64,000 nt of DNA from Escherichia coli. GTDB taxonomy: Bacteria > Pseudomonadota > Gammaproteobacteria > Enterobacterales > Enterobacteriaceae. This document shows positions 1 to 64,000 of this stretch, in pieces. The DNA lies in the NCBI RefSeq assembly GCF_044324785.1, contig NZ_CP172127.1, one strand, 5' to 3'. Under the pieces are notes generated by a model, which saw only the letters and a list, made by a program, of their open reading frames with translations, ran no database searches and was not told where the DNA came from. The translations under genes were made by a program, and so were the position numbers. How positions within the stretch are numbered: position 1 is the first letter of the stretch; each line of letters opens with the position of its first letter.

Positions 1-906
1 CCCTTTTTGCGTGTTAAACGCATAATAATAGGTCCCGAGCTGCGGCGGCGTATAAACCTGCCCCGGAATATCCTTCAACAGCTTCTGATACATATTTTTC
101 GGGAAGGATTCGGTGATATCAATATCCCCCGCGAGGTAACGCTTAGTGGCTGCGGATTCCTGATTAATTGGCAAGAAGGTCACTTTTTGCAGTACCGTTT
201 TGGCGTTATCCCAATAATGGGTATTCGGTACCACGACCAGTTTTTCATTGACTACGCGCTCTTCAAGAACATAAGCGCCATTACCGATCAGTTTTCCGGG
301 TTTCGTCCACTCTTTAATGCTTTCTACGTTGGCTTTTTGCACCGGGAAGAAGGCAAAGTTAGCGGTTAAATTCACAAACCACGGCAACGGTTTATCAAGC
401 TGGATTTTCAAAGTATGGGCATCAACTGCGGTGACGCCAAGCTGGTCAGGCGTGGCTTTACCATCAATAATCGCCTGTGCGTTGTTGATTCCCGCCAGCG
501 CGGCAAACCATGCAAATGGCGACAATGTTTTTGGGTCCACCAGACGTTGCCAGCTGTAGACAAAATCTTGCGCCGTTACCGGTGTGCCATCCGCCCATTT
601 TGCGTTATCGCGCAAGGTAAATGTCCAGATACGGTTGTCATTACTTTTCCACTGAGTCGCAACGCCGGGGACAATCTCCCCTTTCTCGTTCTGATTCACC
701 AGTCCTTCAAACAGATCGCGAATGACCTGAATCTCTGGCAGGCCCACGGCTTTAGCGGGATCCAGCGACGCAGGTTCATCTTTAATGTGGCGCACCAACT
801 CCTGCTTCTCTGCCAGTACTGTGCCGCTCGGAACTTCTGCAGCATACGAAAGAGAAATGCTGCTGACCAACAGCGCACAACACGTGACTGAAACAGAGTG
901 CTTCAT
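1..906 (-). CDS. mppA: Periplasmic murein tripeptide-binding protein, N-terminal part; 3' end lies beyond the window start
   Basis: Minus-strand translation from the ATG at 904-906 gives a signal peptide followed by an OppA-family substrate-binding protein; absent from the ORF track because it runs off the window. Plus-strand ORFs 7-891 are antisense artefacts. Confidence 0.8.
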   Translation of the reverse strand, partial: MKHSVSVTCCALLVSSISLSYAAEVPSGTVLAEKQELVRHIKDEPASLDPAKAVGLPEIQVIRDLFEGLVNQNEKGEIVPGVATQWKSNDNRIWTFTLRDNAKWADGTPVTAQDFVYSWQRLVDPKTLSPFAWFAALAGINNAQAIIDGKATPDQLGVTAVDAHTLKIQLDKPLPWFVNLTANFAFFPVQKANVESIKEWTKPGKLIGNGAYVLEERVVNEKLVVVPNTHYWDNAKTVLQKVTFLPINQESAATKRYLAGDIDITESFPKNMYQKLLKDIPGQVYTPPQLGTYYYAFNTQKG

Positions 907-1242
907 AAGTTTCCCTCTAACCGACATTAAAATTGATGCGTAATTATTTGTTTCGCCTTAAAGAAATGCAAACAACTTCCATCAAAAAAGTGACAAAGGA
1001 AGCATCAAATGTTTTAAGTATCAATATATCAAATCAGATTTAGCGTAAATAATAGTCTCCAAAATGCGGTAAAGCACATAGAACTCCGAACACTACGTTC
1101 GGGCTTCGCACGTTCAAACCCGTTTTCGGTATCATAATCAGCATCTGTCGCCATTGTGCGAAGAATAAAAAATGACCAAAACGTTGAAAGGAACTGAGAA
1201 TACGTTAAGAGAAGAATTAAATTAATGTATCAGCAAGTAGTG

Positions 1243-2142
1243 CTAAACAGCACCTTTATACTTCAGCCTATCTATAAATAATGAGAATGCCGAGCCAGCA
1301 TGTCGACGGTGTGGATAGTACAGGTGATAACCGGGTAAATCTGGTGTGAATTTATCCAAAACACGTATCAGTTTTTTTTCTTTAATAGCCCGCTCAACCT
1401 GATCATAAGGTAGATACGCCAACCCATGCCCATCAATTGCAGCATCAATGATCAGGTCTATCGTATTCAGTAAAAGCTGACCTTCCATGCGAACACGAAC
1501 TTCACGTCCACCGCGTATTAATCTCCAGCGATTTGCTGTACCCGATGTGGGAAGATACAAATTAATTGCCTGATGATCTATTAATTGTGACACTGACGTT
1601 GGAGCACTTCGACGAGAAAAATAATCCGGTGAGCCAACAATAGCCATTGGTATATCTGGCCCGATTCGAATGGCGATCATATCTTTATCCATCTCCCCAC
1701 CCAGACGGACGCCTGCATCAAAACGTTCAGAAACGACATCGGTCAAACCATAATCAATGGTAAGCTGGATATCAATTTCAGGATGCGATTTCAGGAATGT
1801 GCGCATAGCTGGTAACAATATCGTTTTTGCTGCATGTTCTACAGTAGTAATACGTATTGTCCCGGATGGGCGGTTCTGCAGATCGCTCAGGGATGTCAGG
1901 GCAGAATCTATGTCATGCAACATAGGGCCAAGAACAGACAAAAGATGCTCGCCCGCTTCAGTGGGTACAACGCTGCGCGTGGTTCGCGTCAGAAGCCGCA
2001 ATCCTAATCGTTCTTCTATACGGCGCACTATCTGGCTTAAAGCTGACTGCGCCATGCTCAGGCGGGCTGCTGCGCGAGTGAAGCTACGCTCCTCTGCAAC
2101 GACGACAAACGCCATCAGATCAGCGATTTCTTCACGCTTCAT
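1243..2142 (-). CDS. pgrR: LysR-family transcriptional regulator (PgrR/YcjZ)
   Basis: 299 aa; N-terminal helix-turn-helix (SFTRAAARLSMAQSALSQIVRRIEERLG) typical of LysR regulators; divergent from the ycjY operon. Confidence 0.85.
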   Translation of the reverse strand: MKREEIADLMAFVVVAEERSFTRAAARLSMAQSALSQIVRRIEERLGLRLLTRTTRSVVPTEAGEHLLSVLGPMLHDIDSALTSLSDLQNRPSGTIRITTVEHAAKTILLPAMRTFLKSHPEIDIQLTIDYGLTDVVSERFDAGVRLGGEMDKDMIAIRIGPDIPMAIVGSPDYFSRRSAPTSVSQLIDHQAINLYLPTSGTANRWRLIRGGREVRVRMEGQLLLNTIDLIIDAAIDGHGLAYLPYDQVERAIKEKKLIRVLDKFTPDLPGYHLYYPHRRHAGSAFSLFIDRLKYKGAV

Positions 2143-2163
2143 TCAGTATCTCCATACAATCTA

Positions 2164-2210
2164 TTAATCATTTAAATGATAGGTCTAATCATGATTTTGG
2201 GTCTAATCAA
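2164..2210. promoter_or_regulatory. Cluster of palindromes and direct repeats in the pgrR/ycjY divergent intergenic region; candidate LysR-type operator
   Basis: Perfect palindrome ATCATTTAAATGAT (2167-2180), palindrome AATCATGATT (2187-2196), and direct repeat GGTCTAATCA at 2182-2191 and 2200-2209. Confidence 0.4.
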
Positions 2211-2267
2211 CTTAATGATCAATATCTATAGTGATATCACCAACCGTCAAAACGAACCGACAACTCC

Positions 2268-3200
2268 ATGAGGAACGGAATGATGAATAATAAAGTCAGC
2301 TTCACTAACAGCAATAATCCAACCATCTCTTTGTCTGCAGTGATCTATTTCCCTCCAAAATTTGATGAAACCCGTCAGTATCCGGCAATTGTGGTATCTC
2401 ACCCAGGTGGGGGCGTTAAAGAGCAAACGGCCGGAACCTATGCCGAAAAACTGGCGGAAAAGGGATTTGTCACTATTGCTTATGACGCATCTTATCAAGG
2501 TGAAAGCGGCGGCGAGCCGCGTCAGTTAGAAAACCCATACATTCGTACTGAAGACGTCAGTGCCGTGATTGATTACCTGACAACGCTTTCTTATGTCGAC
2601 AATACCCGAATTGGTGCGATGGGAATTTGTGCCGGTGCAGGATATACAGCCAATGCTGCAATTCAGGATCGCCGCATCAAGGCCATCGGTACTGTTAGTG
2701 CGGTCAATATTGGTTCGATGTTCCGTAATGGTTGGGAAAACAATGTGAAATCTATTGATGCCCTACCATACGTTGACGCGGGTTCAAACGCCCGAACCAG
2801 CGATATTAGCAGCGGAGAATACGCCACTATGCCACTGGCACCAATGAAGGAGTCCGATGCGCCGAACGAAGAACTGCGTCAGGCCTGGGAGTATTACCAC
2901 ACCCCTCGCGCGCAGTATCCAACAGCACCGGGTTACGCTACTTTGCGCAGCCTTAACCAGATTATTACCTATGATGCTTACCATATGGCGGAAGTGTACC
3001 TGACTCAGCCGATACAGATTGTGGCGGGCAGCCAGGCAGGGAGCAAATGGATGAGTGACGACCTGTACGATCGAGCATCAAGCCAGGATAAACGCTATCA
3101 CATTGTTGAAGGCGCAAACCATATGGATCTTTATGACGGCAAAGCCTATGTGGCTGAAGCAATTTCAGTATTAGCTCCGTTCTTTGAGGAAACTCTGTAA
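2268..3200 (+). CDS. ycjY: Alpha/beta-fold hydrolase with Cys in the nucleophile elbow (GICAGAG), YcjY-like
   Basis: 310 aa; G-x-C-x-G nucleophile elbow; first gene of the operon divergent from pgrR. Confidence 0.75.
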   Translation: MRNGMMNNKVSFTNSNNPTISLSAVIYFPPKFDETRQYPAIVVSHPGGGVKEQTAGTYAEKLAEKGFVTIAYDASYQGESGGEPRQLENPYIRTEDVSAVIDYLTTLSYVDNTRIGAMGICAGAGYTANAAIQDRRIKAIGTVSAVNIGSMFRNGWENNVKSIDALPYVDAGSNARTSDISSGEYATMPLAPMKESDAPNEELRQAWEYYHTPRAQYPTAPGYATLRSLNQIITYDAYHMAEVYLTQPIQIVAGSQAGSKWMSDDLYDRASSQDKRYHIVEGANHMDLYDGKAYVAEAISVLAPFFEETL

Positions 3201-4132
3201 TGAAACATATTCAAATCCGCAATAGTGATATGGCCTGGCATATTGCTGCCAATATTCAGTTTCCACCAAATTTTGATGAGTCAAAACAGTATCCGGCGAT
3301 TATCAGCGTCCATCCTTTTGGCAGTTGTAAGGAGCAGACGTCTGGCAATATCTATGGCAAGGCATTGGCTGAAAAAGGCTATGTCGTTCTCGCTTATGAC
3401 GCCAGTTTCCAGGGAGAATCTGGTGGGGAGCCTCGTTGGATAGAAGATCCGACACAGCGCGTTGAGGATATTAGCCGTGTTATCGATTATGCAGTAACTC
3501 TGCCATATGTTGATGCTGAACGCATTGGCGTGCTGGGTGTGTGTGGGGGGGGTGGCTATGCCATTAATGCCGCGCTGACAGAAAAACGAATTAAAGCTGT
3601 AGTGAGTATTACGGGTGTTAATATCGGGCGTCTTTTTCGAGAAGGTTTCAGCAATTACGATCCGATTGGCGCATTGAATGCAATGGCGTCGCAACGAACC
3701 AAAGAGGCTCGTGGTGGAGAATTACAGATCAACGAATTACTTCCCGCCAGCCTGGATGCAGCAAAAGCCCATGGACTGACCGAACGCGATGTTTATGAAG
3801 CAACTGACTACTATAAAACACCACGCGGGCAACAACCGGGAGGTGCGACAAAAATGTTGTTCTCACATGCACAGAAAACGCTGGCCTGGGATGCCTTCGC
3901 ATTTACTGAAGTGTTACTGACTCAGCCGGTGATGGTAGTAGTTGGTGAAAAAGTCGGTGCCTTCGGTGCTTATCGTGATGGACTGGAAGTCTATGGCCGG
4001 GCGATGGTTTCGCAGGATCGTCAGTTAGTTTCGTTACCCGATTTCTCACATTATGAACTGTATGACAAACCGGAAGCAGTTCAGGAGGCGCTGGAAAAAG
4101 TTATTCCTTTTTTCAACACCCATCTGGGATAA
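3200..4132 (+). CDS. Tandem paralog of ycjY: alpha/beta hydrolase with Cys nucleophile (GVCGGGG)
   Basis: 310 aa, roughly 45% identical to the upstream gene by eye; stop/start overlap TAATG at 3198-3202 suggests translational coupling. Likely the intact form of the locus I recall as a pseudogene (ymjD) in K-12. Confidence 0.7.
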   Translation: MKHIQIRNSDMAWHIAANIQFPPNFDESKQYPAIISVHPFGSCKEQTSGNIYGKALAEKGYVVLAYDASFQGESGGEPRWIEDPTQRVEDISRVIDYAVTLPYVDAERIGVLGVCGGGGYAINAALTEKRIKAVVSITGVNIGRLFREGFSNYDPIGALNAMASQRTKEARGGELQINELLPASLDAAKAHGLTERDVYEATDYYKTPRGQQPGGATKMLFSHAQKTLAWDAFAFTEVLLTQPVMVVVGEKVGAFGAYRDGLEVYGRAMVSQDRQLVSLPDFSHYELYDKPEAVQEALEKVIPFFNTHLG

Positions 4133-4137
4133 GTTTC

Positions 4138-4788
4138 ATGAGAAATATTATGAAAAAAGTACTCATTCTTGGTGCTGGCGGTCAGATAGCCCGCCATGTG
4201 ATTAATCAACTGGCAGATAAACAAACCATTAAACAAACTTTATTTGCTCGTCAGCCAGCAAAAATACACAAACCCTATCCAACTAATAGCCAGATTATTA
4301 TGGGGGATGTACTGAATCATGCAGCACTGAAGCAGGCCATGCAGGGACAGGATGTTGTGTATGCCAACCTTACGGGGGAAGATTTAGATATTCAGGCAAA
4401 TTCAGTGATCGCTGCGATGAAAGCCTGTGATGTTAAACGTCTGATCTTTGTTCTTTCCCTCGGTATTTATGATGAAGTTCCAGGAAAATTTGGCGAATGG
4501 AATAATGCAGTTATTGGTGAACCCCTAAAACCATTCCGCAGGGCTGCGGATGCAATTGAGGCTTCTGGACTGGAATATACAATTCTTCGCCCTGCCTGGC
4601 TGACTGATGAAGATATTATTGATTATGAGCTTACCTCACGCAATGAACCATTCAAAGGTACGATCGTATCACGTAAGAGTGTCGCCGCATTAATTACAGA
4701 TATCATCGATAAACCTGAGAAACACATTGGTGAGAATATAGGCATCAATCAACCCGGGACTGATGGCGATAAACCCTTCTTCATGTAA
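4138..4788 (+). CDS. NAD(P)-binding Rossmann protein (NmrA/atypical-SDR-like)
   Basis: 216 aa; N-terminal VLILGAGGQIARH dinucleotide-binding motif. Probably the intact counterpart of the K-12 pseudogene ymjC. Confidence 0.65.
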   Translation: MRNIMKKVLILGAGGQIARHVINQLADKQTIKQTLFARQPAKIHKPYPTNSQIIMGDVLNHAALKQAMQGQDVVYANLTGEDLDIQANSVIAAMKACDVKRLIFVLSLGIYDEVPGKFGEWNNAVIGEPLKPFRRAADAIEASGLEYTILRPAWLTDEDIIDYELTSRNEPFKGTIVSRKSVAALITDIIDKPEKHIGENIGINQPGTDGDKPFFM

Positions 4789-5078
4789 ATCAATTATATA
4801 GCTACCATCGTACTGTACTATGTGCAGTACGATTTATTAAACTTATTAAGGTGAACTGATCAATCAGATGCGATTAACATGTGTAGAACCAGTAAGAATA
4901 AAATACGCCATGTATATAACATTACGACAATTCTAATATCTGCACATCAATGAAAATGCAAACAACTTCTGGCAAAAAAGTGATACAAGATCGATGACAT
5001 AGCGTTGAAGAAAAGGATTTGATAATCCGCAAAATTTGCACAACACTGCCTGTAATACTTCCTGAACCAGAGACGATC

Positions 5079-5807
5079 ATGACCGTAACCCGCCCACGCG
5101 CCGAACGCGGCGCATTTCCGCCCGGAACAGAACATTACGGACGTTCATTATTGGGCGCGCCGTTAATCTGGTTTCCTGCCCCTGCAGCCAGCCGCGAAAG
5201 TGGTTTGATTCTGGCTGGCACTCACGGTGATGAAAACTCTTCGGTCGTCACGCTCTCCTGTGCTCTGCGGACGTTGACACCTTCTTTGCGCCGTCATCAT
5301 GTGGTGCTGTGTGTAAATCCTGACGGCTGCCAGTTGGGGTTACGGGCCAATGCTAATGGTGTGGATTTAAACAGAAACTTTCCGGCGGCGAACTGGAAGG
5401 AAGGTGAAACCGTTTATCGCTGGAACAGCGCCGCTGAAGAACGTGATGTCGTTTTACTGACAGGTGACAAACCTGGCTCCGAACCTGAAACCCAGGCGCT
5501 GTGCCAGCTTATACACCGCATTCAACCTGCCTGGGTGGTCTCATTCCACGATCCACTGGCCTGTATTGAAGATCCCAGACACAGCGAATTAGGCGAATGG
5601 CTAGCCCAGGCGTTTGAATTGCCTCTGGTAACCAGCGTCGGTTATGAAACACCTGGCTCTTTCGGTAGTTGGTGTGCGGATCTCAACCTGCATTGCATAA
5701 CCGCAGAGTTTCCGCCCATCTCCTCCGACGAAGCCAGCGAAAAATATCTCTTTGCGATGGCAAACTTGCTGCGCTGGCATCCTAAAGATGCAATTCGCCC
5801 GTTGTGA
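5079..5807 (+). CDS. mpaA: Murein peptide amidase A (gamma-D-Glu-Dap amidase)
   Basis: 242 aa from the internal ATG at 5079 (MTVTRPRAERG...); the ORF-track start at 5019 is an upstream in-frame extension. Confidence 0.85.
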   Translation: MTVTRPRAERGAFPPGTEHYGRSLLGAPLIWFPAPAASRESGLILAGTHGDENSSVVTLSCALRTLTPSLRRHHVVLCVNPDGCQLGLRANANGVDLNRNFPAANWKEGETVYRWNSAAEERDVVLLTGDKPGSEPETQALCQLIHRIQPAWVVSFHDPLACIEDPRHSELGEWLAQAFELPLVTSVGYETPGSFGSWCADLNLHCITAEFPPISSDEASEKYLFAMANLLRWHPKDAIRPL

Positions 5808-6747
5808 ACTGAAGCGCCGGTTCCACATCTACCGCCAGCCAGGTCGGTCCGTCAAGATCGGCGAAACTGACCTGCGGCACCAGCGGTAAAGCGGCGCTAA
5901 TGGCACGAGAGGTACACAACATGCAGCCCAGCATCAGACTAAAACCTTGTGCACGTGCTTCAGTCGCCAGCGCCAGCGCTTCCGTCAGGCCACCCGTTTT
6001 ATCGAGCTTAATGTTAACCATCTCATAGCGCCCTTTCAGCGCCTTCAGATTGCTACGAGTATGACAACTTTCATCTGCACAAATCGGTAACGGATGAATA
6101 AAATTCTCCAGTGCCGCATCGTCCTGCGCAGGGAGCGGTTGTTCAAGCATCGCAACGCCTAAATCCGCCAATAGCTGGCAACGCGCCGCCAACCCTTCTG
6201 CACGCCAGGATTCATTTGCGTCAACGATCAGCGTCGCATCGGGCACAGCTGTGCGAATTGCCACCATCCGCTCACTGATAAGATGGTTATCCAGCTTCAC
6301 TTTCAGTAATTTCGCGCCTGCCTGCCAGAATGTTGATGCACTATTGGCCATCTGATCAGGCGTACCGATGACTACCGTCTGTGCAGTGGTGACTATCTCG
6401 GGAAGCGTTACGCCGATCAAATCAGCCAGCGATTGCTGCTGTTTTCGCGCCGCCAGATCCCACAATGCACAATCCAGCGCATTACGTGCTGCGCCGGCAG
6501 GGAGAATTTTTTGCAACTCCTCCCGTGTCAGCCCTTTCTCTAATTGCGGCACGACGCTCATAATTTGCGCCATTACCGAGGCATCACTTTCTCCATAGCG
6601 CGGATAGGGCGTGCATTCACCGGTGCCTTTAATACCCTCTTCTTCCAGTTCAACCACCACCACGCGCGCTTCACTGCGACTTCCCCGAGCAATCACAAAC
6701 GGGGTATGTAAGGGCCAGGCTTCCTCAAATACCTTAACGGTTCTCAT
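5782..6747 (-). CDS. ycjG: L-Ala-D/L-Glu epimerase (enolase superfamily)
   Basis: 321 aa from MRTVKVFEEAWPL; 3' end overlaps the mpaA 3' end by 26 bp (convergent). Confidence 0.85.
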   Translation of the reverse strand: MRTVKVFEEAWPLHTPFVIARGSRSEARVVVVELEEEGIKGTGECTPYPRYGESDASVMAQIMSVVPQLEKGLTREELQKILPAGAARNALDCALWDLAARKQQQSLADLIGVTLPEIVTTAQTVVIGTPDQMANSASTFWQAGAKLLKVKLDNHLISERMVAIRTAVPDATLIVDANESWRAEGLAARCQLLADLGVAMLEQPLPAQDDAALENFIHPLPICADESCHTRSNLKALKGRYEMVNIKLDKTGGLTEALALATEARAQGFSLMLGCMLCTSRAISAALPLVPQVSFADLDGPTWLAVDVEPALQFTTGELHL

Positions 6748-6865
6748 CTTTACTCCTTGTTGTCGCAGTGGTCTGCGGATTAAGCGCAAATAGCGTTTGC
6801 TGTGTTATTGACAGTTAGCATAAACTAGGTGTGACGTTAACTATATGTAAACAGGAAAGATAATC

Positions 6866-7372
6866 ATGTCACAAACCGTTCATTTCCAGGGCAACCCGGT
6901 TACAGTCGCCAATTCCATCCCGCAGGCGGGTAGCAAAGCGCAGACTTTTACTCTCGTGGCAAAAGATCTGTCTGACGTCACCCTCGGTCAGTTTGCGGGT
7001 AAACGCAAAGTGCTGAACATTTTCCCGAGTATTGATACCGGTGTTTGCGCCGCATCAGTACGTAAGTTTAACCAACTGGCAACAGAGATCGACAACACCG
7101 TTGTGCTGTGTATCTCTGCCGATCTGCCGTTCGCCCAGTCTCGTTTCTGCGGCGCAGAAGGTCTGAACAACGTTATCACCCTCTCCACTTTCCGTAACGC
7201 TGAGTTCCTGCAAGCTTACGGTGTGGCAATTGCTGATGGCCCACTGAAAGGTCTGGCAGCGCGTGCCGTTGTGGTTATTGATGAAAATGACAATGTGATT
7301 TTCAGCCAGCTGGTGGATGAAATCACCACCGAGCCGGATTACGAAGCAGCTCTGGCTGTACTGAAAGCATAA
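6866..7372 (+). CDS. tpx: Thiol peroxidase
   Basis: 168 aa; matches remembered Tpx sequence. Confidence 0.9.
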
Positions 7373-7376
7373 GTTA

Positions 7377-7410
7377 ATATGCCTGATGGTGTTGCACCAT
7401 CAGGCATATT
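7377..7410. terminator. Bidirectional stem-loop between the convergent tpx and tyrR genes
   Basis: 15-bp inverted repeat ATATGCCTGATGGTG / CACCATCAGGCATAT. Confidence 0.7.
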
Positions 7411-7415
7411 CGCGC

Positions 7416-8957
7416 TTACTCTTCGTTCTTCTTCTGACTCAGACCGTATTCCCGCAACTTATTGGCAATCGCGGTATGCGAAACGCCCAGGCGTTTTGCC
7501 AGTTTGCGCGTGCTGGGATAATTGCGATAAAGCTGGGTTAATACCGAGCGTTCAAAACGGCTGGTGATTTCGTCCAGCGAACCTTCCATCGCATCTTCGC
7601 CCACGGCTACCGTTGCGGCGTCATAATCCGGTAACAAAATATCCTGTGGACGCAGCTCATAACCGTCCAGTTGTGTTAGTGCGCGATAAATAGCGTTCTT
7701 TAACTGCCGCACATTTCCCGGCCACGCATAACGCGTAAGTACAGTATTCAGGTCAGCGGCCAGTTTCGGACGCGGCACGCCCTGCTCGTCGGCAAAGCGG
7801 GCGACGAACAGCTCGGTTAACGGCATGATGTCCTGCGGACAGTCACGTAGCGGCGGCAGATTGAGCGTCAACACGTTCAGACGATAATAGAGATCTTCAC
7901 GGAACACGCCTTTTTGCACCAGTTCGACAAGATTCTTCTGCGTCGCGCAAATCACCCGCACATCGACATGCACCTCATGGTCTTCGCCAACCCGACGGAA
8001 AGTGCCATCATTAAGGAAACGCAGTAATTTCGCCTGCATCCGTGGTGACATCTCACCTATTTCATCCAGCAGTACCGAACCACCGTTCGCCTGCTCAAAG
8101 AACCCTTTCTTCCCTTCCGGAGCATGACCAAACAGTTCACTCTCGACCGCATCTTCCGGGATAGAAGCACAGTTCAGCGCCAGATAGGGTTTGCCCGCGC
8201 GTGGGCTTGCCTGATGACAGGCATACGCAAAGAGATCTTTTCCGGTGCCGGTATCACCCGTAATCAGCAGCGGCGCGCTTAGCATCGCCAGTTTTTGCGC
8301 CTGTTCGACAACATGCTTCATTTTCGGGCTGACAGCGACAATTTGACTAAAGGCGCTGACGTCCTGGGCGGCGACATTTTGCAACTGACGGCCCATACGA
8401 ATCGTTGATCGCAACATCACCACCGCACCGGTCAGGACGTGTTGATCATTTTCATCCTGAAGATAAACAGGCGTAATCTCCATCAGGAAATTCTGCCCAT
8501 TAATAACGACATGCTCGTTATGCGAATCTTGCGGTTCGCTTTCCAGCCAACGTAAAAAATTAAAGCCGTTAATCAATTGTGCGGCGGTATGGTTGCGCAG
8601 GCGATCCAATTTTTGCCCAAAAAGCTGACAGCTCGCCGGGTTCGCCATATCCACTTTGCTTTTCATATCGACAGAGAGCACAGGTTCAGGCAACGCCTCC
8701 AGTAACGCGCTCAACGCCAGATGCTCACGTTCGGAAGGCATCCACGGGACAGTACGGACATCGGTAACACCTGCAATACGGCGTATTTCGGCCATCAGAC
8801 TGCTGAAACTCTCAAACTCCAGTTCAGCAAAATTGAGGTAGATTCGCCCAATGGGGTCAATCTCAATACCGCGTAAATCAATGCCTCTTAGCACGAGTAG
8901 ATCGAGTAATTCGCGGGTCAGACCGAGTCGGTCTTCACAAAAGACTTCCAGACGCAT
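7416..8957 (-). CDS. tyrR: Transcriptional regulator TyrR (sigma-54-interaction-type AAA+ domain)
   Basis: 513 aa from MRLEVFCEDRLGL; GDTGTGKD Walker A and C-terminal helix-turn-helix. Confidence 0.9.
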   Translation of the reverse strand: MRLEVFCEDRLGLTRELLDLLVLRGIDLRGIEIDPIGRIYLNFAELEFESFSSLMAEIRRIAGVTDVRTVPWMPSEREHLALSALLEALPEPVLSVDMKSKVDMANPASCQLFGQKLDRLRNHTAAQLINGFNFLRWLESEPQDSHNEHVVINGQNFLMEITPVYLQDENDQHVLTGAVVMLRSTIRMGRQLQNVAAQDVSAFSQIVAVSPKMKHVVEQAQKLAMLSAPLLITGDTGTGKDLFAYACHQASPRAGKPYLALNCASIPEDAVESELFGHAPEGKKGFFEQANGGSVLLDEIGEMSPRMQAKLLRFLNDGTFRRVGEDHEVHVDVRVICATQKNLVELVQKGVFREDLYYRLNVLTLNLPPLRDCPQDIMPLTELFVARFADEQGVPRPKLAADLNTVLTRYAWPGNVRQLKNAIYRALTQLDGYELRPQDILLPDYDAATVAVGEDAMEGSLDEITSRFERSVLTQLYRNYPSTRKLAKRLGVSHTAIANKLREYGLSQKKNEE

Positions 8958-9027
8958 GGGAACCTTCACCTGAAAAAAGAACAATTAATATGATGATATG
9001 ACACTATTTGGATAGCAGGAAGGTTTC

Positions 9028-9045
9028 TGTCAACAATCATTGACA
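9028..9045. promoter_or_regulatory. TyrR-box-like palindrome TGTCAA-N6-TTGACA upstream of tyrR
   Basis: Near match to the TGTAAA-N6-TTTACA consensus in the tyrR upstream region; consistent with autoregulation. Confidence 0.5.
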
Positions 9046-9104
9046 CAAAGACGGAAAAACGGGCACTTCGGCGTAAAGATATCCGGTCAGCACCCGATAT
9101 TGCA

Positions 9105-10166
9105 TTATTTTTCGCTGGGCGTTTTGCCTTTTTGCAGCGTTTCTTTCACCTGACCGATAAGCTGACGACGGAAATCCCCAAGGCGAGGTTTGTCATCGTC
9201 AATCCACGGCAGAGGGCGGCAAAGCTCCATAGCTTTAATCCCCAGTCGTGCCGTCAGAAGTCCAGCACCAATCCCCTGAGCTGCCCGGGTAGACAAACGC
9301 GCAGCGAGATCTTGCGACATCCAGTCCATCCCCACTTCGCGCACCAGTTCGCTGGCCCCGGCGAAAGCGATATTCAGCAATACCAGCTTAAACAGGCGCA
9401 AACGGCTGTAATATCCCAGTTCAATGCCATACAGCGTGGCGATGCGATTGATCAAACGCAGATTGCGCCAGGCGATAAATGCCATATCCACCAGCGCCAG
9501 CGGGCTAACGGCGATCATCAACGTTGATTCCGCTGCCGAACGGCTGATTTCGCGCCGCGCCTGGGCATCTAAAACTGGCTGGACCAGATGAGCATACAGG
9601 CTGACCACTTCACGATCGTTCTGCGTTTCATGGATTGAGGCATACCAGCGTTGCAGTGCCGGATGCGACTGGTCGATGCCCGCCTGCTGCGCCAGTTTTT
9701 CGCAAAATGCGCGGCCTTTACCCGTGCCGTGACTGTGCAACAAATCGCGCGCTTCGTCGCGTTCATGGGCGCGCTGTCGCAAGCGCCATAAGCGCCGCCA
9801 CTCTGTTACCACAGAACCTACGCCAGCGCCGATAATCAATGCCCCAGCGGCACATCCACCCAGCGCTACCCAATCCTGAGTTTGCCAGGCGTTCATTGTC
9901 CACTGTACGCCCTGCCCGACAACGCTTGCGCCAAACAGAGCCAGCCCGCCCATCACCATTTTGCGCCACAGGCTGCGTTTCGGACGTAACGCTGCGTCCA
10001 TCACCGCTTCAACTTGCCCTTCTTCTTCCGGTGCTTCGTCGAGCGTGGCCGGAGCAAAATTTTGCGCCTGATTTTCGTCAAAGGTCTGCTGCGCCCTGAA
10101 TTTTGGATTCTGATCGACCTCCAGTGGACCGTCGAAATCAATACGTGGTTTTAACGGTTCGGTCAT
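9105..10166 (-). CDS. ycjF: Inner-membrane protein YcjF (DUF697)
   Basis: 353 aa; overlaps the ycjX stop by 4 bp. Confidence 0.85.
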
Positions 10167-11560
10167 CGCAATTTATCTCCTATTAAAAATTCCAGCGCAG
10201 CATCAAGACGAATATGCGGCAGCGGTTTGTCGACATCCATCACCTGCGGACGAAACGCCTCAAACTGGAAGCCTTGCTTATCCCAGAACGCCTGACCAGG
10301 TAAACGTGCGGGAACTTCGCCAGGATAAACAGTGAGCGGTGCGCCATCGCTGAGTCGATTACCGCGCAGCGCCGGGATTTTCTCACCGTTAACATCAATA
10401 ATGCCGCTGGTGGTCGCCTGAACTGACGCCAGCCCCAGGCAGTCCATGCTGATCCCTTCGAAAGCCGCATTTTGCCAGGCATCCTGAATTAGTTGTTGCA
10501 GTAATGAAACCATATTGGCGTGCTGATCGATGGTCACATGGTCTGCTTTAGTGGCAGCAAACAATAGCTTATCGATAACCGGCGAAAACAAACGCCGGAA
10601 CAGGGTTCGCTGCCCGTAGTGGAAACTTTGCATCAGCTGCGTCAGCGCCAGACGCATATCATTAAATGCCTGTGGCCCACTGTTGAGAGGCTGCAGGCAA
10701 TCCACCAGCACAATCTGGCGGTCAAAGCGCAGAAAATGATTCTTATAGAATCCCTTCACCACTTTCTCGCAGTAATAATTAAACCGCTCGCGCAGCATTC
10801 CGGCATTGGTATGCTTATCGGCCTGCGCCAGTTTGGACTCGCCCCAGGCATCGACATCCGGCCACGGGAAGAATTGCAGCGCGGGCGCACCTGCCATATC
10901 TCCCGGCAAGACAAAGCGCCCAGGCTGAATAAAGTGCAACCCCTGCTGTTTGCAGTGGTGGAGATACTCGGTCCAGGCGGCGGCAATGTCTGCCAGCCGG
11001 TTTTCGTCGGCAGGCGCTAGCGGATCCAGCCCTTCGCACATCATTCGCCATTTCGCCGACCATTCGCCGCGCTGACCATTAAGTAAGCCCGTCATCTGGC
11101 GCGACCAGCTTAAATAGTCCTGCGCCAACATCGGCAGATCGAGCAGCCATTCGCCGGGATAATCCACAATCTCCAGATACAGCGTGGAGGTGTCCTTGAA
11201 GTGGCGTAGCAGCGAATCGTTCGATTTAAAACGTAACGCCAGGCGAATTTCACTGACGCCGCGCGTAGGCGTCGGCCAGGCGGGAGGATCGCCATATAAC
11301 TGCGCCAACCCTTCATCATAGGTGAAGCGCGGAATGCCAAAGTCACGCTGGGGAATGCGTTTTACGCCCAGCAGGCGCTCTTCACGCACCGCACTTAAAA
11401 GCGGCAAACGTGCTCCGGCATGAATATTGAGCAACTGATTAACCATCGCGGTGATAAACGCTGTTTTGCCGCTGCGGCTAAGTCCGGTTACAGCGAGGCG
11501 CAGATGTCTGTCGACACCCCGATTCACCAGCGCATTAAGTTCATTTTTAAGTCGCTTCAT
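10163..11560 (-). CDS. ycjX: P-loop NTPase YcjX (DUF463)
   Basis: 465 aa; Walker A GLSRSGKT. Confidence 0.85.
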
Positions 11561-11678
11561 TGCTGTCCTGTGCCAGAAAGCTGTAGAAAGGATTAGATAC
11601 TGGAGATAATAATGTGGGTTAATTTTGATTTATCAAATGAATAAGCGGCGTTGTTTACACCGCTCAATAAGTAATTTG

Positions 11679-11993
11679 TTAACCTTTGACCTTCGGCATT
11701 GCGATGTCTTTCAGGCCACCGGCGTTCTCAACGTGGGTATATCCCATCTCGCTAAGGATCTCTTTTGCCTGCCCTGACTGGCGTCCGGCATTGCAATACA
11801 CTTTCACGGTGTCGTTTTTATCCGGAACGGCGGTGGCAATGCGCTCTTTTACTTCCTTCAGGGGAATATTGATGGCCCCCTGAACGTGCTCTTGCTGATA
11901 CTGCTCTGGAACACGAACATCGATCCAGTGTTCAGCGGCGAAAACGGGCAGTGAAAACACCAGTGTCAGAGCAAGTAAGCCTTTTTTAAACAT
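11679..11993 (-). CDS. pspE: Periplasmic rhodanese (thiosulfate sulfurtransferase) PspE
   Basis: 104 aa with signal peptide and active-site Cys (YCNAGRQS). Confidence 0.9.
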   Translation of the reverse strand: MFKKGLLALTLVFSLPVFAAEHWIDVRVPEQYQQEHVQGAINIPLKEVKERIATAVPDKNDTVKVYCNAGRQSGQAKEILSEMGYTHVENAGGLKDIAMPKVKG

Positions 11994-12067
11994 GTAAGCG
12001 TCCTTCTATGGATGAAAATTGCCATCCATAATATGCCTTAGCTTTAACAATTTTTGCGAAACTCCCC

Positions 12068-12289
12068 TCACCTTTTATAACGCTGCGCCAGTTTATTGGC
12101 AGCCCGACTTAACAGCGGTTCCAGCGCCACGGCCAGCAACATTTTCAGTGGTCGGCGAGCAACTGATTTTATCGCCCAGCCAGCTACACCCGCCGGGCCA
12201 TAGCGCAGTGCGGTAAGAAGTACCAGCTTGCCTGCTAATTTGAAACCAGGCTTCACCTTTTGCCCGGCCTGTTGCCAGCGAGTATTCAT
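12068..12289 (-). CDS. pspD: Phage shock protein D
   Basis: 73 aa from [10 protein letters not shown]. Confidence 0.85.
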
Positions 12290-12297
12290 AACTTTCC

Positions 12298-12657
12298 TCA
12301 CAGTTGACGGAAACGGCTACGTAACGTGAAAGTATCGGAAGTGACATAACGTTCCATCTCGCGTAAACGCGTTTCACTTGCCGCCAGTTCACGGTCGACT
12401 TCATCCAACAATTCGCTGCTGGAAGGTAGCTGCTCACCAAAGGCCATGTTGTCCGGCATTGGATCAAGCGCAAATGACAAAATGATGTAAGCAACCAGGG
12501 TAAACAGCGCCAGACCGAAGAAAATCGACAGCACCACCAGGATACGCACCAGTTTTACCGGTACATCAAAATAGTTGGCAATCCCGGCGCAAACGCCGCG
12601 TACCATGCCCTGCTGCGGAATACGCCATAATTTTTTATTGAGATTAATGCCCGCCAT
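12298..12657 (-). CDS. pspC: Phage shock protein C
   Basis: 119 aa; membrane segment. Confidence 0.9.
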
Positions 12658-12881
12658 TAGCGATCCCTCCAGTTCGGATGTTCTGCATCAAGAATAGATT
12701 CCAGCGCCTGAGTACGTTCGCGCATCCGTTTTGCTTCATCAGCCAGTTGCGCTAATCGCTGCTGCTCACTTTGCGACAATTCACTGCGACCAGAACGATT
12801 GCTGTAATGCAGCCATAACCAGATCGGTAAAACAAACAGCACAAAAATGGTTAACGGAATAGCCAGAAATAGCGCGCTCAT
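12657..12881 (-). CDS. pspB: Phage shock protein B
   Basis: 74 aa; single transmembrane helix. Confidence 0.9.
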   Translation of the reverse strand: MSALFLAIPLTIFVLFVLPIWLWLHYSNRSGRSELSQSEQQRLAQLADEAKRMRERTQALESILDAEHPNWRDR

Positions 12882-12934
12882 AAGGACTCCTTAGACGATG
12901 AGCGGCGGCGCGTTCGGACGCCGCCTGGATGTTA

Positions 12935-13675
<741 letters not shown>

Positions 13676-13769
13676 TTATCTTTTTGATTTATAAAGATCT
13701 GATTGAAGAATCAACAGCAGCATGCCAGGATAAGTTAGCGAATTACACTAACAAGTGGCGAATTTCATC

Positions 13770-14747
13770 ATGGCAGAATACAAAGATAATTTACTCGGCG
13801 AGGCGAACAGCTTTCTCGAAGTGCTGGAACAGGTTTCGCATCTCGCACCGCTGGACAAACCGGTGCTCATCATCGGCGAGCGCGGCACAGGTAAAGAGCT
13901 GATTGCCAGCCGTCTGCATTATCTCTCCTCCCGTTGGCAGGGGCCGTTTATTTCCCTTAACTGCGCGGCGTTAAATGAAAATCTGCTGGATTCCGAACTG
14001 TTTGGTCACGAAGCGGGCGCGTTTACCGGTGCGCAAAAACGTCATCCAGGGAGATTTGAACGTGCCGACGGCGGTACGCTATTTCTTGATGAACTCGCTA
14101 CGGCACCGATGATGGTACAGGAGAAATTATTGCGCGTGATTGAGTACGGTGAACTGGAGCGCGTTGGCGGCAGCCAGCCATTGCAGGTGAATGTGCGGTT
14201 GGTATGCGCGACGAATGCCGATCTCCCGGCGATGGTCAATGAAGGTACTTTTCGCGCTGACCTGCTCGACCGGCTGGCTTTCGATGTAGTGCAACTGCCG
14301 CCCCTGCGCGAGCGCGAAAGCGACATTATGCTGATGGCAGAACACTTTGCCATTCAGATGTGTCGGGAAATCAAGCTGCCTCTGTTCCCGGGGTTTACGG
14401 AGCGCGCCAGAGAAACATTGCTGAATTATCGCTGGCCGGGAAATATTCGTGAATTGAAAAACGTGGTGGAACGTTCAGTGTATCGCCACGGCACCAGCGA
14501 TTATCCGCTTGATGACATCATTATTGATCCCTTTAAACGGCGTCCGCCTGAAGACGCTATCGCCGTTTCAGAAACCATCTCGCTTCCAACACTGCCGCTG
14601 GATTTACGTGAGTTTCAGATGCAGCAGGAAAAAGAGTTGCTGCAACTCAGTTTGCAACAAGGGAAATATAACCAGAAGCGCGCGGCTGAATTACTGGGGT
14701 TAACCTATCATCAGTTCCGCGCGTTGTTGAAAAAGCACCAGATTTAG
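13770..14747 (+). CDS. pspF: Sigma-54 activator PspF
   Basis: 325 aa from MAEYKDNLLGEANSF; GAFTGA motif. Confidence 0.9.
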   Translation: MAEYKDNLLGEANSFLEVLEQVSHLAPLDKPVLIIGERGTGKELIASRLHYLSSRWQGPFISLNCAALNENLLDSELFGHEAGAFTGAQKRHPGRFERADGGTLFLDELATAPMMVQEKLLRVIEYGELERVGGSQPLQVNVRLVCATNADLPAMVNEGTFRADLLDRLAFDVVQLPPLRERESDIMLMAEHFAIQMCREIKLPLFPGFTERARETLLNYRWPGNIRELKNVVERSVYRHGTSDYPLDDIIIDPFKRRPPEDAIAVSETISLPTLPLDLREFQMQQEKELLQLSLQQGKYNQKRAAELLGLTYHQFRALLKKHQI

Positions 14748-14768
14748 CGAAGTTGGGCAATACAACTT

Positions 14769-14786
14769 GCCGGATGCGGCGTGAAT
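14769..14786. repeat. Left half of a REP (palindromic unit) split by the IS insertion
   Basis: GCCGGATGCGGCGTGAAT; joins with 16219-16236 to reconstitute a canonical REP. Confidence 0.7.
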
Positions 14787-14828
14787 TGAACTGCACCCCA
14801 AATGTTGGACATAATCTGACATCTGAAG

Positions 14829-15359
14829 GTGCAGTTTATGAAACATTCATTTGAAGTAAAACTTGCCGCTGTAAATCATTACCTGGCTGGTCATGCAGGC
14901 ATCATTTCTACGGCAAAACTCTTTCAACTTTCTCACACCAGCCTCTCACACTGGATTAATCTTTTTCTTCTTCACGGTCCTCGGGCACTGGATTGCAGAC
15001 ACAAGCGTAGCTATTCTCCTGAAGATAAACTTTGCGTGGTTCTTTATGCTCTCGGGCATTCTGAGTCTCTACCCCGGGTAGCTGCCCGGTTTAACATTCC
15101 CAGCCACAACACGGTTAAAAACTGGATAAAAGGCTACCGCAAATCTGGTAATGAGGCCTTTATCAGGCGCAGGAAGGAGAAAAGCATGACCCGTTCTGAT
15201 GATACCCATGAAAACGAGGCAAACATGACGCCGGAAGAGATGAAGAATGAGCTGCGTTATCTTCGCGCAGAAAATGCATATCTGAAAGCCATGCAGGAGC
15301 ATCTCCTGGAAAAAAAGCGCCAGGAGCTGGAGAAAAAACGAAAGTCATCCGGAGCCTGA
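14829..15359 (+). CDS. IS3-family transposase OrfA (helix-turn-helix, leucine zipper)
   Basis: 176-aa ORF; A-rich slippery stretch GAGAAAAAACGAAAG near 15335-15350. Confidence 0.8.
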   Translation: MQFMKHSFEVKLAAVNHYLAGHAGIISTAKLFQLSHTSLSHWINLFLLHGPRALDCRHKRSYSPEDKLCVVLYALGHSESLPRVAARFNIPSHNTVKNWIKGYRKSGNEAFIRRRKEKSMTRSDDTHENEANMTPEEMKNELRYLRAENAYLKAMQEHLLEKKRQELEKKRKSSGA

Positions 15360-15463
15360 GGTGCGGACACTGCCAGTCTGACCTGTTAAAGGCTGCAGGG
15401 CTGGCCAGAAGCACGCTGTACTACCAGCTGTCACTGCAGAAGGCTAAGGACAAGTATGCTGAT

Positions 15464-16218
<755 letters not shown>

Positions 16219-16287
16219 GAATGCTTTATCCGGCATACATAATCAATACGTCGTTTGCAGGCCTGATAAGCGCAGCGCATCAGACAT
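16219..16287. repeat. Right half of the interrupted REP plus a second inverted REP (BIME remnant)
   Basis: GAATGCTTTATCCGGCATAC, then GCAGGCCTGATAAGCGCAGCGCATCAGAC. Confidence 0.65.
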
Positions 16288-16313
16288 TATTGCGTTGACC
16301 CTGCTTCTGCGTA

Positions 16314-17579
16314 TTAATCTTTCAGCGCATCCTGCAAAATTTTCATTGCCGCATCGAATTGCGCATCCGGGATGGTCAGCGGATACAGGAAACGAATCAC
16401 GTTGCCGTATGCGCCACAGGTCAGCAGAAGCAGCCCCTGCGCCAGCGCGCGTTGCTGGATTTTCTGTGCAATCGCCGCTGACGGCTCGCCCGTTTGCGGA
16501 TCGTTAAACTCTGCCGCAATCATAGACCCCAGACCGCGTACCGCCGCGATGGCCGGAACGCTTTCTTTGGCATCAATCAACGTGTTTGTCAGGCGCTGGC
16601 CCAGTTGATTCGCGCGTTCACAGAGTGATTCTTTGTCGATAATGTTGAGCACAGCGTGCGCGGCAGCCACCGCCAGCGGGTTCCCGGCGTAAGTACCACC
16701 CAACCCGCCCGGCGCGGGCGCGTCCATAATATTCGCGTTACCGACCACGCCCGAAAGCGGCATGCCGCCTGCGAGGCTTTTCGCCATCGTCATTAAGTCC
16801 GGCTTATCGGCGTAGTGATCCATGGCAAACAGTTTACCGGTACGCGCAAAGCCGCTTTGCACTTCATCGGCAATCATCACAATGCCGTGCTCGTCGCACA
16901 GGCGGCGAATGGCGGCAACCAGCTCTTTGGGTGCAACGTTGAAACCGCCCTCGCCCTGCACCGGTTCGAAAATAATCGCCGCCACCTGCTTCGCTTCAAT
17001 GTCCGATTTAAACAAGCGTTCGATGGCGTCGAGGGAGTCCTGCGTTGAAACGCCATGTAAATCTGACGGATAAGGTACGTGATATACCGAACCGGGGAAC
17101 GGGCCGAAGCCGATTTTGTACGGCGCGACCTTTCCGGTCAGCGCCATGGTCATATATGTACGACCGTGGAAGCCGCCGCTAAACGCAATCACGCCAGGGC
17201 GTCCGGTATGGGCGCGGGCGATTTTCACCGCGTTCTCCACCGCTTCCGCACCGGTAGTGAAGAACGCAGTTTTAGCCTGCCCGCTCACCGGGGCAAGGGC
17301 GTTGATTTTCTCCGCCAGGGTGACGTAGCTTTCGTACGGCACAATCTGATACGCCGTGTGGGTAAACTGTTGCAATTGCTGCTCCACCGCCGCGACCAGA
17401 TCAGGGTGGCGATGCCCGGTATTCAGCACCGCAATGCCTGCGGCGAAATCGATATATTCGTTGCCCTCTACATCCTTCAGCGTGGCGTTTTCTGCCGACT
17501 GGGCGAAGAAGTTACACATCACGCCAACCCCGCGTGGGGTAGCAGAAAGACGACGCTGATGGAATTCATTGTTGCTCAT
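16314..17579 (-). CDS. puuE: 4-aminobutyrate aminotransferase
   Basis: 421 aa; PLP aminotransferase class III. Confidence 0.9.
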   Translation of the reverse strand: MSNNEFHQRRLSATPRGVGVMCNFFAQSAENATLKDVEGNEYIDFAAGIAVLNTGHRHPDLVAAVEQQLQQFTHTAYQIVPYESYVTLAEKINALAPVSGQAKTAFFTTGAEAVENAVKIARAHTGRPGVIAFSGGFHGRTYMTMALTGKVAPYKIGFGPFPGSVYHVPYPSDLHGVSTQDSLDAIERLFKSDIEAKQVAAIIFEPVQGEGGFNVAPKELVAAIRRLCDEHGIVMIADEVQSGFARTGKLFAMDHYADKPDLMTMAKSLAGGMPLSGVVGNANIMDAPAPGGLGGTYAGNPLAVAAAHAVLNIIDKESLCERANQLGQRLTNTLIDAKESVPAIAAVRGLGSMIAAEFNDPQTGEPSAAIAQKIQQRALAQGLLLLTCGAYGNVIRFLYPLTIPDAQFDAAMKILQDALKD

Positions 17580-17616
17580 GTTTCACACCTTTTGACTCTT
17601 CACTGTTAATCGGAAA

Positions 17617-18897
17617 TTAAACGCCCAGACGATCGCGCAGGCTGTAATAAGCCGCGCCCATCGCGGTAAATGGCACGCGCAGCGTGCGCCCGCCGGGGAA
17701 CGGGTAATGCGGCAGATTGGCGAAGGCGTCGAAGCGTTCGGCGTCACCGCGCAGCAGTTCAGCAATCAAACGCCCGGCAAGATGGGTACAGGTGACGCCG
17801 TGGCCGCTGTAACCCTGCATGTAATAGATGTTGGTATCAAGGCGACCGAACTGCGGCATGCGCGACAAGGTCAGCAGGAAGTTGCCCGTCCAGCGGTAAT
17901 CAATTTTCACGCCCTTCAGCTGCGGGAAGGTTTTCAGCAGTTTCGGCACAACAAGACGCTCAACGTCATCTGGGTCGCGCGCGCCGTAGACCACGCCGCC
18001 GCCGTACAGCAGGCGGTTATCGGCAGTCAGGCGGTAGTAATCAAGCAGATAGTTACAGTCTTCCACGCAGTAGTTTTTCGGGATCAGCGAACGGGCTAAA
18101 TCATCGGAAAGCCGCTCGGTGGTGATCACCTGCGTACCGCACGGCATGCTGCGTTTCGCTAGTTCCGGCTCTACTTTATCGCCCAGATACGCATTCCCGG
18201 CGACAACCACATACTTCGCCGTCACCTGACCATTGGCAGTCCGCACCACGGCTGGCGTGGTGTGCTGGATCTGCGTCACGGCGGAAAGCTCATACACGCG
18301 CCCGCCGTTCAGGCGGATGGCATCGGCTTCACCAATGGCGAGGTTTAGCGGGTGAATATGCCCACCGCTGTGATCCAGCAGCGCACCAGTGTAGCGATCG
18401 CTGGCGACCTCGCGGCGAATAGCGTTGGCGTCCAGCAGCTCCAGCTGTTTATTGCCGTAGCGTTCCCAGTTCTCTTTCTGCTCTTCGAGTGTGGCGAGTT
18501 GTTTATCATTCATCGCCACAAACAGACCGCCGGGGCGATAGTCGCAGTCAATCTGATAACGTTTGATACGTTCGCGGATGATCTCGCCACCCTCGAACAT
18601 CATGCTGCCGAGCATACGGGCGGTGTCCATGCCGTAGCTTTTTTCGATCACGTCGATGTCGCGGCTGTAGGAGTTCACAAGCTGCCCGCCGTTGCGTCCG
18701 CTTGCGCCGAAGCCGATGCGTGAGGCTTCAAGAACCACCACGTCAAAGCCCGCTTCTGCCAGATGCAGCGCGGAGGAAAGCCCGGTATAGCCGCCGCCGA
18801 CCACGCAAACATCGCAGGAAATCGACTCATTCAGTGTGTCGAATGGCGCGTATTTATTCGCACTGGCGGCGTAATAACTGCTGGTATGTTCGGTCAT
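17617..18897 (-). CDS. puuB: Gamma-glutamylputrescine oxidase (FAD)
   Basis: 426 aa; N-terminal GGGYTG FAD-binding motif. Confidence 0.9.
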   Translation of the reverse strand: MTEHTSSYYAASANKYAPFDTLNESISCDVCVVGGGYTGLSSALHLAEAGFDVVVLEASRIGFGASGRNGGQLVNSYSRDIDVIEKSYGMDTARMLGSMMFEGGEIIRERIKRYQIDCDYRPGGLFVAMNDKQLATLEEQKENWERYGNKQLELLDANAIRREVASDRYTGALLDHSGGHIHPLNLAIGEADAIRLNGGRVYELSAVTQIQHTTPAVVRTANGQVTAKYVVVAGNAYLGDKVEPELAKRSMPCGTQVITTERLSDDLARSLIPKNYCVEDCNYLLDYYRLTADNRLLYGGGVVYGARDPDDVERLVVPKLLKTFPQLKGVKIDYRWTGNFLLTLSRMPQFGRLDTNIYYMQGYSGHGVTCTHLAGRLIAELLRGDAERFDAFANLPHYPFPGGRTLRVPFTAMGAAYYSLRDRLGV

Positions 18898-18898
18898 T

Positions 18899-20386
18899 TC
18901 AGGCCTCCAGGCTTATCCAGATGGTTTTCAGTTCGGTGAATTTTTCAAGGGCATGCAGGGATTTGTCGCGACCGTTGCCGCTCTGCTTATAGCCGCCAAA
19001 CGGCACTGTCATATCGCCATCGTTGTAGTTATTGACGAAGACGGAACCGGCTTTCAGGCGGCGACTCATGCGGTGCGCGCGGGAGAGGTCGCGCGTCCAT
19101 ACTGCCGCGCCGAGGCCGTACTGGCTGTCGTTAGCAAGCTGAAGCGCCTGATCTTCTGATGTGAAACGCGTGACCACCAACACCGGGCCGAAAATCTCTT
19201 CGCGGCTTAAGGACGCATTCGGGTCTACATCCACAAAGATGGTCGGGCCGATGGCGGCAGCCAGCTCGGCGTTACGGCCATCCAGCAGCAGTTGCCCTTT
19301 GCCTTCGCCTTCACGAATAAAGCTATGCACCGAGTCGGCGTGGGCGCAGTCGATTAAGGTGCCCATGGTGGTTGCGGGATCAAGTGGATGGCCCGGCTGC
19401 CAGTTTTGCGCCTGCTGTTTTAACAGGGCTAAGAATTCATCGGCGATGCTCTCTTCCAGCAACAAACGCGTTCCGGCGATGCACACCTGGCCCTGGTTGT
19501 AGAAAATGCCTGCGGCGGTGGCGCTTGCCGCCTGTTGCAAATTCGGGCAGTCGGCGAAAACGATGTTGGCGCTTTTGCCGCCCGCCTCCAGCCAGACGCG
19601 TTTCATGTTGCTGTCGCCCGCGTCCTTCAGCAGCTGTTTCCCGGTGCGGGTTGAGCCAGTAAAGGCAATGGCATCGATATCGTTATGGCGCGAAAGCGCC
19701 TGCCCGGCTTCATGACCAAAACCCGTCACCACGTTCAACACACCATCCGGCAGCCCCGCGTCTTTCGCCAGCCCCGCGAGACGAATCGCACTGAGCGGTG
19801 ATTTTTCAGACGGTTTTAGAATCACGCTGTTTCCCGCCGCCAGCGCCGGGCCGAGTTTCCAGCAAGTCAGCAGCAGCGGGAAGTTCCACGGCACGATGGC
19901 GGCAATCACGCCGACCGGTTCACGCACGATCATCGCCAGCTCATGGCTACTGGTGGTCGCCACTTCGCCATACACTTTGTCGATCGCTTCGGCGTACCAG
20001 CGAATGGCGCGCGCCGCGCCGGGAATATCATCACGCAGGCTGTGACGAATCGGTTTACCGGTGTCGAGCGTTTCCAGCAGTGCCAGCTCTTCGGCGTTGG
20101 CTTCCATTAAATCGGCGAGTTTATTCAGTACCGCTTTACGTTTAGCCGGAGAAGAGAGTGACCAGTCGCCGCGTTCAAATACGCCGCGTGCTGCGCTCAC
20201 CGCACGGTCGATATCGACGCTCTTGCCGCGGGCAATTTTCGCCAGCGGTGCCTGGGTGACCGGATCAACGGTTTCAAAAGTTTCATTTTCCGCCGCAGCA
20301 GTATATTCACCGTTAATAAATAAGCGGGTTTCAATGGCGAGACTTAACGCTTTATCCTGCCAGTAAGCCAGATGATGAAAATTCAT
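18899..20386 (-). CDS. puuC: Gamma-glutamyl-gamma-aminobutyraldehyde dehydrogenase
   Basis: 495 aa from MNFHHLAYWQ (ATG at 20384-20386, AGGAG upstream). Confidence 0.9.
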   Translation of the reverse strand: MNFHHLAYWQDKALSLAIETRLFINGEYTAAAENETFETVDPVTQAPLAKIARGKSVDIDRAVSAARGVFERGDWSLSSPAKRKAVLNKLADLMEANAEELALLETLDTGKPIRHSLRDDIPGAARAIRWYAEAIDKVYGEVATTSSHELAMIVREPVGVIAAIVPWNFPLLLTCWKLGPALAAGNSVILKPSEKSPLSAIRLAGLAKDAGLPDGVLNVVTGFGHEAGQALSRHNDIDAIAFTGSTRTGKQLLKDAGDSNMKRVWLEAGGKSANIVFADCPNLQQAASATAAGIFYNQGQVCIAGTRLLLEESIADEFLALLKQQAQNWQPGHPLDPATTMGTLIDCAHADSVHSFIREGEGKGQLLLDGRNAELAAAIGPTIFVDVDPNASLSREEIFGPVLVVTRFTSEDQALQLANDSQYGLGAAVWTRDLSRAHRMSRRLKAGSVFVNNYNDGDMTVPFGGYKQSGNGRDKSLHALEKFTELKTIWISLEA

Positions 20387-20535
20387 TATGACTCCTGTTT
20401 CACGTCTATCAGATATATGCAGTTTGTGAACGTCAGGGCGCAGAGATCCCCGGGCCGTATGCCCGTTTATTTCTGGCGACATTCTTTATAGATTGCCGGG
20501 CGCATTGCGCTTACCCGGCTTACAGAACAAAAAGA

Positions 20536-21093
20536 TTAAAACGTGGTGGGCGTATGGGCGCTGATAATTCGGCAAATACCTGCCGACGTATTACTGAAAC
20601 TGTGCGGGATGCCGGTATTAATGGCATAACTTTGCCCCGCGACGAGGTGGTAATCCTGACCATTAATCGTCAGAACAATTTCACCTTCCAGTACAGTGCC
20701 TATTTCCTCACCCTGATGCTTAATTCTTTCCCCAGTGGTTGTGCCCGGCTGGTAAGTTTCAAAGATCATCGCCAGCGTGCGATTCGGGTTACCGTTATGA
20801 ACCAGCTTCATTGACACACCCTGACTGCCCATCTCAATTAAGTCGTCCTGATTAATGACGACCTGCGGCTCATCAGGTTTTTCCGGCTCGGAAAAGAATT
20901 CCGAGAGTGACAGACCATACACCTTCAGCAGCTTTTGCAGCGTACTTATGGCAGGGCTGACTTTATCTTGTTCTATCGTACTGATAGCACTGTGAGTCAG
21001 CCCGGAGAGTTCGGCGGCACGACGTTGTGAAAGCCCCTGCTGCTGGCGGATTTCCGACAAGCGTTTTCCTGGCGCCAGTCCCTCATCACTCAT
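20536..21093 (-). CDS. puuR: HTH/cupin repressor PuuR
   Basis: 185 aa. Confidence 0.9.
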   Translation of the reverse strand: MSDEGLAPGKRLSEIRQQQGLSQRRAAELSGLTHSAISTIEQDKVSPAISTLQKLLKVYGLSLSEFFSEPEKPDEPQVVINQDDLIEMGSQGVSMKLVHNGNPNRTLAMIFETYQPGTTTGERIKHQGEEIGTVLEGEIVLTINGQDYHLVAGQSYAINTGIPHSFSNTSAGICRIISAHTPTTF

Positions 21094-21119
21094 ATTTGCA
21101 TTTCCTTAAACTGTAGTGG

Positions 21120-21884
21120 TCAGAGTCGCTGTTTTTCAGCGATATGGTGCTGACAAGCGGTGATAAAGCCCTCGAACAATATACGCGAAAGCGCGTACTC
21201 GCTACTGTTCCATTCCGGGTGCCACTGTACGCCCAGCGCAAAAGGATGATTGATGACGCTAACCGCCTCAACTAAGCCATCCGGCGAGCGAGCTTCAACA
21301 CGCAACCGTGGGCTAACGACCTTCGCCCCTTGTCCATGCAGAGAGTTTACCCAAAAGTTGCTACATTCAGGTAACAACGCAGACAGTAATCCCCCCTCTT
21401 CAACCAGAACTTCATGCGACGGCGCATATTGCTGCTCCACCGGCAGTTCGGGATCTTCCCGATGTTCCAGCAATTCAGGCTGTTCGCACAGCTTGCGATG
21501 CAACGAACCACCGGTTGCCACCACCAGTTCCTGTAAACCCCGGCAGATGGCGAAAATGGGGATGCGCCTTTCGAGTGCGGCATTAATTAACGCCATGCTC
21601 AGAAGATCACGCCCAGGATCGGCGTCAGGCTCATCGCCGTTTTCACCATATAGGTGCGGCTGCACATTGCTGGGACTACCAGGAAGATAAATACCATCGA
21701 GTTTCGGCAAAAGTTGTTCAAGTAATGACGGTTCCGCCAGCGCATGTGGCAGCGCAATTGGCAAGCCGCCTGCGTGGATGATGGCATTCAGGTACTTTTC
21801 TTGCAGAGTCTGGGTCGCATGACCCTTAAGCCTGTTCCTGCACATTACGACACCGATAACCGGATTGTTCATTATATTTTCCAT
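21120..21884 (-). CDS. puuD: Gamma-glutamyl-GABA hydrolase
   Basis: 254 aa from MENIMNNPVIGVV. Confidence 0.9.
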   Translation of the reverse strand: MENIMNNPVIGVVMCRNRLKGHATQTLQEKYLNAIIHAGGLPIALPHALAEPSLLEQLLPKLDGIYLPGSPSNVQPHLYGENGDEPDADPGRDLLSMALINAALERRIPIFAICRGLQELVVATGGSLHRKLCEQPELLEHREDPELPVEQQYAPSHEVLVEEGGLLSALLPECSNFWVNSLHGQGAKVVSPRLRVEARSPDGLVEAVSVINHPFALGVQWHPEWNSSEYALSRILFEGFITACQHHIAEKQRL

Positions 21885-22095
21885 GCTCAATCTCACAAAG
21901 TGGACTAAATTATCGCCATTACTGCGCTTTAAATGACCTTTATGTTCAATATTTTTTCAATCTAGCAGTGGGTTTTCATTTTTGCAAACTCAATTTAACA
22001 TTTGACAAACATTTAGTTTGCATACAGATTCGAATGGTGGTCATTATATTTTACGCTTTGATAACGAGCGGAAAACAAACCAAAGGCGAAGAATC

Positions 22096-23514
22096 ATGGA
22101 AACCAATATCGTTGAAGTAGAGAACTTTGTTCAGCAGTCAGAAGAGAGGCGGGGTAGCGCCTTTACGCAGGAAGTGAAACGCTACCTGGAGCGCTACCCG
22201 AATACGCAATATGTTGATGTTTTACTTACCGATTTAAATGGTTGCTTCCGTGGAAAACGTATTCCTGTTTCAAGCCTGAAGAAGCTCGAGAAAGGGTGTT
22301 ATTTCCCGGCCTCGGTATTTGCAATGGATATTCTGGGCAACGTAGTAGAAGAAGCGGGTCTGGGTCAGGAAATGGGCGAACCGGATCGTACCTGTGTTCC
22401 TGTTCTCGGTTCCTTAACCCCTTCTGCCGCCGATCCAGAGTTTATCGGTCAGATGCTCCTGACCATGGTCGATGAAGATGGCGCTCCCTTTGACGTTGAG
22501 CCGCGGAACGTTCTTAACCGCCTGTGGCAGCAGCTGCGCCAGCGCGGATTGTTCCCGGTCGTAGCGGTAGAGCTGGAGTTCTATTTACTGGATCGCCAGC
22601 GCGACGCTGAAGGGTATCTGCAACCGCCCTGCGCGCCTGGCACCGATGACCGCAATACACAAAGCCAGGTTTACTCCGTTGATAACCTCAACCACTTCGC
22701 CGACGTGCTCAATGATATTGATGAGCTGGCGCAGTTACAGCTGATTCCGGCAGATGGCGCGGTCGCCGAGGCCTCGCCAGGTCAGTTTGAAATCAATCTT
22801 TACCATACCGATAACGTGCTGGAAGCTTGCGATGATGCGCTGGCACTAAAACGCCTGGTGCGTCTGATGGCAGAAAAGCATAAGATGCACGCCACTTTTA
22901 TGGCGAAGCCGTATGAAGAGCACGCGGGCAGCGGGATGCATATCCATATCAGTATGCAAAATAATCGTGGCGAGAACGTGCTTTCTGACGCGGAAGGCGA
23001 AGATTCGCCGCTGCTGAAAAAGATGCTCGCCGGGATGATTGACCTGATGCCGTCATCAATGGCGTTGCTGGCACCAAACGTGAACTCGTATCGCCGCTTC
23101 CAGCCGGGAATGTATGTGCCGACGCAGGCGTCGTGGGGCCATAACAACCGCACCGTTGCCCTGCGTATTCCGTGCGGCGATCGTCATAATCACCGCGTGG
23201 AATATCGCGTGGCGGGTGCCGATGCCAACCCATATCTGGTGATGGCAGCGATTTTTGCCGGTATTTTGCATGGCCTTGATAACGAGCTGCCGTTGCAGGA
23301 AGAAGTCGAAGGCAACGGGCTGGAACAGGAAGGCTTACCCTTCCCGATTCGCCAGAGCGATGCCCTGGGTGAGTTTATCGAGAATGATCACCTGCGCCGC
23401 TATTTAGGCGAACGCTTCTGCCATGTCTATCACGCCTGTAAAAATGATGAGCTGTTGCAGTTTGAGCGCCTCATCACAGAAACAGAAATTGAGTGGATGT
23501 TGAAAAACGCGTAA
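22096..23514 (+). CDS. puuA: Glutamate-putrescine ligase
   Basis: 472 aa from METNIVEVENF; glutamine-synthetase fold. Confidence 0.9.
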   Translation: METNIVEVENFVQQSEERRGSAFTQEVKRYLERYPNTQYVDVLLTDLNGCFRGKRIPVSSLKKLEKGCYFPASVFAMDILGNVVEEAGLGQEMGEPDRTCVPVLGSLTPSAADPEFIGQMLLTMVDEDGAPFDVEPRNVLNRLWQQLRQRGLFPVVAVELEFYLLDRQRDAEGYLQPPCAPGTDDRNTQSQVYSVDNLNHFADVLNDIDELAQLQLIPADGAVAEASPGQFEINLYHTDNVLEACDDALALKRLVRLMAEKHKMHATFMAKPYEEHAGSGMHIHISMQNNRGENVLSDAEGEDSPLLKKMLAGMIDLMPSSMALLAPNVNSYRRFQPGMYVPTQASWGHNNRTVALRIPCGDRHNHRVEYRVAGADANPYLVMAAIFAGILHGLDNELPLQEEVEGNGLEQEGLPFPIRQSDALGEFIENDHLRRYLGERFCHVYHACKNDELLQFERLITETEIEWMLKNA

Positions 23515-23816
23515 TACCCCTTGCGGGGTTGTTTCATCGGCCTGAGCGGAGCCAGGCCTGACATTTGCTGGTAATCCAGACATTTTCCGGATGTCGCGTT
23601 ATGGAGCGCAGGCGGCAACGGGCTTCCGTTAACGATTAAGACTGTGACGAGGAAATGAGATGATGCCGATGATTAAATCCCCGCATGGCGAGGGAGGCTG
23701 CGTATGCGCCCCTCCTGCGACTGACTGGACTCCGCCCCCTTTGCTTCCCTTGCTAAACAGGTTTGATTTCAGGTCGACACGACCGCAAACCTTATTACGC
23801 AGGGGAGGCAGCAATT

Positions 23817-25202
23817 ATGGCTATTAATTCACCACTGAATATTGCTGCGCAACCCGGCAAAACCCGTCTGCGAAAATCACTGAAATTGTGGCAGGTGGTG
23901 ATGATGGGTCTGGCCTATCTCACGCCGATGACTGTGTTCGATACCTTTGGTATTGTCTCCGGCATTAGCGACGGTCACGTTCCGGCGTCCTATTTGCTGG
24001 CGCTGGCGGGCGTGCTGTTTACCGCTATCAGCTACGGCAAACTGGTTCGCCAGTTTCCGGAAGCCGGTTCGGCCTATACCTACGCGCAAAAGTCGATTAA
24101 CCCGCACGTCGGATTTATGGTCGGCTGGTCATCGCTGCTGGATTATCTCTTTTTGCCGATGATCAACGTCTTGTTGGCGAAAATCTATCTCTCCGCCCTC
24201 TTCCCGGAAGTGCCGCCGTGGGTGTGGGTGGTAACCTTCGTCGCCATTTTAACCGCCGCGAATCTGAAGAGCGTCAACCTGGTCGCAAACTTCAATACCC
24301 TGTTTGTACTGGTGCAAATCTCCATCATGGTGGTGTTTATCTTCCTGGTGGTTCAGGGACTGCATAAAGGAGAAGGCGTTGGCACCGTCTGGTCACTTCA
24401 GCCGTTTATCAGCGAGAACGCGCACCTGATCCCGATTATTACCGGGGCGACGATTGTCTGTTTCTCCTTCCTCGGTTTCGATGCGGTGACCACGCTTTCG
24501 GAAGAGACGCCGGACGCCGCACGCGTGATCCCTAAAGCCATCTTCCTGACGGCGGTATACGGCGGCGTTATCTTTATCGCTGCGTCGTTCTTTATGCAGC
24601 TGTTCTTTCCCGATATCAGCCGCTTTAAAGACCCGGACGCCGCACTGCCTGAAATTGCGCTGTACGTCGGCGGCAAGCTCTTCCAGTCGATTTTCCTCTG
24701 CACCACGTTTGTGAACACGTTAGCGTCTGGCCTGGCTTCACATGCCAGCGTGTCGCGTCTGCTGTATGTGATGGGGCGTGACAATGTGTTTCCGGAGCGC
24801 GTGTTTGGCTATGTGCACCCGAAATGGCGCACGCCAGCGCTGAACGTCATTATGGTCGGGATTGTTGCGCTGTCGGCGCTGTTCTTTGATTTAGTCACCG
24901 CGACAGCATTGATTAACTTCGGTGCTCTGGTGGCATTTACCTTCGTAAATCTGTCGGTGTTTAATCATTTCTGGCGGCGTAAAGGAATGAATAAAAGCTG
25001 GAAGGATCACTTCCACTATTTGCTGATGCCGCTGGTTGGCGCGCTGACGGTGGGTGTGCTGTGGGTTAACCTCGAGTCAACGTCACTGACACTCGGTTTG
25101 GTATGGGCTTCATTAGGCGGCGCATATTTGTGGTATCTGATCCGCCGCTATCGCAAAGTGCCGTTGTATGATGGTGACAGAACGCCGGTGAGCGAAACGT
25201 AA
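23817..25202 (+). CDS. puuP: Putrescine importer
   Basis: 461 aa from [12 protein letters not shown]; APC-family permease. Confidence 0.9.
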
Positions 25203-25335
25203 TAGTCGGATGCGCGGCGCATTATCCTGCCTGAGGGTAATGCACCGCGCCATTAACTATAAAAAGATGTATGACCCGGATCACGAGTGCTATCATCCGC
25301 CCTTATGCTTAGCGCATTAACCCCAGGGGCAAACA

Positions 25336-25581
25336 ATGAACCACGATATCCCGCTAAAATATTTTGATATTGCCGATGAGTACGCGACCGAATGCGCAGA
25401 GCCTGTCGCAGACGCTGAACGCACACCGCTGGCCCACTACTTCCAGTTACTGCTCACCCGTTTGATGAACAATGAAGAAATCAGCGAAGAAGCCCAACAT
25501 GAAATGGCTGCTGAAGCGGGGATTAATCCCGTACGCATTGATGAGATCGCAGAGTTTTTGAATCAATGGGGTAATGAGTAA
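25336..25581 (+). CDS. ymjA: Small protein YmjA
   Basis: 81-aa ORF at the conserved position between puuP and sapA. Confidence 0.7.
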
Positions 25582-25612
25582 TTATTTCATTGCAGACGCT
25601 CGGTCAGTATCG

Positions 25613-25654
25613 TTGCCCGGATAAAGCGTTCACGCCGCATCCGGCTAAAAATGA
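25613..25654 (-). repeat. REP element
   Basis: Reverse complement reads GCCGGATGCGGCGTGAACGCTTTATCCGGGCAA. Confidence 0.75.
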
Positions 25655-25893
25655 CACGCACTGCAGCGTGCCTTAATGGGTTTCTCACGATCGTACCGCT
25701 CTGCTCCTCGCTAAGTTGTTCTGTGAGTTATAGTTATAGAGAAATCACGGGTACGAATGTTGAACAGATGGCGACGTCACCTGTTCAACGACCAACCACA
25801 CGGCCCTCATTAAGACCCCTGAACACAAACGGTAATGGCAAATGTCATTAAATATTAGTAAGATAGCCTCTTTACATAAAATCCCTTAATATT

Positions 25894-27537
25894 ATGCGCC
25901 AGGTATTATCGTCTCTTTTGGTGATTGCTGGACTTGTGAGTGGTCAGGCAATCGCCGCGCCTGAATCCCCCCCGCATGCTGATATCCGCGACAGCGGTTT
26001 TGTCTATTGCGTTAGCGGGCAAGTCAACACCTTTAACCCATCCAAAGCGAGCAGTGGGTTAATTGTCGATACCCTTGCCGCCCAGTTTTATGATCGACTG
26101 CTGGATGTCGATCCCTATACCTATCGCCTGATGCCGGAACTTGCCGAAAGCTGGGAAGTTCTCGACAACGGCGCGACCTATCGCTTCCACCTGCGTCGCG
26201 ATGTTCCGTTTCAAAAAACCGACTGGTTTACTCCCACTCGTAAAATGAATGCCGACGATGTGGTGTTTACCTTCCAGCGAATTTTTGACCGCAACAACCC
26301 GTGGCATAACGTCAACGGCAGCAACTTCCCCTACTTCGACAGCCTGCAATTTGCCGATAACGTGAAAAGCGTCCGCAAACTGGATAATCATACGGTTGAG
26401 TTCCGACTCGCCCAGCCGGATGCTTCTTTTTTGTGGCACCTGGCGACCCATTATGCATCGGTCATGTCGGCAGAATATGCCGGGAAGTTAGAGAAAGAAG
26501 ATCGCCAGGAACAACTCGACCGTCAACCGGTTGGCACCGGTCCGTATCAGTTGTCGGAATACCGCGCCGGGCAATTTATTCGCTTACAACGTCATGATGA
26601 TTTCTGGCGTGGTAAGCCGTTGATGCCACAAGTGGTGGTGGATTTAGGCTCTGGCGGTACAGGACGATTGTCGAAACTCCTGACCGGGGAGTGCGACGTT
26701 CTGGCCTGGCCTGCTGCCAGTCAGCTATCCATTTTGCGTGACGACCCACGCTTGCGTTTAACGCTGCGTCCTGGGATGAACGTCGCCTATCTGGCATTTA
26801 ACACCGCCAAGCCGCCGCTAAATAATCCCGCTGTCCGCCATGCGCTGGCACTGGCGATCAATAACCAGCGTCTGATGCAATCCATCTATTATGGTACGGC
26901 TGAAACGGCAGCCTCTATTTTACCGCGCGCCTCGTGGGCCTATGACAACGAGGCTAAAATTACTGAATACAATCCGGCGAAATCGCGCGAACAGTTGAAG
27001 GCGTTGGGGCTGGAAAACTTAACGCTGAAACTGTGGGTGCCAACACGTTCGCAGGCGTGGAACCCCAGTCCACTGAAAACCGCCGAACTGATTCAGGCGG
27101 ATATGGCACAGGTTGGCGTAAAAGTGGTGATTGTGCCGGTAGAAGGTCGCTTTCAGGAGGCGCGGTTGATGGATATGAGCCATGATCTGACGTTATCCGG
27201 TTGGGCGACTGACAGTAACGACCCGGACAGTTTCTTCCGTCCGTTACTGAGCTGCGCAGCAATTCATTCGCAGACCAACCTCGCCCACTGGTGCGATCCG
27301 AAATTCGACAGCGTGTTGCGTAAGGCGCTCTCCTCGCAGCAGCTGGCGGCGCGTATTGAAGCCTATGACGAAGCGCAAAGTATTCTGGCGCAGGAATTAC
27401 CTATTCTGCCGCTGGCGTCGTCATTGCGTTTGCAGGCCTATCGGTACGATATCAAAGGTCTGGTACTTAGTCCGTTTGGTAACGCCTCCTTTGCTGGGGT
27501 GTATCGCGAGAAACAGGATGAGGTGAAAAAACCATGA
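25894..27537 (+). CDS. sapA: ABC transporter periplasmic binding protein SapA
   Basis: 547 aa with signal peptide. Confidence 0.9.
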
Positions 27538-28499
27538 TTATCTTCACCTTACGCCGCATTTTGTTATTGATTGTCACCTTGTTCCTGCTGACCTTCGTTG
27601 GCTTCAGTTTGAGCTATTTCACTCCACACGCGCCGTTACAAGGCGCGTCACTGTGGAATGCCTGGGTGTTCTGGTTTAATGGCCTGATCCACTGGGATTT
27701 TGGTGTTTCCAGCATTAACGGTCAACCAATTGCCGAACAGTTAAAAGAGGTCTTCCCGGCGACGATGGAACTGTGCATCCTCGCCTTCGGTTTTGCGCTG
27801 ATTGTTGGCATCCCCGTGGGGATGATTGCCGGGATTACGCGCCATAAGTGGCAGGATAACTTGATCAACGCCATCGCCTTACTGGGCTTTTCAATCCCGG
27901 TGTTCTGGCTGGCGCTTCTGTTGACGCTGTTTTGTTCACTCACGCTAGGTTGGTTGCCCGTTTCAGGGCGTTTCGATCTGCTCTACGAAGTGAAACCGAT
28001 TACCGGTTTTGCGTTGATTGATGCCTGGCTTTCGGACTCACCATGGCGGGATGAAATGGTCATGAGCGCAATCCGCCATATGATATTGCCCGTGATCACC
28101 CTGTCGGTTGCGCCAACAACTGAAGTGATCCGACTGATGCGTATCAGCACTATCGAAGTGTATGACCAGAACTATGTTAAAGCAGCGGCGACCCGCGGTT
28201 TGTCGCGCTTTACTATTTTGCGTCGCCACGTTCTGCATAACGCGTTACCTCCGGTTATTCCTCGCCTGGGCTTACAGTTTTCTACCATGCTGACGCTGGC
28301 GATGATCACCGAAATGGTTTTTAGCTGGCCGGGTTTAGGCCGCTGGTTAATTAACGCTATCCGCCAGCAGGATTACGCAGCCATTTCCGCCGGAGTGATG
28401 GTGTGTGGCTCACTGGTCATTATTGTTAACGTGATTTCTGATATTTTGGGTGCCATGGCTAACCCTCTGAAACATAAGGAATGGTATGCCTTACGATAG
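27534..28499 (+). CDS. sapB: ABC transporter permease SapB
   Basis: 321 aa. Confidence 0.9.
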
Positions 28500-29376
28500 C
28501 GTATACAGCGAAAAGCGCCCGCCGGGCACGCTGCGTACCGCCTGGCGCAAATTTTATAGTGATGCCTCTGCGATGGTCGGCCTGTACGGCTGCGCGGGGC
28601 TGGCTGTACTGTGTATTTTTGGCGGCTGGTTTGCGCCTTACGGCATCGATCAGCAATTTCTCGGTTATCAATTATTGCCGCCGTCATGGTCGCGCTATGG
28701 CGAAGTTTCTTTCTTCCTGGGGACTGACGACCTCGGACGCGATGTTTTAAGCCGTTTACTGAGCGGAGCTGCGCCAACCGTAGGCGGCGCATTTGTGGTG
28801 ACGCTTGCCGCTACGATCTGTGGCCTGGTACTGGGCACCTTCGCCGGGGCGACGCACGGCCTACGCTCAGCGGTGCTTAACCATATTCTGGATACCTTAC
28901 TGGCGATCCCTTCCCTGCTGCTGGCAATTATCGTTGTAGCGTTTGCCGGACCGAGTTTGTCTCACGCCATGTTTGCCGTCTGGCTGGCGCTACTGCCGCG
29001 TATGGTACGTTCGATTTACAGCATGGTGCATGACGAACTGGAAAAAGAGTACGTCATCGCCGCCCGTCTGGATGGCGCATCAACGCTGAATATTCTCTGG
29101 TTTGCTGTGATGCCAAACATCACCGCCGGGCTGGTCACCGAGATCACCCGCGCACTGTCGATGGCAATTCTCGATATCGCCGCGCTGGGCTTTCTCGATC
29201 TCGGCGCGCAACTCCCCTCGCCTGAATGGGGAGCGATGCTCGGTGATGCGCTGGAACTGATTTATGTCGCCCCGTGGACTGTCATGCTGCCAGGTGCGGC
29301 AATTATGATTAGCGTGCTGTTGGTTAACCTCCTTGGCGACGGTGTCCGTCGTGCAATTATTGCGGGGGTGGAATAA
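28486..29376 (+). CDS. sapC: ABC transporter permease SapC
   Basis: 296 aa. Confidence 0.9.
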
Positions 29377-30368
29377 TGCCATTACTCGATATTCGTAACC
29401 TGACCATTGAATTTAAAACCGGTGATGAGTGGGTTAAAGCCGTCGACCGCGTAAGTATGACCTTAACCGAAGGTGAAATCCGCGGTCTTGTTGGTGAATC
29501 CGGTTCCGGCAAGAGTTTGATTGCGAAAGCAATTTGTGGGGTGAATAAAGATAACTGGCGTGTTACAGCTGATCGTATGCGTTTTGATGATATCGATTTG
29601 CTGCGTCTCTCCGCACGCGAACGGCGCAAGCTGGTTGGTCACAACGTGTCGATGATTTTCCAGGAACCGCAGTCGTGTCTTGACCCTTCAGAACGTGTGG
29701 GTCGCCAGTTGATGCAAAACATCCCAGCCTGGACCTATAAAGGCCGTTGGTGGCAGCGTTTTGGCTGGCGCAAACGCCGTGCCATTGAACTGCTGCACCG
29801 CGTGGGGATTAAAGATCACAAAGATGCGATGCGCAGTTTTCCCTATGAGTTGACCGAAGGTGAATGTCAGAAAGTGATGATAGCCATTGCACTGGCGAAT
29901 CAACCGCGTCTGCTGATTGCTGACGAACCGACAAACTCAATGGAGCCAACAACCCAGGCGCAAATCTTTCGCCTGCTGACGCGTCTCAACCAAAACAGCA
30001 ATACCACTATTTTGCTTATCAGCCATGACTTACAAATGCTTAGCCAATGGGCGGATAAAATTAACGTGCTTTACTGCGGTCAAACGGTGGAAACCGCGCC
30101 AAGTAAGGAGTTGGTGACAATGCCACATCATCCTTATACCCAGGCGCTGATCCGCGCGATACCAGACTTCGGCAGCGCGATGCCGCATAAAAGTCGCCTC
30201 AATACGCTGCCCGGCGCTATCCCACTGCTGGAACAGTTACCGATTGGGTGTCGTCTGGGGCCGCGTTGCCCGTATGCACAACGAGAATGCATTGTGACGC
30301 CACGTTTGACGGGGGCGAAAAATCATCTCTATGCCTGTCATTTCCCGCTGAACATGGAGAAAGAGTGA
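29376..30368 (+). CDS. sapD: ABC transporter ATPase SapD
   Basis: 330 aa; Walker A GESGSGKS. Confidence 0.9.
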
Positions 30369-30369
30369 G

Positions 30370-31176
30370 ATGATCGAAACGTTGCTTGAAGTGCGTAATT
30401 TAAGTAAAACGTTCCGCTACCGGACCGGCTGGTTTCGTCGTCAGACCGTAGAAGCGGTAAAACCCTTGAGCTTTACGCTACGTGAAGGCCAGACACTGGC
30501 GATCATTGGCGAGAATGGTTCTGGTAAATCCACGCTGGCAAAAATGCTGGCGGGAATGATAGAACCTACCAGCGGCGAGTTATTGATTGACGATCATCCG
30601 CTGCATTTTGGCGATTATTCCTTCCGCAGTCAGCGTATCCGCATGATTTTTCAGGATCCTTCGACCTCGTTGAATCCCCGTCAACGTATCTCGCAAATTC
30701 TGGATTTTCCACTGCGTCTGAACACCGATCTGGAACCTGAACAGCGTCGCAAACAGATTATTGAAACGATGCGTATGGTTGGGCTGCTACCGGATCACGT
30801 CAGTTACTATCCGCATATGTTGGCACCCGGGCAAAAACAGCGTCTGGGGCTGGCGCGCGCGCTGATATTGCGCCCAAAAGTCATTATTGCCGATGAAGCC
30901 CTCGCCTCACTGGATATGTCGATGCGTTCGCAGTTGATTAATCTGATGCTGGAGTTACAGGAAAAACAGGGCATTTCGTATATTTATGTTACCCAGCATA
31001 TCGGAATGATGAAGCACATTAGCGACCAGGTGCTGGTGATGCATCAGGGCGAGGTTGTCGAGCGAGGCAGCACCGCGGATGTGCTGGCATCGCCGCTGCA
31101 TGAACTCACCAAACGGCTTATTGCCGGTCATTTTGGCGAGGCATTGACGGCGGATGCGTGGCGTAAGGACCGTTAA
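30370..31176 (+). CDS. sapF: ABC transporter ATPase SapF
   Basis: 268 aa; Walker A GENGSGKS. Confidence 0.9.
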   Translation: MIETLLEVRNLSKTFRYRTGWFRRQTVEAVKPLSFTLREGQTLAIIGENGSGKSTLAKMLAGMIEPTSGELLIDDHPLHFGDYSFRSQRIRMIFQDPSTSLNPRQRISQILDFPLRLNTDLEPEQRRKQIIETMRMVGLLPDHVSYYPHMLAPGQKQRLGLARALILRPKVIIADEALASLDMSMRSQLINLMLELQEKQGISYIYVTQHIGMMKHISDQVLVMHQGEVVERGSTADVLASPLHELTKRLIAGHFGEALTADAWRKDR

Positions 31177-31805
31177 CAGGTTTCCTGGCTAGTACAATAT
31201 TCTTCACCGATAGCATCAGGGTCGATAAAGGGATACTCATTTTGCATAATATCCTGTAAATATTGTGCAAAATTAACAGCAATGACCTGATAGCTATCGG
31301 GATCATGTAAATAACGAACAATTTGTCCAGATTTTCCTTTTGGAGATGGAGAAAAGTCGATATATAAACGTGAAGTGCCGCCATTATTAATGCAATGAGC
31401 AAAACAGAGCCAGCGATGAAACGGTACAGTTGGATCTATACGTTCATCAACATCGACTTCGTCCATTTGCCCATCGTAGATTTTCATGATGGATTCCTGA
31501 CCAAACCATGACTTTCTTTCCTCCAAAATCTGCTGGGCAGACTGGAGATAATAGGGATATTCTCCGCCTTCAACATCCGCCCCTAAAACGGGTAAAAATA
31601 CCTTTTTATCCTGATGTTGTTGAAAATAAGTTCCCTTGATCTGGCGAAGCAAACCGAGTAAATCCTCCGAAGAATCAGGATATTCATGGAGAAGTTCTGT
31701 TATATCGCTTTCTTGCGCTCCAGACAGTGTTGCAAATAATGCCCTGACATCCGTTGGCAAATGTGCGGCAAGCCCGGCCAAATATTCCTGATACATTGTC
31801 ATCAT
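31173..31805 (-). CDS. Hypothetical 210-aa protein, low-GC; possibly SUKH/SMI1-KNR4-like
   Basis: Convergent with sapF, stop codons overlapping; visibly AT-rich against the surrounding DNA. Family assignment is a guess from the C-terminal NNGGTSRLYIDFSP...GQIV pattern. Confidence 0.5.
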   Translation of the reverse strand: MMTMYQEYLAGLAAHLPTDVRALFATLSGAQESDITELLHEYPDSSEDLLGLLRQIKGTYFQQHQDKKVFLPVLGADVEGGEYPYYLQSAQQILEERKSWFGQESIMKIYDGQMDEVDVDERIDPTVPFHRWLCFAHCINNGGTSRLYIDFSPSPKGKSGQIVRYLHDPDSYQVIAVNFAQYLQDIMQNEYPFIDPDAIGEEYCTSQETC

Positions 31806-31999
31806 AACGTCCTTTTTTAATCCATAATGAACAGCGTGTTTTGACTGTTTTTCTTAACAAAAGTTCCTGCTGTGCAACGCTCTGGCTCTTTAGTCCTTTC
31901 GTCGCTTATAATAGCTTTTTTCGGTCTTCCTCTTTCTCAAGAGAAAAGCTGCCTGATGTACAGGCACTGAAACGAGTATCAACAATAAGGATTAAAGCT

Positions 32000-32788
32000 A
32001 TGGGTTTTCTTTCCGGTAAGCGCATTCTGGTAACCGGTGTTGCCAGCAAACTGTCCATCGCCTACGGTATCGCTCAGGCGATGCACCGCGAAGGAGCTGA
32101 ACTGGCATTCACCTACCAGAACGACAAACTGAAAGGCCGCGTAGAAGAATTTGCCGCTCAATTGGGTTCTGACATCGTTCTGCAGTGCGATGTTGCAGAA
32201 GATGCCAGCATCGACACCATGTTCGCTGAACTGGGGAAAGTTTGGCCGAAATTTGACGGTTTCGTACACTCTATTGGTTTTGCACCTGGCGATCAGCTGG
32301 ATGGTGACTATGTTAACGCCGTTACCCGTGAAGGCTTCAAAATTGCCCACGACATCAGCTCCTACAGCTTCGTTGCAATGGCAAAAGCTTGCCGCTCCAT
32401 GCTGAATCCGGGTTCTGCCCTGCTGACCCTTTCCTACCTTGGCGCTGAGCGCGCTATCCCGAACTACAACGTTATGGGTCTGGCAAAAGCGTCTCTGGAA
32501 GCAAACGTGCGCTATATGGCGAACGCGATGGGTCCGGAAGGTGTGCGTGTTAACGCCATCTCTGCTGGTCCGATCCGTACTCTGGCGGCTTCCGGTATCA
32601 AAGACTTCCGCAAAATGCTGGCTCATTGCGAAGCCGTTACCCCGATTCGCCGTACCGTTACCATTGAAGATGTGGGTAACTCTGCGGCATTCCTGTGCTC
32701 CGATCTCTCTGCCGGTATCTCCGGTGAAGTGGTCCACGTTGACGGCGGTTTCAGCATCGCTGCAATGAACGAACTCGAACTGAAATAA
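32000..32788 (+). CDS. fabI: Enoyl-ACP reductase (NADH)
   Basis: 262 aa from [16 protein letters not shown]; the ORF-track start at 31841 is an upstream extension. Confidence 0.95.
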
Positions 32789-32805
32789 TCGTTCTGTTGG
32801 TCAAG

Positions 32806-32835
32806 ACGGGCGGCGTTCTGCCGCCCGTTATCTCT
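32806..32835 (+). terminator. Rho-independent terminator after fabI
   Basis: ACGGGCGGC-gttct-GCCGCCCGT followed by a T-rich tract. Confidence 0.7.
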
Positions 32836-32931
32836 GTTATACCTTTCTGATATTTGTTATCGCCGATCCGTCTTTCTCCCCTTCCCGCCTTGCGTCAGGA
32901 TAACGATTTCCTTTACGACCAAGGAGCGCCC

Positions 32932-34059
32932 ATGGAACAACGCCACATCACCGGCAAAAGCCACTGGTATCATGAAACGCAATCCAGTACTGCGGAATAT
33001 GACGTTCTGCCTCTGGTCCCGGAAGCCGCAAAGGTTAGCGATCCCTTTCTGCTCGACGCGATCCTTGATGAAAAAACGCTGGCCCCCTTCCTTTCATGGC
33101 TGGTCCCGGCGCGCGTTCTTGCAGCGGAGTTATTCCCTGACCAGCTTACCGTGACCCGTTCACAGACCTTCAACGCTTATGAACGCTTGTCGACGGCCCT
33201 GACGGTTGCTCAGGTTTGCGGCGTCCAGCGGTTATGTAACTACTATTCGGCGCGACTTACGCCGCTCCCCGGGCCTGATTCCTCCAGGGAAAGTAATCAT
33301 CGGTTGGCACAAATCACGCAATATGCCCGCCAACTGGCCAGCTCGCCTTCTATTATCGACAACCGATCGCGCCAACATCTGAATGACGTCGGTCTTACTG
33401 CCTGGGACTGTGTAATCATTAACAAAATCATTGGTTTTATTGGCTTTCAGGCGCGGACAATTGCGACATTTCAGGCTTATCTCGGGCATCCGGTACGCTG
33501 GTTACCAGGTCTGGAGATACAAAACTACGCCGACGCGTCACTGTTTGCTGATGAATCATTACGCTGGCGAAGCAGCTATGAGGTGGAAAAACTACCTGAA
33601 GAGCACACAAAAAGTTCAACTGCAGAACTTTGCCAACTGGCCGAAATACTCTCTCTCCACCCTATTTCACTTTCCCTTCTCGAAAAGTTGTTAAACAGCA
33701 CACGGGTCAATACACAGCCGGATAATCAGCTTGCGGCGTTGTTATGCGCGCGTATAAATGGCAGTCCTGCTTGTTTTGCCACCTGTATGGATTCATCAAA
33801 TGAATATAAAAAAATCAGCACCCTTATGCGCAAGGGCGAAAATGAAATTAACCAATGGGCTGACCGTCATTCTGTTGAGCGCGCTACCGTTCAGGCGATA
33901 CAATGGCTGACCCGAGCACCCGATCGCTTTAGCGCCGCCCAGTTCAGCCCTTTACTCGAACACGAAAAATCATCAACGCAGATTATTAATCTGCTGGTAT
34001 GGAGCGGGCTGTGTGGCTGGATAAATCGCTTAAAAATCGCGTTGGGTGAGACATATTAA
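32932..34059 (+). CDS. yciW: YciW (AhpD-like/CMD-domain protein)
   Basis: 375 aa from [15 protein letters not shown]; AAGGAG ribosome-binding site upstream. Confidence 0.8.
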
Positions 34060-34126
34060 CCTTGCCGCGTCAGACAGATTCGCGTAAAACTGTCAGCCGC
34101 TCTAATGGCCACCAAAATAGACAATT

Positions 34127-36061
34127 ATGTTTCAGGACAACCCGCTGCTAGCGCAGCTTAAACAGCAACTGCATTCCCAGACGCCACGCGCTGAAGGGGT
34201 GGTAAAAGCCACAGAAAAAGGCTTTGGCTTCCTGGAAGTCGACGCGCAAAAAAGTTATTTCATTCCGCCGCCGCAGATGAAAAAAGTCATGCATGGCGAC
34301 CGAATTATCGCGGTGATCCACAGTGAAAAAGAACGTGAATCCGCAGAGCCAGAAGAACTGGTTGAACCGTTCCTGACTCGTTTCGTGGGTAAAGTTCAGG
34401 GCAAAAATGACCGTCTGGCCATCGTTCCTGATCATCCACTCTTAAAAGACGCCATTCCTTGCCGCGCAGCCCGTGGCCTGAACCACGAGTTTAAAGAAGG
34501 CGACTGGGCGGTTGCCGAAATGCGCCGTCATCCGCTGAAAGGCGATCGTTCTTTCTATGCTGAACTGACACAATACATCACTTTTGGTGACGACCACTTT
34601 GTACCGTGGTGGGTTACCCTTGCGCGCCATAATCTGGAAAAAGAAGCACCAGACGGCGTCGCTACCGAAATGCTCGATGAAGGTCTGGTTCGTGAAGATC
34701 TGACCGCGCTGGATTTTGTCACCATCGACAGTGCCAGCACTGAAGATATGGATGACGCCCTTTTCGCTAAGGCGTTGCCTGATGACAAACTTCAGCTGAT
34801 TGTGGCGATTGCCGATCCAACCGCGTGGATTGCTGAAGGTAGCAAACTGGACAAAGCCGCGAAAATTCGCGCATTCACCAACTATCTGCCTGGCTTCAAC
34901 ATCCCTATGCTGCCTCGCGAGCTTTCTGACGATCTCTGCTCACTGCGCGCCAATGAAGTCCGCCCGGTACTGGCATGCCGCATGACGCTCTCCGCTGATG
35001 GCACCATTGAAGATAATATCGAATTCTTTGCCGCCACCATCGAATCCAAAGCGAAGCTGGTGTATGACCTGGTTTCTGACTGGCTGGAAAATACCGGTGA
35101 CTGGAAGCCTGAAAGTGAAGCAATTGCCGAACAAGTCCGTTTGTTAGCGCAAATTTGCCAACGCCGCGGCGAGTGGCGTCATAACCACGCACTGGTGTTT
35201 AAAGATCGCCCGGATTACCGCTTTATTCTCGGTGAAAAAGGTGAAGTGCTGGATATCGTCGCCGAGCCTCGTCGCATTGCCAACCGTATCGTCGAAGAAG
35301 CGATGATTGCCGCTAACATTTGTGCGGCCCGCGTACTGCGCGATAAGCTCGGTTTTGGCATCTATAACGTGCATATGGGCTTTGATCCGGCGAATGCCGA
35401 CGCGCTGGCAGCGTTGCTGAAAACCCACGGTCTGCATGTCGATGCCGAAGAAGTGCTCACGCTGGACGGTTTCTGCAAACTGCGTCGTGAACTGGATGCG
35501 CAACCAACTGGTTTCCTCGACAGCCGCATTCGTCGCTTCCAGTCATTTGCTGAAATTAGCACTGAACCCGGTCCTCACTTTGGCCTCGGTCTGGAAGCAT
35601 ACGCCACCTGGACTTCGCCGATCCGTAAATATGGCGACATGATCAACCACCGTCTGCTGAAAGCGGTTATCAAAGGCGAAACTGCGACGCGTCCACAGGA
35701 TGAAATCACTGTCCAAATGGCCGAGCGTCGCCGTCTCAACCGAATGGCAGAACGTGATGTTGGCGACTGGTTATACGCACGCTTCCTGAAAGACAAAGCC
35801 GGGACCGACACCCGTTTCGCGGCGGAAATTGTCGATATCAGCCGTGGCGGCATGCGTGTGCGTTTGGTTGATAACGGCGCTATTGCCTTTATTCCGGCAC
35901 CTTTCTTACACGCTGTGCGCGATGAACTGGTTTGCAGCCAGGAAAACGGCACTGTACAAATTAAAGGTGAAACGGCTTACAAAGTGACTGACGTTATTGA
36001 CGTCACCATTGCCGAAGTCCGCATGGAAACCCGCAGCATTATTGCGCGCCCGGTCGCGTAA
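34127..36061 (+). CDS. rnb: Exoribonuclease II
   Basis: 644 aa. Confidence 0.95.
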
Positions 36062-36072
36062 TCTCCTTTCAC

Positions 36073-36103
36073 GGCCCATTCCTCATGAATGGGCCGTTTA
36101 TTT
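36073..36103 (+). terminator. Rho-independent terminator after rnb
   Basis: CGGCCCATTC-ctcatg-AATGGGCCG followed by TTTATTT. Confidence 0.75.
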
Positions 36104-36295
36104 CCCCGCTCCACCTTCGTCATATCCCGGCAGATTTTTAACTGACTTTCGTTTGAAAACTGGCGTTTTTCCAAAACTGGATTACAAATAAATATATAAA
36201 AAAAACAATGCGTTTAGCCGCCGTTAATTTCATGTAAGTCATGTTGTTCCTTTTATTTAACCGCGGACTCCGCTGTTAACCGGAGGATATGCATC

Positions 36296-38281
36296 ATGAA
36301 AACCGTTAGGGAGTCCACAACGTTGTACAACTTTCTCGGATCGCACAATCCATACTGGCGGTTAACGGAAAGCAGCGATGTTTTGCGCTTTTCTACCACC
36401 GAAACCACAGAACCTGAACGTACGTTGCAGTTATCTGCCGAACAGGCTGCTCGCATCAGGGAAATGACGGTCATCACCTCCAGCCTGATGATGAGTCTGA
36501 CCGTCGATGAGAGCGATCTTTCTGTGCATCTGGTAGGACGAAAAATCAATAAACGGGAATGGGCTGGCAACGCGTCGGCATGGCATGACACACCGGCGGT
36601 TGCTCGTGATTTATCACACGGGCTTTCCTTTGCTGAGCAGGTAGTTTCTGAAGCACATTCCGCAATAGTGATTCTCGACAGTCGGGGGAATATCCAGCGC
36701 TTCAATCGGTTATGTGAAGATTACACAGGGTTGAAAGAACACGACGTCATTGGGCAAAGCGTGTTTAAACTGTTTATGAGCCGTCGTGAAGCTGCGGCAT
36801 CCAGGCGCAATAACCGTGTATTTTTTCGAAGCGGCAATGCATATGAAGTCGAACTGTGGATACCAACACGTAAAGGCCAGCGGCTGTTTCTGTTTCGCAA
36901 TAAATTTGTCCACAGCGGCAGTGGCAAAAACGAGATTTTTTTAATCTGTTCCGGCACCGACATTACCGAAGAGCGCCGCGCTCAGGAGCGACTGCGCATT
37001 CTGGCAAATACCGACAGTATCACCGGACTGCCGAATCGTAACGCAATGCAGGAGTTAATCGATCACGCTATTAATCAGGCAGATAACAATAAAGTTGGGG
37101 TTGTGTATCTTGATTTGGATAATTTTAAAAAGGTCAACGACGCCTATGGGCATTTGTTTGGTGACCAGCTATTACGCGACGTGTCATTGGCCATTTTAAG
37201 CTGTCTGGAGCATGACCAGGTTTTGGCGCGTCCAGGTGGCGATGAGTTTCTGGTACTGGCATCCAATACCTCACAAAGCGCGCTGGAAGCAATGGCATCA
37301 CGTATTTTGACCCGCTTACGGCTCCCCTTCCGCATTGGTTTAATTGAAGTTTATACCAGCTGTTCAGTGGGTATTTCACTCTCTCCCGAACATGGTTCGG
37401 ACAGCGCGGCTATTATTCGTCACGCCGACACAGCAATGTACACAGCGAAGGAAGGCGGACGAGGACAATTTTGCGTTTTTACTCCAGAAATGAATCAGCG
37501 GGTATTTGAATATCTCTGGCTGGATACCAACTTGCGTAAAGCACTGGAAAACGATCAGTTGGTTATTCACTATCAACCGAAAATCACCTGGCGTGGCGAG
37601 GTGCGCAGTCTGGAAGCACTAGTACGTTGGCAGTCACCTGAACGTGGGTTGATTCCACCGTTGGACTTCATTTCCTACGCCGAAGAGTCAGGGCTAATTG
37701 TGCCTTTAGGCCGTTGGGTGATTCTCGATGTCGTACGCCAGGTGGCAAAGTGGCGGGATAAAGGTATTAACCTGCGAGTGGCGGTAAACATTTCTGCACG
37801 TCAGCTCGCCGATCAAACCATTTTCACCGCCCTGAAACAGGTTCTCCAGGAACTCAATTTTGAATACTGCCCTATTGATGTTGAACTGACGGAGAGCTGC
37901 CTGATTGAGAATGATGAACTGGCACTTTCTGTTATTCAACAATTTAGCCAACTAGGTGCGCAAGTGCATCTGGACGATTTTGGTACCGGCTACTCTTCAC
38001 TTTCGCAACTGGCGCGCTTTCCGATCGATGCCATCAAACTTGACCAGGTTTTTGTTCGAGATATTCACAAACAACCTGTCTCGCAGTCACTGGTCCGGGC
38101 GATCGTCGCTGTGGCCCAGGCATTGAATCTTCAGGTGATCGCCGAAGGTGTAGAGAGTGCAAAGGAAGATGCTTTTTTAACCAAGAACGGGATCAATGAG
38201 CGGCAAGGATTTTTGTTTGCCAAACCGATGCCCGCCGTCGCCTTCGAACGCTGGTATAAACGCTATCTGAAGCGCGCATAA
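36296..38281 (+). CDS. pdeR: c-di-GMP phosphodiesterase PdeR (PAS-GGDEF-EAL)
   Basis: 661 aa; GGDEF-like and EAL domains. Confidence 0.9.
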   Translation: MKTVRESTTLYNFLGSHNPYWRLTESSDVLRFSTTETTEPERTLQLSAEQAARIREMTVITSSLMMSLTVDESDLSVHLVGRKINKREWAGNASAWHDTPAVARDLSHGLSFAEQVVSEAHSAIVILDSRGNIQRFNRLCEDYTGLKEHDVIGQSVFKLFMSRREAAASRRNNRVFFRSGNAYEVELWIPTRKGQRLFLFRNKFVHSGSGKNEIFLICSGTDITEERRAQERLRILANTDSITGLPNRNAMQELIDHAINQADNNKVGVVYLDLDNFKKVNDAYGHLFGDQLLRDVSLAILSCLEHDQVLARPGGDEFLVLASNTSQSALEAMASRILTRLRLPFRIGLIEVYTSCSVGISLSPEHGSDSAAIIRHADTAMYTAKEGGRGQFCVFTPEMNQRVFEYLWLDTNLRKALENDQLVIHYQPKITWRGEVRSLEALVRWQSPERGLIPPLDFISYAEESGLIVPLGRWVILDVVRQVAKWRDKGINLRVAVNISARQLADQTIFTALKQVLQELNFEYCPIDVELTESCLIENDELALSVIQQFSQLGAQVHLDDFGTGYSSLSQLARFPIDAIKLDQVFVRDIHKQPVSQSLVRAIVAVAQALNLQVIAEGVESAKEDAFLTKNGINERQGFLFAKPMPAVAFERWYKRYLKRA

Positions 38282-38428
38282 GTAGATGAATATATATACT
38301 TAGCGATATATTCCGTCATTATATATCGTATTACTGGATGATAATTAGCCGTTGCTGTTAAACACTTCTCTTTTAGCGGCAATTTTTGCATTATTCATTT
38401 TCCCACTTTTGCTATAAGGATGTCCTTG

Positions 38429-38602
38429 ATGTCTGAATTTGATGCCCAGCGCGTTGCCGAACGTATTGATATTGTGTTAGATATCCTTGTGGCAGGCGAT
38501 TACCACTCTGCGATCCATAATCTCGAGATACTTAAAGCAGAACTCTTGCGCCAGGTTGCTGAATCTACGCCAGACATCCCGAAGGCACCGTGGGAGATTT
38601 AA
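38429..38602 (+). CDS. yciZ: Small protein YciZ
   Basis: 57 aa from [16 protein letters not shown]. Confidence 0.75.
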
Positions 38603-38691
38603 CAATCGTGCCTTCAGGTTTTCCTATTTGAGGATGCCCGGCGCGTCAGTATTTTTTTATTTAGTATTATAACGTTATAAGAATTACAGCG

Positions 38692-39441
38692 ATGAATTCC
38701 CGACAACAAACTATTCTACAGATGGTCATTGACCAGGGTCAGGTTAGCGTAACCGATCTGGCAAAAGCCACTGGAGTTTCTGAAGTTACCATTCGCCAGG
38801 ATCTCAACACCCTCGAAAAACTGAGTTACCTCCGCCGTGCACATGGTTTTGCAGTTTCGCTTGATAGTGATGACGTCGAAACCCGTATGATGAACAACTA
38901 TACGCTGAAGCGTGAACTCGCCGAGTTTGCCGCGTCACTGGTTCAACCGGGCGAAACCATCTTTATCGAAAATGGCAGCAGCAATGCCCTGCTCGCCCGG
39001 ACTCTGGGCGAGCAGAAGAAAAATGTCACGATCATCACGGTCAGCAGCTACATCGCGCATTTGCTGAAAGACGCGCCTTGTGAAGTCATTTTGCTCGGTG
39101 GCGTGTACCAGAAAAAAAGCGAAAGTATGGTTGGTCCTTTGACACGCCAGTGCATCCAACAGGTGCATTTCAGCAAAGCATTTATTGGTATTGATGGCTG
39201 GCAACCTGAAACTGGGTTTACCGGTCGCGATATGATGCGTACCGATGTGGTCAATGCCGTGCTGGAAAAAGAGTGCGAAGCGATAGTCCTGACTGACAGC
39301 TCGAAATTTGGTGCTGTACATTCATACTCCATCGGCCCCGTTGAGCGATTCAATCGCGTGATTACCGATTCGAAAATACGCGCCAGCGATCTGATGCATC
39401 TTGAGCACAGTAAACTCACCGTTCACGTCGTTGACATTTAA
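38692..39441 (+). CDS. deoT: DeoR-family regulator DeoT (YciT)
   Basis: 249 aa; DeoR helix-turn-helix plus sugar-binding domain. Confidence 0.85.
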
Positions 39442-39709
39442 CCATTTCCCTTCTCTACGGATGATTTGCTGTTTTGCAAATCATCCGCTCTAAGATGATT
39501 CCTGGTTGATAATTAAGACTATTTACCTGTTATTAACACTCTCAAGATATAAAATTATTATCAGCGATATAACAGGAAGTCATTATCACCTGCGTGATAT
39601 AACCCTGCGCGCGAGCGGATTTCACGGAATAATTTCACCAGGCTTATTCTTAGCTATTATAGTTATAGAGAGCTTACTTCCGTGAATCATAAATTCAGGA
39701 GAGAGTATT

Positions 39710-39928
39710 ATGTTTGTAACGAGCAAAAAAATGACCGCGGCTGTTCTGGCAATTACCCTGGCAATGTCTCTGAGTGCCTGTTCTAACTGGTCTAAACGAG
39801 ACCGTAACACCGCAATTGGCGCGGGTGCAGGGGCATTAGGCGGTGCAGTACTGACCGATGGCAGTACGCTGGGTACATTAGGTGGTGCAGCCGTCGGTGG
39901 TGTTATTGGTCACCAGGTCGGTAAATAA
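39710..39928 (+). CDS. osmB: Osmotically inducible lipoprotein B
   Basis: 72 aa; lipobox LSAC; Gly-rich. Confidence 0.9.
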   Translation: MFVTSKKMTAAVLAITLAMSLSACSNWSKRDRNTAIGAGAGALGGAVLTDGSTLGTLGGAAVGGVIGHQVGK

Positions 39929-40024
39929 TCGTAAATAAATGTCGATTATCGACTCGCAATTATAATACGCTTGATTCTGTTCAGTACGAAATAACTGAAT
40001 AATACACACAGTAAAATATTCGAA

Positions 40025-40050
40025 AGCCACGGATATATCCGTGGCTTTTT
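40025..40050. terminator. Bidirectional terminator between the convergent osmB and yciH genes
   Basis: AGCCACGGATATATCCGTGGCT followed by TTTTT. Confidence 0.75.
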
Positions 40051-40053
40051 ATG

Positions 40054-40380
40054 TTAACCGCCTGCGAGTTTTACCTTCATCCCTTTCGCTTCAAGTAGTG
40101 ATTTTAATAAATCACGCTTATCGCCTTGGATTTCAATAACTCCATCTTTAACTGCTCCGCCGCAGCCGCATTTTTTCTTCAGTTCCGCTGCCAGTTTTGT
40201 CAGTTCGGCATCATCGAGATCGATACCGGTAATCAGGCAAACGCCCTTACCTTTACGTCCACTGGTCTGACGCTGAATACGCACCACACCGTCGCCTTTA
40301 GGGCGTACAGGGGCCGCTTTTGGCTCATCAATACGTCCGGTTTCCGTTGAGTAGACCAGACGGCTGTTGGAATCACTCAT
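40054..40380 (-). CDS. yciH: SUI1/eIF1-family translation factor YciH
   Basis: 108 aa from [10 protein letters not shown]; start overlaps the pyrF stop. Confidence 0.85.
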   Translation of the reverse strand: MSDSNSRLVYSTETGRIDEPKAAPVRPKGDGVVRIQRQTSGRKGKGVCLITGIDLDDAELTKLAAELKKKCGCGGAVKDGVIEIQGDKRDLLKSLLEAKGMKVKLAGG

Positions 40381-41117
40381 CATACACTCCGCTGTAAAGA
40401 GGCGTTGATCGCTTTCAGCGTCTGCGCTGGATCTACCGATTGCGTTACCGGGCGACCAATCACCATATAATCAACACCAGCCGCCAACGCCTGTTCTGGC
40501 GTCATAATGCGGCGCTGGTCACCTGCTTCACTCCCCTGCGGACGAATGCCCGGTGTAACCAGTTTGAACTCCTGACCGAATACCTGTTTAAAGCGCACAG
40601 CTTCCTGAGCAGAACACACCACACCATCAAGGCCACATTTTTGCGTCAGTGCCGCCAGACGTTCTGCATAATCTGCAGGTGACAGTGTCACGCCAAGATC
40701 GGCCAGGTCGCTGGCTTCCATGCTGGTCAATACTGTCACAGCAATCAAAAGCGGTGCATCTTTGCCAAACGGAACCAGTGCCTCACGCGCTGCGGTCATC
40801 ATACGCGCCCCACCGGAGGCGTGAACATTCACCATCCACACGCCTAAGTCAGCTGCAGCAGCGACAGCGTGCGCTGCAGTGTTGGGAATATCGTGAAATT
40901 TCAGGTCGAGGAAGATATCAAAACCACGCTGTTGAAGTTCGCGTACAAATTGAGGTCCAAACAGCGTAAACATCTCTTTGCCGACTTTCAGACGACAATC
41001 GCGTGGGTCGATCTTGTCGACAAAGGCCAGCGCGGCATCACGATTATGATAATCAAGGGCAACAACCACAGGAGAATTCGTAACAGCGCGGGAAGAAGAT
41101 GAAGCAGTTAACGTCAT
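40380..41117 (-). CDS. pyrF: Orotidine-5'-phosphate decarboxylase
   Basis: 245 aa from [12 protein letters not shown]. Confidence 0.9.
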
Positions 41118-41308
41118 GACCAGACCTTCTTGATGATGGGCACCGGAAGTGGCGCGAAACAGGTAAACGGCGAGCATTCTACCCGTGGAAATAAAAAATT
41201 AACAGTTGCGATTTCTCCCCTGGCAGGCTTTTCTGCGTCGTCGTTGCCGGAGCACAATGGGACATCAATAACTAGTATGTTGTAACTAAAGTCGGATTTT
41301 TTTAAAAA

Positions 41309-42478
41309 TTACAGGCCATCAAGACCGCGAATCGGTTTAATAGTTGACCAGGCACGACAAGACGGACAATGCCAGTAGAGGGTGTATGCGGTAAAACCAC
41401 ATTTCTGGCAGCGATAACGAGGCTTACTACGTACCTTTTCGCCAACCATGTCACGCAGCACCATCAGGCTCTCTTTGGCACGCCCTTCTTCCGCTTCATT
41501 TAAGTGGTAATCCATTAGCTTATGGAACACACGCATGGTCGGATGACGCTGAAGCTGACGCGTAATATAGACCTGTGCGGCCTCACTACCGTCGCGCGCT
41601 TCGATAATATCCGCAAGCATCAGTTCAGCATCGGCACCGGTGTTCTCTTCCACCGCGCGCTGCAGGAACTCTGCCCATTCGGCAGTTTTACCCAACTGCT
41701 GATAGCAGGTTTGCAACATTTCCAGCGTTTCGCTGACCAGTTCTCTGTCCTGGGATATCACGCGTTGCAGACTTTCGACGGCTTTGGCGTATTCTCCTTT
41801 CGCCATAAACACGCGTCCCATCATGATGGATACGCGGGCGCTGTTTTTATCTGCCGCCGCACCTTTTTTTAACAAGGCCATGGCACGATCGAGATCGTCG
41901 CTGGCCATATGCTGTAGGGCTAACTCGCAGTAGAAATGAGCAATTTCGACGCGCTGCTTATCTTTACCCAGCTTCACCAGGCGTTCGGCAACATCAATTG
42001 CTTTCTGCCACTCGCTGGTAGCCTGGTAGATTTGTAGCAACTGTTGCAGCGCGCCAATGCGGAAGTCAGTTTCATCGGTCAGTTGATTGAACATGTCTTC
42101 CGCGCGGTCGTATAACCCGGCGGCCATGTAATCACGCCCCAGTTGTTGAATCGCCAACAGACGCTGTTCATAGGTCAGCGAGGCGCTTTCCATTAGGGTC
42201 TGATGGATGCGAATAGCGCGATCAACTTCGCCACGCGAACGGAACAGGTTTCCGAGCGTAAGGTGGGCTTCAACGGTACCCGTATCCTCTTTAAGCATAT
42301 CGAGAAACAGGTCTACCGCTTTATCCTGTTGATTACTAAGCAGAAAGTTAACCCCCGCTACGTAATCACGCGACAGGCGGTTGGCTTCATCTTGCTTGTT
42401 TTGTTGCGCACTTCTGCGGCCCATATACCAGCCATAGGCAGCGGCTACAGGCAAAAGCAGAAACAACAACTCCAGCAT
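41309..42478 (-). CDS. lapB: LPS assembly protein LapB (YciM), TPR plus rubredoxin-like C-terminus
   Basis: 389 aa; C-terminal CQKCG...CPSC motifs. Confidence 0.9.
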   Translation of the reverse strand: MLELLFLLLPVAAAYGWYMGRRSAQQNKQDEANRLSRDYVAGVNFLLSNQQDKAVDLFLDMLKEDTGTVEAHLTLGNLFRSRGEVDRAIRIHQTLMESASLTYEQRLLAIQQLGRDYMAAGLYDRAEDMFNQLTDETDFRIGALQQLLQIYQATSEWQKAIDVAERLVKLGKDKQRVEIAHFYCELALQHMASDDLDRAMALLKKGAAADKNSARVSIMMGRVFMAKGEYAKAVESLQRVISQDRELVSETLEMLQTCYQQLGKTAEWAEFLQRAVEENTGADAELMLADIIEARDGSEAAQVYITRQLQRHPTMRVFHKLMDYHLNEAEEGRAKESLMVLRDMVGEKVRSKPRYRCQKCGFTAYTLYWHCPSCRAWSTIKPIRGLDGL

Positions 42479-42484
42479 AGAAAG

Positions 42485-42793
42485 TTATTCCTTCGCCGCT
42501 GACGAATGCGGCGCTACAGCCACGTCAGTCGCGGGTGAAAGCTGGTTTTCCAGTCGCTTTATTTTACGTTCAGCGCGCGCCAGGGAAACACGAACTCGCA
42601 GCCAGAACAGGCCGCAAATCAGCCAACCGATAGCAAATCCCGCAGCAAACAATACCGCCAGCAATGTGGAAATACGGTACTCCCCTTGCGCTAACAGATA
42701 ATTAAACGTCACCTGTTGATCGTTCTGCGCACCTAACGTGACCGAAATCACGAAGATCGCTAACACCAGTAAGAAAATGAGTAAATATTTCAC
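42485..42793 (-). CDS. lapA: LPS assembly protein LapA (YciS)
   Basis: 102 aa membrane protein. Confidence 0.85.
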   Translation of the reverse strand: MKYLLIFLLVLAIFVISVTLGAQNDQQVTFNYLLAQGEYRISTLLAVLFAAGFAIGWLICGLFWLRVRVSLARAERKIKRLENQLSPATDVAVAPHSSAAKE

Positions 42794-42941
42794 ATTACTT
42801 CCCGTTATGTGGTTAGAGCGAATAAATTATGGTCAACTTACCGCAATAGCCCTTTAAAGTACCATTTTCGCGCCGTCTGCGAAATGGCATCCACGCGCAT
42901 TGTTGATGATTTAAGGGCTAAATTCGGAAAATCAACCAGCG

Positions 42942-43706
42942 TTAACTTTCTTGTTCTCGTTGTGCAATTTCGCGATTTTCTTCCGCAGGTGGTGTTAATG
43001 GCCCACAAATTCGTTGCGCAAGCCACGTTGCCACCGCCACCAGCGCCCACGAAATCAACGTAGCTACCACCAGATCGCGTGGCCAATGCATCCCGAGCAG
43101 CAGTCGGCTTCCCATGACTCCCGTTGCCCAGACCAACAAGATAGCAATGGTTAACGTTCGCCGACGCGGCCACAGCAAACCAACGGCCAGCAGCGCCCAA
43201 CTGGCAGCAAACATCGTGTGACCGGAAGGAAAGGCAAACCCCGTCTCTTTCTGCCAGTGTGAACGCAAATATTGTGGGATATTTTTCTCTTCAGCCAACT
43301 GTTCTTTCACTAGATTTCCGCGTTCTGCTCGCTTTAAAGTGTAGAACTCATCAACCGGAATATGATGTGTTTTTTCCAGCCAGATAACAAAAGGTCGTGG
43401 TTCCTGGACTTTGTCTTTGATCCAGGATTTAACGCCTTGTCCCACAAGAATTGCCGCCGCCAGAATGGCAAATAACATAATGGCAGCCTTAATGCGAAAA
43501 CGCAGACACCAGAGAAACCAACCGAATAAAATCAAATGTGTAATAACGCCCCAGGGCTGGGTGACAGTTTCAGTAACCCAAAAAGCCGCTTTTAGTAGCC
43601 AACTTTGTTCTCCAGGTTGCCAACGCCAGCCAGAAATCCATACGGCTACTGGCATAACAAGCAATAGTGCAGCTCCCACTGCGGTACGTCTGGCAATCGA
43701 ACGCAT
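42942..43706 (-). CDS. pgpB: Phosphatidylglycerophosphatase B
   Basis: 254 aa; PAP2 family. Confidence 0.9.
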   Translation of the reverse strand: MRSIARRTAVGAALLLVMPVAVWISGWRWQPGEQSWLLKAAFWVTETVTQPWGVITHLILFGWFLWCLRFRIKAAIMLFAILAAAILVGQGVKSWIKDKVQEPRPFVIWLEKTHHIPVDEFYTLKRAERGNLVKEQLAEEKNIPQYLRSHWQKETGFAFPSGHTMFAASWALLAVGLLWPRRRTLTIAILLVWATGVMGSRLLLGMHWPRDLVVATLISWALVAVATWLAQRICGPLTPPAEENREIAQREQES

Positions 43707-43875
43707 GGCCTCTCCTTTTTGATAAGTCCCACAATCATAACTGAAAATGCCAGTTCCAGGAAAAATTGACAGATTTGTGCCATTCCGTGAACGATCGACG
43801 CGTCGTGATTAGGTGAACCCCTTCTCGTTATGGCAAAATAAGCCAATACAGAACCAGCATTATCTGGAGAATTTC

Positions 43876-44466
43876 ATGCAGCTTAAACGTGTGGCAGAAG
43901 CCAAACTGCCAACCCCATGGGGCGATTTCCTGATGGTGGGATTTGAAGAACTGGCAACCGGACACGATCATGTCGCGCTAGTCTATGGCGATATTTCCGG
44001 GCATACCCCGGTACTTGCGCGCGTCCATTCCGAATGTCTGACCGGTGACGCCCTGTTCAGCTTGCGCTGCGATTGTGGCTTCCAGCTCGAAGCGGCATTG
44101 ACGCAAATTGCCGAGGAAGGCCGTGGTATTTTGCTGTATCACCGTCAGGAAGGTCGTAACATTGGTCTGCTGAATAAAATCCGCGCTTACGCACTGCAGG
44201 ATCAAGGTTACGATACTGTAGAGGCTAACCACCAGTTAGGCTTCGCCGCTGATGAGCGCGACTTCACTCTTTGCGCTGATATGTTCAAACTACTTGGCGT
44301 CAATGAAGTCCGCTTGTTAACCAACAACCCGAAAAAAGTCGAAATTCTGACCGAAGCAGGGATTAATATTGTTGAACGCGTACCGTTGATTGTAGGTCGT
44401 AACCCCAATAACGAACATTATCTCGATACCAAAGCCGAGAAAATGGGTCATTTGCTGAACAAATAA
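43876..44466 (+). CDS. ribA: GTP cyclohydrolase II
   Basis: 196 aa from [16 protein letters not shown]. Confidence 0.95.
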
Positions 44467-44489
44467 CCCTCTTGCATTGTGTAATTCAT

Positions 44490-44522
44490 TTGCTTGCCGG
44501 AAGCAAAATAACCGGCAAGCAA
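44490..44522. terminator. Bidirectional terminator between the convergent ribA and acnA genes
   Basis: Inverted repeat TTGCTTGCCGG ... CCGGCAAGCAA. Confidence 0.7.
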
Positions 44523-44529
44523 ATACTCG

Positions 44530-47205
44530 TTACTTCAACATATTACGAATGACATAATGCAAAATGCCGTCGTTCTGGTAGTAGGTCAACTCCGTCGCGG
44601 TGTCGATACGACAACGGCAGGGTACGACTTCCTGGCTACCATCCGCGCGCGTAAGCGTCACCGGAACCGTCGCGCCGGGTTGTAGATTTTGCAGATCGCC
44701 AATATCAATCTTCTCTTCCCCGGTTAGCTCTAACGTTTTACGCGTCACGCCTTGCGGAAATTCCAGCGGCAGGATGCCCATGCCAATTAAATTCGAGCGG
44801 TGAATTCGTTCAAACGATTCGGCAATCACAACACGAATACCAAGCAGACGCGGACCTTTTGCCGCCCAGTCACGGCTGGAGCCTGATCCATACTCTTTAC
44901 CGGCAATCACCGCCAGCGGCGTTTGCTCCTGCTTATAGCGCATCGCGGCATCATAAATAGAGATGACCTCGCTGTCAGGTAAATGCCGCGTCATCCCCCC
45001 TTCAACGCCAGGCACCATTTCATTACGGATGCGAATATTGGCGAAGGTGCCGCGCATCATCACTTCATGGTTACCACGCCGCGAACCGTAGGAGTTAAAG
45101 TCTTTGCGCTCAACACCCCGACCTTGTAGATATCGCCCCGCCGGGCTATCGGGCTTAATGCTGCCCGCCGGAGAGATATGGTCAGTGGTGACCGAATCCC
45201 CCAGCATTGCGAGGATCCGCGCACCGTGAATATCTTCCACAGGTGCTGGTGTTGCCTGCATTTCATCAAAGAAAGGCGATAAGCGAATATAGGTTGAATC
45301 TTCCTGCCAACCGTAGGTATCGGATCGTGTGACGTTAATTTCCTTCCACTCTGCTGTGCCTTCAAAAACTTCTGCGTACTCTTTGCGGAACATTTCTGTG
45401 GAGACTTGTTCTACCGCACGGGCAATTTCTTGTGCCGAGGGCCAGATATCTTTCAGATATACCGGGTCGCCTTTACGATCGTGACCAATAGGCTCAGAAG
45501 CGAGGTTAATATTCATATTTCCCGCCAGCGCATAGGCAACCACCAGCGGCGGCGAGGCCAGCCAGTTAGTTTTAACCAGCGGATGGATACGGCCTTCAAA
45601 GTTACGGTTGCCGGACAGCACCGCACCGACGGTTAAATCACCTTTTTTGATTGCCGTTTCGATAGGATCGGGCAATGGACCAGAGTTACCAATACAGGTG
45701 GTACAACCGTATCCCACAAGGTTAAATCCCAGTTCATCGAGATACGGTGTCAGTTTCGCTTTTGCCAGATAATCAGAAACGACTTTCGAGCCTGGTGCCA
45801 GCGACGCTTTGACCCACGGTTGCCGCTTGAGGCCCAGAGTTACAGCTTTTTTCGCCAGCAAACCTGCGGCCATCAGCACACTTGGGTTAGAGGTGTTGGT
45901 GCACGACGTTATCGCAGCAATGACCACCGCGCCATCAGGTAACTGATACTGATGTCCATTCATAACATAATCGACCGGCTGGCGATCTTTATGCGTGGCA
46001 TTCACTTCCAGTTCGTTACTGGCGGCAAATGCTTTTGGTACATCGGGCAGTGCAACGCGATCCTGTGGGCGTTTTGGCCCTGCCAGGCTCGCTTCAACGT
46101 CATTCATATCCAGTTCTAACGTACTGGTAAAAATCGGTTCATCGCCCGGGTTACGCCACATGCCCTGCGCTTTGGCATATTTTTCGACCAACTCGACCTG
46201 ATCTTCGCTGCGCCCGCTTAAACGCATGTAATCGAGGGTTACAGCATCGATTGGGAAGAAGCCACAGGTGGCACCATATTCTGGCGACATATTGGCAATG
46301 GTGGCGCGATCCGCCAACGGTAGTGAATCCAGACCATCACCATAAAATTCGACGAATTTCCCCACCACGCCATGTTTGCGCAGCATTTGGGTAACAGTGA
46401 GAACCAGGTCTGTGGCGGTAATACCTTCACGTAATTTTCCGGTAAGTTTAAAGCCCACTACGTCCGGGATAAGCATGGAAACCGGCTGGCCTAACATTGC
46501 GGCTTCGGCTTCGATGCCACCCACGCCCCACCCCAGCACGCCAAGGCCGTTGATCATGGTGGTGTGCGAGTCAGTACCAACGAGTGTATCCGGATAAGCA
46601 ATCCATTCACCGTCCTGCAATTCGCTCCACACTGCTTTGCCGAGATATTCGAGGTTAACCTGATGGCAAATGCCTGTGCCTGGCGGCACGACGCTAAAAC
46701 GACTGAACGCCTGCTTTCCCCATTTCAGGAACACATAACGTTCGTGGTTGCGCTCCATTTCCAGGCGCACGTTTTCTTCAAATGCCTCATCATCACCAAA
46801 ACGATCGACGGTCACCGAGTGGTCAATGACCAGGTCGACCGGTGAGAGCGGGTTAACCTTTGCAGTATCGCCGCCGAGGCGTTTAACCGCTTCGCGCATT
46901 GCCGCCAGATCAACAACGGCAGGTACGCCGGTAAAGTCCTGCATCAGCACCCTTGCCGGGCGGTAGGCAATTTCACGGTCAGCATGGGCATTTTTCAGCC
47001 ATCCCGCCAGCGCGTAGATATCCTCTTCGGTAACCGAGTTACCATCCTGCCAGCGCAGCAGGTTTTCGAGCAAAACTTTGAGTGACTTAGGCAGACGGGT
47101 GATATCGCCCAGTGATTTGGCAGCAAGCGGCAGGCTGTAGTAGTGGTAAGTTTTATCTTTGGCCTGCAACGTGTCCTTACTGGCTTCTCGTAGGGTTGAC
47201 GACAT
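44530..47205 (-). CDS. acnA: Aconitate hydratase A
   Basis: 891 aa. Confidence 0.95.
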
Positions 47206-47577
47206 AGCTCCTCCTTAATGACAGGGTTGCGAAGCCCTGATTCTCTTCAGGGTGAATATTAAAGATAACACAAACACCGCGTAACGATTTGATAACAACC
47301 CAAATTGATAAAAGAGGAGAATCCTTGTGGCAAAGCAAATGAAAACCCCGCCGCAGCGGGGTCAGGGATCAGTGAGTAATGATCCAGAGGAGTTCGGCCC
47401 AGAAGAGCATCGACAGAGAAAATGCGCCCATCCAGGACCAATATTTCATATTTGTGTTGATCATAGGCTACACCCTTAACGGTTATTACTTTGTGTTGAG
47501 ATAACTCAACCTGTTATTGCTGCGGTGTATTAAAAGCCCTTTAATTCATTAAAAATGGGTAATAAGAATGATGATAA

Positions 47578-47745
47578 TTATTGTTTCGGCTGATCATCTT
47601 CAGCAAACAGTTCTATAAAGGCTTGCTGCTGCGTTGTTAGTTGCCAGTCGTCTGGAATAACGACGGAACATTCCCGTTTCGTTTCTGGTTCATTGTCACT
47701 ATGCTGACATAATGGTGACGACTCCAGTTGCTCCTGACCGACCAT
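47578..47745 (-). CDS. yciX: Small protein YciX
   Basis: 55 aa from MVGQEQLESSPL; start 2 bp downstream of the ymiA stop. Confidence 0.7.
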   Translation of the reverse strand: MVGQEQLESSPLCQHSDNEPETKRECSVVIPDDWQLTTQQQAFIELFAEDDQPKQ

Positions 47746-47747
47746 AG

Positions 47748-47876
47748 TTATCCCCACACTTTCCAAATCAGCAGTGCGACAACCACCCAGAAAAGAGCAG
47801 AACCAAGAAATACCGCCAGCCAGGCTTTGCGTTTTAATTCAGGGTCCCGGCGGGGTTCCTGATTTCCAGAAGGCAT
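47748..47876 (-). CDS. ymiA: Small membrane protein YmiA
   Basis: 42-aa ORF MPSGNQEPRRDPELKRKAWLAVFLGSALFWVVVALLIWKVWG found by manual translation; below the ORF-track size cut-off. Confidence 0.65.
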   Translation of the reverse strand: MPSGNQEPRRDPELKRKAWLAVFLGSALFWVVVALLIWKVWG

Positions 47877-48206
47877 TGCTAACCTCATATAATCGCCATC
47901 ACTTATCAGCAAGACGTTGAACGATTGGTGTAATTAATCATACGATGAGACAAATCCTAAAGAAACTTTAGTCAAAAATCCAGCGAATTTACGAATCGTC
48001 TCCAGTGAATAATTCAATCTTTTGACCTGAAATAGATATTTGAAAACTGGAGTTTGCGAGGCGGGTAATTAGACACTACTTTACAGGTAATTTACCCTAT
48101 AAATATGAGGGATAAAAATATTGTGCACGGTATACAAATAAGCAACAAAAGAGAATATATTCCGGCACCTTCGCTACATAAAAGGTGCCGAAAATAACGC
48201 AAGAAA

Positions 48207-49205
<999 letters not shown>

Positions 49206-49332
49206 TCAGAACATCGTTTTTTCGTCACACCTGGCGGGTGACTAATACGATTTAATAATAAAAAAGGTGCTAACTATAACCACTATATCATTTATAGCCT
49301 TAGTGTATAGGTGTGAAGAAAAAATAATATGC

Positions 49333-49364
49333 AATAAAAAAGGGCCGCTTTCGCGACCCTTTGT
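49333..49364 (-). terminator. Rho-independent terminator after topA
   Basis: AAAGGGCCGC-tttc-GCGACCCTTTG with a T-run on the minus strand. Confidence 0.6.
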
Positions 49365-49390
49365 TTATAAAAACCTGACAGAATTAAAGG

Positions 49391-51988
49391 TTATTTTTTC
49401 CCTTCAACCCATTTGCCATCAACATAAAATGCTGACCAGCCAGTCGCCTTTCCGTCTTTTTCCGAAGAGACATATTGCTGTTTGGTTTTACGGCTAAAGC
49501 GAACCATGGTCTTATTACCTTCCGGATCCTGCTGTGGCGCATCGGCCAGATAACGCAGTTTTTCCGGCAGACGGTCGCGGAAGCGATAAAGCTCTTCCAC
49601 CAATGGCGCACGTGTTTCACGCGATTTCGGGAAGGTATTGGCCGCCAGGAACACACCGGCAGCACCGTCACGCAGCACGAAATAAGCATCTGATTTTTCG
49701 CACGGCAGCTCCGGTAATGGCACCGGATCTTCCTTCGGTGGTGCCACTTCGCCGTTACGTAAAATCTTACGTGTGTTTTTACACTCTTCGTTAGTGCAGG
49801 CCATGTATTTACCGAAACGCCCCATTTTCAGGTGCATTTCAGAGCCACATTTTTCACACTCAACGATCGGGCCGTCATAACCTTTAATGCGGAATTCGCC
49901 CTCTTCGATCTCGTAACCGTCGCAGGTTGGGTTATTACCACAGACATGCAACTTACGTTTCGGATCGATGAGATAGCTGTCCATCGCCGTGCCGCATTTC
50001 GGGCAACGACGTTTTGCGCGCAGCGCGTTGGTTTCAGCGTCTTCACCTTCCAGCACGTTCAGCACTTCGTTTTCCGGCACCAGGTTGATGGTGGTTTTGC
50101 AACGCTCTTTCGGTGGCAGAGCGTAGCCGGAACAGCCAAGGAATACCCCGGTGCTCGCTGTGCGAATCCCCATTTTGCGACCACAAGTCGGGCAGTCAAT
50201 GCTGGTCAGAACCATCTGGTTCGGACGCATCCCCCCCTCTTCCGGATCTTTTTCCGCTTTATCTAACTGCAGGGTGAAATCCGAGAAGAAGTGATCCAGT
50301 ACAGCTTTCCACTCTGCTTCGTGATTTGCCACCTGGTCGAGGCTGTTTTCCATCTGCGCGGTAAAGTCGTAGTTCATTAACTCACGGAAATTTTCTTCCA
50401 AGCGATCGGTGACAATTTCACCCATTTTTTCCGCGTAGAAACGACGATTTTCTACTCGCACATAGCCACGATCCTGAATGGTCGAAATGATCGACGCATA
50501 GGTAGACGGACGACCGATGCCGCGTTTTTCCAGCTCTTTAACCAACGATGCTTCACTGAAACGCGCTGGCGGCTTGGTAAAGTGCTGGGCTGGTGTCAGT
50601 TCAACGAGTGTCAAAGCATCGCCTTTATCGACTGCCGGTAAGATACGATCTTCATCGCCTTTACGCAGTGCAGGCATCACTTTCGTCCAGCCATCAAAGC
50701 GCAAAATACGACCGCGTGCTTTCAGGCGGAAATCGCCCGCACCAACGGTCAGCGTCGTGGAGTCATATTTCGCTGGGGTCATCTGGCAGGCAACGAACTG
50801 ACGCCAGATTAACTGGTACAGTTTCTGCGCATCTGCTTCCATATCCTTCAGCGATTCCGCCATCACATTGACGTCAGAAGGACGAATCGCTTCGTGCGCT
50901 TCCTGTGAGTTTTCTTTGCTGGCGTACTGATTCGGACTTTCCGGCAGATATTTCTTACCAAAATTATCGCTGATATAACCGCGAACCATATTTACCGCGT
51001 CCTGACTCAGGTTAGTGGAGTCGGTACGCATGTAAGTGATATAGCCTGCTTCATACAAACGCTGCGCCATCATCATGGTTTTTTTCACGCCAAATCCAAG
51101 ACGGGTGCTGGCAGCTTGTTGCAGCGTAGAGGTAATAAAAGGAGCGCCAGGTTTACTGGTTGTCGGTTTGTCTTCACGTTCCAGCACGCTGTAGCGCGCT
51201 TTTTCCAGCAGACTTACCGCAGCCTGAGTTTGTTCTTTGTTGACCGGACGGAACGGTTTGTCGTTCTGATGAGTCACCTGCAACGCCAACGCTTCACCAG
51301 ATGGCGTGGTCGTGCTGGCATCGACTTCCCAGAACTCTTCCGGCACGAACGCTTTAATTTCACGCTCACGCTCGACCACCAGGCGAACCGCCACCGACTG
51401 CACACGACCTGCAGACAGACCACGAGCGATCTTTTTCCACAGCAGCGGCGAAACCATATATCCCACCACGCGGTCCATAAAGCGACGCGCCTGCTGGGCA
51501 TTAACACGATCAATATTCAGCTCACCTGGTTTGTTAAATGCCTGGCGGATCGCGTTTTTAGTAATTTCGTTAAACACCACTCGGCTATAGCGCGCATCAT
51601 CACCACCAATCACTTCCCGCAGGTGCCATGCAATGGCTTCCCCTTCGCGGTCAAGGTCGGTTGCGAGATAGATGTGGTCTGCTTTTTCAGCCAGTTGTTT
51701 CAGTTCAGAGACGACCTTCTCTTTACCAGGCAACACTTCATAGTGCGCCTCCCAATTGTGCCACGGGTCAACCCCCATACGGTTGACGAGAGCGCCACGT
51801 TCATCCTTTTTAGGCTTTTTAGCCGTCTTGGTGGAGGTAGAGTCGGCACTCTTTTTGGCAGCTGAGCCACTGGTCGGCAAATCACGGATGTGACCGACGC
51901 TGGATTTCACCACGTAGTCACTACCCAGATACTTGTTGATCGTTTTGGCTTTTGCCGGGGACTCAACGATGACAAGAGCTTTACCCAT
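49391..51988 (-). CDS. topA: DNA topoisomerase I
   Basis: 865 aa from [16 protein letters not shown]; C-terminal zinc-ribbon repeats. Confidence 0.95.
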
Positions 51989-52367
51989 ATTCACCTTACC
52001 TAATTTGATTCTTCCAGGAATGCGTCGCACGTTGATAAACCTTCCACTGGCAACGAGTTACCGATATGGACTCGTTCTCTGTGGTTATCAACCCCTTGTC
52101 GTGACTCTGTTCACGAAAATTCAGGTGACTGAGTTAACAGGTCTTGGCCTACAGGCGCTATAGCACGACGGAATTTTGGTCGAATGTCAAGCAAATCTAT
52201 TGCCAGATTGACGAAAGCGTCACACTGTACCTGATAAAATCCGATACGCAACTTTATTAGCATGCAAAATCCAAAGTTGCCAGTAAGGCGCTCTTGCCAC
52301 CAGCGTGGTATATTTGTCTGCAAGCCATGCCTGGCGTAGACTAATGTCCTTGTTTAAGGAGTAAATA

Positions 52368-52619
52368 ATGAACAAAGAGACACAACCCATCGACCGCGAG
52401 ACGCTGTTGAAAGAGGCCAACAAAATCATTCGTGAGCATGAGGATACGCTCGCAGGGATTGAAGCCACCGGCGTCACGCAGCGTAATGGCGTGCTAGTAT
52501 TTACCGGCGACTACTTTTTAGATGAACAAGGATTGCCAACAGCCAAAAGCACCGCGGTGTTTAATATGTTCAAACACCTGGCCCATGTGCTTTCAGAAAA
52601 ATATCATCTGGTTGATTAA
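52368..52619 (+). CDS. yciN: Small protein YciN
   Basis: 83 aa. Confidence 0.85.
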
Positions 52620-52623
52620 AACA

Positions 52624-52648
52624 AAACGCGAGGTCTTAGCCTCGCGTT
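52624..52648. terminator. Bidirectional terminator between the convergent yciN and sohB genes
   Basis: AACGCGAGG-tctta-GCCTCGCGTT (9-bp perfect stem). Confidence 0.75.
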
Positions 52649-52654
52649 TGTCTT

Positions 52655-53704
52655 TTACATCAATGGCTTTTGACCCCGCTGCCACCAGCGTAGCAACAAT
52701 CGATCGGCGCTCTCTGCCGCGCTGCCGGTGAATCGGTCAATGAGTCGTTTACGCTGCATATAGCGTACATTGACCACTTCACGGCCTTCCATCAGGCTAA
52801 GAATAACTTCATCACTGGTGTTGATTTCATCAACCAGGCCTTTCTCTACCGCCTGTTGTCCGTACCAGTGTTCACCCGTTGCCACCTGTTCAATATCCAG
52901 AGACGGACGCATACGCTTCACAAAATCTTTAAATAACTGATGCGTTTCGTTCAGCTCTTCGCGGAATTTCTCCCGCCCTTCTTCGGTGTTTTCACCCAGC
53001 AAGGTCAGCGTGCGCTTATACTGCCCGGCGGTGTGCAGTTCGATATCAATATCTTTGCTTTTCAGGAAGCGGTTAAAGTTGGGCATTTGTGCCACCACGC
53101 CAATGGAACCCACAATAGCAAACGGTGCGGAAACAATTTTGTCCGCCACACAGGCCATCATGTAACCGCCGCTGGCAGCGACTTTGTCTACCGTAACAGT
53201 TAAAGGAATGTTTTTATCACGCAGACGCTGCAGCTGCGAAGCCGCCAACCCGTAACCATGCACCATGCCACCAGGGCTTTCCAGACGGAGCACAACCTGA
53301 TCCTGCGGTTTGAATGCTGCGAGTACCGCCGTTATCTCTTCACGTAGCGAGTTCACTTCATGGGCGTCCATGCTGCCTTTAAAATCCAGCACCCAGACGC
53401 GAGGTTTACTGTCAGTTGCCACCTCGCCCAGTTTGGCTTTCGCTTTTGCTGCTTTCGCTTCTTGCTTGTGCTTTTTCTTCTGCGCTTTGTGCCACTGTTT
53501 TTGCTGATGTGAGTCCATCAGCGCCGCGGCCAGTTCTTCTTTCATCTCCTTATACTGTTCGCTGAGATTGTTGACCCGTAACTCGCCACGCTGGCGTTTA
53601 TTACGTTGAGCAACATTGACAATAATGGCGGCAATCGCCGCAATCGCTAGCACAACGGTAACGATTTTCGCCAAAAACAAACCATATTCAGACAACAATT
53701 CCAC
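52655..53704 (-). CDS. sohB: Inner-membrane S49 peptidase SohB
   Basis: 349 aa. Confidence 0.9.
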   Translation of the reverse strand: MELLSEYGLFLAKIVTVVLAIAAIAAIIVNVAQRNKRQRGELRVNNLSEQYKEMKEELAAALMDSHQQKQWHKAQKKKHKQEAKAAKAKAKLGEVATDSKPRVWVLDFKGSMDAHEVNSLREEITAVLAAFKPQDQVVLRLESPGGMVHGYGLAASQLQRLRDKNIPLTVTVDKVAASGGYMMACVADKIVSAPFAIVGSIGVVAQMPNFNRFLKSKDIDIELHTAGQYKRTLTLLGENTEEGREKFREELNETHQLFKDFVKRMRPSLDIEQVATGEHWYGQQAVEKGLVDEINTSDEVILSLMEGREVVNVRYMQRKRLIDRFTGSAAESADRLLLRWWQRGQKPLM

Positions 53705-53923
53705 GAGTCCCCACCTTGGTTAAACAACGCTTTGGCTCACAGTTTACAACAGGCATGTTAAGCCGTCTCGCAGAGATGTTATTGCAGCGAAAGTATGACA
53801 AAGTATCCATTTTGCGGTGTTATCGCCCCAGGCTGATTGAAATGCCCTTCTGTTTCAGGCATAAAGCCCCAAAGTCATAAAGTACACTGGCAGCGCGACA
53901 GACAACGTCGTTGAGGAGTAGCC

Positions 53924-54682
53924 ATGCATTACCAGCCAAAACAAGATTTACTCAATGATCGCATTATCCTGGTGACGGGAGCCAGTGATGGTATTGGTCG
54001 TGAAGCCGCGATGACGTATGCACGCTATGGTGCGACAGTGATTCTGTTGGGCCGTAATGAAGAAAAATTACGTCAGGTAGCCAGCCACATAAACGAAGAA
54101 ACTGGGCGTCAGCCACAGTGGTTTATTCTCGATTTGCTGACCTGCACGTCCGAAGATTGCCAACAACTGGCACAGCGCATTGCCGTTAATTATCCACGCC
54201 TGGATGGTGTTTTGCATAATGCCGGATTGCTCGGCGATGTTTGCCCAATGAGCGAACAAAATCCGCAGGTCTGGCAGGACGTCATGCAGGTCAACGTTAA
54301 TGCCACCTTTATGCTCACCCAGGCACTGCTTCCTTTATTACTCAAATCGGACGCCGGTTCACTGGTCTTTACTTCATCAAGCGTTGGACGTCAGGGACGA
54401 GCCAACTGGGGCGCATATGCAGCGTCGAAATTTGCCACCGAAGGGATGATGCAGGTACTGGCCGATGAATATCAGCAGCGCCTGCGCGTCAACTGCATTA
54501 ACCCAGGCGGTACGCGCACCGCAATGCGTGCCAGCGCCTTTCCGACCGAAGATCCACAGAAACTTAAAACCCCCGCTGATATCATGCCGCTCTACCTCTG
54601 GCTGATGGGCGATGACAGCCGCCGTAAGACCGGCATGACCTTTGACGCCCAACCGGGCCGTAAACCAGGAATTTCCCAATGA
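53924..54682 (+). CDS. yciK: Short-chain dehydrogenase/reductase YciK
   Basis: 252 aa; TGASDGIG NAD(P)-binding motif. Confidence 0.9.
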   Translation: MHYQPKQDLLNDRIILVTGASDGIGREAAMTYARYGATVILLGRNEEKLRQVASHINEETGRQPQWFILDLLTCTSEDCQQLAQRIAVNYPRLDGVLHNAGLLGDVCPMSEQNPQVWQDVMQVNVNATFMLTQALLPLLLKSDAGSLVFTSSSVGRQGRANWGAYAASKFATEGMMQVLADEYQQRLRVNCINPGGTRTAMRASAFPTEDPQKLKTPADIMPLYLWLMGDDSRRKTGMTFDAQPGRKPGISQ

Positions 54683-55269
54683 GTGATGAACGCTACCAAC
54701 AGCGTCAGCAGCGAGTGAAAGAAAAAGTAGATGCTCGTGTGGCCCAGGCCCAGGATGAACGCGGTATTATCATCGTCTTTACCGGCAATGGAAAAGGCAA
54801 AACCACCGCGGCATTTGGTACGGCAACACGCGCAGTTGGTCACGGAAAAAAAGTGGGCGTCGTGCAGTTTATTAAAGGCACCTGGCCTAACGGCGAACGA
54901 AAACTGCTGGAACCACACGGCGTTGAATTTCAGGTGATGGCAACGGGCTTTACCTGGGATACACAAAATCGCGAATCTGATACCGCCGCCTGTCGCGAAG
55001 TCTGGCAACATGCAAAGCGGATGCTTGCCAATCCTTCACTGGATATGGTTTTGCTCGATGAGCTGACGTATATGGTGGCGTATGACTATTTGCCACTGAA
55101 AGAAGTGGTGCAGGCGTTAAATGAACGTCCAAATCAGCAAACTGTCATTATTACAGGTCGGGGCTGTCATCGGGATATTCTTGAACTGGCGGATACGGTG
55201 AGTGAATTGCGCCCCATCAAACATGCGTTTGATGCCGGTGTAAAAGCGCAGATAGGGATTGACTACTAA
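54679..55269 (+). CDS. btuR: Cob(I)alamin adenosyltransferase
   Basis: 196 aa; P-loop GNGKGKTTAA. Confidence 0.9.
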   Translation: MSDERYQQRQQRVKEKVDARVAQAQDERGIIIVFTGNGKGKTTAAFGTATRAVGHGKKVGVVQFIKGTWPNGERKLLEPHGVEFQVMATGFTWDTQNRESDTAACREVWQHAKRMLANPSLDMVLLDELTYMVAYDYLPLKEVVQALNERPNQQTVIITGRGCHRDILELADTVSELRPIKHAFDAGVKAQIGIDY

Positions 55270-55272
55270 GTG

Positions 55273-55306
55273 AAAGCACCTCAAAAGAAGCCTCTTGAGG
55301 TGCTTT
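55273..55306. terminator. Bidirectional stem-loop after btuR and after the convergent 102-aa ORF
   Basis: AAAGCACCTCAA ... TTGAGGTGCTTT. Confidence 0.7.
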
Positions 55307-55320
55307 AATCATGATTATAT

Positions 55321-55629
55321 TCAAGCGGCAATAGCGAAATTCAGAATACGTGTAATCTCATTCAAATGTCCCTGATATGCTTCATGATTCTCAGCGTCAA
55401 CATCTTCAATAAATAATATCAGTTCAGTAATTAACGCATTAGCATCGTCATAATTTATCCCGGCTAACTCTGGCGAAGTTTCAGTACCGTAGTTAATCGT
55501 CAGGTTGTTCATAACTGTGAGGATATGGATAAAATATTTATGACAAACATTACATGTGGTTTTATTACCCAAAGTATTATACAGCATATCAAGTAATGCC
55601 AGTATTCTACGGTTTTGCACATCGTTCAT
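55321..55629 (-). CDS. Hypothetical 102-aa cytoplasmic protein, no recognisable domain
   Basis: AGGAGG ribosome-binding site about 8 bp upstream; 10 bp downstream of the lipoprotein gene (operon); AT-rich. Confidence 0.6.
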   Translation of the reverse strand: MNDVQNRRILALLDMLYNTLGNKTTCNVCHKYFIHILTVMNNLTINYGTETSPELAGINYDDANALITELILFIEDVDAENHEAYQGHLNEITRILNFAIAA

Positions 55630-55639
55630 AAAAAGCCTC

Positions 55640-56641
55640 CTATAACATTATTCCGCTGGCAATAAGTAATTTTGCCAGCCCCTCAGACGCCTTTAACCCA
55701 CTAATGACCTGTGCGCGTAATATTTCATTTAATCTTTTTTGTTCAGCTGCCGTGCGTGTTTTATTAACGTATAAGCTTTTCAGATAATCACCCTTATCTA
55801 TAAAGGCATTTAAAGCCTCAATCGCAGGCATGGCAGGTGCCGATGCCTGTAGTCTGGTTTCATTCACATTGATTACTGAACTTAGAAACTCCTTCCTGTT
55901 TTTCAGAGTGTTAAACTCTGTATTCTTAGAGTTTTTAGATGCCGTATTATAATAAAACATATTATCATGCACATTCGCAAAGGTATAATTTTCAATCTTA
56001 TTGCTTTTTGTATAAATATCATTGCGCAAAACTGCCATGTTCTTTATAAGTCTTACCCAGTTTTCATCTACCGTTTTGCCTATTTTTCCAGAATTGACTT
56101 TAATTATATATAACTCATTGAAATAATTTACCAAATCTTTAACCGCTGCTGCAGATTGAGCTAAATCTTTGCTATGTGAAACACCAAGTAGTGTTTGTGC
56201 GTTGTTTGCGTGATCCAGAGCCTGTTTAAGTAATGCCACTTGCTGACTTTCCGTAGTTGCCATATCCTTTGTCAGAAGTTCCACATAAGCGCTCATGCTA
56301 TTAATGACTTCCATTGAAGCCAGTAATTTTTCTTTCTCGAAAGGGACTAATTGTACTTGTTTTGTATTTGGCCCTGAACGCTGGCATAATTTTCCGCCAT
56401 TCCCATCACCGCCTATATCAATGGTATAATCAGGTCGCAGGGCACAATCCGGATTAGTCGCGTAGAAATTAACAAGGAAGTTTTCACGAGAAGCATAGTA
56501 TTGTTTAAAGAAACTTGCATTCGCCGCTACTGCTTTGTTACCCGCAGTAATAACAGTTTCAGCTTGTTCGTTTTTCAATGCTTCAGTTGCACAACCTGAA
56601 AGCATTAACAGCGATAGAAATATTCCACTATATCTAATCAT
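55640..56641 (-). CDS. Hypothetical 333-aa lipoprotein, no recognisable domain
   Basis: Signal peptide with lipobox LSGC; GAGGTGG ribosome-binding site; AT-rich coding sequence unlike the flanking genes. Confidence 0.65.
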   Translation of the reverse strand: MIRYSGIFLSLLMLSGCATEALKNEQAETVITAGNKAVAANASFFKQYYASRENFLVNFYATNPDCALRPDYTIDIGGDGNGGKLCQRSGPNTKQVQLVPFEKEKLLASMEVINSMSAYVELLTKDMATTESQQVALLKQALDHANNAQTLLGVSHSKDLAQSAAAVKDLVNYFNELYIIKVNSGKIGKTVDENWVRLIKNMAVLRNDIYTKSNKIENYTFANVHDNMFYYNTASKNSKNTEFNTLKNRKEFLSSVINVNETRLQASAPAMPAIEALNAFIDKGDYLKSLYVNKTRTAAEQKRLNEILRAQVISGLKASEGLAKLLIASGIML

Positions 56642-56770
56642 AACCCACCTCTTGACGTTGAGTTTATCTCAGATAATTAAATAGTAATGTGGCTATTTCC
56701 GGGTATTATTCATAAGCAAGTATGAAATTAAATTAAAATACTGCGACTATTTATCATGCTTCAAATGAAG

Positions 56771-56795
56771 AAAAGGCCCCGCAGGGCCTTTATTT
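56771..56795 (-). terminator. Rho-independent terminator after rluB
   Basis: AAAGGCCC-cgca-GGGCCTTT with T-rich flanks on both strands. Confidence 0.75.
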
Positions 56796-56810
56796 TATAC
56801 TTATCTTAAA

Positions 56811-57686
56811 TTAACCGTTATTATTACGTCCACCAGAACGGCGACCACCGCTCACCTGGCTATGACGTTTCACCGCACGACGAATCTGATTTGCTTTCAT
56901 GCGACGACGATCTTTTTCTACAGCAACTTTAGAGCTGGTTTCTGGTGGCAGTTCCACCAGTTCACGCAGATAGTTAGTCTGGGCGAGGTCCAGCTCCGTC
57001 CAGCCGCCGCGTGGCAGACCTTTCGGCAGTGGGATATCACCGTAACGAACACGAATCAGGCGGCTTACCTGCACACCAACCGCTTCCCACAGACGACGAA
57101 CTTCACGGTTACGGCCTTCGGTCAGAGTCACGTTGTACCACTGGTTGATCCCTTCGCCGCCGCTGAACTTAATGGTTTTAAAGGCTGCCGGACCATCTTC
57201 AAGCTGCACGCCACTACTCAAATCACGCAGTTTCGCGTCGTCAACCTGACCAAATACACGCACGGCATATTCACGTTCAACTTCACGGCTTGGATGCATT
57301 AAACGGTTTGCCAGTTCACCGTCGGTGGTGAAGAGCAACAGACCACAGGTGTTAACGTCCAGACGACCTACGGCAATCCAGCGTGCGCCACGCAGCTTTG
57401 GCAGACGGTCAAACACCGTTGGACGCCCTTCCGGATCGTTACGGGTACACAACTCACCTTCCGGTTTGTAATAGGCCAGAACGCGACAAATTTGTTCAGC
57501 GGACTCACGTACCGAAATCAGGTGACCATCGATACGGATTTTCAATCCAGGGGTAATTTCAACACGATCGCCGAGTTTAGCAATTTTGCCATCAACACTC
57601 ACACGACCGGCTTCAATAATAGATTCGATTTCACGGCGAGAACCGTGGCCGGCACGCGCCAGCACTTTCTGTAGCTTTTCGCTCAT
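56811..57686 (-). CDS. rluB: 23S rRNA pseudouridine synthase B
   Basis: 291 aa; S4 domain plus synthase core; Arg/Gly-rich C-terminus. Confidence 0.9.
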
Positions 57687-57896
57687 AGAGCTTCCTTTTG
57701 GTGTCGCCTTCCCAGGCGTCTGATATGCTTTTGTGCAACAGTGAGTCAGAACTTACATCTGACTCACTGATAGTAAAGTCTGTTTGAACTCTTCAGGCCT
57801 TAAGTAAACGACTCGACGTTTATCGGCCTGGCTTTGAGGCGCAACATACTACACTATCTTTATGGTTAAAGCTTGTTTCGATTAACGTCGATTTGG

Positions 57897-59792
57897 TTAC
57901 CAACCACCACCGCCTCCGCCACCCGCACCGCCGCCAGCACCACCACCGGAATAGCTTCGCCCCAACAAACTGGTATAGGCCCCGCAACTCAGGTGCGTCT
58001 GCAATGAGAATAAAACGCCACTACGGGCAATTTCCGGGGCGCTAACAGCCGCTGTGAGTGATGGGGTGATACGTTCTGCCCATTCTCTGCCAAGGTTTGC
58101 CGAGACCGCCCAACCTAACAATGCGTAATCCAGTTTCCGTGTTTCCCCTTTCCGCCGCCGCCCACTGTGTGTTGCCGCCTCTTTACGCGCAAGATAGTTA
58201 ACGATAGCTTCGCCGTGGGCATAACGTTGCTGCCCAGTTTGGGTAAACTTTGGCAGAAAAATATACCCAATGCCAGTGAGATAACCGGTCAGGAAAACAG
58301 AGCTAAAATAACCCGCTGGCATATACCAGTAAAAGAATACATCTCCGACATTGATATAGAGAGAATAGAAGGCCACGCCTGAACAAATCAGTGGTAAAAA
58401 CAAAGTGATGATTACACGATTAACGCAAGGCTTGTCATCATCGCGGGCAAACAAAAGCTCAAGGGAACAAAATAAGAAAGGAAGAAGCCAGCAGATCATA
58501 ATAAACATATCGCCTACCAGACTCATTCCTGCCCAGCCTACGGGACTCAGGTTACCGTAGAGAATGACCGCCAATATTGCCATTCCGCCCCATTGCAAAA
58601 ACGCATCAGGTCGGTAAAACGAAGACTTTTTACGCGGCAGATAAAATTTCTGCATCCGTAAAAATGCACTGCGTAAGACTCTGTTGCGTCTCCCCGTAAG
58701 AACGACCTTATCGCCTTTACGAAATAACGCTTCCAGTAATAACTGCTCTGCGGGCAGTAATACCGCATTATTTCTGGTCGCGCCTTCATTAACACGAATC
58801 AGGATTTGCTGGTTCTTGTCATACTGATCTTTCAGATGAATTTTGCCTTTCACAATCAGATTTACGATATCGGCACAAAAACCTTTATCGTCGTAAACCA
58901 GTTTCGCATCGAGACGTAACATGCCGGGCGTGTAATCTGGCGGAATGACATCGGTTTCAATCACATCTACCGGCGTAAATTGTGGCCTGCGCTTCCAGAG
59001 ATATAACCATCCACACGCCAGGAACAGACACGGAAACCAAATTAACAACGATGACGTAGAGGGTAAAAGAAGATGGCTGAAAATATTCGTCGTTTGTGGT
59101 GCCGAGGCATTACCAAGTAAAGCGTGAGGCCAGCGGTAGAGGACCGTGAAGTCTTCACGATAAAACGGATCGCGGGATTCAATTCTTCCGTCCTCAAGGA
59201 TGCGGCCATTTCGATATGTGTCGCCCTCTTCTCCAGTAAAGAGATCAATTTCGCTAAATGGATTACCCGCAATATCAGGCAACTGGAGAGAAAATCGGGT
59301 CTTATAGATTTCAAACGGCCACTTGTTACCGGTCACGTTCCAGATTAACAGATCTGAATCTCCCTCACGCAGGAAAGCATTTTTAACCTGATAATGAATT
59401 TGATAATGATAGTCGCCTTGAGGCAAGAAACGTTGTTTATCGCCCACGACAATACTCATTAACCCGATATGCCAGTCAAGATGCCAGGGTTCAGGAATAC
59501 CATCACGGGTGACGCCAACAATATGATAGTTCAGCAGTGCAGCGTCCCCATTAGGCTGCATCCATAGTCGTGGTAAATCACGATAAAATCCGTGCTTAAT
59601 CTGCTGATTTCGCGCCTGAAAATGAATGTTCTCTTTGATGTCGAGCACCCCATCCAGTTGCAGGGTGGCTTCAACATCAAAGAGCGAGATCCCTTCTTCA
59701 TAAAAAGGGATCTCCGTGTTTTTCGGATAACTCAACGAAGAGAAAAAAAGCCCAACTATCAACAGCAAAATGCAGCGATATATCCCTGCCAT
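57897..59792 (-). CDS. yciQ: DUF2207-family membrane protein YciQ
   Basis: 631 aa; several transmembrane segments; C-terminal poly-Gly/Ala tail. Confidence 0.8.
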   Translation of the reverse strand: MAGIYRCILLLIVGLFFSSLSYPKNTEIPFYEEGISLFDVEATLQLDGVLDIKENIHFQARNQQIKHGFYRDLPRLWMQPNGDAALLNYHIVGVTRDGIPEPWHLDWHIGLMSIVVGDKQRFLPQGDYHYQIHYQVKNAFLREGDSDLLIWNVTGNKWPFEIYKTRFSLQLPDIAGNPFSEIDLFTGEEGDTYRNGRILEDGRIESRDPFYREDFTVLYRWPHALLGNASAPQTTNIFSHLLLPSTSSLLIWFPCLFLACGWLYLWKRRPQFTPVDVIETDVIPPDYTPGMLRLDAKLVYDDKGFCADIVNLIVKGKIHLKDQYDKNQQILIRVNEGATRNNAVLLPAEQLLLEALFRKGDKVVLTGRRNRVLRSAFLRMQKFYLPRKKSSFYRPDAFLQWGGMAILAVILYGNLSPVGWAGMSLVGDMFIMICWLLPFLFCSLELLFARDDDKPCVNRVIITLFLPLICSGVAFYSLYINVGDVFFYWYMPAGYFSSVFLTGYLTGIGYIFLPKFTQTGQQRYAHGEAIVNYLARKEAATHSGRRRKGETRKLDYALLGWAVSANLGREWAERITPSLTAAVSAPEIARSGVLFSLQTHLSCGAYTSLLGRSYSGGGAGGGAGGGGGGGW

Positions 59793-59819
59793 AGTCTTCC
59801 ATCCGTGGAACGCAATTTG

Positions 59820-60440
59820 TTATAAGAAAGGCTTCACATCACCTACGCCTTCACGCACCACGACCGGCGTATCATCGGTAAGATCAATAACCGTTGTTGG
59901 TTTCTGTCCGAGATAGCCGCCGTGGATAATCAAATCCACCTGTTTTTCCAGACGGTCTTTAATTTCTTCGGGATCGGATTCGGTAAATTCGCTGCCTGGC
60001 AGCATTAGCGAAGTGGAAAGCATCGGTTCGCCCAATGCTTCAAGCAACGCCTGCGCAATCGGGTTAGAAGGCACGCGCATACCGATGGTTTTGCGTTTTT
60101 CCTGCAACAGACGGCGTGGCACCTCCTTCGTCCCTTTCAGGATGAAGGTGTAGTTGCCCGGCGTGTTGTTTTTCATCAAACGAAACGCAACGTTATCCAC
60201 GAATGAATAGGTCGAGAGCTCAGAAAGATCGCGACACATCAGGGTAAAGTTGTGACCGTCCGGCAGCTGGCGAATTCGACAAATACGCTCCATGGCGTTT
60301 TTATCTTCAATTTTACAGCCGAGCGCATAGCCGGAATCGGTTGGATAAACAATCACCCCGCCTTTACGCACGATCTCCACCGCCTGGTTGATCAGTCGTT
60401 GCTGCGGGTTATCAGGATGAATATAAAAAAACTGGCTCAT
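59820..60440 (-). CDS. yciO: YrdC/Sua5-family RNA-binding protein YciO
   Basis: 206 aa from MSQFFYIHPDNPQQ. Confidence 0.9.
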   Translation of the reverse strand: MSQFFYIHPDNPQQRLINQAVEIVRKGGVIVYPTDSGYALGCKIEDKNAMERICRIRQLPDGHNFTLMCRDLSELSTYSFVDNVAFRLMKNNTPGNYTFILKGTKEVPRRLLQEKRKTIGMRVPSNPIAQALLEALGEPMLSTSLMLPGSEFTESDPEEIKDRLEKQVDLIIHGGYLGQKPTTVIDLTDDTPVVVREGVGDVKPFL

Positions 60441-61318
60441 AATTCCCTCTCTGTGGTGTTCTGCGGCTGTTCCCATAGCTGCCAGACGCCTTCAACGCCT
60501 GCAGGCAGCCAGAGTTTACGACCCAGTTCAATCCACGGGCACGGCTGATGAAAATCAGATCCTTGTGATGCCCATAAATGATGCTGACGCGCAAGTGTCG
60601 CCAGCTGGGTGCGTTCATTGGGCGATTGCTGGCACTGCGCGACTTCCATCGCGTCGCCGTGGTGTTCAGCAAAATGCGCAACCAATCTTTTCAGCCATTT
60701 AGCACTAAGATTGTACCGCCCAGGATGAGCTAGCACCGCCTTACCGCCAGAATGATGAATGACATCAATAGCTTGTTCTATTGTACACCACTGTGGCGGA
60801 ACGTATCCGGTTTTCCCGCGCGCCAGATATTTTTTAAAGACATCCGCCATTGAACTGGCTTTGCCGCACTCCACAAGGAAACGAGCAAAATGACCGCGCG
60901 TCACCGCACCGCCCTGCGCCAGTCGTTGCGCGCCTTCCAGCGCACCTGGTATCTGCGCTTTTTCAAGTCTTTCGGCAATCAGCTGCGCCCGCTGATTGCG
61001 CCGTTCTGTCTGCTGCGCGAGGAACTCACACATTAGCGGATGAGTAATATCAATATTCAGCCCGACAATATGAATTTCATGATTTTCCCAGACCGTGGAG
61101 ATTTCCACGCCGGGAATAAGATTCAGCGCCAGTCCCGAACGTGAAATTTCCTCTCTTGCTGGTGAGATTGCAGCTGTGGTGTCATGGTCGGTGATCGCCA
61201 GGGTGCCGACGCGCATCTCGACTGCACGGTGCACCAATGCTTCTGGCGTCAGGCAGCCATCGGAAGCTGTGGTATGGCTGTGCAGGTCGTAAATCACTGC
61301 GTAATTCGTGTCGCTCAA
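60437..61318 (-). CDS. yciV: PHP-domain phosphoesterase YciV (TrpH)
   Basis: 293 aa; N-terminal HSHTTASDG PHP motif. Confidence 0.85.
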   Translation of the reverse strand: MSDTNYAVIYDLHSHTTASDGCLTPEALVHRAVEMRVGTLAITDHDTTAAISPAREEISRSGLALNLIPGVEISTVWENHEIHIVGLNIDITHPLMCEFLAQQTERRNQRAQLIAERLEKAQIPGALEGAQRLAQGGAVTRGHFARFLVECGKASSMADVFKKYLARGKTGYVPPQWCTIEQAIDVIHHSGGKAVLAHPGRYNLSAKWLKRLVAHFAEHHGDAMEVAQCQQSPNERTQLATLARQHHLWASQGSDFHQPCPWIELGRKLWLPAGVEGVWQLWEQPQNTTEREL

Positions 61319-61393
61319 GGCGCACTCCCGTTCTGGATAATGTTTTTTGCGCCGACATCATAACGGTTCTGGCAAATATTCTGAAATGAGCTG

Positions 61394-61428
61394 TTGACAA
61401 TTAATCATCGAACTAGTTAACTAGTACG
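61394..61428 (+). promoter_or_regulatory. trp promoter with TrpR operator
   Basis: -35 TTGACA (61394-61399), -10 TTAACT (61416-61421), operator palindrome ACTAGTTAACTAGT overlapping the -10. Confidence 0.9.
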
Positions 61429-61455
61429 CAAGTTCACGTAAAAAGGGTATCGACA

Positions 61456-61500
61456 ATGAAAGCAATTTTCGTACTGAAAGGTTGGTGGCGCACTTCCTGA
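61456..61500 (+). CDS. trpL: trp leader peptide
   Basis: [14 protein letters not shown] with tandem Trp codons at 61483-61488. Confidence 0.9.
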
Positions 61501-61541
61501 AACGGGCAGTGTATTCACCATGCGTAAAGCAATCAGATACC

Positions 61542-61571
61542 CAGCCCGCCTAATGAGCGGGCTTTTTTTTG
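61542..61571 (+). terminator. trp attenuator (3:4 terminator hairpin)
   Basis: CAGCCCGCC-taatga-GCGGGCT followed by TTTTTTTT. Confidence 0.9.
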
Positions 61572-61591
61572 AACAAAATTAGAGAATAACA

Positions 61592-63154
61592 ATGCAAACA
61601 CAAAAACCGACTCTTGAACTGCTAACCTGCGAAGGCGCTTATCGCGACAACCCGACTGCGCTTTTTCACCAGTTGTGTGGGAATCGTCCAGCAACGCTGC
61701 TGCTGGAATCCGCAGATATCGACAGCAAAGATGATTTAAAAAGCCTGCTGCTGGTAGACAGTGCGCTGCGCATTACAGCATTAGGTGACACTGTCACAAT
61801 TCAGGCACTTTCCGGCAATGGCGAAGCCCTGCTGGCACTACTGGATAACGCCCTGCCTGCGGGTGTGGAAAATGAACAATCACCAAACTGCCGTGTGCTG
61901 CGCTTCCCCCCTGTCAGTCCACTGCTGGATGAAGACGCCCGCTTATGCTCCCTTTCGGTTTTTGACGCTTTCCGCTTATTGCAGAATCTGTTGAATGTAC
62001 CGAAGGAAGAACGAGAAGCAATGTTCTTCGGCGGCCTGTTCTCTTATGACCTTGTGGCGGGATTTGAAGATTTACCACAACTGGCAGCGGAAAATAACTG
62101 TCCTGATTTCTGTTTTTATCTCGCTGAAACGCTGATGGTGATTGACCATCAGAAAAAAAGCACCCGCATTCAGGCCAGTCTTTTTGCTCCGAATGAAGAA
62201 GAAAAACAACGTCTCACTGCTCGCCTGAACGATCTTCGCCAGCAGCTGACCGAAACCGCGCCACCGCTGCCGGTGGTTTCCGTGCCGCATATGCATTGTG
62301 AATGTAACCAGAGCGATGAAGAGTTCGGTGGCGTAGTGCGTTTGTTGCAAAAAGCGATTCGCGCCGGAGAGATTTTCCAGGTGGTGCCATCTCGCCGTTT
62401 CTCACTACCCTGCCCGTCACCGCTGGCGGCCTATTACGTGCTGAAAAAGAGTAATCCCAGCCCGTACATGTTTTTTATGCAGGATGATGATTTCACCCTG
62501 TTTGGCGCGTCGCCGGAAAGTTCGCTCAAGTATGACGCCACCAGCCGCCAGATTGAGATCTACCCCATTGCCGGAACACGTCCACGCGGTCGTCGTGCCG
62601 ATGGTTCACTGGACAGAGACCTCGACAGCCGCATCGAACTGGAAATGCGTACCGATCATAAAGAGCTTTCTGAACATCTGATGCTGGTGGATCTCGCCCG
62701 TAATGACCTGGCGCGTATTTGCACCCCCGGCAGTCGTTATGTCGCCGATCTCACCAAAGTTGACCGTTATTCTTATGTGATGCACCTCGTCTCCCGCGTG
62801 GTCGGTGAGCTGCGCCACGATCTCGACGCCCTGCACGCTTACCGCGCCTGTATGAATATGGGCACGTTAAGCGGCGCGCCGAAAGTGCGCGCCATGCAGT
62901 TAATTGCCGGGGCGGAAGGTCGTCGCCGCGGCAGCTACGGCGGCGCGGTAGGTTATTTCACCGCGCATGGCGATCTCGACACCTGCATTGTGATCCGCTC
63001 GGCGCTGGTGGAAAACGGTATCGCCACCGTGCAAGCCGGTGCTGGCGTGGTACTTGATTCTGTTCCGCAGTCGGAAGCCGACGAAACCCGTAACAAAGCC
63101 CGCGCTGTACTGCGCGCTATTGCCACCGCGCATCATGCACAGGAGACGTTCTGA
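61592..63154 (+). CDS. trpE: Anthranilate synthase component I
   Basis: 520 aa. Confidence 0.95.
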
Positions 63155-64000
63155 TGGCTGACATTCTGCTGCTCGATAATATCGACTCTTTTACTTACAA
63201 CCTGGCAGATCAGTTGCGCAGCAATGGTCATAACGTGGTGATTTACCGCAACCATATTCCGGCGCAGACCTTAATTGAACGCCTGGCGACAATGAGCAAT
63301 CCGGTGCTGATGCTTTCTCCTGGCCCCGGTGTGCCAAGCGAAGCCGGTTGTATGCCAGAACTCCTCACCCGCCTGCGCGGCAAGCTGCCCATTATTGGCA
63401 TTTGCCTCGGTCATCAGGCGATTGTCGAAGCTTATGGGGGGTATGTCGGTCAGGCGGGCGAAATTCTTCACGGTAAAGCCTCCAGCATTGAACATGACGG
63501 TCAGGCGATGTTTGCCGGATTAACAAACCCGCTGCCGGTGGCGCGTTATCACTCGCTGGTTGGCAGTAATATCCCGGCCGGTTTAACCATCAACGCCCAT
63601 TTTAATGGCATGGTGATGGCGGTGCGTCACGATGCAGATCGCGTTTGCGGTTTCCAGTTCCATCCGGAATCCATTCTTACTACCCAGGGCGCTCGCCTGC
63701 TGGAACAAACGCTGGCCTGGGCGCAGCAGAAACTTGAGCCAACCAACACGCTGCAACCGATTCTGGAAAAACTGTATCAGGCGCAGACCCTTAGCCAGCA
63801 GGAAAGTCATCAGCTGTTTTCAGCGGTGGTGCGTGGCGAGCTGAAGCCAGAACAGCTCGCGGCGGCTCTGGTAAGCATGAAAATTCGTGGCGAGCACCCG
63901 AACGAAATCGCCGGGGCAGCAACTGCCCTTCTGGAAAATGCTGCGCCATTCCCGCGCCCGGATTATCTGTTTGCCGATATCGTCGGTACCGGTGGTGACG
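63154..64000 (+). CDS. trpD: Anthranilate synthase component II / anthranilate phosphoribosyltransferase; 3' end lies beyond the window
   Basis: ATG overlaps the trpE stop (TGATGG); glutamine-amidotransferase N-terminus ([17 protein letters not shown]). Confidence 0.9.

Follow-up and report, generated by a model that had tools for sequence, protein, structure and literature searches.

The puuD-puuA locus

The window analysed here is a 64,000-nucleotide stretch of Escherichia coli DNA that includes two divergently transcribed sets of puu genes. On the minus strand lies puuD (21120..21884), encoding gamma-glutamyl-GABA hydrolase (Pfam Peptidase_C26). It is followed by the repressor gene puuR (20536..21093), encoding 185 amino acids and second in the puuDRCBE operon, downstream of which are puuC, puuB and puuE. 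On the plus strand puuA (22096..23514) encodes glutamate-putrescine ligase (Pfam Gln-synt_C), and puuP lies downstream of it. All gene coordinates are those of RefSeq features of strain N3 mapped onto the window. Because puuD and puuA bound it, the gap between them runs exactly from 21885 to 22095; it is 211 bp long, with a GC content of 0.29-0.36. An earlier note, made from this DNA without database searches, had described an AT-rich divergent puuD/puuA control region here; its position and character are correct, and the length of 210 bp that it gave is one short. The product of puuR comprises an HTH_3 domain (residues 13-66, Pfam 6e-15) and a Cupin_2 domain (residues 111-178, Pfam 6e-19). 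A search of the PDB with the PuuR sequence returned generic XRE-type HTH matches only, and no structure of PuuR.

The 330 bp at 21825-22154 are 100% identical to those of K-12 MG1655, and thus the published work on K-12 is directly applicable; K-12 coordinates are converted as 1383004 minus the window coordinate. An 801-bp query spanning the site is matched at 95% identity or more in 4369 of 5426 complete E. coli genomes, with puuD and puuA annotated. In E. coli K-12, PuuR is reported to bind and repress at the puuA-puuD divergent region (Nemoto et al. 2012, J Bacteriol 194:3437). According to PMC9951944, which cites that work, the spacer between puuA and puuD is bound by PuuR and has four DNA-binding motifs, and putrescine releases PuuR.

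A conserved 20-bp motif at four positions

A search for repeats reveals a 15-19-mer resembling TGTTCATTATATTTT in three direct copies, at 21866, 21943 and 22038. The reverse complement of this element, AAAATATAATGAACA, is reportedly the 15-bp asymmetric PuuR consensus of Nemoto et al. 2012. The three copies, designated below S1, S4 and S3, differ from this 15-mer at 0, 1 and 2 positions, respectively, and there is no other match with two or fewer mismatches in the 64 kb. A full-text search of the literature with the operator sequences found no relevant paper.

How general is the repeated element? A scan of species-representative genomes for PuuR gives 80 loci across the Enterobacterales, in 58 of which puuD and puuA are divergent. 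Most of these have a gap that differs from 212 bp by only a few bp, and in Serratia it is about 240 bp. The orthologous regions were aligned and reduced to 28 that are non-redundant. Conservation in the alignment is concentrated in the repeat copies and in blocks at 21901-21913, 21958-21972 and the central 21996-22015. Iterative refinement of a position weight matrix (PWM) converges from any of four block seeds on a single 20-bp motif, approximately aTGGACAAwATATTkaACrr. It is matched at four homologous positions (S1 to S4) in 25-28 of the 28 non-redundant species, and accompanies puuR orthologues in 27 further non-redundant species. Motif discovery across the puu regions, which the earlier note had proposed as a check, yields a 20-bp motif at four sites, one of them outside the gap.

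For scanning the whole 64-kb window we used a PWM built from the 27 non-Escherichia orthologous regions only. The top three scores in the 64 kb are those of S1, S3 and S4 (26.5, 22.8 and 18.7 bits), compared with a maximum of 13.0 ± 3.1 bits in random 64-kb sequences. It should be borne in mind that orthologous sites are not independent samples, so that conservation itself accounts for part of the score at a homologous position. Chance is nevertheless far from explaining the repeat. Elsewhere in the window the sequence AAGGAGTAAATAATGAACAA at 52356-52375 scores 17.3 bits, near the score of S4; it comprises the start codon of yciN together with its ribosome-binding site (N3 mapping). Since it exceeds the maximum of random 64-kb sequences by about 1.4 sd, this is probably a chance resemblance to the start-codon-containing S1. 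Within the gap a degenerate fourth member of the repeat family (TTTTCATTTTTGCAA, 21972-21987) was rejected, at -2.5 bits and with poor conservation.

S1 (ATGGAAAATATAATGAACAA, 21865..21884, minus strand) has the highest score in the 64 kb and is an exact match to AAAATATAATGAACA; its 20 bp fall outside the gap that the earlier note covered. S2 (GTGGACTAAATTATCGCCAT, 21900..21919, plus strand) is the weakest in E. coli at 11.8 bits. S3 (ATTGAAAAAATATTGAACAT, 21942..21961, minus strand) is conserved, and S4 (GTGGTCATTATATTTTACGC, 22037..22056, plus strand) is found in 28 of 28 species. The corresponding K-12 positions (NC_000913.3) are 1361120-1361139 for S1, 1361085-1361104 for S2, 1361043-1361062 for S3 and 1360948-1360967 for S4. 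On the evidence of sequence and conservation we regard S1 to S4 as candidate PuuR operators, their agreement with the original DNase I footprints being indirect.

The earlier note took the repeated unit to be an ATGACC/TGGTCAT-like element. One part of this stands, since TGGTCAT (22038-22044) is the left half of S4. The other does not, in that ATGACC (21933-21938) lies between sites and shows no conservation across the orthologous regions. There are exactly two copies of the ATGACC/GGTCAT hexamer in the gap (21933 on the plus strand and 22039 on the minus strand), and when one mismatch is allowed the count is not above that in shuffled sequences (P=0.36). A reading of ATGACC (21933) and GTTCA (21944) as an inverted pair of half sites was dropped, as the pair is unconserved. 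The two strings that the earlier note quoted are both present, at 21931-21953 and 22033-22051, and overlap S3 by 12 nt and S4 by 15 of 20 nt; S1 and S2 were missed. In summary, that observation is correct in outline, errs over the exact core motif, gives two of the four sites, and concerns what was already known.

When the PWM is compared with its own reverse complement at offset 0, the correlation is r=0.61, and shuffling of the columns gives 0.10 ± 0.17 (P=0.002). This self-correlation points to an operator that is an imperfect palindrome centred on A|T, of which TGGnCAA is the stronger half; the symmetry falls short at positions 16-17, in the weaker right half. The predicted recognition element is therefore a ~20-bp AT-centred imperfect palindrome rather than an ATGACC/TGGTCAT repeat. 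The consensus attributed to Nemoto et al. 2012 is by comparison a 15-bp asymmetric sequence. A recent paper (PMC12645834, 2025) describes the PuuR site as non-palindromic, and a dimer as having no evidence in its support. The dyad reading of the operator conflicts with that statement; it would be a minor refinement, and is not a new kind of system.

Could the repeats simply be promoter elements of the TATAAT-like -10 kind, or generic similarity between AT-rich sequences, with no specific binding of protein? The gap is AT-rich, TATAAT occurs on the minus strand within S1 and S4, and the sole sigma-70-like hit in our scan falls on S1 (TTGTGA-16-TATAAT, 21898-21871, minus strand, 10/12). Yet transcription from that hit would start inside puuD, S1 in most other species is AATATATTTGAC, without TATAAT, and the number of promoter-scan hits is not in excess of shuffled sequences (1 versus 1.2). 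We have therefore rejected the hit as a promoter; it is probably a by-product of the operator core. Moreover, the motif scores are greatly above the expectation for AT-rich random sequence (P<0.003 for 14 bits or more), and the most conserved motif positions are the G/C-containing flanks (TGG..C / G..C). We find this explanation scarcely credible, and specific binding by PuuR much the better reading of the motif.

Probable back-to-back promoters and the ArcA site

In the middle of the gap is the binding site of a further regulator, one that was absent from the earlier note. Park et al. 2013 (PLoS Genet, PMC3798270) describe a four-direct-repeat ArcA site that extends from -70 to -28 relative to the mapped transcription start site (TSS) of puuDR. 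The 43 bp at 21981..22023 are its counterpart in the window, the reverse complement being identical to the ArcA-P site in their Table S4. The ArcA ChIP peak of PMC3798270 is centred at about 22008-22017, and in an arcA mutant puuA is derepressed 15.3-fold and puuDR 10.6-fold (PMC3798270). Given the ArcA site at -70 to -28, the puuD TSS can be placed at 21953 on the minus strand (K-12 NC_000913.3 1361051, back-calculated from Tables S4 and S6 of Park et al.), inside S3. With respect to this start S3 extends from -8 to +12, S2 from +35 to +54 and S1 from +70 to +89.

A putative extended -10 element for puuD, TGcTAGATT, lies at 21959..21967 (minus strand), 6 nt upstream of the TSS and in a block (AATCTAGCA) that is at least 80% conserved. 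From sequence and conservation the likely -35 element is TTGCAA at 21982..21987 on the same strand, with a 17-nt spacer. For puuA a perfect TTGACA at 22002..22007 (plus strand) is the probable -35 element. It is TTGACA in 19 of the 28 non-redundant regions, and TTGAAA, TTGCAA or TTGCGA in the remaining nine (those of Franconibacter, Serratia and Hafnia, one of Erwinia and that of Pantoea). The predicted -10 element is CAGATT (22025..22030, plus strand), again with a 17-nt spacer; the hexamer varies, with A2 and T6 invariant in the 28 species. We infer that the puuA TSS would fall at about 22037 (K-12 1360967), at S4, so that S4 would occupy approximately +1 to +20 of this promoter. Park et al. 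list 'no TSS' for puuA (PMC3798270). The -35 elements of puuD and puuA are 15-20 bp apart, and both are within the ArcA site.

There is a 12-nt inverted repeat at 21983-21994 and 22011-22022 (TGCAAACTCAAT / ATTTAGTTTGCA), with 92% complementarity and a 16-nt gap, that forms the outer arms of the ArcA site. Its left arm holds the puuD -35 element, and its gap holds the TTGACA of puuA. This mirror arrangement suggests that the two promoters form a symmetric unit. In some Erwinia and Pantoea regions (L050, L061 and L063) the segment aligned with 21942-21972 has neither a scoring S3 nor the puuD extended -10 block (CAATCTAGCAG), while S1 and S4 are kept. The lack of both suggests another arrangement of the puuD promoter in these genera.

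According to PMC9397018, Partridge et al. 2006 reported FNR sites in the gap. The best matches to the FNR consensus (TTGAT-N4-ATCAA) are weak, namely TTGACAAACATTTA (22002-22015) and TTGATAACGAGCGG (22058-22071), each with mismatches at 3 of 10 positions. Consensus scans of the region for sigma-54, NtrC and CRP also gave weak matches only.

The presence of ArcA raises the question of whether the repeated AT-rich elements are themselves ArcA-P boxes (TGTTAA-like direct repeats), making the region mainly an aerobic/anaerobic switch. ArcA binds the gap and strongly represses both operons (PMC3798270), TGTTCA(A/T)T, which makes up the right half of the motif, is similar to the ArcA half-site TGTTA, and S1, S3 and S4 each match TGTTAANNNNNTGTTA with three mismatches. 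However, the ArcA site and the centre of the ChIP peak are confined to 21981-22023, away from S1 to S4 (PMC3798270), and the other half of the motif, TGGAC, is not ArcA-like. Within the 6.5-kb loci scanned the 20-bp motif adjoins puuR orthologues only. Furthermore, PuuR alone represses reporter fragments of the region in Corynebacterium glutamicum, a distant heterologous host (PMC9951944). We therefore consider it highly unlikely that the repeats are ArcA boxes. ArcA-P is a separate regulator; its operator takes up the middle of the gap, with the PuuR sites on either side and no overlap between them.

Four probable operators and the control of the region by PuuR

Reporter fragments made for PMC9951944 allow the contributions of the sites to be compared. 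These fragments exhibit a dose response to putrescine. We have mapped the primers of PMC9951944 onto the window, and paired each fragment with the PuuR repression ratio given there. PpuuDF (21847-22095) contains S1 to S4 and is repressed 36.2-fold by PuuR, and PpuuDS (21885-22028), with S2 and S3, 6.9-fold; thus loss of S1 and S4 makes repression of the puuD promoter about five-fold weaker. PpuuAF (21860-22095) also contains S1 to S4 and is repressed 2.2-fold, compared with 1.95-fold for PpuuAS (about 21973-22095), which has S4 only. Both full-length fragments reach into puuD by design, so that S1 is included. The map of four sites fits the published number of motifs, the fragment boundaries and the repression ratios. 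The presence of multiple PuuR operators in this control region, as the earlier note had proposed, is supported by the agreement between the identity to K-12, the four motifs of PMC9951944, the four comparative sites and the reporter ratios.

Are all four sites operators? It might be argued that only S3 and S4 function as such, with S1 conserved as coding sequence and S2 being either a chance match or an element of the leader RNA. S1 covers the ATG of puuD and codons 1-7, and constraint on the protein therefore contributes to its conservation. Yet codons 3-5 beneath S1 have no synonymous variation among the 28 species (AAT in 24 of 24, the rare ATA in 28 of 28 and TTT in 22 of 22), while codons 8-13 vary freely, and the isoleucine codon 10 is never ATA. 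The freezing of these synonymous positions argues for a constraint at the level of the nucleotides on top of that of coding. S2 has a low score in E. coli (11.2 bits when an AT-rich background is used, expected by chance about 0.01-0.02 times per region), and rests there mainly on conservation. In most other species, however, a site of 14-22 bits stands at the constant distance of 34-35 bp from S1; the homologous position is occupied in 27 of the 28 non-redundant species, and the core TGGACTAAATTAT is at least 80% conserved. The reduction in repression on removing S1 and S4, and the count of four motifs in PMC9951944, also speak against restricting function to two sites. We judge the two-operator reading to be unlikely, and regard all four sites as probable operators.

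A further conserved stretch in puuD lies beyond S1. At codons 16-20 (21825-21839), AGG AAC AGG CTT AAG, the nucleotides are almost invariant in the 28 species, and arginine at codons 16 and 18 is encoded almost without exception by the rare AGG or AGA. The PuuR PWM gives no hit over these codons.

The separation of the sites is also conserved. In the window the centre-to-centre spacing from S1 through S2 and S3 to S4 is 35/42/95 bp, and it is 34-35 / 41-42 / 95-96 bp in 25 of 30 regions of the Enterobacterales; the distance from S4 to the ATG of puuA is variable, ranging from 54 to 89 bp. This spacing puts S2, S3 and S4 about 4, 9 and 13 helical turns apart, and such phasing is consistent with cooperative binding or looping. 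In Buttiauxella sp. A111 (L030) a 10-bp insertion (TTGCTCAATA) near 21941, just upstream of S3, resembles a partial duplication of S3. With it S2 and S3 are 51 instead of 41 bp apart, an increase of exactly one turn of the helix. Several Serratia species (L058, L059, L062, L064-L066, L068 and L070-L075; at about 2606-3001 in each) have a second puuR immediately divergent from a puuA paralogue, and puuD is absent there. The gap of about 395 bp has the same operator layout and an apparent remnant of the start of puuD, ATGGGCAATATATTT. In the 6.5-kb loci containing this second copy, PWM hits of more than 10 bits are found solely in the puuA-puuR gap, with a spacing of 96/77.

All this leads to a reading in which we have high confidence, that the region is the known divergent control region of puuAP and puuDRCBE, repressed by PuuR and released by putrescine, with ArcA-P over both -35 elements. 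The gene identities, the four motif copies, their spacing and the identity to K-12 come from the present analysis, and PuuR binding, release by putrescine, the ArcA site and the puuD TSS from the literature. The puuD and puuA promoters would stand back to back in the middle of the gap. PuuR, with its XRE-type HTH and cupin domains and encoded two genes downstream, would bind the four ~20-bp AT-centred imperfect palindromes. On S3, over the puuD start, and on S4, at or just after the probable puuA start, it should block RNA polymerase; S2 in the puuD leader and S1 at the start codon may add to repression by acting as roadblocks, or through cooperative binding or looping. Putrescine would free PuuR so that both operons fire. 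Since puuR is inside one of the operons that it controls, the circuit would be autoregulated. Under anaerobic conditions ArcA-P on the central 43 bp would shut both promoters independently of PuuR. What we infer in this scheme is the puuA promoter with its TSS, the occlusion, the looping and the binding of a dimer. We offer only tentatively, as something that may well prove otherwise, the fuller proposal in which a dimer binds a dyad-symmetric site of 20 bp, a phased S2-S4 loop encloses both promoters and the ArcA site, and S1 has frozen the rare ATA codon of puuD across the Enterobacterales.

Repression of divergent promoters from multiple operators by XRE/Cro-type HTH dimers is familiar from lambda CI at OR and OL. 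Like lambda CI, PuuR has a Cro/C1-type HTH, and its operators appear to be dyad symmetric, several in number, and conserved in spacing in helical phase. Unlike lambda CI, PuuR has a cupin sensor domain responsive to a small molecule, and its cooperativity and looping are conjectural.

Control of puuA and puuD by PuuR is already known, and has been textbook knowledge since 2012. Compared with the K-12 puuA-puuD region of Nemoto et al. 2012, the sequence, the genes, the count of four motifs and the relief by putrescine are the same; this is the same locus, with no biological difference. The region has already been used in putrescine biosensors, and the practical value of the analysis lies in an exact, conservation-backed map of the four candidate operators, both promoters and the ArcA site. 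The possible dyad symmetry of the operators, their helical phasing and the operator embedded at the puuD start codon could provide small refinements for the design of biosensor promoters.

Follow-up and report, generated by a model that had tools for sequence, protein, structure and literature searches.

The locus analyzed here raises the question of whether an identical 15-mer, TTATAGTTATAGAGA, located upstream of both sapA and osmB in Escherichia coli, is a control element that the two genes have in common or a coincidence between two promoters. The whole stretch of DNA that was analyzed (referred to here as the window) is a 64-kb part of the E. coli chromosome that runs opposite to the K-12 map at 1.34 to 1.39 Mb, and its genes are arranged in the order puu, ymjA, sapABCDF, ycjD, fabI, yciW, rnb, pdeR, yciT, osmB. 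The initial annotation had pointed out the identical word near sapA and osmB, and this was confirmed: the window has just two exact occurrences of the 15-mer, at 25728-25742 and 39657-39671, both on the plus strand. With up to three mismatches allowed, no third site appeared in the window, where these two sites compare with 0.52 expected. The first copy lies in the spacer between ymjA and sapA, 152 to 166 nt 5′ of the sapA ATG (25894), while the second lies in the spacer between yciT and osmB, 39 to 53 nt 5′ of the osmB ATG (39710). Both copies are also present in K-12 MG1655. The sequences flanking the two copies show no similarity to each other, with the identity ending abruptly on both sides. 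A dispersed repeat or mobile element was rejected as the source of the word, given that there is no similarity beyond the core word and that the sapA 55-mer and the osmB 56-mer each occur at a median of one place per genome among E. coli records.

The two copies had been described as promoter proximal, and they turned out to be more than that, since each one is the −10, discriminator, and start-site core of a mapped promoter. Upstream of sapA, the following features define this core:

25728..25742, plus strand: sapA copy of the 15-mer, an exact match that forms the core of the distal sapA promoter (−13 to +2) and corresponds to K-12 positions 1357276..1357262 on the minus strand
25729..25734, plus strand: −10 hexamer TATAGT of the distal sapA promoter, at −12 to −7 from the mapped start
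25741, plus strand: start of the sapA-sapB-sapC transcript at a G, the 14th base of the 15-mer, taken from published start maps and giving a 153-nt leader

The start was found in two public data sets. SMRT-Cappable-seq reports a transcription start site at position 1357263 on the reverse strand of NC_000913.3 for b1294/b1293/b1292 (PMC6131387, Suppl. Data 2). Differential RNA sequencing (dRNA-seq) contains a TAP-enriched class II site, RVS_(II)-1355288 in U00096.2 coordinates (PMC4681348), which, with an offset of 1975-1976 nt calibrated on the fabI start, converts to the same base or its neighbor, i.e., to within 1 nt. Further sapA transcripts come from a start 23 nt 5′ of the ATG and from ymjA read-through. 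A consensus scan at the sapA copy returned no match to a σ70-type site or to a −35 partner; the hexamer found at the 17-bp spacer position upstream of the −10 box is CCTCGC. The distal sapA promoter probably uses σ70, because its start was detected in growing cells (M9/rich medium).

Upstream of osmB, the 15-mer falls into the promoter osmBp2, which has the following parts:

39657..39671, plus strand: osmB copy of the 15-mer, an exact match that forms the core of osmBp2 and aligns with CTATACTTAAAGAG in other genera
39658..39663, plus strand: −10 hexamer TATAGT of osmBp2, found by the promoter scan, with TATACT in the same columns of the orthologues
39634..39639, plus strand: weak −35-like TTCACC of osmBp2 at an 18-bp spacer, from the scan match TTCACC-18-TATAGT (39634..39663)
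39669..39670, plus strand: start of osmBp2 at bases 13/14 of the 15-mer, 41/40 nt from the start codon and at about 1343368 in K-12

This promoter is reportedly the σS-dependent, osmotically and stationary-phase-induced promoter of osmB, as the work of Jung from 1990 and of Boulanger from 2005 is said to describe. The osmB copy is that known promoter, without any difference, whereas at sapA the word belongs to a different promoter, for which no σS dependence has been reported. For K-12, RegulonDB v10.5 lists two osmB starts, at 41 and 148 nt before the start codon, and Cappable-seq of strain EDL933 gave starts at 147, 40, and 17 nt (both in PMC10469882, Suppl. 6); the starts of ymjA and fabI served to check the convention behind these distances. 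In vitro, EσS transcribes the osmB promoter region preferentially (PMC3141248). SELEX with RpoD yielded peaks in both spacers, which were assigned to other hexamer pairs (PMC3946193).

The hexamer TATAGT agrees in both copies with the −10 consensus TATAAT at five of six positions, including the A at position 2 and the T at position 6. Both copies are read in one register, with T at −13, TATAGT at −12 to −7, an A+T-rich discriminator TATAGA, and the start at A13/G14, and the mapped 5′ end lies 6 to 8 nt 3′ of the −10 hexamer in both according to the published data sets. At either site, RNA polymerase would open the DNA at the −10 box and initiate about 7 nt downstream. The same sequence implies the same start point, so that the shared register is not independent evidence for a common regulator.

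How unusual the match is depends on the DNA with which it is compared. The initial annotation had considered one such match to be about what chance predicts, and this is true for the window as a whole, in which direct repeats account for 10 15-mers at 8 places, two of which extend to 16 bases. Shuffling the entire window with its dinucleotides preserved gave 3.0 ± 2.2 repeated 15-mers, with at least one in 90% of the shuffles. When only the ∼8.8 kb outside long open reading frames was considered, however, a shared direct 15-mer was present in just 5% of the shuffles. A match confined to noncoding DNA is therefore mildly unusual per window, and by extrapolation several such pairs would be expected per genome. 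According to a rough estimate, it should be rare for any given pair of real promoters to be identical over the entire 15 bases between −13 and +2. The value of 0.00 expected occurrences for TTATAGTTATAGAGA is the null for one prespecified word and is not the relevant null here.

Conservation in the orthologous sapA and osmB promoters, by which the initial annotation had proposed to judge the word, was checked and not found: the 15-mer is not conserved in related species and also varies within E. coli. The comparison covered 80 Enterobacteriaceae loci centered on rnb and reaching 10 kb to either side (∼1.6 Mb), which include both spacers. None of these 80 loci contains the exact pair of TTATAGTTATAGAGA, both copies occurring together only in E. 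coli K-12, and outside Escherichia the 80 loci lack even one exact copy. With up to one mismatch allowed, no occurrence was found in the ∼1.6 Mb beyond the osmB site. Another Escherichia species cluster is represented by locus L003, which has only the osmB copy, and further Escherichia relatives are one base off at osmB, with TTATAGTTAAAGAGA in L002 and TTATAGTTATAGAAA (ending in GAAA) in L077.

The alignments point to separate origins for the two copies. At osmB, the word aligns base for base with a strongly conserved (A/G/T)CTATACTTAAAGAG, a classic σS-type −10 region, in nearly all genera (∼50 other Enterobacteriaceae), from which the E. coli form is distinguished by T at −13, G at −8, and T at −4; the G at −8 is also present in Salmonella and a few others. 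An ancestral σS-type core, CTATA(C/G)TTAAAGAG, would have gained the Escherichia-specific changes C>T at −13 and A>T at −4. At sapA, the copy is restricted to Escherichia in the sapA alignment. Citrobacter has the weakly similar GAGTATAT(T/G)CAAAG at this position, and in most other genera a different gene lies upstream of sapA. The copy at sapA is built on a (TTATAG)n mini-repeat (25728-25739 in the window), which probably arose by slippage, with duplication of a TTATAG unit.

Within E. coli, the sapA 55-mer is identical in 4,323 of 5,421 records and different in 1,096 (∼20%), and the osmB 56-mer is identical in 4,742 of 5,422 records and different in 680 (13%). The mini-repeat at sapA has one, two, or three units among the sampled strains, with a three-unit form, TTATAGTTATAGTTATAAAGA, in strain YP3 and a one-unit form, TTATAGAGA, in strain DETEC-S565; these mini-repeat variants were seen in the E. 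coli strains of loci L082, L083, and L090. In addition, five sampled strains have the substitution G12>A at sapA (TTATAGTTATAAAGA), and the E69 cluster has a 1-bp deletion. At osmB, strain CFSAN061768 has A13>T, and two further strains are changed outside the word. Strain CU37RT-2 carries the G12>A form at sapA (TTATAGTTATAAAGA), yet its osmB copy is unchanged, showing that the two copies do not change together. The sapA copy resembles slipped-strand promoter repeats in being a (TTATAG)2 sequence with one- and three-unit strains, where a change in unit number shifts the −10 box relative to the downstream sequence, but it differs from them in that it has just one to three units, with rare alleles that are each found in a single genome.

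The match itself, both start sites, the absence of conservation, and the separate variation of the copies were all observed directly. We consider it very likely that the two sites are unrelated core promoters of the σ70 family that have become identical from −13 to +2 by chance convergence in most E. coli. Rather than marking a control element common to both genes, their identity is coincidental, of recent date, and variable among strains, which makes the finding an ordinary one. Nothing about it is new in kind, given that osmBp2 was known and the distal sapA start was already contained in public high-throughput maps. Its value is that of an example of unrelated promoters converging on one −13 to +2 core, and of a caution that short exact matches between A+T-rich upstream regions should not be taken as regulatory motifs.

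An alternative that we regard as improbable is that the 15-mer is a shared regulatory element, either the operator of one transcription factor or a core variant with a common response to σS, osmotic conditions, or supercoiling. If true, it would couple putrescine export by SapBCDF to the osmotically induced lipoprotein OsmB. Although the two sites both work as promoter cores, and in one register, and the noncoding-only null gives a P value of ∼0.05, orthologous promoters do not conserve the word, the window holds it only twice, and E. coli strains vary freely in it, even in unit number, without the copies changing together. The σS dependence and osmotic induction of osmBp2 would fit a common σS response, but the E. 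coli copy is without the σS-favored C at −13 that is found in the orthologues. The σS-type extended −10 consensus is approximately KCTAYRCTTAA (Hengge and Landini laboratories). Orthologues of the osmB copy match it near perfectly at the aligned columns (CTATACTTAA), whereas the E. coli 15-mer carries T where the consensus has C (−13) and TAT where it has TAA (−6 to −4); the sapA copy departs from the consensus in the same way, and no sapA orthologue has the σS form. The σS-selective sequence features (C at −13 and TAA at −6 to −4) are therefore present in neither E. coli copy. SELEX with the RpoS holoenzyme produced a peak in the osmB-yciT spacer, while sapA has no entry in the list or text (PMC5493296).

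The same alternative might draw on the physiology of the sap genes, since the SapC and SapF proteins go up after a water-activity downshift in O157 and SapBCDF is annotated as a putrescine exporter in K-12 RefSeq. Against a common osmotic regulator, the Reg-Seq osmotic-activator motif resembles an RcsB half-site, and sapA is unmentioned within the searched part of the Reg-Seq text; on these two grounds, both YciT and the Reg-Seq osmotic activator were rejected as common regulators. Least probable is common descent of the two copies, whether by a small duplication, by gene conversion, or as the remnant of a repeat or mobile element, and the orthologue alignments contradict it. The exact, same-strand identity and a REP-like element nearby, between ymjA and sapA, could be quoted in its favor, but the identity stops abruptly at both ends with dissimilar flanks, the osmB copy can be aligned base for base to an ancient promoter of ∼50 genera, a 6-base unit duplicated in place accounts for the copy at sapA, and the REP element includes neither site.

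According to the initial annotation, each copy is followed by a CACGG/CCGTG element. The two pentamers are indeed present, but they differ in offset and are opposite in orientation, and their pairing is coincidental. The features concerned are as follows:

25746..25750, plus strand: CACGG, 4 nt after the sapA copy, at +6 to +10 of the leader
39621..39629, plus strand: TTCACGGAA, 5′ arm of a long-range helix, at −49 to −41 of osmBp2
39678..39686, plus strand: TTCCGTGAA (contains CCGTG), 3′ arm of the long-range helix or 5′ arm of a hairpin covering the Shine-Dalgarno sequence

The pentamer downstream of sapA is kept in Escherichia but not in Citrobacter, which has TAGCGGG/TAGCAGG. Its reverse complement, CCGTG, is located at 39680-39684, 9 nt after the osmB copy. 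A common CACGG/CCGTG element was rejected on account of the different offsets (+4 versus +9 nt), the opposite orientations, and the position of the osmB pentamer within a conserved helix.

In this helix, TTCCGTGAA is complementary to TTCACGGAA over 9 bp, with the 3′ arm at +9 to +17 of osmBp2. Across 55 distinct orthologous Enterobacteriaceae sequences, the nine pairs are 93.7% paired, and there are 17 double-sided changes versus 3.9 in column shuffles, a number that none of 500 shuffles reached. The column pair 47-107, for example, is CG in 42 sequences, UA in 10, and UG in 3 and is never unpaired. Pairing was lost when the partner was slid, and the core of the helix was the only consensus structure predicted by unguided RNAalifold. 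Since the arms bracket osmBp2, only the P1 transcripts, which start 148 nt from the ATG, contain both of them, and a single-sequence fold of the P1 leader forms the helix. The P2 leader is short, and its predicted fold has the 3′ arm in a local hairpin (39678-39701) with the Shine-Dalgarno GGAG; this hairpin is conserved, without covariation. No match to Rfam or known RNA families was found between 25000 and 40500, and the sapA and osmB leaders fold no better than shuffled sequences (z about −1 to −1.5).

A tentative model for osmB, which we hold to be possible but not the likelier case, is that of a promoter-specific leader switch, in which the promoter that fires, Rcs-dependent P1 or σS-dependent P2, would decide whether the Shine-Dalgarno sequence is masked. 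The 15-mer would have no part in such a switch beyond sitting inside the loop. Two sequences 5′ of the P1 start (∼39562), TAAGATGATTCCTGG (39491-39505) and TAAGACTATTTACCT (39514-39528), look like RcsB boxes and are putative sites of this kind; the second of them (39514-39528) is centered near −41 of P1. In E. coli OkiPb01684 (L094), an IS1 element (IS1A) is found at or directly upstream of the osmBp2 −10 box (equivalent to ∼39650-39660), so that P1, the 5′ helix arm, and all else upstream of the osmBp2 core are replaced.

The sapA side has structures of its own. An inverted repeat (CGTACC at 25692-25697 and GGTACG at 25750-25755) that seems to parallel the osmB helix was put down to chance; the E69 cluster keeps its downstream arm only. 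Within the long leader of sapA, a nearly perfect palindrome or hairpin of 31 nt, TTGAACAGATGGCGACGTCACCTGTTCAA, spans 25759-25789 (+19 to +49 of the distal start); B2-like alleles change three of its positions without clear compensation. A second, small hairpin is located at 25833-25850. Between ymjA and the distal sapA promoter, a REP-like palindromic element of the GCCGGATGCGGCGTGAACGCTTTATCCGGGCA family is accompanied by a terminator-like hairpin on the minus strand (25614-25646 and 25653-25672).

The gene content around the two spacers varies as well. In five sampled E. coli strains (L082-L085 and L087), an island with a TetR-regulated RND/MFS efflux gene set lies between sapF and fabI and replaces ycjD (31170-31810 in the window). 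The puu cluster between pspF and ymjA is missing in L082-L085 and kept in L087.

Elsewhere in the window, the segments 961-995 and 4951-4986 share AAATGCAAACAACTTC, followed by 3 mismatches and CAAAAAAGTGA, so that ∼30 of 35 bases agree. The first copy lies upstream of mppA (minus strand, ATG near 906) and the second upstream of mpaA (ATG near 5079), two murein-peptide recycling genes that flank the gene for the LysR regulator pgrR/ycjZ. This match is far beyond chance and probably represents a common cis element of the recycling genes, and it is more promising in this respect than the 15-mer of sapA and osmB.

What the first reader, a model, noticed from the sequence alone, without database searches (positions are those of the whole stretch)
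31173..31805. Low-GC 210-aa ORF convergent with sapF, possibly an orphan SUKH-type immunity-like protein
The gene between sapF and fabI is conspicuously AT-rich and encodes an acidic 210-aa protein with no signal peptide. Its C-terminal region loosely resembles SMI1/KNR4 (SUKH) proteins, a family that includes immunity proteins of polymorphic toxin systems. No toxin gene is adjacent, so it would be an orphan. K-12 carries ycjD at this position; I cannot tell from memory whether this ORF is its ortholog or a replacement.
Basis: partly seen in the sequence, partly recalled or inferred. Interest (0 to 1): 0.5.

Follow-up and report, generated by a model that had tools for sequence, protein, structure and literature searches.

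The report
Rare solitary SUKH gene replacing ycjD
The AT-rich gene between sapF and fabI is a real, foreign-looking SMI1/KNR4 (SUKH-1) protein that replaces ycjD in a rare E. coli lineage; public annotation already names the family, and what it binds is unknown.

Summary
Window 31173-31805 (-) is an intact 210-aa ORF, acidic (pI 4.4), with no hydrophobic segment. Its GC is 41% against a mean of 51% for the window's genes. Its stop codon overlaps the sapF stop inside GTTAAC.

It is a SUKH-1 protein. Pfam SMI1_KNR4 scores 5.9e-9. The AlphaFold model has pLDDT 94, and its best solved match is the yeast Knr4/Smi1 core.

It is not a ycjD ortholog. The whole sapF-fabI spacer (31177-31950) is replaced. 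Of 5,426 complete E. coli genomes, 3,377 carry the ycjD spacer, one (strain N3) carries this gene, and two non-ycjD genomes I inspected carry the eefRABCD efflux island. It is therefore a third state of a locus published as dimorphic.

The immunity role is unproven. The protein belongs to a strongly conserved ~200-aa subfamily found in several phyla. I found no shared neighbour and recognised no toxin beside it in about 40 loci. Its nearest paralogues (61-62% identical) end a HEAT/ARM-repeat plus SWIM cassette. That cassette is built from the same kinds of protein as the accessory genes of type XIII retrons.

Verdict: an ordinary new member of a known family; low to moderate interest.

The parts
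31173..31805 (-). Coding sequence of a 210-aa cytoplasmic SUKH-1 (SMI1/KNR4) protein. The alternative start at 31800-31802 gives 209 aa.
   Evidence: ORF. Pfam PF09346 at 5.9e-9. AF2 pLDDT 94.3. Foldseek to Knr4 core at 3.9e-9. Exact match to public proteins P0121 and P0122. dN/dS 0.21 against a second allele.
31810..31814 (-). Shine-Dalgarno-like AAGGA, 4 nt before the first ATG and 7 nt before the second.
   Evidence: Read directly from the sequence. DNA similarity to the paralogue locus L005 extends through this motif to 31817. No experimental support.
31172..31177 (.). GTTAAC palindrome holding both stop codons: sapF TAA at 31174-31176 and the SUKH TAA on the opposite strand at 31173-31175. 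This is the left breakpoint of the replaced segment.
   Evidence: The alignment with K-12 loses identity immediately after the sapF TAA.
31177..31950 (.). Lineage-specific segment of 774 bp, GC 0.41. It replaces the K-12 ycjD spacer and, in other strains, the ~8-kb eefRABCD island.
   Evidence: BLAST breakpoints at 31176 and 31951 against K-12. GC. Found in only 1 of 5,426 complete genomes. No flanking direct or inverted repeats and no IS.
31806..31999 (.). Divergent 194-bp intergenic region shared with fabI. It presumably holds the promoters of both genes. Positions 31806-31950 are unlike the fabI upstream region shared by K-12 and NU14.
   Evidence: Alignment A3. The consensus scan found no promoter-like site here at its threshold. 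A TATAAT at 31907-31912 (+) sits within about 2 nt of the register of the K-12 TATAAT; its function is inferred only.
31950..31966 (+). Conserved hairpin in the fabI leader (TGCCTGATGTACAGGCA). This is the right breakpoint, where homology to K-12 and NU14 resumes.
30370..31176 (+). sapF, the conserved left flank (last gene of sapABCDF).
   Evidence: No nonsynonymous differences from the L004 allele (dN 0, dS 0.084).
32000..32788 (+). fabI, the conserved right flank (essential enoyl-ACP reductase).

Best explanation
This is a horizontally acquired, functional, cytoplasmic single-domain SUKH-1 protein. It occupies the sapF-fabI variable slot of a minority E. coli lineage in place of ycjD or the eef efflux operon.

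Like other SUKH proteins, it most likely acts without catalysis, as a stoichiometric protein binder. The most probable role is standing ('orphan') protection. It would bind and block a toxic protein domain, probably of nuclease type. That domain could be delivered by competitors or made by a resident conflict module.

Shown here: the gene is real, it belongs to the family, it is foreign in composition, it replaces the K-12 spacer, and it is under purifying selection. Inferred only: what it binds, and that binding is protective.
For: - Family and fold: Pfam SMI1_KNR4 at 5.9e-9. AF2 model with pLDDT 94.3. Foldseek to Knr4 at 3.9e-9, the FBXO3 SUKH domain at 2e-4, BF1740 at 5.6e-3 and, weakly, Syd at 0.03.
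- The SUKH superfamily was defined as a binder of structurally diverse partners and as the predicted immunity protein for nuclease and deaminase toxins (PMC3113570).
- Orphan SUKH genes have been shown experimentally to protect against T6SS effectors in Bacteroidales (PMC12247911).
- Accessory, foreign character: GC 0.41. Present in 1 of 5,426 complete genomes. Patchy across phyla and on Bacillus megaplasmids.
- Maintained by selection: dN/dS 0.21. None of the 24 allelic differences falls on the 27 family-invariant positions, where 3.1 would be expected by chance.
- In Pseudomonas it occurs as tandem duplicates and inside runs of small genes that include another SMI1_KNR4 gene.
- The nearest paralogues sit 13-33 nt downstream of a SWIM protein. 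Retron work describes the retron-linked members of that protein family as carrying a nuclease/transposase-like DEDE motif. I did not check the motif in this protein.
- Domain-level match to PADLOC candidate defence component PDC-M40A at 9.4e-11.
Against: - No toxin gene lies next to it in the window.
- The 43 non-Stenotrophomonas loci in which the gene could be called share no neighbour. No polymorphic toxin was recognised in the three loci with Pfam-annotated genes or among ten same-strand neighbours read by eye. Eight of those ten lay upstream; they included UvrA, a LacI-type regulator, an ADP-ribosylglycohydrolase and a SUKH-LRR protein. A fucosidase lies upstream in the Pfam-annotated Chitinophaga locus.
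- The subfamily is unusually conserved for an immunity protein: 45-49% identity between E. coli and Bacteroidota or Bacillota, and 27 invariant columns in 40 diverse sequences.
- In Stenotrophomonas it sits among housekeeping-type genes whose families recur across many species.
- The nearest solved structures are eukaryotic Knr4 and FBXO3. The characterised bacterial protein YobK matches only at E 0.13.
- No promoter was predicted, and no expression data are available.
Confidence: 0.45

Rival explanations
1. It is a conserved adaptor or regulator rather than an immunity protein. It would bind a conserved endogenous partner, as the SUKH-2 protein Syd interacts with the SecY secretion system and as yeast Knr4 interacts with signalling proteins, and modulate that partner.
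For: - Strong conservation across phyla, with the motifs YPYYL, CxNNGGTS and GQxxRxLHDPD invariant.
- Always a solitary gene with unrelated neighbours.
- In Stenotrophomonas it sits among housekeeping-type genes whose families recur across many species.
- The best structural and sequence matches are the Knr4 core and the FBXO3 SUKH domain, which act as interaction hubs.
Against: - Very patchy distribution: 323 tblastn-confirmed matches among the genomes of 100,044 species. In E. coli it is present in 1 of 5,426 complete genomes and is clearly dispensable.
- Low GC and carriage on megaplasmids point to horizontal spread.
- dN/dS 0.21 is about ten times higher than in the flanking housekeeping genes.
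Confidence: 0.3
2. It is a stranded accessory of a HEAT/ARM-repeat plus SWIM conflict module. That module is built from the same kinds of protein as the accessory genes of type XIII retrons, but here without a reverse transcriptase. The solo copy would be a leftover, or a cross-acting inhibitor or regulator of the SWIM protein.
For: - The closest relatives outside this locus (61-62% identity) are the last gene of a cassette. The cassette has two DUF6493/DUF7824/DUF7825 proteins followed by one SWIM protein.
- That cassette lies at the same chromosomal region in E. coli, Escherichia sp. and K. aerogenes. Shigella-labelled proteins belong to the same protein cluster.
- The SWIM protein matches PADLOC SWIM_XIII at 1e-60.
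- The published type XIII retron pairs a SWIM protein carrying a DEDE motif with HEAT/ARM-repeat proteins.
- The SUKH gene survives in K. aerogenes when the rest of the cassette has decayed.
Against: - No ARM or SWIM gene or remnant lies beside the window gene. DNA similarity to the cassette copy covers only the coding sequence and the ribosome-binding site.
- Only two of 5,426 complete E. coli genomes hold a related cassette; strain N3 is not one of them, and the one of the two that I inspected has no SUKH gene.
- Among the 80 loci retrieved, only the Escherichia paralogue locus showed the cassette gene families.
Confidence: 0.12
3. It is a passenger gene with no current function, carried along by recombination at a hotspot and slowly decaying.
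For: - The window allele departs from nearly invariant family residues at two positions, S46 for P and A76 for S.
- No promoter was predicted.
- Constraint is relaxed relative to the flanks.
Against: - The ORF is intact in every allele seen, and the exact protein is indexed in about 290 blocks of the public collection.
- dN/dS is 0.21 at dS 0.23, and no substitutions fall at invariant positions.
- A ribosome-binding site is present.
Confidence: 0.08
4. It is the ortholog of K-12 ycjD, merely diverged.
For: It occupies the same position between sapF and fabI.
Against: - Opposite strand, different length (210 against 117 aa) and a different family (SUKH-1 against DUF559).
- No sequence similarity (best BLASTP E 0.46).
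- No DNA homology across the spacer.
Confidence: 0.01

Closest known systems
Saccharomyces cerevisiae Knr4/Smi1 ordered core (PDB 5J1B, 8AJ2)
   Same: Best structural match (Foldseek E 3.9e-9, TM 0.61 over 191 columns) and the only significant sequence match among solved structures (E 0.001-0.002). Both share the D..P.P.GK..QI......D....VIA.N...FL signature.
   Different: Only 17% identity. Knr4 carries long disordered N- and C-terminal extensions and is a fungal cell-wall signalling hub. The bacterial protein is a compact ~200-aa domain with extra invariant residues (C138, N140, H167) that Knr4 lacks.
Bacterial SUKH-1 proteins of the YobK type (B. subtilis YobK, PDB 2PRV; SUKH superfamily of Zhang et al. 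2011, PMC3113570)
   Same: Same Pfam family and fold class: small, acidic, cytoplasmic and non-catalytic. The superfamily paper predicts its bacterial members to be immunity proteins against nuclease toxins.
   Different: By the family's own gene-neighbourhood argument, cognate immunity genes lie next to their toxin gene (PMC3113570); this gene lies next to none. The structural match to YobK is weak (E 0.13, TM 0.37-0.48). This subfamily is larger and far more conserved.
Orphan dual-SUKH I2 immunity genes in Bacteroidales rAID arrays (PMC12247911)
   Same: SUKH genes with no adjacent effector that nevertheless protect against T6SS effectors. This is a precedent for a functional orphan SUKH gene.
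   Different: Those proteins have two SUKH domains, sit in recombinase-associated arrays and have identifiable cognate homologues linked to a WHH nuclease effector. The window gene has one domain, stands alone between housekeeping genes and has no known cognate effector.
Syd (SUKH-2, PDB 3FFV)
   Same: A solitary SUKH-superfamily protein tied to a housekeeping system (SecY-dependent secretion) rather than to a toxin. It is the model for the non-immunity rival.
   Different: Different SUKH group. The structural match is weak (E 0.03), and there is no sequence match.
The published sapF-fabI dimorphism in E. coli: eefRABCD versus ycjD (PMC12817139)
   Same: Same chromosomal slot with the same flanking genes. 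In every state the cargo begins just after sapF and ends in the fabI upstream region.
   Different: The paper describes two states and never mentions SMI1/KNR4. The window carries a third cargo. It also replaces roughly 80 further bases of the fabI upstream region that the other two states share.

Membership tests
SUKH-1 / SMI1_KNR4 (Pfam PF09346) | Significant match to the family profile HMM | tested here: met
   i-E 5.9e-9, score 37.0, residues 65-184 on model positions 38-124 of 125. All 120 listed homologues carry precomputed PF09346.
SUKH-1 / SMI1_KNR4 (Pfam PF09346) | SUKH alpha+beta fold, similar to solved members | tested here: met
   AF2 pLDDT 94.3, pTM 0.91. Foldseek to Knr4 at 3.9e-9, FBXO3 SUKH at 2e-4, BF1740 at 5.6e-3, Syd at 0.03 and YobK at 0.13. 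The AFDB50 top hits are all SMI1/KNR4 proteins.
SUKH-1 / SMI1_KNR4 (Pfam PF09346) | Conserved C-terminal sequence signature shared with Knr4 | tested here: met
   Residue-level alignments to Knr4 cover ...NNGGTSRLYIDFSPSPKGKSGQIVRYLHDPDSYQVIAVNFAQYL.
Cognate immunity protein of a polymorphic toxin system | Encoded immediately downstream of, and co-oriented with, a toxin gene that has a variable C-terminal domain | tested here: not met
   The window neighbours are sapF and fabI. No toxin was recognised in the three Pfam-annotated homologue loci or among ten same-strand neighbours inspected by eye, and the 43 non-Stenotrophomonas loci share no neighbour. Most neighbours had no domain annotation.
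Cognate immunity protein of a polymorphic toxin system | Rapid diversification or hypervariability between strains | tested here: inconclusive
   Two E. coli alleles differ at 24 of 210 residues, with dN/dS 0.21 and dS three times that of the flanks. That is more relaxed than the neighbours but not positive selection. Across phyla the family is strongly conserved.
Cognate immunity protein of a polymorphic toxin system | Binds and neutralises a specific toxin | not testable with these tools
   This needs co-expression rescue and binding assays; no candidate toxin has been identified.
Orphan immunity gene arrays (rAID-like or immunity islands) | Located in an array of immunity genes, often with a recombinase | tested here: not met
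   In the window it is a single gene between housekeeping genes, with no repeats, IS or recombinase. Only some Pseudomonas homologues lie in small-gene arrays.
YcjD / DUF559 | Sequence similarity and the same orientation as K-12 ycjD | tested here: not met
   Best BLASTP E 0.46. Opposite strand. No DNA homology.
HEAT/ARM-repeat plus SWIM cassette (accessory-gene set of type XIII retrons) | Co-operonic SWIM_XIII-type protein and HEAT/ARM-repeat (DUF6493) proteins | tested here: not met
   Absent from the window locus. Present only beside the 61-62% paralogues.
PADLOC candidate defence system PDC-M40 | Match to component A together with the system's partner gene(s) | tested here: inconclusive
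   Component A matches at 9.4e-11 over the SUKH core only. The partner components are not described in any source available here, and both neighbours are housekeeping genes.

The most novel reading that the evidence does not exclude
The solitary, strongly conserved, Knr4-like SUKH subfamily is not a toxin-specific immunity protein. Instead it would be a general inhibitor or regulator of the nuclease-like SWIM proteins found in HEAT/ARM-repeat plus SWIM conflict modules, which are relatives of the accessory genes of type XIII retrons. The solo copy in the sapF-fabI slot would then be a free-standing brake or decoy for such modules. This would give the subfamily a defined partner and link SUKH proteins to retron-type defence.
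Probability: 0.12. Interest if true: 0.55.

Novelty: new member of a known kind. Interest (0 to 1): 0.25.

Why it matters
The direct value is modest.

- It settles that this ORF is a genuine SUKH-1 gene and a replacement of ycjD, not its ortholog.
- It adds a third, rare cargo to a junction recently published as a two-state marker (eefRABCD against ycjD) separating E. coli phylogroups.
- The replacement also swaps most of the upstream region of the essential fabI gene. That makes it a natural experiment on fabI expression.

More broadly, the protein belongs to a conserved, solitary, uncharacterised SUKH subfamily. That subfamily is the closest bacterial relative I found of the yeast Knr4 and human FBXO3 SUKH domains. 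The nearest paralogues are linked to a SWIM plus HEAT/ARM-repeat cassette, which gives a concrete, testable candidate partner. If the gene does act as orphan immunity, its lineage-restricted presence could affect competition between E. coli strains in the gut.

Tried and rejected
**Searches that found nothing**
- NCBIfam: no family for the protein.
- PHROGs: none.
- Phage genomes by tblastn: no match.
- Enterobacterial plasmids: none. The 47 plasmid hits are mostly Bacillus megaplasmids at 42-49% identity.
- Rfam and tRNA scans of the locus: nothing.
- Repeat search around the insert: only short chance-level repeats, with no target-site duplication or IS ends.
- Promoter and terminator scan: counts no higher than in shuffled sequence. 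The only terminator-like site is the conserved fabI leader hairpin read on the other strand.
- Literature searches for 'DUF4132' with 'SWIM' and for 'PDC-M40': no papers.

**Analyses with limits**
- My own ORF calling on the 80 related loci was noisy in high-GC genomes. Spurious long ORFs masked the target in seven non-Stenotrophomonas loci and in many of the Stenotrophomonas loci. I used it only for coarse synteny.
- Most neighbouring genes in those loci had no domain annotation, so 'no toxin recognised' rests on three Pfam-annotated loci and ten proteins read by eye.
- The dN/dS values printed for yciW and rnb are artefacts of a one-base coordinate offset and should be ignored.

**Ideas rejected or set aside**
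- ycjD orthology.
- A conserved GNAT acetyltransferase partner. One follows the gene in Lysinibacillus and in one Pseudomonas locus, but the downstream genes elsewhere are unrelated.
- A catalytic role for the invariant Cys, His and Asp residues. Part of this motif aligns with the signature shared with Knr4, so I treat it as probably structural.
Full report
**1. The observation**

Window 31173..31805 (minus strand) is an uninterrupted 210-codon ORF with an ATG start. At this base composition, the probability of 210 codons without a stop is 1.45e-6. About 0.01 such ORFs would be expected in the whole window over six frames.

The gene has GC 0.412 and GC3 0.346. The 49 long ORFs (>=150 aa) of the window that I took as genes average 0.512 (sd 0.039) and 0.530 (sd 0.077). 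This gene is therefore the second most AT-rich in the window, at z = -2.5 and -2.4. The sliding-window profile dips to 0.39-0.44 across 31200-31950.

The protein is acidic (pI 4.44) and has no hydrophobic stretch of signal-peptide or membrane type.

The gene converges on sapF. The two stop codons overlap inside GTTAAC at 31172-31177. An AAGGA motif lies 4 nt before the first ATG and 7 nt before the second. Public annotations use both starts, giving 210 and 209 aa.

**2. What the protein is**

Pfam SMI1_KNR4 (SUKH-1) matches residues 65-184 at i-E 5.9e-9. NCBIfam and PHROGs give nothing.

An AlphaFold2 model built on a 40-sequence alignment is very confident, with pLDDT 94.3 and pTM 0.91. Its matches among solved structures were as follows:

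| Solved structure | Foldseek E-value |
|---|---|
| Yeast Knr4/Smi1 core (TM 0.61, 191 columns) | 3.9e-9 |
| SUKH domain of human FBXO3 | 2e-4 |
| Bacteroides BF1740 | 5.6e-3 |
| Syd | 0.03 |
| B. subtilis YobK | 0.13 |

Sequence searches of the PDB find only Knr4, at E 0.001-0.002. In the AlphaFold database the top matches are all roughly 200-aa 'SMI1/KNR4' proteins from many phyla.

The protein is therefore a full-length SUKH-1 domain, and the similarity is not loose or limited to the C-terminus. RefSeq already names the protein of strain N3, which differs at one residue, 'SMI1/KNR4 family protein'.

**3. Replacement, not orthology**

In K-12 the spacer holds ycjD. That gene is 117 aa, belongs to DUF559 and lies on the same strand as sapF. 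YcjD and this protein are unrelated (best BLASTP E 0.46).

DNA homology to K-12 runs at 98% up to the sapF stop (31176) and resumes at 31951, which is 49 nt before the fabI ATG at the conserved leader hairpin TGCCTGATGTACAGGCA. The 774 bp in between are unrelated.

No repeats, IS ends or tRNA flank the segment. The exchange looks like allelic replacement through recombination in the conserved flanks, not transposition. That mechanism is inferred.

**4. Population picture**

Among 5,426 complete E. coli genomes:
- 3,377 have at least 80% of the K-12 ycjD spacer.
- Exactly one, strain N3 from a human rectal swab, has this segment, at 99.9% identity.
- Two genomes without the ycjD spacer that I inspected, NU14 and E2348/69, carry an ~8-kb efflux island of TetR, RND adaptor, RND pump, outer-membrane factor and MFS genes. 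I did not survey the remaining ~2,000 genomes.

A 2026 paper describes this junction as a dimorphism. It places eefRABCD in phylogroups B2, D, E, F and G, and ycjD in A, B1 and C plus ST69 and ST182. It never mentions an SMI1/KNR4 gene (PMC12817139). The window therefore shows a third state.

This state is rare but not unique. The exact protein (P0121/P0122) is indexed in about 290 blocks of the public assembly collection. All 24 contigs that were read show sapF-SUKH-fabI.

A second allele at the same locus (L004) is 89% identical in protein. Between the two alleles dS is 0.234 and dN is 0.050, so dN/dS is 0.21. The flanking genes have dS 0.03-0.11 and dN/dS below 0.03. None of the 24 amino-acid differences hits a family-invariant position, where 3.1 would be expected by chance.

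The gene is therefore under purifying selection, though more relaxed than its neighbours. The two alleles are older than the divergence of the surrounding backbone.

**5. The subfamily and its contexts**

Beyond Escherichia and Klebsiella, the next relatives are 45-49% identical. They come from Chitinophaga, Capnocytophaga, Paenibacillus, Lysinibacillus, Bacillus, Listeria, Pseudomonas, Burkholderia and Stenotrophomonas.

A 40-sequence alignment has 27 invariant and 23 nearly invariant columns. They include the motifs YPYYL, CxNNGGTS and GQxxRxLHDPD.

A scan of one genome for each of 100,044 species found 323 matches confirmed by tblastn. Homologues occur on Bacillus megaplasmids but not on enterobacterial plasmids or in phages.

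Gene neighbourhoods give no support for a cognate toxin:
- The 43 non-Stenotrophomonas loci in which the gene could be called share no neighbour family across genera.
- Ten same-strand neighbours were inspected by eye, eight of them upstream. They include UvrA, a LacI-type regulator, an ADP-ribosylglycohydrolase, a membrane protein I read as bestrophin-like and a SUKH-LRR protein. A fucosidase lies upstream in the Pfam-annotated Chitinophaga locus. None looks like a polymorphic toxin.
- In Stenotrophomonas the gene lies among housekeeping-type genes whose families recur across many species. By my reading of their sequences these include ispB-, lysA- and phzF-like genes.
- In some Pseudomonas genomes it is tandemly duplicated, or it sits in a run of small genes that includes another SMI1_KNR4 gene.

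**6. A lead from the nearest paralogues**

The closest relatives outside the sapF-fabI locus are P0003 and P0004, at 61-62% identity. They are encoded in E. coli, Escherichia sp. MOD1-EC7003 and K. aerogenes, and Shigella-labelled proteins belong to the same cluster.

These genes are the last gene of a tightly packed cassette: two ~870-aa DUF6493/DUF7824/DUF7825 proteins, then a ~448-aa SWIM protein, then SUKH. The cassette lies in the thiMD / yegW / fbaB region.

The SWIM protein matches PADLOC model SWIM_XIII at 1e-60. The type XIII retron paper describes this pairing: a protein with a DEDE motif, a winged helix and a SWIM domain, encoded next to HEAT/ARM-repeat proteins (PMC7736814). No reverse-transcriptase gene is called in the loci shown.

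Variants of the cassette exist. One has three DUF6493 genes and no SUKH. One in K. aerogenes has decayed but keeps the SUKH gene.

The window gene has no trace of these partners. DNA similarity to the cassette copy covers only the coding sequence and the ribosome-binding site. The window protein also matches the PADLOC candidate component PDC-M40A at the domain level, at 9.4e-11.

**7. How it most likely works**

SUKH domains are non-catalytic binders of structurally diverse proteins. In bacteria they are the predicted, and now partly demonstrated, immunity proteins for nuclease-type toxins, and this includes orphan copies (PMC3113570; PMC12247911).

I therefore commit to a stoichiometric protein-binding and neutralising role as a standing, orphan protection factor, with confidence 0.45.

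The solitary context, the strong conservation and the Knr4-like structure keep a Syd- or Knr4-style adaptor role as a serious rival (0.30). A link to the ARM/SWIM module is a smaller but testable possibility (0.12). A decaying passenger gene is unlikely given the selection signal (0.08). ycjD orthology is refuted.

**8. Verdict**

In kind it is ordinary: a new member of a known family, already named by automated annotation. Two modest points are new. It is a third cargo at a junction published as dimorphic, and it belongs to an uncharacterised, conserved, solitary SUKH subfamily whose nearest paralogues suggest a partner. Interest 0.25.

Noticed in passing
window 55640-56641 (-): A 333-aa ORF between cobO (btuR) and rluB has the lowest GC of the 49 long ORFs of the window that I compared (0.376; GC3 0.323). 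It has no NCBIfam match and is 'hypothetical protein' in strain N3. At least 80% of the 1.7-kb stretch is present in only 1,120 of 5,426 complete E. coli genomes, at widely varying identity. This looks like another variable accessory slot.
   Followed up: partly
window 1243-4788: A small cluster of a divergent LysR regulator (1243-2142, -), two tandem 310-aa alpha/beta hydrolases with weak UilS-lactonase-like matches (2268-3200 and 3200-4132), and a low-GC (0.422) 216-aa protein with a weak NAD(P)-binding epimerase-like N-terminus (4138-4788).
   Followed up: partly
window 31806-31950: Most of the upstream region of the essential fabI gene is replaced along with ycjD. K-12 and NU14 share about 80 nt of fabI upstream sequence that the window lacks. 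A TATAAT (31907-31912) persists within about 2 nt of the same register relative to the conserved leader hairpin.
   Followed up: partly
L005 1-6624; L097 2393-9624; L099 1-8796; L094 7965-9624: A cassette of two or three DUF6493/DUF7824/DUF7825 (HEAT/ARM-like) proteins plus a SWIM protein (PADLOC SWIM_XIII at 1e-60), with or without a terminal SUKH gene. It lies in the thiMD / yegW / fbaB region in E. coli, Escherichia sp. and K. aerogenes. The proteins are of the same kinds as the accessory genes of type XIII retrons, but no reverse-transcriptase gene is called nearby. One K. aerogenes copy has decayed and keeps only a DUF7824 fragment and SUKH.
   Followed up: partly
L001 996-2638 (strain N3): sapA is annotated as a frameshifted pseudogene in N3, while the window has an intact 547-aa sapA ORF at 25894-27537.
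   Followed up: no
window 32932-34059 (yciW) against L001: The window and N3 are 99.8-100% identical from the SUKH gene through fabI and the spacer after it, but only 97.2% identical in yciW, the next gene. This suggests a recombination mosaic around the junction.
   Followed up: no
L087 (labelled Bacillus subtilis SK7B5): This contig carries the gene families and order typical of the Stenotrophomonas loci around its SUKH homologue. It is probably a contaminant or a mislabelled contig.
   Followed up: no
L012, L031, L042 (Pseudomonas): The SUKH homologue is tandemly duplicated (L031, L042). In L012 it sits at the end of a run of small same-strand genes that includes another weak SMI1_KNR4 gene and a DUF7716 gene, downstream of an HSP70-like gene. 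The arrangement resembles an immunity-island layout.
   Followed up: partly
AFDB50 hit A0A9P7C5R8: A 162-aa protein labelled Rhizopus delemar is 39% identical to the window protein and falls inside this otherwise bacterial subfamily. It could be a transfer to a fungus, or sequence from a bacterial contaminant or associate.
   Followed up: no

Follow-up and report, generated by a model that had tools for sequence, protein, structure and literature searches.

Of the small proteins whose induction at low Mg2+ depends on PhoQ, MgrB and MgtS have established partners (PhoQ and MgtA, respectively), whereas YmiA, YciX and YmiC have no known partner. The genes for these last three form a published operon, ymiA-yciX-ymiC (PMC11429745). 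ymiA-yciX shares its PhoQ-dependent, low-Mg2+ induction with mgtS-mgtT, yriA-yriB, MgrB and MgtS, and, as in those systems, very short ORFs lie head to tail on one transcript and the membrane member is toxic if overexpressed (PMC11429745). The pairs are arranged differently: in mgtS-mgtT and in yriA-yriB the two ORFs overlap in different frames, and ymiA and yciX stand 2 nt apart.

The locus examined here lies in a 64,000-nt stretch of Escherichia coli DNA (the whole of which is called the window). On its minus strand, a 42-codon ORF (MPSGNQ...KVWG; complete product MPSGNQEPRRDPELKRKAWLAVFLGSALFWVVVALLIWKVWG) begins ATG CCT TCT, with the ATG at 47876, and ends TGG GGA TAA, with the stop at 47750–47748. 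A 55-codon ORF (MVGQEQ...QPKQ, C-terminus DDQPKQ) begins ATG GTC, with the ATG at 47745, and ends AAA CAA TAA, with the stop at 47580–47578. Direct reading of the sequence places exactly 2 nt, CT (47747–47746), between them. An earlier, sequence-only reading of this DNA had described ORFs at 47578–47876 on the minus strand, with a 2-bp TAA-CT-ATG spacing and a second product of 55 aa, and this was exact; the position that it gave for the pair is also right, as cysB (49181–48207) and acnA (47205–44530) flank it upstream and downstream, respectively, both likewise on the minus strand.

Approximately 1.1 kb around the pair matches E. coli strain N3 at 100% DNA identity, and the same stretch is found in 5421/5426 complete E. 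coli genomes at identity ≥95%. RefSeq gives the gene order in strain N3 and in K-12 as cysB, ymiA, yciX, ymiC, acnA (K-12 locus tags b4522, b4523 and b4741 for ymiA, yciX and ymiC). Compared with K-12, there is no structural difference: genes, order, neighbours (cysB and acnA) and the 2-nt ymiA/yciX spacing are all alike. The window yciX is identical in DNA to the annotated strain N3 CDS, and its product differs from the common E. coli allele by a few residues (95–98% identity to YciX clusters). The names ymiA and yciX, proposed from the sequence, are therefore those that RefSeq gives to identical DNA, and the YmiA protein family models (below) agree. We are confident, although short of certain, that the pair belongs to the already known E. 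coli operon ymiA-yciX-ymiC between cysB and acnA. Regarding it as a pair captured the tight packing of ymiA and yciX and missed the third gene, ymiC (31 aa). For comparison across species, 80 ymiA loci from Enterobacteriaceae were used, one per species, together with further loci (L083–L087). The CysB C-terminus is encoded approximately 210–1100 nt (typically ~340 nt) upstream of ymiA in 77/80 of the species loci, and cysB is also upstream of ymiA in L083–L087.

The third gene (ymiC in RefSeq; 47369–47464, minus strand) encodes 31 aa, MINTNMKYWSWMGAFSLSMLFWAELLWIITH, and its product matches Pfam PF23694 (87.5 bits, cut-off 27) and NCBIfam NF041484 (66.3 bits, cut-off 42). Its pN/pS is 0.40, against 0.9–1.6 in off-frames, GFP-YmiC has been found at the membrane (PMC11429745), and according to an independent preprint ymiC has no promoter of its own and lies on the yciX 3′UTR. 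The same segment is a match to the full Rfam model STnc180 (RF02079; 47335–47537, minus strand; 202.7 bits, gathering threshold 50, model positions 1–208 of 208), which spans the ymiC mRNA, starting 40 nt past the yciX stop and finishing where the terminator ends, and Salmonella locus L085 has STnc180 at the equivalent position. STnc180 was put forward as a Salmonella Hfq-associated RNA candidate; in contrast to a discrete sRNA, however, the window segment encodes the 31-aa YmiC, and the Northern signals of the STnc180 authors, at 500–2000 nt, were ascribed to probable processed mRNA species (Sittka et al. 2008, PMC2515195). A terminator scan detected an intrinsic-terminator-like hairpin at 47344–47363 on the minus strand (GACCCCGC-TGCG-GCGGGGTT followed by TTCATTTG), with 8 pairs, 6 of them G-C, and a T-rich tail, 139 nt before the acnA ATG. 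The operon transcript would run through ymiC and probably stops at this hairpin, ahead of the acnA proximal promoter.

The low-Mg2+ induction of the operon is PhoQ/PhoP-dependent: in reporter assays, the ymiA upstream region drives more transcription when Mg2+ is low, and this response requires PhoQ (PMC11429745). In the window, ~200 nt upstream of ymiA (47889–48085, minus strand) are conserved across genera, with many blocks ≥90% identical in an alignment of approximately 80 species, and probably comprise promoter, operator and 5′ leader. A scan with the PhoP box consensus, (T/G)GTTTA-N5-(T/G)GTTTA at the -35 position, returned weak PhoP-like matches, each with 3 mismatches of 12 (TGACTAAAGTTTCTTTA, 47974–47958; TCTTTAGGATTTGTCTC, 47963–47947). 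These PhoP-like 11-bp repeats (47974–47947) lie upstream of a candidate -10-like TATGAT read from the sequence (47942–47937, minus strand). The matches are weak, and the PhoQ dependence could be indirect. A weak, candidate CpxR-like box was also found by consensus scan (48084–48070, minus strand), and yciX is listed among the Cpx regulon genes in a Salmonella transcriptome paper. A conserved RNA fold within the leader of ymiA was considered and rejected: the single-sequence fold gave z = +0.49, and the consensus reached -3.7 kcal/mol with almost no covariation.

As annotated, ymiA occupies 47748–47888 on the minus strand (141 nt) and encodes 46 aa, MRLAMPSG...KVWG, followed by TAA. The protein matches Pfam PF22868 (YmiA-like; 125.9 bits, cut-off 27) over residues 1–46 and the NCBIfam equivalog NF000536 (96.8 bits, cut-off 30) over residues 5–46. 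It has one hydrophobic stretch, LAVFLGSALFWVVVALLIW (residues 24–42, Kyte-Doolittle mean 2.54), in keeping with its initial description as a single-transmembrane protein, and AlphaFold2 models a helix over residues 16–45 (pLDDT 84–93). Residues K19, R20, K21 and W23 are invariant in the species alignment, and dN/dS for ymiA is 0.11, compared with 1.5–2.0 in off-frames (Nei-Gojobori). An N-terminal GFP fusion fluoresces, and GFP-YmiA is found at the membrane, at the cell periphery (PMC11429745). YmiA is therefore a small protein of the inner membrane that crosses it once, by a C-terminal transmembrane helix, and whose basic N-terminal tail is placed in the cytoplasm by topology prediction. That the gene is translated, a point for which ribosome profiling or tagging had been suggested as a check, is already documented in the literature by initiation profiling, a tryptic peptide (both discussed below), GFP fusions and targeted mass spectrometry, the last of which reported ‘YmiA (46 aa)’ at ~1000–3000 copies per cell (PMC12529367).

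The length of YmiA depends on the choice of start codon. The annotated start (47888) lies 12 nt 5′ of the ATG at 47876, so that the ORF extends upstream of its 42-codon form, and the second in-frame ATG (Met5; 47874–47876, minus strand) is the start of the 42-aa protein, which was the K-12 annotation of 2006; RefSeq and K-12 annotation now give 46 aa. Several lines of comparative evidence point to Met5, and would be expected if YmiA were a 42-aa protein started at 47876, the four extra codons of the annotation being 5′ leader. The Met5 ATG is invariant in 80/80 species loci and in the window. At Met1, by contrast, 58 species have ATG and the other 22 have ACG (12), GTG (4), AAG (4) or GCG (2). 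A GAGG Shine-Dalgarno sequence (47883–47886, minus strand), 6 nt upstream of the Met5 ATG and overlapping the Met1 ATG (as ATGAGG), is present in 80/80 sequences, and predicted pairing with the 16S 3′ end is stronger for Met5 than for Met1 (-6.8 vs -5.0 kcal/mol). Met5 is also where the three-base periodicity of substitution sets in: the entropy of third positions is 1.07 bits downstream of it, as expected of coding sequence, compared with 0.35 over the 12 preceding codons, in which the first and second positions are as variable as the third. Finally, the NCBIfam model has 42 positions, aligning to residues 5–46. Experiments in K-12, however, indicate otherwise. Tetracycline-inhibited ribosome profiling (TetRP) showed initiation at MRLAMPSG, 12 nt upstream of Met5, and its authors cited the tryptic peptide LAMPSGNQEPR (PMC4909307), which cannot derive from a Met5 start and therefore requires a start upstream of it; Onc112/retapamulin profiling likewise favours the MRLAMP start (bioRxiv 10.1101/511675). 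An exclusively 42-aa YmiA is thus unlikely, and the 46-aa protein is the best-supported product in E. coli and the main form in K-12. The 42-codon ORF of the sequence-only reading does exist, but the annotated and experimentally supported YmiA of E. coli is four residues longer. As judged from the alignment, the conserved part of YmiA is the 42-aa core. Since the comparative data favour Met5 as the ancestral start, the 46-aa form may be lineage-specific or one of two isoforms; initiation at both Met1 and Met5 is conceivable, and both starts may be in use.

The yciX CDS (47578–47745, minus strand; RefSeq ‘protein YciX’) encodes 55 aa followed by TAA. Could it be open by chance, or conserved as DNA or RNA, for example as acnA regulatory sequence or as the 5′ portion of the transcript that carries ymiC and STnc180? 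YciX matches no Pfam or NCBIfam model, a word-indexed protein search returned it in Escherichia and Shigella only, and its N-terminal half is poorly conserved (dN/dS 0.53). A distal acnA promoter, reportedly mapped ~400 nt ahead of that gene, would moreover lie within yciX. Against this, the annotated frames of both ymiA and yciX are open in 80/80 species, and at the yciX locus the other sense frames contain stops in 76–80/80 species; with both strands considered, the annotated frames are the only ones free of stops in 80/80. Overall dN/dS for yciX is 0.28, falling to 0.17 in the C-terminal core, compared with 1.4–2.4 in off-frames (Nei-Gojobori), although the codon alignments were built from frame-0 translations and somewhat favour that frame. 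The core has entropies of 0.65/0.46/1.29 by codon position, a protein-type pattern. The stop-codon counts are independent of dN/dS and of substitution weighting, although they come from the same alignments. Moreover, all of the species have a start codon for yciX right beside the ymiA stop in spite of differing spacer nucleotides, and yciX persists beside ymiA in a distant locus (L086) that has the order topA-cysB-ymiA-yciX and lacks acnA and STnc180; a second distant locus (L087) has the same order, with acnA. A yciX that is no real gene is thus highly improbable, and ymiA and yciX are shown, for yciX on comparative grounds, to be real protein-coding genes under purifying selection. Only the annotated frames being conserved, no competing frame displaces the two ORFs as originally read.

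The apparent restriction of YciX to Escherichia and Shigella likewise did not hold, since the word index is limited in sensitivity: tblastn on the 80 loci and a profile search recovered homologues in many genera. By tblastn and ORF tracing, a YciX homologue directly follows ymiA in 79/80 species loci, the exception being that of S. enterica arizonae (L061). A profile of 65 YciX homologues retrieved 72 representative clusters, consisting of ~55-aa proteins except for a few long, repetitive ones of low score; members in Atlantibacter, Mangrovibacter, Izhakiella and Pantoea are each labelled ‘hypothetical’. Because there is no Pfam or NCBIfam model for the family, YciX is called ‘hypothetical’, or is not called, outside Escherichia. 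We define the family as proteins of ~55 aa whose start lies a few nt after the ymiA stop and which carry a C-terminal PxxWxL[TS]xxQxxFI motif.

Conservation within YciX is concentrated in a C-terminal core (IPDDWQLTTQQQAFIELFAEDD, residues 30–51; 47593–47658, minus strand). The full family motif is [IV]PxxWxL[TS]xxQxxFIxxF, followed by an acidic patch, and the window protein carries PxxWxL[TS]xxQxxFI as IPDDWQLTTQQQAFIELF. Among 65 sequences, W34, L36, Q40, F43 and I44 are invariant and P31, A42 and F47 are ≥90% conserved. The N-terminal half varies, and so does the sign of its charge: the window protein has a net charge of -9, as its description as acidic would imply, but the family median is +2 (range -11 to +5), so that ‘acidic’ describes the E. 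coli protein (Escherichia and Citrobacter) and not the YciX family. AlphaFold2 places a helix at residues 38–46, with pLDDT ~90 over residues 31–50 and low confidence elsewhere, and YciX is accordingly predicted to be disordered apart from its conserved C-terminal helix. Searching solved structures with the YciX profile gave chance-level matches alone (E ≥0.7). Two candidate relationships were rejected. The Pfam CSLinker motif was matched below threshold by 15/65 members (best E 0.007, 16 bits vs cut-off 27), and the terminase small subunit family phrog_51 (PHROGs), also below threshold, by 23/65 (best E 4e-4, 13–15 bits); both matches rest on the short ‘LTPxQxxFI’ helix, and thus reflect motif resemblance rather than homology.

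The junction between the two genes, GGGGA-TAA-CT-ATG (47743–47755, minus strand), comprises an SD-like G-run, the ymiA stop, the 2-nt spacer and the yciX ATG. The G-run is formed by the final two ymiA codons, TGG GGA, and TGGGGN (codons TGG GGN) precedes the ymiA stop in nearly all 80 species; predicted anti-SD pairing at the yciX start is -5.5 kcal/mol. The distance from the ymiA stop to the next start codon is 2 nt in 55 species, 1 in 13, 3 in 9, 4 in 2 and 0 in 1. Locus L086, which is more distant, has no spacer, its stop and start codons sharing 1 nt. Because spacer length varies, so does the relative frame of ymiA and yciX, yet their adjacency is always kept. This also bears on whether the two could be a pseudogene, a single ancestral gene that a frameshift has cut in two. 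The TetRP tables do give the locus a single gene identifier and the name ‘yciX(ymiA)’, and a few database ORFs of 91–97 aa fuse the YmiA N-terminus to YciX. Two ORFs, each with its own start, are nevertheless present in 80 species, with a spacer of 0–4 nt, and a relative frame that differs between lineages is incompatible with a single recent frameshift. The fused ORFs, for their part, have a deletion within the transmembrane segment, after which an out-of-frame ymiA tail is read; rather than the ancestral arrangement, they represent derived variants or errors of assembly. A split gene is the least credible of the alternatives weighed here, with next to no probability.

The anatomy of the junction between these two separate genes fits that of termination-reinitiation pairs, in which start and stop lie within a few nt of each other and the SD is inside the upstream ORF. 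Ribosomes finishing ymiA would restart 2 nt downstream on yciX, the G-rich last codons of ymiA would act as its Shine-Dalgarno element, and YmiA and YciX would in this way be made together. A literature search found no direct evidence, by tag or mass spectrometry, for the YciX protein, nor any for ymiA-yciX coupling.

The published phenotypes of YmiA raise the question of whether the ymiA-yciX pair might be a toxin-antidote-like module, in which a harmful membrane peptide, YmiA, is neutralised by co-translated YciX. Overproduction of YmiA alone causes a lag of 8–10 h and longer cells, in a manner dependent on the ymiA start codon (PMC11429745), and YciX is a tightly coupled downstream partner, disordered and, in E. 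coli, acidic. However, slow growth on overexpression is common to other membrane-associated small proteins (MgtS, MgrB, PmrR, YoaI and DinQ), and single deletions, that of ymiA included, are without phenotype (PMC11429745). The genes occupy a fixed core-genome position and are not mobile, and the acidity of YciX is not conserved. In Salmonella, the YciX motif has been deleted between two GACGATGA repeats in L061 and L083, where ymiA and ymiC are kept, indicating that YmiA does not strictly need YciX; in Salmonella subspecies enterica the motif is kept, behind a TAAGTG junction. Nor did modelling give any sign of contact: an AlphaFold2 model of a YmiA-(G4S)5-YciX fusion, with a paired alignment, showed no gain in confidence (pTM 0.26; a weak negative, as the output included no contact or PAE data), and pLDDT of the YciX helix was ~74 in the fusion compared with ~90 alone. 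Direct contact between YmiA and YciX is therefore unsupported, and a toxin-antidote-like role is very unlikely.

The idea of contact draws its appeal from two features, the basic, predicted-cytoplasmic tail of YmiA and the conserved acidic patch that follows the YciX helix.

By analogy with the PhoQ/PhoP-dependent small membrane proteins MgrB and MgtS, the small proteins of the operon would most likely modulate a larger envelope or signalling protein, although such an analogy does not amount to evidence. YciX would be cytoplasmic and largely disordered, its sole constrained part being the 20-residue C-terminal helix motif, for which the likeliest role would be docking onto a partner protein. 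More specifically, and tentatively, since we consider it possible rather than probable, ymiA and yciX may form a conserved two-part module, extending from Enterobacteriaceae to Erwiniaceae (Pantoea and Izhakiella), in which YmiA is a membrane anchor and YciX a soluble, disordered adaptor, start-stop coupled for joint synthesis, the W-x-L-x3-Q-x2-F-I helix docking on YmiA or on a shared target in the low-Mg2+ response.

The pair as read from the sequence is correct but ordinary, and of little importance as a discovery, the genes, operon, regulation and YmiA localisation being already published, with annotation in essentially every E. coli genome. What is added here is the nuance of the ymiA start codon, the overlap of ymiC with STnc180 and, from sequence comparison, the standing of YciX as a conserved family start-stop coupled to ymiA. 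For annotators, the ymiA start is ambiguous, in that K-12 experiments lead to 46 aa and conservation to a 42-aa core, and YciX is an Enterobacterales-wide family with a sharply conserved 20-residue motif. For small-protein research, the conserved 0–4 nt stop-start junction offers a clean natural system in which to study reinitiation from one very short ORF to the next.

A strong terminator-like hairpin of 13 pairs lies directly 3′ of the cysB stop codon (48160..48193, minus strand), and its position indicates that cysB is probably transcribed apart from the small-protein operon ymiA-yciX-ymiC. Between this hairpin and ymiA, the stretch holding the probable ymiA promoter and leader (47930..48090, minus strand) showed strong conservation. 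Candidate elements here, all on the minus strand, comprised a CpxR-like sequence (GTAAAGTAGTGTCTA, 48084..48070), weak PhoP-like 11-bp repeats (TGACTA/TCTTTA/TGTCTC, 47974..47947) and a −10-like TATGAT (47942..47937). Other genera additionally have an inverted repeat (ACCGATTGTTTGGT) in this region, of which E. coli retains a degraded form. The 36 nt immediately 5′ of the conserved ymiA Met5 ATG (47877..47912, minus strand) were nearly invariant between genera, third codon positions included: third-position entropy was 0.35 bits in this segment, compared with 1.07 bits downstream. The constraint looks non-coding in type; no conserved RNA structure that would account for it was found in the leader.

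The YciX motif, the conserved C-terminal core of the protein, has been lost in two Salmonella loci, one from S. enterica subsp. arizonae (L061, 2640..2720) and one from S. enterica (L083, 1663..1720), by deletion between two GACGATGA repeats, despite which ymiA and ymiC are intact in both. YciX is kept in subsp. diarizonae (L037) and subsp. enterica (L085), where the yciX GTG start abuts the ymiA stop (TAAGTG).

Four database proteins from E. coli-like metagenome contigs (P0003, P0008, P0010, representing 37 member sequences, and P0039) were ORFs of 91–97 aa in which the YmiA N-terminus is joined to YciX. Most arose by a frame-shifting deletion within the transmembrane segment, after which the out-of-frame ymiA tail is read (GGCRTADLESVGIT); in P0008 the two are joined through an in-frame deletion instead. 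These fusions may reflect either genuine variation or misassembly. The protein database holds several truncated forms of YciX that run out into unrelated sequence, with a tail ...GNDSNLLIVFYVQ common to P0015 and P0058 and a different one in P0020; such tails possibly derive from insertion junctions. One E. coli genome match (NZ_CP154596.1) carries an IS1A element inside the cysB-acnA interval.

A YciX-like motif (IPEHWQLTPEQRRFIDDL) was also present outside the cysB context, in a 65-aa ORF (protein P0218; locus L088, 2001..2198) approximately 900 nt from a phage-integrase gene. This motif shows a sub-threshold resemblance to the helix at the N-terminus of small terminase subunits (phrog_51).

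The interval from yciX to acnA yielded no ymiC homologue in Pseudescherichia, the Citrobacter freundii group and certain other loci (L027, L040, L046, L047, L049, L052–L054, L056, L068, L070, L076, L077, L079 and L081), so this third gene is retained less broadly than ymiA and yciX. The distance to acnA in L027 exceeds the usual one by about 900 nt. In the E. coli window, a full-length match to the Rfam family STnc180 (202.7 bits; 47335..47537, minus strand) encloses both ymiC (31 aa; 47464..47369) and, at 47363..47344, a hairpin terminator, each on the same strand. STnc180, a so-called sRNA family, is therefore the 3′ coding portion of the ymiA-yciX-ymiC mRNA.

Follow-up and report, generated by a model that had tools for sequence, protein, structure and literature searches.

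A two-gene lipoprotein module of a previously undescribed family forms a polymorphic cassette at the rluB–btuR junction of Escherichia coli

The window analysed here is a 64-kb stretch of Escherichia coli DNA. Between rluB and btuR, it contains a variable cassette (55270..56810, minus strand) that takes the place of the rluB–btuR spacer of K-12 MG1655, which is only 39 bp long. The first-pass annotation expected nothing comparable in K-12 and described an AT-rich segment with two minus-strand genes, bracketed by hairpins on both sides; all of these points are borne out. The segment 55270–56810 spans 1.5 kb and has a GC content of 0.367, compared with 0.505 for the window, and the GC3 of its genes is 0.32–0.33, compared with 0.46–0.55 in rluB, btuR, yciK, and sohB. 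The two ORFs, both on the minus strand and separated by 10 nt, encode a prolipoprotein of 333 aa (55640..56641) and, downstream, a partner protein of 102 aa (55321..55629).

On the rluB side, a G+C-rich hairpin that is symmetric on both strands and kept in Citrobacter (56772..56791) is the rluB terminator. A second hairpin, with a 15-bp stem (55273..55306; −22.3 kcal/mol, z = −5.1), lies between the partner-gene stop and the btuR stop, just outside the start of the segment as first annotated, and is a putative shared terminator. It has no strong T-run and was therefore missed by the consensus terminator scan. A strict sigma-70 scan of the region finds no minus-strand promoter. At 68–85 nt upstream of the lipoprotein ATG, a perfect palindrome, TTCATA-N6-TATGAA (56709..56726), is positioned as a candidate operator. 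It occurs once in the 64-kb window, with 0.12 occurrences expected by chance. All Escherichia loci carry it unchanged, and in Citrobacter it differs at one position, despite saturation of synonymous sites in the coding sequence. The Shine–Dalgarno region of the lipoprotein gene, AGAGGTGGG (56644..56652, minus strand), contains an AGGTGGG that is likewise kept in Citrobacter. At the junction of the two genes (55630..55641, minus strand), a perfect AGGAGG (55641–55636) overlaps the TAG stop of the lipoprotein gene and is followed by a 6-nt spacer and the partner ATG, in agreement with the strong ribosome-binding site noted at first. By this arrangement, the partner gene is translationally coupled to the lipoprotein gene. 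Neither att-like or terminal repeats around the cassette nor Rfam RNA families in the cassette region were found.

The N-terminus of the lipoprotein reads MIRYSGIFLSLLMLSGC|A, with Ala at position +2. The signal peptide matches the lipobox pattern [LVI][ASTVI][GAS]C with the window sequence MIRYSGIFLSLLMLSG-C17 (LSGC, as first described), and all 29 family members keep the lipobox Cys, down to 15–25% identity, with the variants LSGC, LTGC, LSAC, and VGC. We identify the gene product as a Sec/SPII-type prolipoprotein with predicted lipidation. The mature part, about 316 aa, is soluble, helical, and basic (pI 8.9), and has no transmembrane segment (maximum 19-residue hydropathy, 1.12). The protein is rich in Asn and Lys (31 and 27 residues, respectively) and is predicted to be all-helical except for one β hairpin, in a low-confidence model (pLDDT 46), consistent with the largely helical, Asn/Lys-rich protein of the first-pass annotation. 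In the alignment of the 29 members, the invariant residues are the lipobox Cys, C66, C86, and Y119; no other polar or catalytic-type residue is invariant. The segment from Cys66 via Cys86 to residue 100 (56342..56446, minus strand) holds a hypervariable, indel-rich loop (residues 73–100), which is hydrophilic and is predicted as the β hairpin in the same pLDDT-46 model.

The partner protein, acidic (pI 4.6) and without a signal peptide, is predicted with confidence to form a four-helix bundle (pLDDT 88.6). Throughout the Escherichia/Citrobacter clade, residues C26-x2-C29-H30 and H88 do not vary. The pair had been described as a secreted protein with a small partner. The pair is indeed present, but it appears to be split by topology, with a periplasmic lipoprotein and a partner that lacks a signal peptide.

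Neither protein has a significant match in Pfam, NCBIfam, PADLOC, PHROGs, or PDB sequence profiles, as the failure to recognise a family on first reading had suggested, and the same holds for the distant members (Pfam on 29 family members, NCBIfam and PADLOC on 10). In PADLOC-DB v2, neither window protein is matched at E ≤ 1, and the 10 distant members give sub-threshold noise only. What signals there are for the lipoprotein, for example phrog_890 ‘lipoprotein’ (E = 0.13), are noise at the level of the signal peptide. For the partner, the sole Pfam signal is zf-FCS (E = 0.14), with no match to PF01320 or another immunity-family profile, and Foldseek against PDB and AFDB50 returns generic four-helix bundles and nothing at E ≤ 0.001. 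A ClyA-family alpha-pore-forming toxin was considered for the lipoprotein and rejected, as there is no Pfam match and no hydrophobic β-tongue or membrane-inserting segment; Foldseek matches to AhlB, ClyA, and Hbl are meaningless, with TM scores of 0.14–0.26 on a model of pLDDT 46. Literature searches by RefSeq protein accessions, flanking gene names, and guessed CFT073 locus tags returned nothing on the locus, and in all carriers the two genes are annotated merely as ‘hypothetical protein’. By these profile comparisons, the two-gene module belongs to a previously undescribed family.

The survey of the btuR–rluB junction called for at first was carried out on 5426 complete E. coli genomes. The cassette is present in 1237 (23%) and is common in extra-intestinal lineages such as ST131, and most strains (4182, 77%) carry an empty site. 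E. albertii, E. whittamii, and a Citrobacter carry a cassette at the identical rluB–btuR site, and therefore it is not a recent insertion. Most database copies are full-length. At least three allele classes can be distinguished: A (424 genomes), B (776), and C (about 37). Synonymous divergence (dS) between them is 0.9–1.3, compared with 0.10–0.24 in rluB and btuR. Alleles are shared between species, with a type A of 98% identity in E. whittamii and a type B of 85% identity in E. albertii. In allele C, the lipoprotein has a different centre and the partner is of type A (92% identity). A 33%-identity ‘plasmid’ homologue (CP054249.1) proved to be a chromosomal fragment riddled with frameshifts and does not represent a divergent allele. 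As judged from these comparisons, the cassette in Escherichia is an ancient polymorphism, both of presence/absence and of multiple alleles, at a single fixed site; its exchange presumably proceeds by homologous recombination in the flanks.

The dN/dS ratio is 0.16–0.24 for the lipoprotein and 0.11–0.16 for the partner, so that both genes are seen to be under purifying selection by the measure of their substitution rates. The cassette genes are real because their homologues evolve at dN/dS of 0.1–0.24, and we are highly confident that the pair is a real, selected, and novel accessory module. Variation among lipoprotein alleles is central, with both termini conserved; dN/dS peaks at 0.71 in alignment columns 61–100, and indels also fall in the Cys-flanked loop. 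The proportions of occupied and empty sites, the deep alleles, the alleles shared across species, and the dN/dS peak in the loop together form a candidate signature of balancing selection. Conflict genes, such as phage receptors, defences, bacteriocins, and surface antigens, usually leave such a pattern of clean presence/absence together with allele classes that predate the species.

In its conserved termini, variable centre, and hypervariable loop, the lipoprotein is similar to variable surface antigens. It could accordingly be a host or niche factor that sits at the surface or in the periplasm, modifies the envelope (serum or bile resistance, adhesion, or antigenic variation) and works with a cytoplasmic helper, its diversity being driven by host immunity and not by phages. 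The abundance of the cassette in ST131 and other extra-intestinal lineages fits this reading, as does the analogy to the prophage morons Bor and Lom, which are envelope conversion factors. We consider it improbable, since the family also has members in free-living Methylomonas, Chlorobi-like bacteria, and high-GC environmental bacteria, which argues against a role specific to animal hosts.

Profile searches recover a sparse wider family, with lipoproteins of about 330–350 aa. Among the 9 distant relatives for which contigs were inspected, 8 have a partner gene of about 100 aa downstream. In Buttiauxella, Raoultella, Pantoea, Methylomonas, Chlorobi-like, and other metagenomic relatives, it encodes 96–107 aa and lies within about 2–45 nt downstream. 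Each of the two Buttiauxella proteins has its homologue in the window pair (E = 7e-20 for the lipoprotein and 2e-7 for the partner). The profiles of the enterobacterial and the distant partners do not match each other (hhalign E = 0.13), and a profile search with all partners reveals no fused domains. In Methylomonas and Chlorobi-like loci, Ig-like multi-TM proteins are encoded upstream, and in one further relative (L014) the partner is fused to a TM segment. These architectures are alike, but BLASTP finds no significant similarity that would make them a common third component in the membrane.

The Buttiauxella pair is an AT-rich moron (35% versus 58% GC) between gpS and gpV of a P2-like prophage, and it is the only homologue found to combine deviant composition and self-containment with a position between conserved phage genes. 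It fills the exact gpS–gpV gap that holds the non-essential orf30 in P2; the position alone is in common, as orf30 stands by itself and is encoded on the opposite strand. The window copy itself is not in a prophage. A tblastn search with Buttiauxella P0052 against the INPHARED phage collection, P2 included, gives nothing at E ≤ 1e-3, and three queries against IMG/VR viral contigs find no relatives; therefore, the prophage context rests on one species. About eight contexts were examined in all. In Raoultella, the pair lies in an island with an integrase, AlpA, a PDC-S15 candidate defence gene (E = 1e-52), an AbiC-like gene, and HicB. Another relative adjoins a colicin-DNase/immunity pair, an IS element, and TacA, and VapBC and Fic are neighbours of further relatives. 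The first-pass annotation took the cassette for a horizontally acquired module. This stands for the wider family, in which the pair travels as a unit (P2-like prophage moron, integrase/AlpA island, and IS-flanked sites). It does not stand as a recent event in Escherichia, where the site is the same across species, no repeats are present, and the alleles are far older than the flanks.

The Pantoea and Chlorobi-like contexts are ordinary chromosomal neighbourhoods, and some relatives have metabolic and transport genes for neighbours and no mobile element close by. These contexts would suit an ordinary envelope accessory outside any conflict, a fast-evolving and dispensable structural or stress lipoprotein of the periplasm together with a regulator or chaperone, and the conserved upstream palindrome suggests integration into a host regulon. 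Such a role seems very improbable to us: the family is patchily distributed and AT-rich in every host examined, and an allele divergence about ten-fold deeper than that of the flanks, with alleles shared across species, is unexpected for a neutral dispensable gene.

The neighbours VapBC, Fic, TacA, HicB, and AbiC-like would fit a module for addiction or abortive infection. In that case the lipoprotein would be a latent envelope-damaging effector and the partner an antitoxin or sensor that, for example, retains the precursor ahead of export and releases it upon phage infection or loss of the element. The two-gene layout, the tight coupling, and the carriage of the module by mobile elements are consistent with this. 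However, 77% of E. coli cleanly lack the cassette, which is fixed in the chromosome with no mobile element to stabilise; the effector bears no membrane-active or enzymatic signature; and the distant partners are not detectably homologous to that of E. coli. We regard this explanation, too, as having little probability.

The gene order, the coupling, and the charge complementarity of the two proteins (mature pI 8.9 versus 4.6) are those expected of a polymorphic toxin/immunity pair, in which the basic lipoprotein would be a toxin delivered from the outer membrane by vesicles or contact and the acidic partner its immunity protein. The partner, a small four-helix protein, resembles the colicin Im proteins, one relative adjoins a colicin-DNase/immunity pair as described above, and the locus shows presence/absence with deeply diverged alleles. 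Like colicin and pyocin nuclease–immunity pairs, the cassette places an acidic four-helix protein (about 90–100 aa in those pairs) directly downstream of a large basic protein. Its large protein differs in being a Sec-exported lipoprotein with a conserved Cys pair (a putative disulfide), and it has no PF01320 or nuclease domain match and no lysis gene. The closest precedent is SitA of Myxococcus, an outer-membrane lipoprotein toxin encoded on prophage-like elements with a cytoplasmic immunity gene immediately downstream (PMC5562445). SitA/SitI and the cassette both consist of an outer-membrane-type lipoprotein followed by the gene of a small cytoplasmic protein, and both are polymorphic, associated with mobile elements, and present or absent between strains (PMC5562445, PMC8546572). 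The cassette, however, has no C-terminal toxin domain, immunity family, sitB-like gene, or TraAB delivery, and its variable part is central. Central variation with conserved termini is the opposite of the conserved-N/variable-C toxin architecture, and, as allele C pairs a different centre with a type-A partner, the partner does not appear to track the variable part.

Further points speak against a toxin. No toxin domain is detected in the 29 members, nor an immunity domain in any member; only three Cys and one Tyr are invariant, none of them a catalytic-type residue; and a hydrophobic segment for pore formation is absent. The two invariant Cys imply a folded function in the periplasm, beyond the reach of a cytoplasmic immunity protein. 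No delivery system is linked, and, to our knowledge, E. coli has no TraAB outer-membrane exchange. We judge a toxin/immunity pair unlikely, yet a serious rival to the explanation preferred below. Toxin/immunity, defence, and envelope-targeting, as first proposed, are candidate classes for the cassette; there is no PADLOC match, no toxin or immunity domain, and no conserved catalytic residue.

The cassette probably functions at the cell envelope. Our preferred explanation, held tentatively, is a non-enzymatic module for envelope exclusion or defence that is maintained by balancing selection. The lipoprotein would be anchored in the outer membrane facing the periplasm, as Ala at +2 suggests, or be surface-exposed, and the C66–C86 region would be stabilised by a disulfide made by DsbA. 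It would act through binding rather than catalysis and would block or sense an agent that enters via the envelope, most plausibly at the receptor or injection step of a phage; a bacteriocin or conjugative DNA are alternative incoming agents. The variable loop could be the contact surface, its diversity being kept by frequency-dependent selection. The cytoplasmic partner may be an obligate co-factor that, for example, holds or doses the precursor before export, or it may provide a link to an inner-membrane component, as in the fused and three-gene versions of distant relatives. We consider it possible, if rather doubtful, that the pair defines a new class of envelope-level conflict system, in which a disulfide-clamped hypervariable lipoprotein of the periplasm recognises an incoming agent and cooperates with a cytoplasmic partner (in some lineages, also with an inner-membrane component). 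The system would then persist at a single chromosomal site in Escherichia and Citrobacter as a trans-species balanced polymorphism, with occasional capture by prophages and islands.

Envelope exclusion has precedents in T5 Llp, Cor of phi80 and HK022, Ltp of S. thermophilus TP-J34, and TraT of the F plasmid, which are encoded by prophages or plasmids and, like the cassette lipoprotein, are lipobox proteins carried as accessory cargo; the Buttiauxella homologue, a moron of a P2-like prophage, shares this kind of carriage. The hot-spot of diversity in the loop fits a contact surface of this kind, and TraS/TraT is likewise a two-gene envelope exclusion unit. The cassette lipoprotein has no sequence or profile similarity to these proteins (Pfam, NCBIfam, and PHROGs give no match that would place it in the Llp, Cor, Ltp, or TraT families), is much larger (316-aa mature helical domain), and sits at a fixed core-gene junction in E. 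coli, not on a phage or plasmid. It is always accompanied by a soluble cytoplasmic partner, whereas Llp, Cor, Ltp, and TraT, which are smaller, work alone; simple receptor masking therefore does not account for an obligate partner. No known exclusion or defence protein is homologous to the pair, which weighs against the exclusion/defence explanation. The lipoprotein model is unreliable (pLDDT 46), and therefore its fold gives this explanation no support. The deep allelic divergence fits toxin/immunity or antigenic variation equally well.

The pair is found in about one in four sequenced E. coli, including the pandemic ST131. If it does act in defence or exclusion, it would add an envelope-acting, non-enzymatic type that is absent from current defence catalogues, and it could affect the host range of therapeutic phages in clinical lineages. 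If it is a toxin/immunity pair, lipoprotein-borne antagonism would be extended to enterobacteria. Whichever explanation holds, the empty site of K-12 offers a ready-made isogenic test bed.

The AT-rich segment between rluB and btuR (55270-56810, 1541 bp) has a GC content of 36.7%, versus 50.5% for the whole window. In windowed GC it lies at 0.30-0.43, versus 0.50-0.56 in the flanks, and the GC3 of its genes is 0.32-0.33, versus 0.46-0.55 in rluB, btuR, yciK, and sohB. It contains two minus-strand ORFs, a lipoprotein gene (55640..56641, 333 aa) and a partner gene (55321..55629, 102 aa) that starts 10 nt past the end of the first, the TAG stop of which is overlapped by a perfect AGGAGG. The N-terminus of the lipoprotein, MIRYSGIFLSLLMLSG-C, is a short signal peptide, positively charged and hydrophobic, with the lipobox at its end and Ala at +2. 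A 15-bp-stem hairpin (55273-55306; -22.3 kcal/mol, z = -5.1) is positioned between the partner gene and btuR, and the rluB terminator hairpin (56772-56791) on the other side. In K-12 MG1655, the rluB–btuR gap is merely 39 bases, unrelated to the cassette. The first-pass annotation had reported the ORFs, lipobox, 10-nt gap with AGGAGG, AT-richness, and hairpins on both sides, all of which are present, and had rightly suggested that K-12 has nothing comparable here.

Upstream of the lipoprotein gene, a perfect palindrome, TTCATA-N6-TATGAA (56709-56726), is kept from Escherichia to Citrobacter with one mismatch, despite saturated synonymous sites in the coding sequence. It is a candidate operator, with a loose likeness to an EvgA box. 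A weak match to the SraG sRNA model (56667-56794, plus strand; 21 bits against a gathering score of 50, E = 0.97) extends over the AT-rich stretch upstream and into the rluB terminator, and is almost certainly due to chance.

The first-pass annotation had proposed a survey of the btuR–rluB junction. Among 5426 complete E. coli genomes, 1237 carry the cassette (megablast) and 4182 have the contiguous K-12-type junction. Because these account for 5419 genomes, the locus is a clean two-state polymorphism. The carriers have three classes of allele: 424 genomes have type A (333 aa, as in the window), 776 have type B (340 aa, e.g., ST131), and the ~37 others have a minority type C. All classes have in common the first ~72 codons and 170 bp of upstream sequence (~96% DNA identity), beyond which they diverge below megablast range; between classes, the lipoproteins are 65-67% and the partners 73-92% identical. 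Type C is a mosaic: its central region is its own, the lipoprotein is of type A from about residue 290 to the C-terminus, and the partner is type-A-like. By the Nei-Gojobori method, dS between classes is 0.9-1.3, versus 0.10-0.24 for rluB/btuR of the same strains, and dN/dS is 0.16-0.24, versus 0.01-0.07 in the flanks. Therefore, the cassette genes are functional and have alleles much older than the chromosome around them. One cassette ORF in NZ_CM143910.1 (strain E06, hit H9) is named 'amino acid kinase family protein', probably an annotation oddity; elsewhere the name is 'hypothetical protein'.

The order rluB, lipoprotein, partner, btuR also occurs in E. albertii (type-B-like allele, 85% amino acid identity; dS 0.82, similar to its flanks), E. 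whittamii (type-A allele, 98% identity), and a Citrobacter species (51-55% identity). Among 100,044 GTDB species representatives, close relatives are present only in E. whittamii and E. albertii. The segment is flanked by neither direct nor terminal repeats. Because of these same-site copies and the missing repeats, we read the cassette as an old trans-specific polymorphism, which would be swapped by homologous recombination via the flanks. The earlier description as horizontally acquired thus holds for the deep past only, not for a recent insertion.

Several records at this locus need comment. In E. albertii NBRC 107761 (contig L029, 2898-3916; hits H30 and H65), the lipoprotein gene matches in two frames, owing to a frameshift or sequencing error near residue 235. 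A frameshift here and the IS1 or IS200C disruptions in a few E. coli genomes may be sporadic inactivations. The PLSDB 'plasmids' CP054249.1, CP054253.1, and NZ_CP134663.1 (the last 4.9 Mb long) hold the trpL-rluB-btuR region and are mislabelled or misassembled chromosomal sequence; a '33% identical' plasmid homologue in CP054249.1 (L018) is spurious, the record being full of frameshifts. In E. coli, yciQ (57897-59792; DUF2207, 631 aa, Gly-rich C-terminal tail, GC 0.47) sits between yciO and rluB. The strain N3 annotation marks it as frameshifted, and it is missing from the E. albertii and Citrobacter loci (L005, L008), where rluB follows yciO directly; it may be a second lineage-specific insertion in the neighbourhood.

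Neither protein matches Pfam, NCBIfam, PADLOC, or PHROGs, bearing out the first impression that they resemble no recognised family. A word-indexed search finds matches in Escherichia and Citrobacter only. An exhaustive profile search of 1.84 billion representatives gives 59 matches, including ~35 full-length lipoproteins (324-357 aa, 15-25% identity), with hosts including Buttiauxella, Raoultella, Klebsiella, Rahnella, Pantoea, Methylomonas, a Chlorobiaceae MAG, and high-GC metagenomic bacteria; these named distant relatives are all annotated as hypothetical. In a 29-sequence alignment, only the lipobox Cys, Cys66, Cys86, and Tyr119 are invariant. The stretch with the most variation and many indels, in which dN/dS reaches its peak of 0.71, is flanked by Cys66 and Cys86. 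This suggests a disulfide-clamped exposed loop and thus a periplasmic or surface location. No transmembrane-grade hydrophobic segment is present in the mature part of any member. Because no catalytic-type residue is conserved in the alignment, the lipoprotein is probably a binding protein rather than an enzyme. Its AlphaFold model is all-helical apart from one hairpin, in line with the earlier 'largely helical', but is unreliable (pLDDT 46).

The partner has no signal peptide; its predicted structure, a four-helix bundle, is of high confidence (pLDDT 88.6). Foldseek searches with the predicted structures, as first suggested, return only generic bundles for the partner and TM scores of 0.27 or less, which carry no weight, for the lipoprotein. 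C26-x2-C29-H30 and H88 are invariant in partners of the enterobacterial clade and could form a metal site; they are not kept in distant partners, and the partners of the most distant relatives have no detectable homology to the E. coli partner.

The pairing itself extends further. Of nine distant relatives with contigs read, eight have a 96-107-aa helical gene ~2-45 nt past the lipoprotein gene; in the ninth (L014, 2171-2980), the partner has 269 aa and 3-4 C-terminal TM helices. The gene immediately upstream of the lipoprotein gene in Methylomonas (L015, 3719-4960) and in a Chlorobi-like bacterium (L030, 4864-5910) encodes a protein that combines a signal peptide and an Ig-like (TIG) domain with several TM helices. 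These proteins and the L014 partner share no significant sequence similarity; they hint at an inner-membrane third component in some lineages. Each Buttiauxella protein is homologous to its counterpart in the window (E = 7e-20 and 2e-7), and the pair forms an AT-rich insert (35% versus 58% GC) in a P2-like prophage, between gpS and gpV, where P2 has its non-essential orf30. In Raoultella, the copy is part of an island that also carries an integrase, AlpA, an IS element, the candidate defence gene PDC-S15, and AbiC-like and HicB genes; one further relative adjoins a colicin-DNase/immunity pair, an IS3 element, and TacA, and VapBC and Fic occur close to the copy in Methylomonas. In Pantoea and the Chlorobi-like bacterium, the surrounding genes are ordinary. 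Searches of viral-contig and phage collections gave no relatives.

From the sporadic distribution, the deviant composition in every host, the neighbourhoods rich in mobile elements and defence or TA genes in a small sample of contexts, and the deep balanced diversity focused on one loop, we infer a conflict-type system. The first-pass interpretation as a horizontally acquired two-gene module, such as a toxin/immunity, defence, or envelope-targeting pair, is partly supported. We tentatively rank envelope exclusion or defence first, since the lipoprotein resembles a binder, not an enzyme, that folds in the periplasm, and one of the homologues is carried as a moron by a prophage. A toxin/immunity pair, ranked second, would fit the gene order and the charge complementarity (pI 8.9 for the mature lipoprotein versus 4.6 for the acidic partner), but is unlikely: a toxin signature is lacking, the lipoprotein is exported while its partner is cytoplasmic, the variability lies in the centre of the lipoprotein, and the partner, as the type-C mosaic indicates, does not track this variable centre. 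Addiction or abortive infection, a host-interaction role, and a plain housekeeping role are each still less probable. The nearest functional analogues are exclusion lipoproteins (Llp, Cor, Ltp, and TraT with TraS), colicin-immunity pairs, and SitA/SitI of Myxococcus, which are lipoprotein toxin cassettes (PMC5562445); all resemble the cassette in layout only, and by profile and defining features it belongs to none of them.

The cassette is a genuine two-gene module under selection, from a family not described before; it is occasionally mobile and kept in Escherichia as an ancient multi-allelic presence/absence polymorphism. The locus is uncharacterised, widespread, and testable.
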